A DNA stretch of 4,165 bases from a virus (Duplodnaviria; Heunggongvirae; Uroviricota; Caudoviricetes). Both the position numbers and the translations under genes were made by a program. Of the stretch, positions 1-4,165 are shown in pieces (within the stretch, counting starts at the first letter, position 1; the number at the start of each line of letters is the position of its first letter). Location of the stretch: the IMG/VR virus record IMGVR_UViG_2534681736_000020. One strand, 5' to 3'. Below the pieces are notes generated by a model. That model did not search any database, had not been told where the DNA came from, and worked only from the letters and a program-made list of their open reading frames with translations.

Positions 1-71
1 CATCGGAAACGATGATCTGGCAGCCTGAGTTCACAGATAAAACACTCTCCAGGAAACCCGGGGCGGTTCAT
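1..71 (-). CDS. Partial hypothetical protein (N-terminus only; continues past the left edge of the window)
   Basis: Hand translation of the minus strand: ATG at 71..69 then MNRPGFPGECFICELRLPDHRFR..., open to the window edge. A GAAGGG Shine-Dalgarno-like motif lies about 8 nt upstream. Same strand and spacing as the replication genes. No recognisable homology. Confidence 0.3.
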   Translation of the reverse strand, partial: MNRPGFPGECFICELRLPDHRFR

Positions 72-87
72 AGTGCCTGCCCTTCGG

Positions 88-267
88 TTACCCCGGCTTC
101 ACCTTCGACAGCCAGAAACCAGGTGTGACCCGTTTTATCAACAACGCCATTTTTTTGAGTTCCCACAGTTCGTTAAGAACTTCTTCACGGCTGATATCAA
201 GCCGCGCCGCCAGTTCAACAGAATTGGCTTTTCCCATCGCTTTCAGTGCATGCAATACAGTTTCCAT
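88..267 (-). CDS. Small hypothetical protein, 59 aa, possible winged-helix/HTH DNA-binding protein
   Basis: Hand-translated minus-strand ORF (below the apparent 60-aa cutoff of the track): [62 protein letters not shown] at 267..265 is 25 nt downstream of the DnaC-like stop, with GAGG 10 nt upstream. The helix-turn-helix-like pattern is inference only. Contains an A7 homopolymer (plus T7 at 150..156). Confidence 0.4.
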
Positions 268-292
268 CGAAAATTTACCTCGTCAAAAATTC

Positions 293-1033
293 TCACATAC
301 CCTGACGTCCAACGTTTGACCGCCAGCTCTCCCAGTTAAAATTCACCCAACGACCACCATTCATGGTCATACGGTCCATCACCCGATCTCCGAGGAGTGT
401 GCTCATCGCTGCGTGATTCAGGTTCGTCAGCATTCCGACACTACACATCGAAGCCGTTCTGCGGTCGACTATCTGGTTCAGCGTGACCTGCTCGTTGCGC
501 GTATCCCGCTGCATGCCAATTTCATCAAGGACCAGAAGGTCAACTCCACAAAGCTCCTGTAAAAATTTTTCCCCGGACTGGCCGTTGTCGTAGCCGTCAT
601 GCAACACGCTCATGACATCGGACACGGTGACGATAATCACGCTTCTCCCCTTCGCCATCAGCCGATTGCCAATCGCTGCTGCCAGGTGATTTTTACCGGT
701 ACCAGGTTTACCGCTGAACACGAAGTTTGTACATCCGGTCATCAATTCATCGGCAATGGATTTCGCCTGGCTCAGAGCATGGCGCTGACCGTCGTTCTGC
801 ACCCGGTAGTTCCCGAATGAGCACTTCCTGTGAAGCGGCTGGATGCCCGCACGGTTCAGGATTTTTTCAACCCGCACCTGATGATTCAGGCGGTTAATCT
901 CCTCGCTGCGTTTTCGTCCTTCAGCAAGTTGCCATTCCCGCCACTCCTCCACCGTCCGGTACGGTGGAACCGCCCCCTGTGGTGCAAGTCTGCGAATACG
1001 TTCAAGAACCCCAACTGCCGCAATGTTTTTCAT
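293..1033 (-). CDS. DnaC-like AAA+ replicative helicase loader (functional analogue of lambda P; IstB/DnaC family)
   Basis: 246-aa ORF with ATG start. Walker A GKPGTGKNHLAAAIG and Walker B DLLVLDEIG are present, and the C-terminal half (NQIVDRR...GMLTNLN...LGDRVMDRM...WVNFNWESWR) closely resembles E. coli DnaC as I recall it. Sits 6 bp downstream of the O-like gene stop, typical of O-P/DnaC coupling. Confidence 0.9.
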   Translation of the reverse strand: MKNIAAVGVLERIRRLAPQGAVPPYRTVEEWREWQLAEGRKRSEEINRLNHQVRVEKILNRAGIQPLHRKCSFGNYRVQNDGQRHALSQAKSIADELMTGCTNFVFSGKPGTGKNHLAAAIGNRLMAKGRSVIIVTVSDVMSVLHDGYDNGQSGEKFLQELCGVDLLVLDEIGMQRDTRNEQVTLNQIVDRRTASMCSVGMLTNLNHAAMSTLLGDRVMDRMTMNGGRWVNFNWESWRSNVGRQGM

Positions 1034-1039
1034 GACACG

Positions 1040-2002
1040 TCACCCCCTGAATCCCGGCGGTATTTCAGTGTCCGGTTCAGAAATGTGATTCACGCAACGC
1101 TGCGCGGGCGAACGCCCCAGGCGGATAACCAGTTCATCCCATTTTTCCCGGAGTTTTGCCGGACTCATGATGTTTTTTACCCAGAACGAATCCCGCTGGA
1201 GACGCCCAAACATTTCACAAATTTGTCTGTGAGTTCTGCCATCCAGCATCCGCATTGTCCGCACGTCATTGGCCCATGCAGTCCAGTTGGGTTCTTTCGG
1301 TCTCGTGATCTCGCCATCATCGCTGGCCGCCTGCTCGTAAAGACTCACGATTCGTCCCCAGATCCACTGTGCGCACACCAAATCTTCCTGACTTCCCCAC
1401 TGGCGTTTTTTCGCACTGAACACAACCGCGTCAGGGTGTCGGGTTAAAAAATTCTGTTCAGCCGTCTGCGGGTCCGGTTGCGAAGCGTCCGGACAAGAAG
1501 ATCTTTTATCTGACGGATCAGGTTTTAATACTGACGGATTGGGGTCAATCATCGCCCCCCTAATCGGCAGTTTGTTATCAACAGTTGATCCATCAAAATT
1601 TGACGGGTCAACCGTTGAGGGGGCAATATTTGACGGGTCAACTGTTAACGGGTCATTTTTTGCCGGGCTAATTTTTCTTTTCGGTTTATATGACTCACGC
1701 GCCGCCGCAGCAGCTGCTTCGAGTTTTTCCACATTAAGCCGATAGATATTGCTTACATTACGCCCACCGACCTTACGCTCTTCCTTCGTCAGCCAGCCCT
1801 CTTTCGCCAGTTCTGCAATAGCCGATTTCACTGTGGATTCACTTCTTGCACCGATCTGACGCCGGATAGTTTCAATGGCAGGCCATGACACGCCCTCGTC
1901 ATTGCTGTAGTCTGCAAGACGGGCCATAACCGCCACCCTGGATAAGATCATGCCGGTGAAGGCGCACCCTTCCCAGACAAGACCATGAAGCTTGCTGCTC
2001 AT
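1040..2002 (-). CDS. Phage replication initiation protein (lambda O-like replisome organiser; N-terminal HTH domain, C-terminal helicase-loader-interaction domain)
   Basis: The track ORF 1040..2017 begins at GTG; the first ATG is at 2002..2000 (MSSKLHGLVWEG...) with a GGGGG run 4 nt upstream, giving 320 aa. The N-terminal HTH-like segment (VSWPAIETIRRQIGARSESTVKSAIAELAKEGWL) is followed by an Ala-rich and Pro/Ser/Thr/Asp repeat linker encoded by the iteron array, then a Trp-rich C-terminal domain. Position immediately upstream of the DnaC-like gene fits an O-type initiator. Confidence 0.8.
   Translation of the reverse strand: MSSKLHGLVWEGCAFTGMILSRVAVMARLADYSNDEGVSWPAIETIRRQIGARSESTVKSAIAELAKEGWLTKEERKVGGRNVSNIYRLNVEKLEAAAAAARESYKPKRKISPAKNDPLTVDPSNIAPSTVDPSNFDGSTVDNKLPIRGAMIDPNPSVLKPDPSDKRSSCPDASQPDPQTAEQNFLTRHPDAVVFSAKKRQWGSQEDLVCAQWIWGRIVSLYEQAASDDGEITRPKEPNWTAWANDVRTMRMLDGRTHRQICEMFGRLQRDSFWVKNIMSPAKLREKWDELVIRLGRSPAQRCVNHISEPDTEIPPGFRG
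1585..1671. repeat. Iteron array inside the O-like gene (candidate origin of replication): six 12-bp units at 15-bp spacing, forming three 30-bp higher-order repeats
   Basis: Directly visible units: TTGATCCATCAA (1585), TTGACGGGTCAA (1600), TTGAGGGGGCAA (1615), TTGACGGGTCAA (1630), TTAACGGGTCAT (1645), TTGCCGGGCTAA (1660). Each is a near-palindrome TTGAC-GG-GTCAA. TTTGACGGGTCAAC is exactly repeated at 1599..1612 and 1629..1642. A moderately AT-rich stretch follows at 1669..1695 (CTAATTTTTCTTTTCGGTTTATATGAC). The architecture is analogous to lambda ori-lambda within gene O. Confidence 0.6.
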
Positions 2003-2024
2003 AAAACCCCCGAACACCGTGCTT

Positions 2025-2450
2025 TTAGTGCATCACCACAGCATTCCCTGCCGGGCCGCCGCGATTCATCTGGTCATACAAAACAACCGCTGACGCAACA
2101 AAATCATCGACATCCTTCACCAGCCGATCCCTCCGTTCGACGATCTCACGGTAATATTCAGAACTGTGGCTGCGCATACGGGCCACCAGCAAAGGCGGCA
2201 TCGCCTTTTCGATCGCCGGTAACAGAGCCTGCATTTTTTCAACAGCATCAGGGGTGTCTTTATCCAGCCAACGGAAAATTTTCTGGGTATTACGGGCCAG
2301 GGCTTCCGGATGGCTGTCGTCATACAGTTCCGGGAACGTCATTCCCAGCTCGAAATACGCTTTGGTAATTTTCGCAGCCGGTACTTTTTCGCCGTCCGGA
2401 TGCGCCCAGACATTCATCGCCATGCGGATGTGTTCATGCTTGATTTTCAT
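2025..2450 (-). CDS. YdaT-like protein at the cII position (YdaT family; reported functional analogue of CII)
   Basis: 141-aa ORF with ATG start. The N-terminus MKIKHEHI... and the position immediately after the Cro/YdaS-like gene (ATGA overlap at 2447..2450, GGAG 7 nt upstream) match the ydaS-ydaT arrangement of Rac-type prophages. Family assignment is from recall, not a search. Confidence 0.65.
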   Translation of the reverse strand: MKIKHEHIRMAMNVWAHPDGEKVPAAKITKAYFELGMTFPELYDDSHPEALARNTQKIFRWLDKDTPDAVEKMQALLPAIEKAMPPLLVARMRSHSSEYYREIVERRDRLVKDVDDFVASAVVLYDQMNRGGPAGNAVVMH

Positions 2451-2749
2451 GAATCAACTCCATCAGATAAGCATGCACTACAATCACCTTCAGCATGAAC
2501 TACATGTGTTTGCCCCAAACGAATGCCGCTCGCATACTCAGGCCAAATAAGCTCCCAATCATGGGGTCGTAGCTCCGCCCTACTTACTTGGCCTTCCGTC
2601 GCAGATTCGATCATAAGGGCGCGGGTTGGAGATATAGCTGTTCGTCCAGACGCCATTTGCGATAAGTAAGATGGCGATACACCAAGTCTGGCCGCGAATT
2701 TCTTAGCATCACCAACCCTTAATGATTTAATAAACTCTTTTAATGTCAT
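2447..2749 (-). CDS. Cro/YdaS-like HTH transcriptional regulator (Cro analogue)
   Basis: 100-aa ORF with ATG at 2749..2747 and GAGGAAGG Shine-Dalgarno at 2758..2751. HTH motif KKFAARLGVSPSYLSQMASGRTAISPTRALMIESAT. Divergent from the repressor gene and first gene of the replication-side operon. Confidence 0.8.
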   Translation of the reverse strand: MTLKEFIKSLRVGDAKKFAARLGVSPSYLSQMASGRTAISPTRALMIESATEGQVSRAELRPHDWELIWPEYASGIRLGQTHVVHAEGDCSACLSDGVDS

Positions 2750-2759
2750 ACCTTCCTCG

Positions 2760-2846
2760 GTTTAGTGTTTTTTTGCGAGTTTAGTGTTTAATAAACCATT
2801 AAGTCAAGTATTTGCTTGTTTAGTGATTACTAAAGATAATTACCAC
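2760..2846. promoter_or_regulatory. Divergent promoter/operator region (PR-like and PRM-like) between the cro-like and repressor genes
   Basis: Plus strand (repressor): -35 TTGCTT 2812..2817, 17-bp spacer, -10 GATAAT 2835..2840, ATG at 2847. Minus strand (cro-like): -35 TTGACT at plus 2802..2807, about 18-bp spacer, -10 TAAACT at plus 2778..2783. Three direct repeats: GTTTAGTGTTT at 2760..2770 and 2779..2789, GTTTAGTGATT at 2818..2828. The 11-mer GTTTAATAAAC at 2786..2796 is the reverse complement of GTTTATTAAAC at 3810..3820. Confidence 0.5.
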
Positions 2847-3218
2847 ATGCAAAAAAAAGAAATTCGCCGTTTACGTCTCAAGGAGTGGTTTAAAGATAAA
2901 ACTCTGCCACCCAAAGAGAAGAGCTACCTATCTCAACTAATGAGTGGGAGAGCCTCGTTTGGAGAAAAGGCTGCCAGAAGAATAGAGCAAACATACGGGA
3001 TGCCGGAAGGGTATCTGGATGCGGAATACGCAGAACAACCGGGGGGTTCTCCACCACATGCAGGGTTAACGTCTAATCAACTGGAATTATTGCAGATTTT
3101 TTCAGCCTTCCCTGAGGATGAGCAACGCCAGATAATCAGCGAGTTAAAGCAGAAAAAAGAATCAATGGAAGATCTCATAGCGAGATGGATTGCGGCGCAA
3201 AAATGCCGCCGCGCCTGA
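2847..3218 (+). CDS. paaR2: CI-type phage repressor-like HTH regulator, 123 aa; probable PaaR2-like regulator of the downstream toxin-antitoxin pair
   Basis: The track ORF 2784..3218 starts at GTG inside an operator repeat; the first ATG is at 2847, 7 nt after the GATAAT -10, with no Shine-Dalgarno, so probably leaderless. HTH motif SYLSQLMSGRASFGEKAARRIEQTYGMPEGYLD. The C-terminal LELLQIFSAFPEDEQRQIISEL resembles the DicA/CI-like C-terminal region. Size and gene order match my recollection of PaaR2 (symbol from recall, unverified). Confidence 0.75.
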   Translation: MQKKEIRRLRLKEWFKDKTLPPKEKSYLSQLMSGRASFGEKAARRIEQTYGMPEGYLDAEYAEQPGGSPPHAGLTSNQLELLQIFSAFPEDEQRQIISELKQKKESMEDLIARWIAAQKCRRA

Positions 3219-3238
3219 GTTATAAAACCGGAGGAAAC

Positions 3239-3430
3239 ATGAATAGAGCCCTTTCACCAATGGTTTCTGAATTTGAAACCATTGAACAAGAAAACAGTTA
3301 CAACGAATGGCTGCGTGCGAAAGTAGCAACGAGCCTTGCAGATCCGCGCCCAGCAATTCCCCATGACGAAGTTGAGCGCAGAATGGCAGAACGCTTTGCT
3401 AAGATGCGCAAGGAACGGAGCAAGCAGTAA
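3239..3430 (+). CDS. paaA2: Small antitoxin, 63 aa, of a ParE-type toxin-antitoxin pair (PaaA2-like)
   Basis: The track ORF 3185..3430 has an N-terminal extension overlapping the repressor 3' end. The ATG at 3239 has a strong GGAGG Shine-Dalgarno at 3229..3233 with a 5-nt spacer. The product MNRALSPMVSEFETIEQENSYNEWLRAKVATSLADPRPAIPHDEVERRMAERFAKMRKERSKQ is small and charged, and its stop lies 1 nt before the toxin ATG. Matches my recollection of the 63-aa PaaA2 of E. coli O157:H7. Confidence 0.75.
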   Translation: MNRALSPMVSEFETIEQENSYNEWLRAKVATSLADPRPAIPHDEVERRMAERFAKMRKERSKQ

Positions 3431-3431
3431 A

Positions 3432-3710
3432 ATGTTACCCGTGTTATGGCTTGAAAGCGCAGATACCGACCTAGATGATATAACTAGTTATATTGCTCGT
3501 TTCGACATAGATGCGGCTGAACGCTTATGGCAGCGATTAAGGGGTTGTGTGCTGCCGTTATCCGAACATCCGTATTTATACCCACCAAGCGACAGAGTAC
3601 CTGGCTTGCGTGAGATTGTAGCCCACCCTAACTATATAATTCTATACCGCGTAACAACATCAAGCGTTGAAGTAGTAAACGTGATCCACGCAAGACGCCA
3701 GTTTCCCTAA
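3432..3710 (+). CDS. parE2: ParE/RelE-superfamily toxin, 92 aa (ParE2-like)
   Basis: The track ORF 3336..3710 includes an upstream in-frame extension; the real start is most likely ATG 3432, 1 nt after the antitoxin stop. Product MLPVLWLESADTDLDDITSYIARFDIDAAERLWQRLRGCVLPLSEHPYLYPPSDRVPGLREIVAHPNYIILYRVTTSSVEVVNVIHARRQFP has typical ParE-family size and features. Symbol is from recall of the paaR2-paaA2-parE2 module. Confidence 0.8.
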   Translation: MLPVLWLESADTDLDDITSYIARFDIDAAERLWQRLRGCVLPLSEHPYLYPPSDRVPGLREIVAHPNYIILYRVTTSSVEVVNVIHARRQFP

Positions 3711-3728
3711 CTTTCACTACCAATAGAA

Positions 3729-3775
3729 ACATAACAACCGCAACGACTTTATCAAAAGCGTTGTGTTTGTTATGT
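3729..3775 (+). other. Long imperfect inverted repeat (17-bp arms, 13-nt loop) just downstream of the toxin stop; possible terminator or processing/recognition structure
   Basis: ACATAACAACCGCAACG (3729..3745) pairs with CGTTGTGTTTGTTATGT (3759..3775), with one mismatch and one G-U as RNA. The T-rich GGTTTAGTTTTTA follows only after a CCCGC gap, so this is not a canonical intrinsic terminator. Confidence 0.3.
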
Positions 3776-3777
3776 CC

Positions 3778-3822
3778 CGCGGTTTAGTTTTTACTTGACT
3801 TAAGTTTAATGTTTATTAAACT
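3778..3822 (+). promoter_or_regulatory. PL-like promoter with overlapping palindromic operator, mirroring the PR-like module
   Basis: -35 TTGACT 3794..3799, 16-bp spacer, -10 TAAACT 3816..3821. Perfect palindrome AGTTTAAT-GTTT-ATTAAACT at 3802..3821. Upstream repeat-like GTTTAGTTTTT at 3779..3789. TACTTGACTTAA at 3791..3802 is the reverse complement of TTAAGTCAAGTA at 2799..2810. Confidence 0.4.
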
Positions 3823-3914
3823 AAAAATACCAACCCACCCCGCCCCACAGAACGCAGGGAAATACTTCGAGTTACCCGGCAGTGGTCAGGGGTTAAGTAG
3901 CCAGCCCGAGGCGT

Positions 3915-4088
3915 ATGAACATGACGGCAGGGTTCAACTTTAATAACTATGCAGCAGGTTTTTGTTCCGCTACCCCGGCGTTAAGGGGAAACAGAGGGTT
4001 TCTCAGTGGGCGAAGTCAAACATCAGAATGGAAGGCATCCCGGGATCGGCAAAGAAGCAGCAATGGCGCTTTATATTGACATCAGCGC
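3915..4088 (+). CDS. Doubtful small ORF, 57 aa, Arg/Gly/Ser-rich
   Basis: Hand translation: MNMTAGFNFNNYAAGFCSATPALRGNRGFLSGRSQTSEWKASRDRQRSSNGALY. GAGG lies 4 nt upstream of the ATG. Low-complexity composition, so it may be non-coding leader sequence. Confidence 0.15.
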
Positions 4089-4165
4089 CATTGCAGGACA
4101 GGTAAGAGTTATCAGAGCGGTAACTAAGCGGTATGCGCCTTTACTTCAGAAAGTCTCTGGTGAGT
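4063..4165 (+). CDS. Possible 5' end of a gene continuing past the right edge of the window
   Basis: ATG at 4063 (AAGAAG 5 nt upstream) opens MALYIDISAIAGQVRVIRAVTKRYAPLLQKVSGE..., which stays open to the window end. Same strand as the repressor operon and the predicted PL-like promoter. No recognisable homology. Confidence 0.25.
   Translation, partial: MALYIDISAIAGQVRVIRAVTKRYAPLLQKVSGE

Follow-up and report, generated by a model that had tools for sequence, protein, structure and literature searches.

Phage lambda initiates replication inside the gene for its own initiator: ori-lambda, like the origin of phage 21, has four iterons and an AT-rich tract midway along gene O (PMC7466680). The Stx phages 933W and P27 carry six iterons (PMC7466680), and in each of lambda, the Stx phages, P22 and L the initiator gene contains iterons of its own (PMC7466680, PMC8022706). 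Gene 18 of P22 has four repeats of ~20 bp each, and gene 18 of phage L has six imprecise 11-bp repeats, TGTCCAACGGA, that form its predicted origin (PMC8022706). Here we describe a repeat array in a lambdoid prophage of E. coli O157:H7, using a window of 4,165 nucleotides, the whole stretch of DNA that was analyzed. The locus resembles P22 and L in that each initiator type has its own short repeats in the coding region, and the origin of phage L was likewise predicted from sequence, in a description that does not include the codon-level test applied to the array here (PMC8022706). It differs from them in its repeat and initiator sequences and in its partner gene, which encodes a DnaC-like loader where P22 and L have the DnaB-type helicase gp12.

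The closest likeness is to ori-lambda: repeated dyad-symmetric sites code for a linker within the initiator's own gene, and a helicase-loader gene comes next. In lambda-type O the iterons lie at gene nt 349-434 (aa 117-145), between Phage_rep_O (aa 22-115) and the C-terminal domain (aa 145-277); in the window gene the good units lie at gene nt 346-420 (aa 116-140), between a winged-helix domain and a lambda-O-like C-terminal domain. We consider it likely that the array supplies the iterons of the prophage replication origin and that this origin lies where the initiator's own gene encodes the linker.

An initiator gene with an internal repeat array

The O-like replication initiator gene encodes 320 aa on the minus strand (1040..2002), and both its ends agree with those of RefSeq CDS WP_000095670.1 in an O157:H7 chromosome of 100% identity. 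Its N-terminal winged-helix domain (aa 1-104; 1691..2002, minus strand), which is presumed to bind the origin, was delimited with AlphaFold2, Foldseek and the Pfam family HTH_36, whose match at aa 25-71 is the sole Pfam match of the protein. The AlphaFold2 model of this domain has the topology H-H-H-H-E-E-H with pLDDT values of 71-86. Foldseek matched it weakly to winged-helix regulators of the MarR/PadR/ArsR type (E of 5e-3 or higher) and found no specific initiator relative, with nothing at E ≤ 0.001 and generic winged-helix regulators alone; a sequence search of solved structures with the same domain returned no match. The linker that follows (aa 109-178) is predicted to be disordered, with AlphaFold2 pLDDT values of 31-45, and little protein-level constraint is therefore expected on the array segment. 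The C-terminal helical domain (1040..1471, minus strand; modelled helices at aa 178-297) is a lambda O homologue presumed to contact the helicase loader. BLASTP aligns aa 153-300 of the initiator with aa 145-277 of lambda-type O at 34% identity (E 2e-25), and tblastn with the initiator matches the O genes of lambda, 21, 434 and 933W. Directly downstream is a DnaC/IstB-like AAA+ gene (293..1033, minus strand; Pfam IstB_IS21 2.7e-19, Bac_DnaA 7e-7), the presumed helicase loader, whose homologues in related phages are annotated as DnaC-like helicase loaders. Besides the initiator and loader genes, the segment 290-2850 contains the early promoter region and the YdaS and YdaT-like genes.

A preliminary description of this DNA had reported six units at a strict 15-bp spacing in 1585..1671, and both direct reading of the sequence and repeat searches bore this out. 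Units of the TTGAC-NN-GTCAA type start at 1585, 1600, 1615, 1630, 1645 and 1660 and read on the plus strand as TTGATCCATCAA (1585), TTGACGGGTCAA (both 1600 and 1630), TTGAGGGGGCAA (1615), TTAACGGGTCAT (1645) and TTGCCGGGCTAA (1660). Five of the six have ≤2 mismatches to TTGACNNGTCAA, and the unit at 1660 is weak, with 3. In the whole window there are 8 matches to TTGACNNGTCAA at this threshold against 2.08 expected, a count that 0/200 shuffles reach. The 14-nt exact repeat TTTGACGGGTCAAC was also present as claimed, at 1599-1612 and 1629-1642. A direct-repeat search of the whole window yielded a sole family, with 5 copies at spacings of 15, 15, 15 and 15, and Tandem Repeats Finder reported both a period of 15 (1578-1655, 5.2 copies, 68% matches) and a period of 30 (1578-1646, 2.3 copies, 79% matches). 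The 30-bp period that had been proposed is present locally, but it belongs to this clade; in Edwardsiella relatives the super-period is 45 bp. The 5-codon units on the minus (gene) strand read ISPAK, NDPLT, VDPSN, IAPST, VDPSN, FDGST and VDNKL, in agreement with the earlier statement that the array codes for the initiator's own Pro/Ser/Thr/Asp repeat linker. The unit at 1615 is better in most near-identical prophages, where it is TTGAGGGGTCAA and encodes IDPST instead of the IAPST found here. FNR/CRP-type sites have the form TTGAT-N4-ATCAA, with 5-bp half-sites 4 bp apart; they were ruled out by the gap between the half-sites TTGAC and GTCAA, which is 2 bp in all window units.

The array is longer than the six units. 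A further good unit, CTGACGGATCAG, lies at 1510-1521 in the same 15-bp register, beyond the range given in the preliminary description. Based on the codon-register layout, the repeat search and a TGA-N4-TCA match at 1511-1520, the full array occupies 1508..1672, a single 15-bp register of 11 unit lengths that includes the six units, degenerate units and CTGACGGATCAG and covers about codons 111-165 of the initiator gene. An extra unit at 1537-1548 is 3 nt off register. Third-codon-position information and the points at which C-terminal domains are exchanged define a DNA-constrained block of codons 111-177 (1472..1672), which exceeds the range first given for the array, and we propose this block as the whole origin region. 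One more candidate site, TGACACGTCA at 1033-1042 on the initiator/loader junction, is not conserved in L004, a relative whose initiator gene shares 88.7% DNA identity, and was rejected as a chance match.

Several properties set the locus apart from ori-lambda. The N-terminus of lambda-type O matches PF04492 (Phage_rep_O) at 5.7e-36, whereas the window protein has HTH_36 without PF04492, and BLASTP of the window N-terminal domain against the lambda O origin-binding domain detected no similarity. The window has dyad units of 10-12 bp every 15 bp (~1.4 helical turns), compared to 18-19-bp iterons every 20-24 bp in lambda; its units are more numerous (6 good plus degenerate ones, extending over as much as 165 bp) and lie in either orientation; and the partner gene is DnaC/IstB-like instead of lambda P. 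Because both the N-terminal family and the geometry differ, the distinct mode of initiator-DNA recognition suggested earlier is reasonable. The unit TTGAC-GG-GTCAA given for it holds as a dyad type, but the family-wide core is TGA-N4-TCA. Iterons of theta plasmids (RepA, RepE, pi) are typically direct repeats of 17-22 bp that all face one way, follow each other at about two helical turns and lie outside the rep gene. The locus shares with these origins a winged-helix initiator and tandem short repeats, here beside candidate easily melted DNA, but has a 15-bp period and palindromic 10-12-bp units in both orientations inside the gene, and neither Pfam nor solved-structure searches revealed a sequence relationship of the window initiator to the RepA/RepE/pi type.

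Constraint on the array across relatives

All of ~50 relatives from >20 enterobacterial genera have, at the same place, an array of 15-nt units with TGA-N4-TCA as core, and this comparison supports the earlier proposal of putative initiator-binding iterons of a lambda-like origin in the O-like gene. The same repeats could be the mere DNA shadow of a Pro/Ser/Asp-rich flexible linker that grew by in-frame tandem duplication and has no function at the DNA level. Consistent with this, the period is divisible by three, the pentapeptide repeats lie in a disordered linker, and copy number among close relatives changes by whole 15-nt units. However, synonymous sites are the most conserved and the amino acids are variable. 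We counted codons in the 319 units of 52 distinct linkers and compared them with the rest of the same genes, bearing in mind that relatives share phylogeny and that array homogenization (slippage, gene conversion) could inflate some counts. Ser is encoded by TCA in 88% of units compared to 13.5% elsewhere in these genes, while the second Ser position of the unit is nearly always TCT across genera; Lys is AAA in 171/171 cases in units and 60% elsewhere; and codon 1 of the unit ends in T in 75% of units, independent of the amino acid. At third codon positions the linker carries a mean of 1.32 bit of information, compared with 0.64 bit for the folded N-terminal domain (Mann-Whitney p = 2e-12 for linker versus domain) and 0.51 bit past the block, and the third position is more conserved than the other two in 14/58 linker columns versus 1/96 domain columns.

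The DNA core is also kept across very different peptides. Units encoding DPS, EGS, DPP, SDASK, SERSE and FEHPK all retain T-GA-N4-yCA-A. Additionally, units occur in both orientations as mutual reverse complements, such as GAC CCC TCA and GAG GGG TCA, and therefore make sense only as DNA. Among 46 loci, TGAYNNRTCA has a density of 13.8 per kb in the linker vs 0.07 per kb in the remainder, and the spacing between adjacent sites is exactly 15 in 99/166 cases. Together, these patterns of codon choice indicate that the array is constrained as DNA, not as peptide; they largely refute an origin of the repeats in linker duplication alone, which we consider very improbable. Unit types vary by clade and include TTGAC-CC-GTCAA, TCTGAC-NCN-TCAAAA and TGAACGTTCA (L142).

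Conservation at the nucleotide level could instead reflect an RNA or ssDNA structure. The early transcript might fold into a hairpin that influences its translation or stability, or a cruciform might make the module junction a recombination hotspot. A 201-nt stretch folds as ssDNA better than 200/200 shuffles (z = -3.66), a 33-nt imperfect inverted repeat spans 1580-1646, and a mosaic boundary adjoins the block. The excess of folding is, however, the automatic outcome of palindromic units in both orientations, and a hairpin from a single unit is impossible because its loop would be just 2 nt. Rfam gave no match, and conservation concerns the unit core and the 15-bp phase, not long-range pairing partners; relatives differ in both the number and the order of their units. 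We consider a structural role highly unlikely. An antisense gene was likewise rejected: the plus-strand ORF at 1539-1745 is open because the units are palindromic and the period is divisible by three, and its wobble positions fall on the sense-frame wobble positions, which leaves the conservation unexplained.

Exchange of modules and the function of the units

The N-terminal domain and the array travel together. The same pair is joined to three C-terminal types (lambda-O, Phg_2220_C and DnaT) and stands beside partner genes of the lambda P, DnaC-like or primase-helicase type. The C-terminal domain of the window type, when fused to an unrelated N-terminal domain, is accompanied by other repeats, ATyGGkTCAAAA. 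C-terminal swaps start directly after QPD at aa 177, and the megablast matches of recombinants stop at window position 1507, which places a recombination module boundary at the promoter-distal end of the block 1472..1672, as judged from these alignments. Since the array stays tied to the N-terminal domain through swaps of the C-terminal domain and partner, the pattern is that expected of an origin and its specificity domain. The module is widespread: megablast finds the initiator gene in 2232/5426 complete E. coli genomes, over ≥80% of its length in 1515, and the N-terminal domain with its array occurs in prophages of >20 enterobacterial genera and in phages such as SfII, SfIV and phiP27. Annotation goes astray at the array in several database records, which list spurious antisense genes or an initiator gene that is split.

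Constraint at the DNA level is by itself silent on which function is selected. The units could be protein-binding sites for control, with replication starting elsewhere, and might act in autoregulation or as a roadblock of early rightward transcription, in titration or copy control, or in the exclusion of related phages. Such roles are in line with the lack of a clear AT-rich unwinding element and with the inhibition of related phages by cloned lambda origin iterons (PMC3349717, PMC4488673). Against a start site elsewhere, no second repeat array or other candidate origin was found in the 4.1-kb immunity and replication region, the array remains linked to the N-terminal domain when the C-terminal domain and the loader or helicase are exchanged, and its position equals that of the lambda origin almost codon for codon. 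Control and origin roles are, moreover, mutually compatible. We regard a purely regulatory array as rather unlikely. A search for an internal promoter or terminator from 1000 to 2700 found none.

A candidate origin of the HTH_36-initiator module

Both flanks of the array are short and only 70-73% AT, yet they are less stable than any other DNA within the replication genes. The gene-proximal flank (1668..1697) is the least stable 30-mer within these genes and contains the AT-richer stretch at 1669..1695 noted earlier; its 73% AT is real but modest, and its role as an unwinding element is doubtful because conservation is limited to the closest relatives and is absent outside this close clade. 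The gene-distal flank (1495..1535, with 70% AT at 1501-1530) is an alternative candidate unwinding element. It lies within the conserved block GATCCGTCAGATAAAAGATCTTCTTGT, coincides with third-position conservation at alignment columns 192-211, and adjoins the array on the side where lambda has its AT-rich tract, although that tract is far more AT-rich than either flank. An oriC-like 13-mer, GATCTTTTATCTG at 1500-1512, has 2 mismatches to GATCTnTTnTTTT, yet 35/200 shuffles equal this match count and it was rejected. Dam sites are not enriched, with 17 GATC in the window vs 15.5 expected.

If the array supplies the iterons of the origin, initiation may proceed much as in lambda, from which we infer that the N-terminal domain binds, that it does so as dimers, that the DNA is unwound and that the loader is recruited. 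The O-like protein would be made from a transcript of the early rightward promoter, and its N-terminal winged-helix domain would bind the dyad 10-12-bp units (core TGA-N4-TCA; here TTGAC-NN-GTCAA), probably as dimers. With units recurring every 15 bp over ~90-165 bp in total, adjacent sites would lie on roughly opposite faces of the helix. The resulting multi-protein complex could distort the DNA and open an easily melted neighbouring stretch, either 1495-1535 or 1668-1697, and the lambda-O-like C-terminal domain would then recruit the DnaC-like loader from the adjoining gene together with the host DnaB helicase. With dyads of 10-12 bp at 15-bp intervals and in either orientation, TTGA/TCAA half-sites fall every 7-8 bp, so a filament is possible. 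Tentatively, the origin complex might even differ in kind from the lambda O-some, with winged-helix domains forming a near-continuous filament on alternating faces over ~165 bp, although we do not favor this. If it were true, the DNA code rather than protein function would set the sequence of the initiator linker across an enterobacterial prophage family.

A literature search for the motif and the origin type found no paper describing either. The array and its HTH_36 initiator are most likely an uncharacterized example of the well-known lambda arrangement. They belong to a replication module in which initiator and array are combined with a C-terminal domain and a partner gene that can be swapped, and for which apparently no origin has been defined before. 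The O157:H7 strain carries many partly defective prophages, and a neighbouring gene has a frameshift; the origin of this particular copy may be out of use. A sequence-level definition of the origin would provide a target for studies of O157:H7 prophage induction and replication, a basis for minimal replicons, and better annotation. The array is also a clean case of a DNA signal that overrides codon and amino-acid choice in a disordered linker. In concept, the textbook arrangement would be extended rather than altered.

Repeat array within the initiator gene

The preliminary description had proposed a candidate origin of six 12-bp palindromic units at 1585-1671, inside the O-like initiator gene. 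Every one of these units is found in the 4165-base window (starts at 1585, 1600, 1615, 1630, 1645 and 1660), together with the 14-nt exact repeat described among them. The first five match TTGACNNGTCAA with ≤2 mismatches at strict 15-bp spacing; the sixth, at 1660, is weak. No shuffle of the window gave as many TTGACNNGTCAA matches as the window itself, Tandem Repeats Finder returned periods of 15 and 30, and no direct-repeat family other than the array is present in the window. The gene strand of the array yields five-codon units in series (NDPLT, VDPSN, IAPST, VDPSN, FDGST ...). The range first proposed was too narrow, as the array extends in the same register as far as a good unit at 1510-1521, with degenerate units in between; an extra unit at 1537-1548 lies three bases off register. 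Among 80 near-identical prophage copies, a few are missing one whole 15-nt unit, and most have TTGAGGGGTCAA (IDPST) at the unit 1615-1626, one base different from the TTGAGGGGGCAA (IAPST) of the window. A perfect TGAC-NN-GTCA palindrome at 1033-1042, across the initiator stop codon and the DnaC-like gene start codon, was rejected as a real site and is probably due to chance: it is not conserved in L004, a relative locus whose initiator gene is 88.7% identical in DNA.

The least stable 30-mers within the replication genes flank the array on either side, at 1668-1697 (73% AT) and 1501-1530 (70% AT). The first, which codes for KPKRKIS, is the AT-richer stretch originally pointed out next to the units; it is indeed among the least stable segments, but is found in the closest relatives only. 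The second lies inside a family-wide conserved DNA block (GAT CCG TCA GAT AAA ... TCT TGT), on the side of the iterons where lambda has its AT-rich tract. The AT content of both flanks falls well short of that of the lambda tract. Likeness to an oriC 13-mer at 1500-1512 was not significant, and a search for GATC enrichment found none.

Constraint on the DNA of the linker

The array could in principle be a pure peptide repeat, and we therefore compared it among relatives from 52 loci in more than 20 enterobacterial genera, each encoding an N-terminal-domain relative at 57-78% identity, with several phages and the 80 near-identical prophage copies sampled in addition. A 15-nt periodic array stands right behind the N-terminal domain in every full-length relative. 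The linker peptides vary widely (IDPSN, IDPPT, VEGST, SDASK, SDTSK, FEPSK, and SERSE/FEHPK in the relative locus L142), and the T-GA-N4-TCA-A DNA core is kept across all of them. The density of TGAYNNRTCA in the linker is ~190-fold above that in the rest of the loci, and 99 of 166 adjacent-site spacings are exactly 15.

Codon choice contradicts the peptide-repeat reading. Across 319 units from 52 distinct linkers, Ser at unit codon 4 is encoded by TCA in 88% of units, versus 13.5% for the other Ser residues of those genes; Lys is AAA in all 171 cases, versus 60% elsewhere; and unit codon 1 ends in T in 75% of units, regardless of the amino acid. On a codon alignment of 51 genes, third-position information averages 1.32 bit for the linker (window aa 111-177), 0.64 for the folded N-terminal domain and 0.51 beyond the linker (Mann-Whitney p = 2e-12), whereas conservation at codon positions 1 and 2 is lower in the linker than in the N-terminal domain. 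In 14 of 58 linker columns the codon is best conserved at its third position, versus 1 of 96 domain columns. Some units also form reverse-complement pairs (GAC CCC TCA versus GAG GGG TCA), which is meaningless for a peptide and thus argues for a DNA-level signal. The relatives are non-independent samples and slippage can homogenise arrays; however, kinship and slippage are insufficient as a cause, because neither raises wobble conservation above that of the coding positions within a codon. An overlapping antisense gene was likewise rejected: we reason from the sequence that the sole open antisense frame shares its wobble nucleotides with the sense frame, and because these positions coincide it cannot cause wobble conservation.

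Initiator architecture and the candidate origin

The initiator gene (1040-2002, minus strand, 320 aa) is 100% identical over its length to that of a lambdoid prophage in the chromosome of E. coli O157:H7 strain FRIK944. It belongs to an early rightward operon of four genes on the window minus strand, with a Cro/YdaS-like gene (2447-2749), a YdaT-like gene (2025-2450) and a DnaC/IstB-like AAA+ gene (293-1033). In an AlphaFold2 model based on 40 homologues, aa 1-104 form a winged-helix domain (pLDDT 71-86), aa 109-178 are disordered (pLDDT 31-45) and aa 178-297 form a helical domain. The N-terminal domain matches Pfam HTH_36 and weakly resembles winged-helix regulators of the MarR, PadR and ArsR types. 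From aa 153 to 300, the C-terminal part aligns with aa 145-277 of a lambda-type O at 34% identity (E 2e-25); no similarity between the N-terminal parts was detected in this comparison. In a phage 21 record with an annotated lambda-type origin, the Phage_rep_O domain (aa 22-115) is directly succeeded by four iterons at gene nt 349-434 (aa 117-145), behind which lies a strongly AT-rich tract. Set against this layout, the position of our array corresponds almost codon for codon.

In lambda, O dimers bind the iterons to form an O-some adjoining the AT-rich tract (PMC7466680). By analogy, the winged-helix domain would bind the dyad-symmetric units, the multi-site complex would distort the DNA and open one flank, and the lambda-O-like C-terminal domain would recruit the DnaC-like loader and host DnaB. 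The site period differs, at 15 bp here versus 20-24 bp in lambda; being about 1.4 helical turns, it places neighbouring sites on nearly opposite helix faces and alternate sites on nearly the same face. A binding array used only for control (autoregulation, titration or exclusion) is less economical, because the region holds no other origin candidate and because array and specificity domain are inherited together. For an RNA or cruciform role, the palindromic repeats offer only trivial support. We consider the array a well-supported candidate origin of the initiator-gene-embedded type, with unusual site geometry.

Other features of the window were observed alongside. The initiator tail (aa 300-320, ...EPDTEIPPGFRG; 1040-1102, the last ~20 codons) weakly matches the DnaT C-terminal end in solved structures (E about 0.01), which may explain the 'primosomal protein I' annotations of relatives and hints at a shared docking peptide. 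On the plus strand, a PaaA2-type antitoxin of 63 aa and a ParE-type toxin of 92 aa (3239-3710; relB and RelE/ParE in the prophage annotation) sit directly after a small repressor-position gene (2847-3218), within the immunity region. Operator-like GTTTAGTGTTT repeats at 2760, 2779 and 2818 (2760-2828) lie between the divergent Cro/YdaS-like and repressor-position genes and recur at 3782 and 3804 (3782-3814), downstream of the toxin-antitoxin pair, and an inverted 24-nt copy connects 2786-2809 with 3798-3821. These sets look like an OR/OL pair of operator regions flanking the repressor gene and toxin-antitoxin cassette. Just past the ParE stop codon, an inverted repeat of 22 nt (3729-3775; 82% complementary, gap of 3 nt) is a possible terminator or protein-binding palindrome.

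Modularity and reach of the N-terminal domain and array

Judged from their distribution, the N-terminal domain and array behave as a single unit. Their C-terminal partner is a lambda-O-type domain (the window, PhiR49_1 and L142), a Phg_2220_C-type domain (e.g. the relative locus L014) or a DnaT-type domain (the relative locus L144), with a DnaC-like, lambda P or primase-helicase gene as neighbour. The swap point lies directly past a conserved QPD (aa 177, about window 1472), where third-position conservation ends. E. coli prophages that share the window C-terminal domain up to 1507 have an unrelated N-terminal domain and different repeats (ATyGGkTCAAAA). It has long been known that the N-terminal half and the origin set the specificity of lambdoid initiators (PMC8022706, PMC7466680), and the co-inheritance seen here is the same pattern.

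Four downstream solutions occur behind this one N-terminal domain and array among the window and the loci L142, L143, L144 and L014. In the first, a lambda-O-type C-terminal domain is paired with lambda P; in the second, that of the window, a C-terminal domain of this type is paired with a DnaC-like gene. The third has either another C-terminal domain and then a Toprim/AAA_25 primase-helicase gene (L143) or a Phg_2220_C domain (L014), and the fourth has a C-terminal part with a DnaT domain. The four loci are a compact example of domain-level mosaicism in phage initiators.

In two E. coli chromosomal loci, L056 and L059 (1501-1734), the first 79 aa of the initiator family run on in frame into unrelated sequence, and the fused product is 456 aa long. 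It resembles YmfN, the fusion protein of the defective prophage e14, a deletion remnant without the array or the remaining replication module. In L003 (Klebsiella phage ST101-KPC2phi6.3, 2290-3469), the initiator gene is split in the deposited annotation: just the last third bears the name 'replication protein O', and two 'hypothetical proteins' are drawn antisense over the remainder, array included. Gene callers were probably misled by the stop-free antisense frame that the palindromic repeats create.

For lambda, it is textbook knowledge that the origin lies within the initiator gene and has phage-specific iterons. Stx phages, P22 and L also have such origins, described or predicted (PMC7466680, PMC8022706). 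Our literature search found no description of the array motif or of an HTH_36-type module origin. Of 5426 complete E. coli genomes, 2232 carry the initiator gene by megablast, 1515 with a match that covers ≥80% of its length, and the N-terminal domain is also present in phages including SfII, SfIV, phiP27 and YeP1. The candidate HTH_36-type origin is readily testable.

Follow-up and report, generated by a model that had tools for sequence, protein, structure and literature searches.

The window (the whole stretch of 4,165 nucleotides that was analysed) contains seven co-linear genes, four on the minus strand and three on the plus strand. We list them with their main domain, structure and phage family assignments:

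293..1033, minus strand: DnaC/IstB-like ATPase
1040..2002, minus strand: O-like replication initiator
2025..2450, minus strand: ydaT, CII analogue of 141 aa (Pfam YdaT_toxin PF06254, E 2.8e-10; PHROG 163 'CII-like transcriptional activator', E 3e-47)
2447..2749, minus strand: ydaS, Cro analogue of 100 aa (Pfam YdaS_toxin, E 3.3e-12, and HTH_3, E 6e-7; PHROG 35, transcriptional repressor)
2847..3218, plus strand: paaR2, CI-analogue immunity repressor of 123 aa (ATG at 2847, TGA at 3216-3218; PDB 7nkv/8c3k/8c3l, PHROG 5736)
3239..3430, plus strand: paaA2, antitoxin of 63 aa without a DNA-binding domain (ATG at 3239, TAA at 3428-3430; PDB 3zbe/5cw7, Pfam PF21217)
3432..3710, plus strand: parE2, ParE-family toxin of 92 aa (ATG at 3432, TAA at 3708-3710; PDB 5cw7_B, Pfam PF05016)

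An earlier reading of the letters alone (the sequence-only reading) had described the last three genes as co-oriented, tightly spaced and divergent from a cro-like gene, and the codons bear this out. The paaR2 gene shares its strand with paaA2 and ends 20 nt before it, and a single base (3431, codons read directly) separates the paaA2 stop from the parE2 start. The paaA2 start is preceded, 5 nt upstream, by the Shine-Dalgarno sequence GGAGGA, and a consensus scan found no promoter-like site between paaR2 and paaA2. On the other side, ydaS and paaR2 are divergent, with 97 bp between their start codons (2750..2846).

The assignment of the two small proteins to a 63-aa antitoxin and a 92-aa ParE-family toxin was also confirmed. 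Residues 2-63 of PaaA2 are identical to PDB 3zbe/5cw7, and all 92 residues of ParE2 are identical to PDB 5cw7_B. PaaA2 matched Pfam PF21217 with 70.7 bits (cut-off 27, E 1e-19) and has no other domain in its 63 aa, and ParE2 matched ParE_toxin PF05016 with 60.9 bits (cut-off 23, E 1.9e-16). The products of the five genes from ydaT to parE2 were all assigned to phage families in PHROGs, PaaR2 to the 'transcriptional regulator' family 5736 (E 7e-39). Judging from these matches, the genes of the module are real genes and not chance ORFs. A ParE-family toxin, a PaaA-family antitoxin and an upstream co-oriented regulator, the components of the PaaR-PaaA-ParE three-component systems (Hallez et al. 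2010), are thus all present here.

PaaR2 consists of a DNA-binding domain (residues 1 to ~66) and a short C-terminal domain (~78-123). Residues 1-66 are identical to the N-terminal domain in PDB 7nkv/8c3k, deposited as 'Phage repressor protein CI'. Pfam gave no hit for PaaR2 at E<=0.01, with HTH_31 below threshold at E 0.064; because Pfam misses the protein, the label of a CI-type HTH repressor, which the sequence-only reading had given and which we retain, rests on the name of the solved structure and on homologues that include S24-bearing repressors. We found no PF00717 match for an S24 peptidase domain in PaaR2, and the protein ends at residue 123.

We found that the locus is paaR2-paaA2-parE2 of the cryptic lambdoid prophage CP-933P (EDL933) / Sp12 (Sakai) of E. 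coli O157:H7. What had been drawn as an analogy to this O157:H7 module is in fact the same locus: searches against PaaR2, PaaA2 and ParE2 returned identical proteins (PaaR2 over its N-terminal domain), and from position 71 on the DNA matches many E. coli O157:H7 chromosomes at 100% identity. Positions 1-70 belong to the end of an IS1203/IS629 copy that strain FRIK944 does not have at this place; a different genomic context from hits H1-H3, considered for window positions 1-70, was rejected, as these positions are the IS1203 end. In FRIK944 the region lies within a lambdoid prophage adjoining ynfA. On its right side the module is followed by ydfC, dicB, exo, xis and an int gene with a frameshift; on its left come ydaS, ydaT and the O-like and DnaC-like replication genes, and then Q, lysis, terminase and capsid/head genes. 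The check for another cI-like gene in the same prophage, proposed from the letters alone, returned none: the annotation from int to the head genes lists no second repressor gene. The neighbouring Sp11-like prophage carries a LexA-family/Cro pair of its own.

We then located the regulatory sites around the module:

2440..2457, no strand assigned: OM, YdaT operator TTGATTTTCATGAATCAA, covering the ydaS stop and the ydaT start, an exact match to the published TTGATTN6AATCAA
2750..2846, no strand assigned: OR, divergent operator/promoter region of 97 bp (repeat family D1, half-site matches)
2778..2807, minus strand: PR933P, TTGACT-18-TAAACT, which drives ydaS-ydaT and the replication genes (consensus scan)
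2812..2847, plus strand: PRM933P, TTGCTT (2812-2817), 17-nt spacer, GATAAT (2835-2840) (hexamers read from the sequence)
3729..3775, plus strand: long imperfect hairpin, located after the parE2 stop and before OL (inverted repeat I3, 22-nt arms, 82% complementary)
3782..3822, plus strand: OL/PL933P, TTGACT (3795-3800), 16-nt spacer, TAAACT (3817-3822) (repeat, promoter and half-site scans)

The promoter regions that had been pointed out at 2750..2846 and 3778..3822 are therefore real, with TTGACT/TAAACT hexamers flanked by GTTTAGT-type repeats. The -35 and -10 hexamers are identical at PR and PL, and transcription from PL933P runs rightward into ydfC-dicB-exo-xis-int. OR has GTTTAGT-type repeats at 2760, 2779 and 2818, and OL has them at 3782 and 3804. 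In particular, OR contains 18-bp palindromes at 2779-2796 (GTTTAGTGTTTAATAAAC) and 2818-2835 (GTTTAGTGATTACTAAAG), with an extra GTTTAGTG copy at 2760, and the OL palindromes, also of 18 bp (3782-3799 and 3804-3821), overlap PL933P. Allowing for up to 2 mismatches, the window contains 22 copies of the half-site GTTTAGTAA (9.45 +/- 3.09 expected), a number reached in none of 200 shuffles. OR and OL are further linked by a perfect 12-nt inverted match (I5) of 2799-2810 with 3792-3803. The motif TTGATTN6AATCAA has one match in the window, at 2440-2457, where a DNase I footprint of YdaT has been reported (PMC9986795).

The start site of PRM933P is A2847, the A of the paaR2 ATG, so that the mRNA is leaderless, and on reading the sequence we found no Shine-Dalgarno before 2847. 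Downstream of the module, the 3729-3775 hairpin is the main element in the RNA fold of 3705-3800 (-24.8 kcal/mol, z -4.57; 0 of 200 shuffles as good). It has no canonical U-tail; its position is like that of lambda tIMM, and it probably marks the end of the operon. An Rfam search of the whole window (E<=1) gave a meaningless miRNA on this hairpin as its sole match. We also considered a hidden RNA element in the conserved PL leader (3828-3991) and rejected it (z +1.48 on a single sequence; 0 compensatory pairs in 7 sequences).

Exactly this region was studied by Jurenas et al. 2021 (mBio, PMC8630535), and the 97-bp OR, the PR, PRM and PL promoters, the YdaT site and the ydaS-ydaT neighbours that we located match the published description of CP-933P/Sp12 RAE2, with no difference in the module itself. 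In that work PaaR2 gave a footprint of ~78 bp in the 97-bp intergenic region and YdaS one of ~65 bp, and OR was described as four equally spaced 18-bp repeats. PaaR2 and YdaS each repressed PRM933P and PR933P, YdaS by binding OR, and PL933P was repressed ~100-fold by PaaR2 as by YdaS (PMC8630535). At low level, PaaR2 activated PRM933P and repressed PR933P. The start site of PR933P was placed by 5' RACE and the promoter followed with gfp fusions, and the leaderless state of paaR2, like that of cI, was established by 5' RACE, N-terminal sequencing (MQKKE) and mass spectrometry (PMC8630535). YdaT activated PRE933P, a PRE-like promoter between ydaS and ydaT, and the PaaR2/YdaS region behaved as a bistable switch whose state is inherited, with most cells of the plasmid reporter ydaST-on and not repressor-on (PMC8630535). 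PaaR2 formed octamers, lacked the S24 peptidase motif and was unresponsive to mitomycin C (PMC8630535). The co-transcription of paaR2-paaA2-parE2, the toxicity of ParE2 and its neutralisation by PaaA2 were all reported for this exact sequence, and the whole region stabilised an unstable mini-F plasmid, post-segregational killing being the sole demonstrated phenotype of the toxin-antitoxin (TA) pair (PMC8630535). CP-933P is cryptic, and these assays were made with plasmids in K-12 (PMC8630535). DNA binding, promoter control, leaderless translation, bistability, toxin neutralisation and plasmid stabilisation have thus been shown in the literature, and the toxicity tests with and without antitoxin and the reporter fusions with and without regulator that had been proposed from the sequence had already been done there. 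ParE2 activity was detected in neither transcriptional state (PMC8630535), and for this reason any biological role of the TA pair is so far only proposed.

Taken together, we assign a probability of about 0.9 to the reading that the window is the CP-933P/Sp12 immunity region, in which PaaR2 is the analogue of CI and the TA genes are passengers in the rexAB slot. In this mechanism, which is the published one with the view of the TA pair as cargo strengthened here, PaaR2 binds the repeated GTTTAGT-type operators at OR (2750-2846) and OL (3782-3822) and shuts off PR933P (ydaS, ydaT, replication genes) and PL933P (ydfC, dicB, exo, xis, int), and a low level of PaaR2 stimulates its own leaderless promoter PRM933P. 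YdaS competes for the PaaR2 operators, leading to two heritable states, and YdaT, acting at OM in the ydaS/ydaT junction, turns on PRE933P as a second route to paaR2 expression. Since PaaA2 has no DNA-binding domain, PaaA2 and ParE2 are co-transcribed with the repressor as passengers, at the place of rexAB in lambda. Since PaaA2 is protease-labile, cells losing the region would be killed or arrested by leftover ParE2, and the immunity region would thereby become addictive. The pair would probably, in this way, stabilise the prophage or its immunity region in the chromosome.

We also compared the region with lambda. In both, the repressor gene is the first of a leftward operon divergent from cro and is expressed from a leaderless mRNA, accessory genes lie between the repressor and OL/PL, and the operators occur in duplicate, at OR and at OL. 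Also shared are a CII-type activator, a PRE at the cro/cII junction and an origin-like repeat array inside the O-like gene. In contrast to lambda, with its three operators, OR has four equally spaced 18-bp repeats, and the cargo is a ParE TA pair instead of RexAB. PaaR2 has the N-terminal HTH and the immunity position of lambda CI and other S24 repressors, but it does not respond to mitomycin C (PMC8630535) and lacks the S24 autopeptidase domain, whose Ser/Lys dyad allows RecA-stimulated self-cleavage; without this domain, it works like CI but falls outside the S24 repressor family.

PaaR2 was first described as a regulator of the TA operon (Hallez 2010, as relayed in PMC8630535), and the module could accordingly be an ordinary passenger TA module, in which PaaR2 regulates the TA genes only and a separate canonical cI controls PR and PL. 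The missing Pfam CI/HTH hit above threshold would agree with such a role. The evidence, however, already contradicts it: PaaR2 itself footprints OR and represses PR and PL (PMC8630535), no other repressor is annotated from int to the head genes, homologues of PaaR2 occupy the immunity position of prophages without any TA pair, and a complete 40-kb phage with the same region (Evi, below) has no S24-type repressor among the regulator ORFs scanned. We consider this alternative extremely improbable. The sequence-only reading had proposed that the regulator may double as, or replace, the immunity repressor, with the TA pair in the position of lambda rexAB, and the OR footprint and the PR and PL repression (plasmids in K-12, PMC8630535), together with the layout confirmed here, agree with it. 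A regulator that doubles as the immunity repressor and a TA pair in the rexAB position were together the conclusion of Jurenas et al. 2021, and Prolic-Kalinsek et al. 2023 gave a near-verbatim statement of this reading; in the light of these two papers the proposal was correct and already in print. The locus, the proteins, the operators and this reading are therefore all published and already known. The locus is a useful model of a TA pair that gives up autoregulation and depends on the lysis-lysogeny switch of a prophage.

We next examined the relatives of PaaR2. A one-genome-per-species scan with the PaaR alignment returned a single locus, and protein homologues and their contigs were used instead; the contexts surveyed in this way come from a handful of loci and do not amount to a census. 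The protein search recovered two classes of homologues. Full-length homologues (117-131 aa, 44-54% identical) were found in Photorhabdus, Xenorhabdus, Providencia, Serratia, Salmonella, Cedecea and Mixta. The second class comprises proteins of ~210 aa from Serratia, Yersinia and Erwiniaceae, in which the first ~58 residues are 70-80% identical to PaaR2 and are followed by a Peptidase_S24 domain. The alignment with these S24-bearing repressors (A4) has 29 invariant columns in PaaR2 residues 1-58, and the GDSM-containing domain is confined to the ~210-aa homologues. In all examined contexts the repressor gene and a YdaS-type cro were divergently oriented, most of them also having recognisable replication genes and a gene for YdaT or Phage_CII nearby, and the one S24-bearing relative whose context was examined (Serratia) had the same immunity position. 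None of the full-length homologue loci that we checked (Photorhabdus, Providencia, Salmonella, Cedecea, Mixta) had PaaA/ParE downstream, and among the contexts examined the PaaA2/ParE pair followed the repressor only in the E. coli example. In the non-E. coli relatives the slot after the repressor was empty or filled by unrelated genes; in a Providencia contig it held a SIR2-domain candidate defence gene (PADLOC PDC-S25, E 2.8e-204).

These comparisons suggest that PaaR2-type proteins are immunity repressors first, with the short C-terminal domain as a probable alternative to the S24 domain. Two of the observations appear to be new, though minor: the 70-80% identity of the PaaR2 DNA-binding domain to S24-peptidase repressors of Serratia and Yersinia, and the presence of PaaR2-type repressors outside Escherichia in the same position without the TA pair. 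We also asked whether the C-terminal domain of PaaR serves as a docking site linked to PaaA-ParE, since this domain and the TA pair are jointly conserved in the heteroimmune variants of E. coli. Docking was rejected as a rule because the same type of C-terminal domain occurs in repressors without TA genes in Rahnella, Photorhabdus, Providencia and Salmonella.

Within E. coli, we searched 5426 complete genomes. The whole module was found in 595 of them (at least 80% coverage), while paaR2 plus OR and the TA pair, both at a minimum of 95% identity, were found in 593 genomes each; these counts fit a paaR2 allele that always travels with the TA pair. At a coverage of at least 80%, the TA pair was detected in 686 of the 5426 genomes, and further genomes carry it with other regulators. 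In strain RM8082, a PaaA/ParE pair with 95% and 89% identity, respectively, lies behind a repressor whose N-terminal domain is of the XRE type and unrelated. Its operators and cro gene differ as well, yet the final 46 repressor residues show 59% identity to PaaR2. Similar heteroimmune variants were found in other strains, including an O157:H16 strain with two tandem regulators. These variants and paaR1-paaA1-parE1 of CP-933M share with our locus the three-gene layout, the divergent ydaS/ydaT-type genes and the dicB operon downstream; one locus of the analysis (L006) is probably of the paaR1 type. The heteroimmune variants also conserve PaaA, ParE and the 46 C-terminal residues of PaaR, but they differ in having a classic XRE-type N-terminal domain, another cro and other operator sequences, which implies a different immunity specificity.

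Since PaaR2-type repressors outside Escherichia hold the same position without TA genes, the pair is probably cargo in a variable slot, placed next to a pre-existing repressor, as the authors of the 2021 study already suspected (PMC8630535). The opposite origin was also raised by them as a possibility (PMC8630535): PaaR2 and PaaA2 may descend from one broken DNA-binding antitoxin, the likeness to a cI operon being secondary. HTH domains are indeed common in type II antitoxins. In addition, full repression of the operon reportedly needs PaaR2 together with the PaaA2-ParE2 complex (Hallez 2010). We nevertheless judge this origin very unlikely, given that the N-terminal domain of PaaR2 and the DNA-binding domain of S24-type prophage repressors share 70-80% identity, that its PaaR2 N- and C-terminal domains are each found in immunity repressors without a TA pair, and that the RM8082 pair, with 95% and 89% identity, stands behind an unrelated XRE-type N-terminal domain.

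If the TA pair is cargo, it could be a functional counterpart of RexAB that protects lysogens by abortive infection or exclusion, a role that would be compatible with the reading of PaaR2 as the CI analogue. Several TA families act in phage defence. The pair has the same position and belongs to the same transcription unit as rexAB, and the slot of the Providencia relative holds the SIR2-domain candidate defence gene (PDC-S25). On the other hand, PaaA2 and ParE2 share only this position with RexA and RexB, with no homology detected in Pfam, PHROGs or PDB. PaaR2, PaaA2 and ParE2 matched no defence model in PADLOC, our literature search found no report of ParE2-mediated phage exclusion, and post-segregational killing is the only phenotype demonstrated. 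A RexAB-like role is conceivable but, in our estimate, rather unlikely.

The same immunity region was also found in Escherichia phage Evi (LR597642, 40,019 bp), with 98.3% identity to window positions 2400-3830. Evi is a temperate coliphage obtained by plaque purification from infant faecal material (PMC6969025, PMC10910852), and its genes for structure, lysis, replication and integration form a full set. One of the 97 positions of OR differs, the PaaR2 N-terminal domain and ParE2 are identical, and PaaA2 differs in one residue. Among the candidate regulator ORFs scanned in the complete genome there was no S24-type repressor, the only other HTH regulator being an HTH_3-Cupin_2 protein encoded in the nin region next to a GNAT gene. 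Our literature search found no paper linking Evi to PaaR2, and the occurrence of this region in a plaque-forming temperate phage appears to be a further, minor novelty.

Since Evi is viable, the module may be a working immunity region. We tentatively extend this to a fuller picture, which is possible but which we hold to be doubtful as a whole: the module would be a working immunity region and not a relic, PaaR2, lacking S24, would be inactivated by another route (an antirepressor, proteolysis or a growth-phase signal), and the ParE2 pair would punish heteroimmune replacement of the immunity region or exclude phages as RexAB does. Evi, the S24-bearing relatives and the variable cargo slot bring true immunity, the route of induction and the toxin's role within reach of tests in a live system.

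Finally, the region resembles those of DicA/DicC in prophage Qin and RacR/YdaS/YdaT in prophage Rac, which likewise have a short repressor without S24, a divergent cro-like gene and a repressed PL-type operon encoding cell-division inhibitors (dicB, kilR). The Qin and Rac regions of K-12 differ in having no TA pair in the repressor operon and in repressors unrelated in sequence to PaaR2. With Qin, the prophage also shares the same attachment region near ynfA.

Repressors of about 210 aa that carry an S24 peptidase domain, from Serratia, Yersinia and Erwiniaceae (homologues P0061-P0120), were 70-80% identical to PaaR2 in the DNA-binding domain, and one of them, Serratia P0066 (loci L015/L016, 3001-3645), was found in the same immunity position as PaaR2. 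PaaR2 and the cleavable CI-type repressors thus appear to be relatives that differ by a domain swap. In E. coli O157:H16 98-3133 (L007, 2169-3480), two regulators were found in tandem upstream of PaaA-ParE: a PaaR2-type protein of 123 aa, followed by an XRE-type protein of 153 aa that has the PaaR C-terminal motif and whose ORF overlaps the start of paaA. The locus looks like a recombinant of two immunity types.

The genes found immediately after the repressor differed among the relatives of PaaR2. Directly 3' of its PaaR2 homologue, a Providencia contig (L012, 2255-3868) encoded a 537-aa SIR2-domain protein that matched PDC-S25, a candidate defence family of PADLOC, at E 2.8e-204, with a weaker similarity to ThsA. 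Unrelated unknown genes occupied this slot in other relatives. The slot downstream of PaaR2-type repressors thus acts as a site of variable content, for cargo or defence.

The whole region from ydaS through OR, paaR2, paaA2 and parE2 to OL was shared, with 98.3% identity, by Evi (L003, 23885-25315), a plaque-forming temperate coliphage in which parE2 is intact, yet unannotated in the record (LR597642). The nin region of Evi also contained a divergent gene pair absent from CP-933P (L003, 20628-21841), which encodes a GNAT acetyltransferase and an HTH_3-Cupin_2 regulator of 254 aa. Lacking an S24 domain, the latter is not of the CI repressor type.

Further features of the window
88-267, minus strand: remnant of the DUF1627 N-terminus (ORF)
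1578-1667, within the O-like replication gene: array of repeats with a 15-nt period (TCAAnnnTTGAnGGG-like)
3729-3775, between the parE2 stop and OL: imperfect hairpin with 22-nt arms
3828-3991: PL leader, about 165 nt transcribed from PL
From 4064, plus strand: 118-aa ORF (MALYIDISAIAG...), called in the phage Evi record
4141-4341, minus strand: 66-aa 'ECs_2282 family putative zinc-binding protein', called by RefSeq

The PL leader was 96-97.5% identical to the sequences of L004, L006 and the neighbouring Sp11-like prophage (L002, 23368-23523), all of them heteroimmune prophages with unrelated repressor, cro and operators. There was no evidence of RNA structure in the leader, the single sequence giving z +1.48 and an alignment of 7 sequences 0 compensatory pairs, nor any Rfam match; its conservation might reflect use as a recombination linker, the presence of a nut/put-like site, or a small ORF. 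The two annotations of the first gene after PL (4064-4165 and beyond; L001, 23994-24350) disagree, the minus-strand RefSeq gene being nested antisense inside the plus-strand ORF, which had no Pfam match.

The region around the hairpin (3705-3800) folded at -24.8 kcal/mol (z -4.57), and no U-tail was present at the hairpin on the plus strand. At the equivalent place in the heteroimmune variant of E. coli RM8082 there is, instead of a long hairpin, a short GC stem with a T-run after it.

The repeat array comprised five overlapping 30-nt copies, spaced by 15 nt, plus a 33-nt inverted repeat, and encoded a repetitive peptide (DPSN.../STVD...). It looks like an iteron-type origin inside the initiator gene, and the lambda origin is likewise embedded in its initiator gene.

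Finally, the left edge of the window (1-70) corresponded to the terminal end of an IS1203/IS629 element (IS3 family), matching exactly the sequence immediately beyond the transposase stop in L017 (2896-2965). Strain FRIK944 has no IS at the corresponding position, and the DUF1627 gene was the insertion site of the element in the source genome.

Follow-up and report, generated by a model that had tools for sequence, protein, structure and literature searches.

In phage lambda, the operator OL of the early-left promoter consists of three 17-bp sites that lie ~2.4 kb from OR, and lambda CI represses through looping between OL and OR. In the Qin prophage of Escherichia coli K-12, the promoter dicBp is found at the same place as the one considered here, downstream of a CI-like repressor and on the same strand, and it drives ydfABC-dicF-dicB-ydfD. 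DicA represses this promoter through operators akin to the ones that separate the repressor gene from the cro-like gene (Ragunathan et al. 2023, PMC10448788). PMC10448788 credits the dicBp/DicA operators to Bejar et al. 1988.

The closest described system is the locus itself. Jurenas et al. 2021 (mBio 12:e02947-21, PMC8630535) studied it in strain EDL933 and named the promoter PL933P, with PaaR2, YdaS and YdaT as the analogues of CI, Cro and CII. The −35 and −10 elements were described as identical to those of PR933P and the operators as resembling the PR/PRM ones, with GTTTAGTAA as the consensus inverted repeat (PMC8630535). The same paper counts three operators at PL933P, OL1-OL3. In a two-plasmid assay a PL933P-gfp fusion was active and was repressed ~100-fold by PaaR2 and by YdaS, while YdaT had no effect (PMC8630535). 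EMSA and footprinting of the two repressors concerned only the 97-bp OR region (2750-2846 in our numbering) and 5′ RACE only paaR2 and ydaS, and the ORFs downstream of PL933P were assigned no function (PMC8630535).

The stretch of DNA analysed here, called the window below, has 4,165 nucleotides. Positions 2700-4165 occur with 100% identity in many chromosomes of E. coli O157:H7, and according to RefSeq the locus lies within a prophage adjoining ynfA/speG. The sequence is the same as that of PL933P/OL1-3 in EDL933, with no difference, and of the EDL933 primers listed in Table S3 of PMC8630535, all 19 that were tested map exactly to the window. The window is thus the immunity region of the cryptic prophage CP-933P, with ydaT and ydaS on one side and paaR2-paaA2-parE2 on the other, and we are highly confident that 3782-3828 is PL933P/OL, the early-left promoter/operator region of this cryptic lambdoid prophage (Sp12 in Sakai) of E. 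coli O157:H7.

The minus strand carries a dnaC-like gene (293-1033) and an O-like replication gene (1040-2017), both assigned from the ORF listing and Pfam, followed by ydaT (2025-2450; Pfam YdaT_toxin) and ydaS (2447-2749; Pfam YdaS_toxin/HTH_3), to which the published cloning primers map exactly. The 97-bp intergenic OR region, with PR on the minus and PRM on the plus strand, was located by half-site and operator-pattern scans, and the EMSA primers FL1/FL2 map there. On the plus strand follow paaR2, encoding the CI-like repressor of 123 aa (2847-3218; primer F-1-PaaR2 maps to 2847), the antitoxin gene paaA2 (3239-3430; Pfam PaaA2, E = 1e-19) and the toxin gene parE2 (3432-3710; Pfam ParE_toxin, E = 2e-16). 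Residues 1-71 of PaaR2 match PDB 7NKV/8C3K (E = 5e-41), solved structures of the N-terminal domain of this repressor, deposited as ‘Phage repressor protein CI’; the protein has no Pfam match and no peptidase domain, and its diverged homologues are limited to five phage records, one of them at 45% identity. Two further elements can be mentioned here. The start codon of ydaT is overlapped by TTGATT-TTCATG-AATCAA at 2440-2457, at the position of PRE933P, and this sequence, read by eye, matches the published YdaT box TTGATT-N6-AATCAA (PMC9986795). The 5′ part of parE2 contains a perfect 16-bp palindrome, ATATAACTAGTTATAT, at 3478-3493; only two other inverted repeats of the window have perfect 8-nt arms.

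The layout can be compared to that of lambda. In both cases the repressor operon is followed, on its own strand, by an outward-facing early-left promoter, operators of the OR type cover its −35 and −10 elements, the CI and Cro analogues repress it, and OL/PL is one boundary of the exchangeable immunity region. Accessory genes are found between the repressor and OL, namely rexAB in lambda and paaA2-parE2 in CP-933P. An earlier analysis of this DNA, made from the letters alone and called here the sequence-only reading, had proposed the classic lambdoid arrangement of two outward-facing promoters flanking the repressor operon. This is indeed what is found: PR on the minus strand drives ydaS, ydaT, the O-like gene and the dnaC-like gene, and PL is on the plus strand. 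There are differences to lambda as well. The two systems have no sequence homology, CP-933P has two clear 18-bp operators with a 4-bp centre, the OL-OR distance is ~1.0 kb compared to ~2.4 kb, neither an N gene nor nutL (boxA/boxB) is present within 130 nt downstream, and PaaR2 has no LexA-like cleavage domain, unlike lambda CI.

The immunity system of Qin, on the other hand, is unrelated to that of CP-933P. It employs DicA/DicC, operators of the TGTTAGTCAT type and a TTGACC-17-TAATCT promoter, and there is no toxin-antitoxin pair between the repressor and the promoter. In the dicA-ydfA intergenic region of Qin (locus L128, 2842-3010), the TTGACC-17-TAATCT promoter is accompanied by a TGTTAGTCATGGCTAA operator.

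We now consider the promoter and its operators. A consensus scan recovers the TTGACT-16-TAAACT promoter of the sequence-only reading at 3795-3822 on the plus strand, with the −35 hexamer at 3795-3800 and the −10 hexamer at 3817-3822. It is located 85 bp beyond the parE2 stop codon, on the same strand, and points away from the repressor operon. Transcription is predicted to start at 3827-3831 (plus strand), that is, 5-9 nt past the −10 hexamer, where the immunity module would also have its right edge. It is important to note that the consensus score of 9/12 is by itself at chance level, with five such promoters in the window compared to 4.6 expected, because the −10 hexamer matches at only 4/6 positions and the spacer is 16. 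At PR, on the minus strand, the same scan gives TTGACT at 2807-2802 and TAAACT at 2783-2778, separated by 18. The proposed mirroring of PR by PL hence holds for the hexamers, which are identical, but not for the spacers.

The two regions have more in common than their hexamers. The −35 hexamer of PL lies within the 12-bp block TACTTGACTTAA at 3792-3803 (plus strand), which is the exact reverse complement of 2799-2810 in the −35 region of PR, and a search with this block gives two matches where none is expected (200 shuffles). Likewise, the 11-bp block GTTTATTAAAC at 3811-3821 (plus strand) is the exact reverse complement of 2786-2796, within the PR operator, with no match expected by chance. 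Both repeats had been described before with the correct relationship, although each was placed one position too early, at 3791-3802 and 3810-3820, respectively. The same shift applies to the 20-bp palindrome AGTTTAATGTTTATTAAACT, which is at 3803-3822 and not at 3802-3821. It had been called perfect, but this is true only of its 8-bp arms, AGTTTAAT and ATTAAACT, which are perfectly complementary, the central GTTT not being self-complementary. The AGTTTAATGTTTATTAAACT repeat is one of the three inverted repeats with perfect 8-nt arms and a spacer of 0-6 in the window, compared to 0.47 expected, and the chance of meeting such a repeat within 55 nt of DNA as AT-rich as that around 3803-3822 is P ~0.02.

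This repeat has as its core an 18-bp operator site, GTTTAAT-GTTT-ATTAAAC at 3804-3821, which overlaps the −10 hexamer and matches the operator pattern exactly. A second site, GTTTAGT-TTTT-ACTTGAC at 3782-3799, overlaps the −35 hexamer and belongs to the GTTTAGT repeat family; it has two mismatches, its left half-site being of the consensus type and its right half-site, which holds the −35, being degenerate. The OR operator sites are found at 2760-2777, 2779-2796 and 2818-2835, and PRM there is on the plus strand with paaR2 leaderless. All ten copies of the half-site GTTTADT in the 4165 bp of the window fall within 2729-2824 or 3782-3821, compared to 1.5 copies expected, and none of 200 shuffles reaches ten. 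When the full pattern GTTTADT-N4-AHTAAAC is searched in the 19.5 kb of the prophage with at most two mismatches, six matches are obtained compared to 0.55 expected. Four of them are at OR/OL (2779-2796, 2818-2835, 3782-3799 and 3804-3821), two exact, one with one mismatch and one with two, and the two matches elsewhere both have two mismatches. These exact 12-bp and 11-bp matches, half-sites and 18-bp patterns bear out the suggestion that PL and PR have operator determinants in common. A third strong OL site was also searched for, and two strong 18-bp sites are visible, together with a lone weak half-site, GTTTGTT, at 3765. In a set of 13 close variants, which have too little divergence for such a comparison, no stronger conservation of the operators than of coding sequence can be detected.

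The published reporter data can be placed on this map. Primer F-PL-SacI maps exactly to 3711-3731 (plus strand) and R-PL-BamHI to 3807-3828 (minus strand), and the assayed PL933P-gfp fusion, with the fragment 3711-3828, therefore holds the whole module in the plus orientation. Since this fragment is active and repressed by PaaR2 and YdaS (PMC8630535), the proposal of an OL/PL analogue that drives plus-strand transcription is supported, and was in fact already known: PL933P/OL was correctly rediscovered from the raw sequence, but it had been named and reporter-tested in 2021 and is not new.

On the basis of these elements, a mechanism can be outlined. The σ70 promoter TTGACT-16-TAAACT directs plus-strand transcription to the right, leading away from the repressor operon, with each of its hexamers inside a predicted 18-bp operator of the GTTTAGT-N4-ACTAAAC type, the same type that overlaps PR/PRM ~1 kb upstream. 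PaaR2, and YdaS at higher levels, would occupy the OL sites directly and block RNA polymerase, presumably by steric occlusion at both hexamers, and binding to the two OL sites, which are 22 bp apart, could be cooperative. With OL and OR occupied, both outward promoters would therefore stay off while PRM expresses paaR2-paaA2-parE2. Once the repression is lifted, transcription would begin at around 3827-3831 and proceed through a conserved leader into ydfC, dicF, dicB, ydfD, the exonuclease gene, xis and int.

Another option is that OL acts mainly as a set of distal looping operators, which strengthen the repression of PR and the autoregulation of PRM through PaaR2 octamers, with transcription from PL being secondary. 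Looping between OL and OR across ~1.0 kb by a PaaR2 octamer is possible: the same type of site occurs at OL and OR, ~1025 bp apart from centre to centre, lambda CI provides a precedent, and PaaR2 is reported to form octamers in solution, as cited in PMC8630535. However, all relatives examined have a promoter at this site as well, and we consider it rather unlikely, though by no means far-fetched, that looping is the main role. It should be stressed that such looping complements the assignment of the region as PL/OL and is not exclusive of it.

The relatives just mentioned were obtained from a search of 5426 complete E. coli genomes with a 201-bp query, window positions 3700-3900, which gives matches in ~3700 of them. 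In 593 genomes, which carry the whole module, the match covers most of the query. In another 3000 and more, the match begins only at query position 125-139, corresponding to 3824-3838 in the window. Five of the partially matching genomes and 120 IMG/VR loci were retrieved for comparison. They have unrelated repressors, followed by a promoter and palindromes of their own and then by the common leader, beginning with ATACCAACCCACCCCGCCCCACAGAA. Since each has its own promoter in front of a common leader, the site represents the conserved PL position of a Rac/Qin-like group of lambdoid prophages, and since the homology to genomes with unrelated repressors starts only at 3824-3838, the exchangeable immunity module ends at the PL start. 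In 16 heteroimmune types, the −10 hexamer of the best σ70-like promoter ends 3-8 nt ahead of the common leader. Judged from such alignments, the comparison fixes both the predicted transcription start and the edge of the immunity module. The relation between OL and the upstream region can also be examined across these types. At least one 10-mer is common to OL and the type's own upstream region in 10 of the 16, compared to 33 of the 240 non-self pairs, and for 8-mers the difference between self and non-self sharing has a Mann-Whitney P of 1.6e-6, the types not being fully independent.

We have also considered what lies between parE2 and OL. A long imperfect hairpin with 22-nt arms is predicted at 3729-3775 (plus strand), with a folding energy of −24.8 kcal mol−1 and z = −4.6. 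Transcription of the paaR2-paaA2-parE2 operon probably terminates here, which would make the hairpin an analogue of lambda t_imm, albeit a non-canonical one. The hairpin has no adjacent U-run. At least seven of the heteroimmune types have a canonical terminator, with a GC stem and a T-run, just upstream of the −35. The basal pairs of the hairpin are broken in variants that change its right arm at 3773 and 3775 without compensation, and only the upper stem is therefore supported. Close relatives vary most in the linker 3771-3781.

The stability of this hairpin just upstream, together with the canonical terminators at this place in the relatives, could be taken to mean that the region is mainly a terminator or insulator of the toxin-antitoxin operon, in which case the promoter-like hexamers would be incidental. 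We find this very unlikely, as the hairpin is separate from 3782-3822 and without an adjacent U-run, and a fragment containing both the hairpin and the promoter drives gfp; the terminator and the promoter are neighbouring elements rather than alternative readings of one sequence.

Finally, the idea that the PL module has no function in regulation and is merely what recombination has left in a decaying prophage, namely a partial, inverted duplicate of the PR region, for which one can cite the cryptic state of CP-933P, its frameshifted int, and variants mutated in the −35 or the operator, is extremely improbable, given that the cloned fragment is active and repressed ~100-fold by PaaR2 and YdaS (PMC8630535), that only the operator and promoter elements, differently spaced, resemble PR and no contiguous duplicated block is seen, and that a promoter occupies the same position in 16 heteroimmune relatives. 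The variants in question are IMG/VR records with the same immunity type: in L028 the PL −35 is changed to TTGGCT, and L117 has three substitutions in the −10-proximal operator with OR unchanged. Such −35 and OL mutations are consistent with decay of individual copies of a cryptic prophage.

With the region taken as PL933P/OL, the genes presumably under its control can be discussed from the gene order. On the plus strand after PL follow ydfC, dicF, dicB, ydfD, an exonuclease gene, xis and int, the last being a frameshifted pseudogene; DicF is identified by an Rfam match of 76.7 bits. Because of the downstream ydfC-dicF-dicB-ydfD, PL933P corresponds in position to dicBp in the Qin prophage of K-12, and dicF and dicB should consequently be induced on derepression. 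Compared to other Rac/Qin-like prophages, CP-933P has lost two genes, ydfA and ydfB, from the interval that separates the leader from ydfC (3992-4165; L001 10293-10735). In their place there is a gene for a CxxC...CxxC zinc-ribbon protein of the ECs_2282 family at 4141-4347, on the minus strand and thus antisense to PL transcription. In phage Evi an overlapping plus-strand ORF is annotated instead of this gene.

We now turn to the leader itself, which at 3835-3930 (plus strand), in the initial ~95 nt of the PL transcript, is predicted from covariation and covariance-model matches to form a three-part hairpin. Its helices are P1 (3837-3841/3889-3893), P2 (3845-3848/3882-3885) and P3 (3853-3859/3875-3881), the last closing an almost invariant 15-nt loop, CAAUACYYCGAGUUA, at 3860-3874. 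The hairpin is followed by an invariant tail at 3894-3912, in which GAGG (3908-3911) is separated by 9 nt from an AUG (3921). The leader is almost invariant within E. coli, and at least 16 heteroimmune types of prophage have it directly after their PL promoter, the motif starting ~8-15 nt past the predicted promoter start in nearly all copies. In K-12, Rac has it between racR and ydaG (L129, 3018-3113, minus strand), while Qin keeps only the last ~35 nt (GTTCCGCTACCCCAGCGTTAAGGGGAAA), the first ~135 nt with the hairpin being absent. When species-representative genomes were scanned once with TAAGTAGCCAGCCNGAGGC, the genera Arsenophonus, Phlomobacter, Symbiopectobacterium, Serratia, Pectobacterium and Superficieibacter were seen to have it. 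A phage recorded as Actinobacillus phage has a copy as well. Further copies are those of loci L131-L176. Two of these, L167 from a Candidatus Nanosynbacter MAG and L168 from a Collinsella MAG, carry an E. coli-type leader with full covariance-model score, and are probably due to binning contamination by E. coli prophage DNA.

The structure emerged only when per-sequence constrained folds were combined with a nearly gapless alignment. By minimum free energy alone, the fold of 3829-3995 is no better than that of shuffles (z = +1.5), and RNAalifold on a plain MAFFT alignment gives only an invariant 3-bp hairpin. In the constrained folds, all copies adopt the same three-part hairpin with differing stem sequences. 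In the nearly gapless plain MAFFT alignment, called A3, 78.9% of the cells at the paired positions can pair, compared to 29-40% for slid controls, and both partners have changed in 15 of the 22 pairs. The stem covariation extends over E. coli, Serratia, Pectobacterium, Symbiopectobacterium, Superficieibacter, Arsenophonus and the recorded Actinobacillus phage. A3 has a covariation score of 0.441, while shuffles give 0.155 (none of 500 is as high) and slid partners no more than 0.109. With a covariance model derived from A3, 52 copies are recovered, three of which lack the search word TAAGTAGCCAGCCNGAGGC. In a model-fitted alignment, the paired cells increase to 84.6% and the double changes to 18 of 22 pairs, but this alignment is biased towards the structure because it was fitted to the model.

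Several other identities were considered for the leader. A protein-coding ORF (3915/3921-4079) was rejected because indels among 87 variants shift the frame; it also has no Pfam match, and from the conserved AUG the reading frame stays open for anything between 4 and 58 codons, without encoding a conserved peptide. No Rfam family corresponds to the leader (E ≤ 1 for the window, E ≤ 10 for the leader), the only hits being chance matches to mir-4703 (at the 3729-3775 hairpin), Xist and TLS-PK6, and the 13-nt core of the leader appears in no paper of the literature searched. Of the known O157 and EPEC prophage sRNAs, AgvB and AsxR were discarded since both are at the PR′ moron site and the Pas sRNAs since the preprint mentions none of the neighbouring genes. 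The Rho-dependent t_rac was discarded since it is inside racR and belongs to the PRM transcript.

A comparison to HK022 putL, a structured antiterminator RNA (PMC9378689), is also of interest. Like the leader, putL starts within a few nt of the PL start and is found in a lambdoid phage without recognisable N or nut. The leader, however, has one long three-part hairpin and a 3-bp mini-hairpin rather than two comparable stem-loops, and there is no second copy of it downstream of PR in CP-933P. Homology to put was dismissed, as neither BLAST nor motif searches give any similarity and the covariance model has no match in the HK022 genome. The same model gives no match in K-12 Qin (L128) and no second copy anywhere in CP-933P.

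Within 130 nt past the leader, no boxA-like sequence (at most two mismatches) is present in the window or in its E. coli relatives, and the E. coli copies have no boxB hairpin either. Elsewhere, boxA is found in 20 of 43 copies, mainly in Arsenophonus, compared to 0.02 expected per 130 nt. In the Arsenophonus/Phlomobacter copies (L135, L146, L158, L139, L131, L160 and others) and those of Symbiopectobacterium (L145, L155), the canonical boxA GCTCTTTAACA is 22-29 nt past the leader and is followed by a lambda-like boxB hairpin, CGCUGAAAAAGCG. We take this boxA and boxB pair after the leader in the Arsenophonus-type copies to resemble lambda nutL.

Taken as a whole, the leader may be an undescribed cis-regulatory RNA for the early-left genes (dicF/dicB, kil, recombination, xis-int), a proposal that we put forward tentatively and with somewhat less than even confidence. 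Possible mechanisms for such an RNA are processive antitermination, attenuation coupled to Rho or to translation, or stabilisation of the transcript at its 5′ end.

To the published description of PL933P, the present analysis adds the exact coordinates of the repeats and the promoter, the 16 versus 18 spacers of PL and PR, the boundary of the immunity module, the identity of the downstream genes and the leader RNA. The last of these is conserved and apparently undescribed. Most genomes of E. coli have it, K-12 with its Rac prophage among them, and it is the part worth following up. In E. coli O157:H7, a major pathogen, the CP-933P switch governs a ParE toxin module together with the cell-division inhibitors DicF and DicB.
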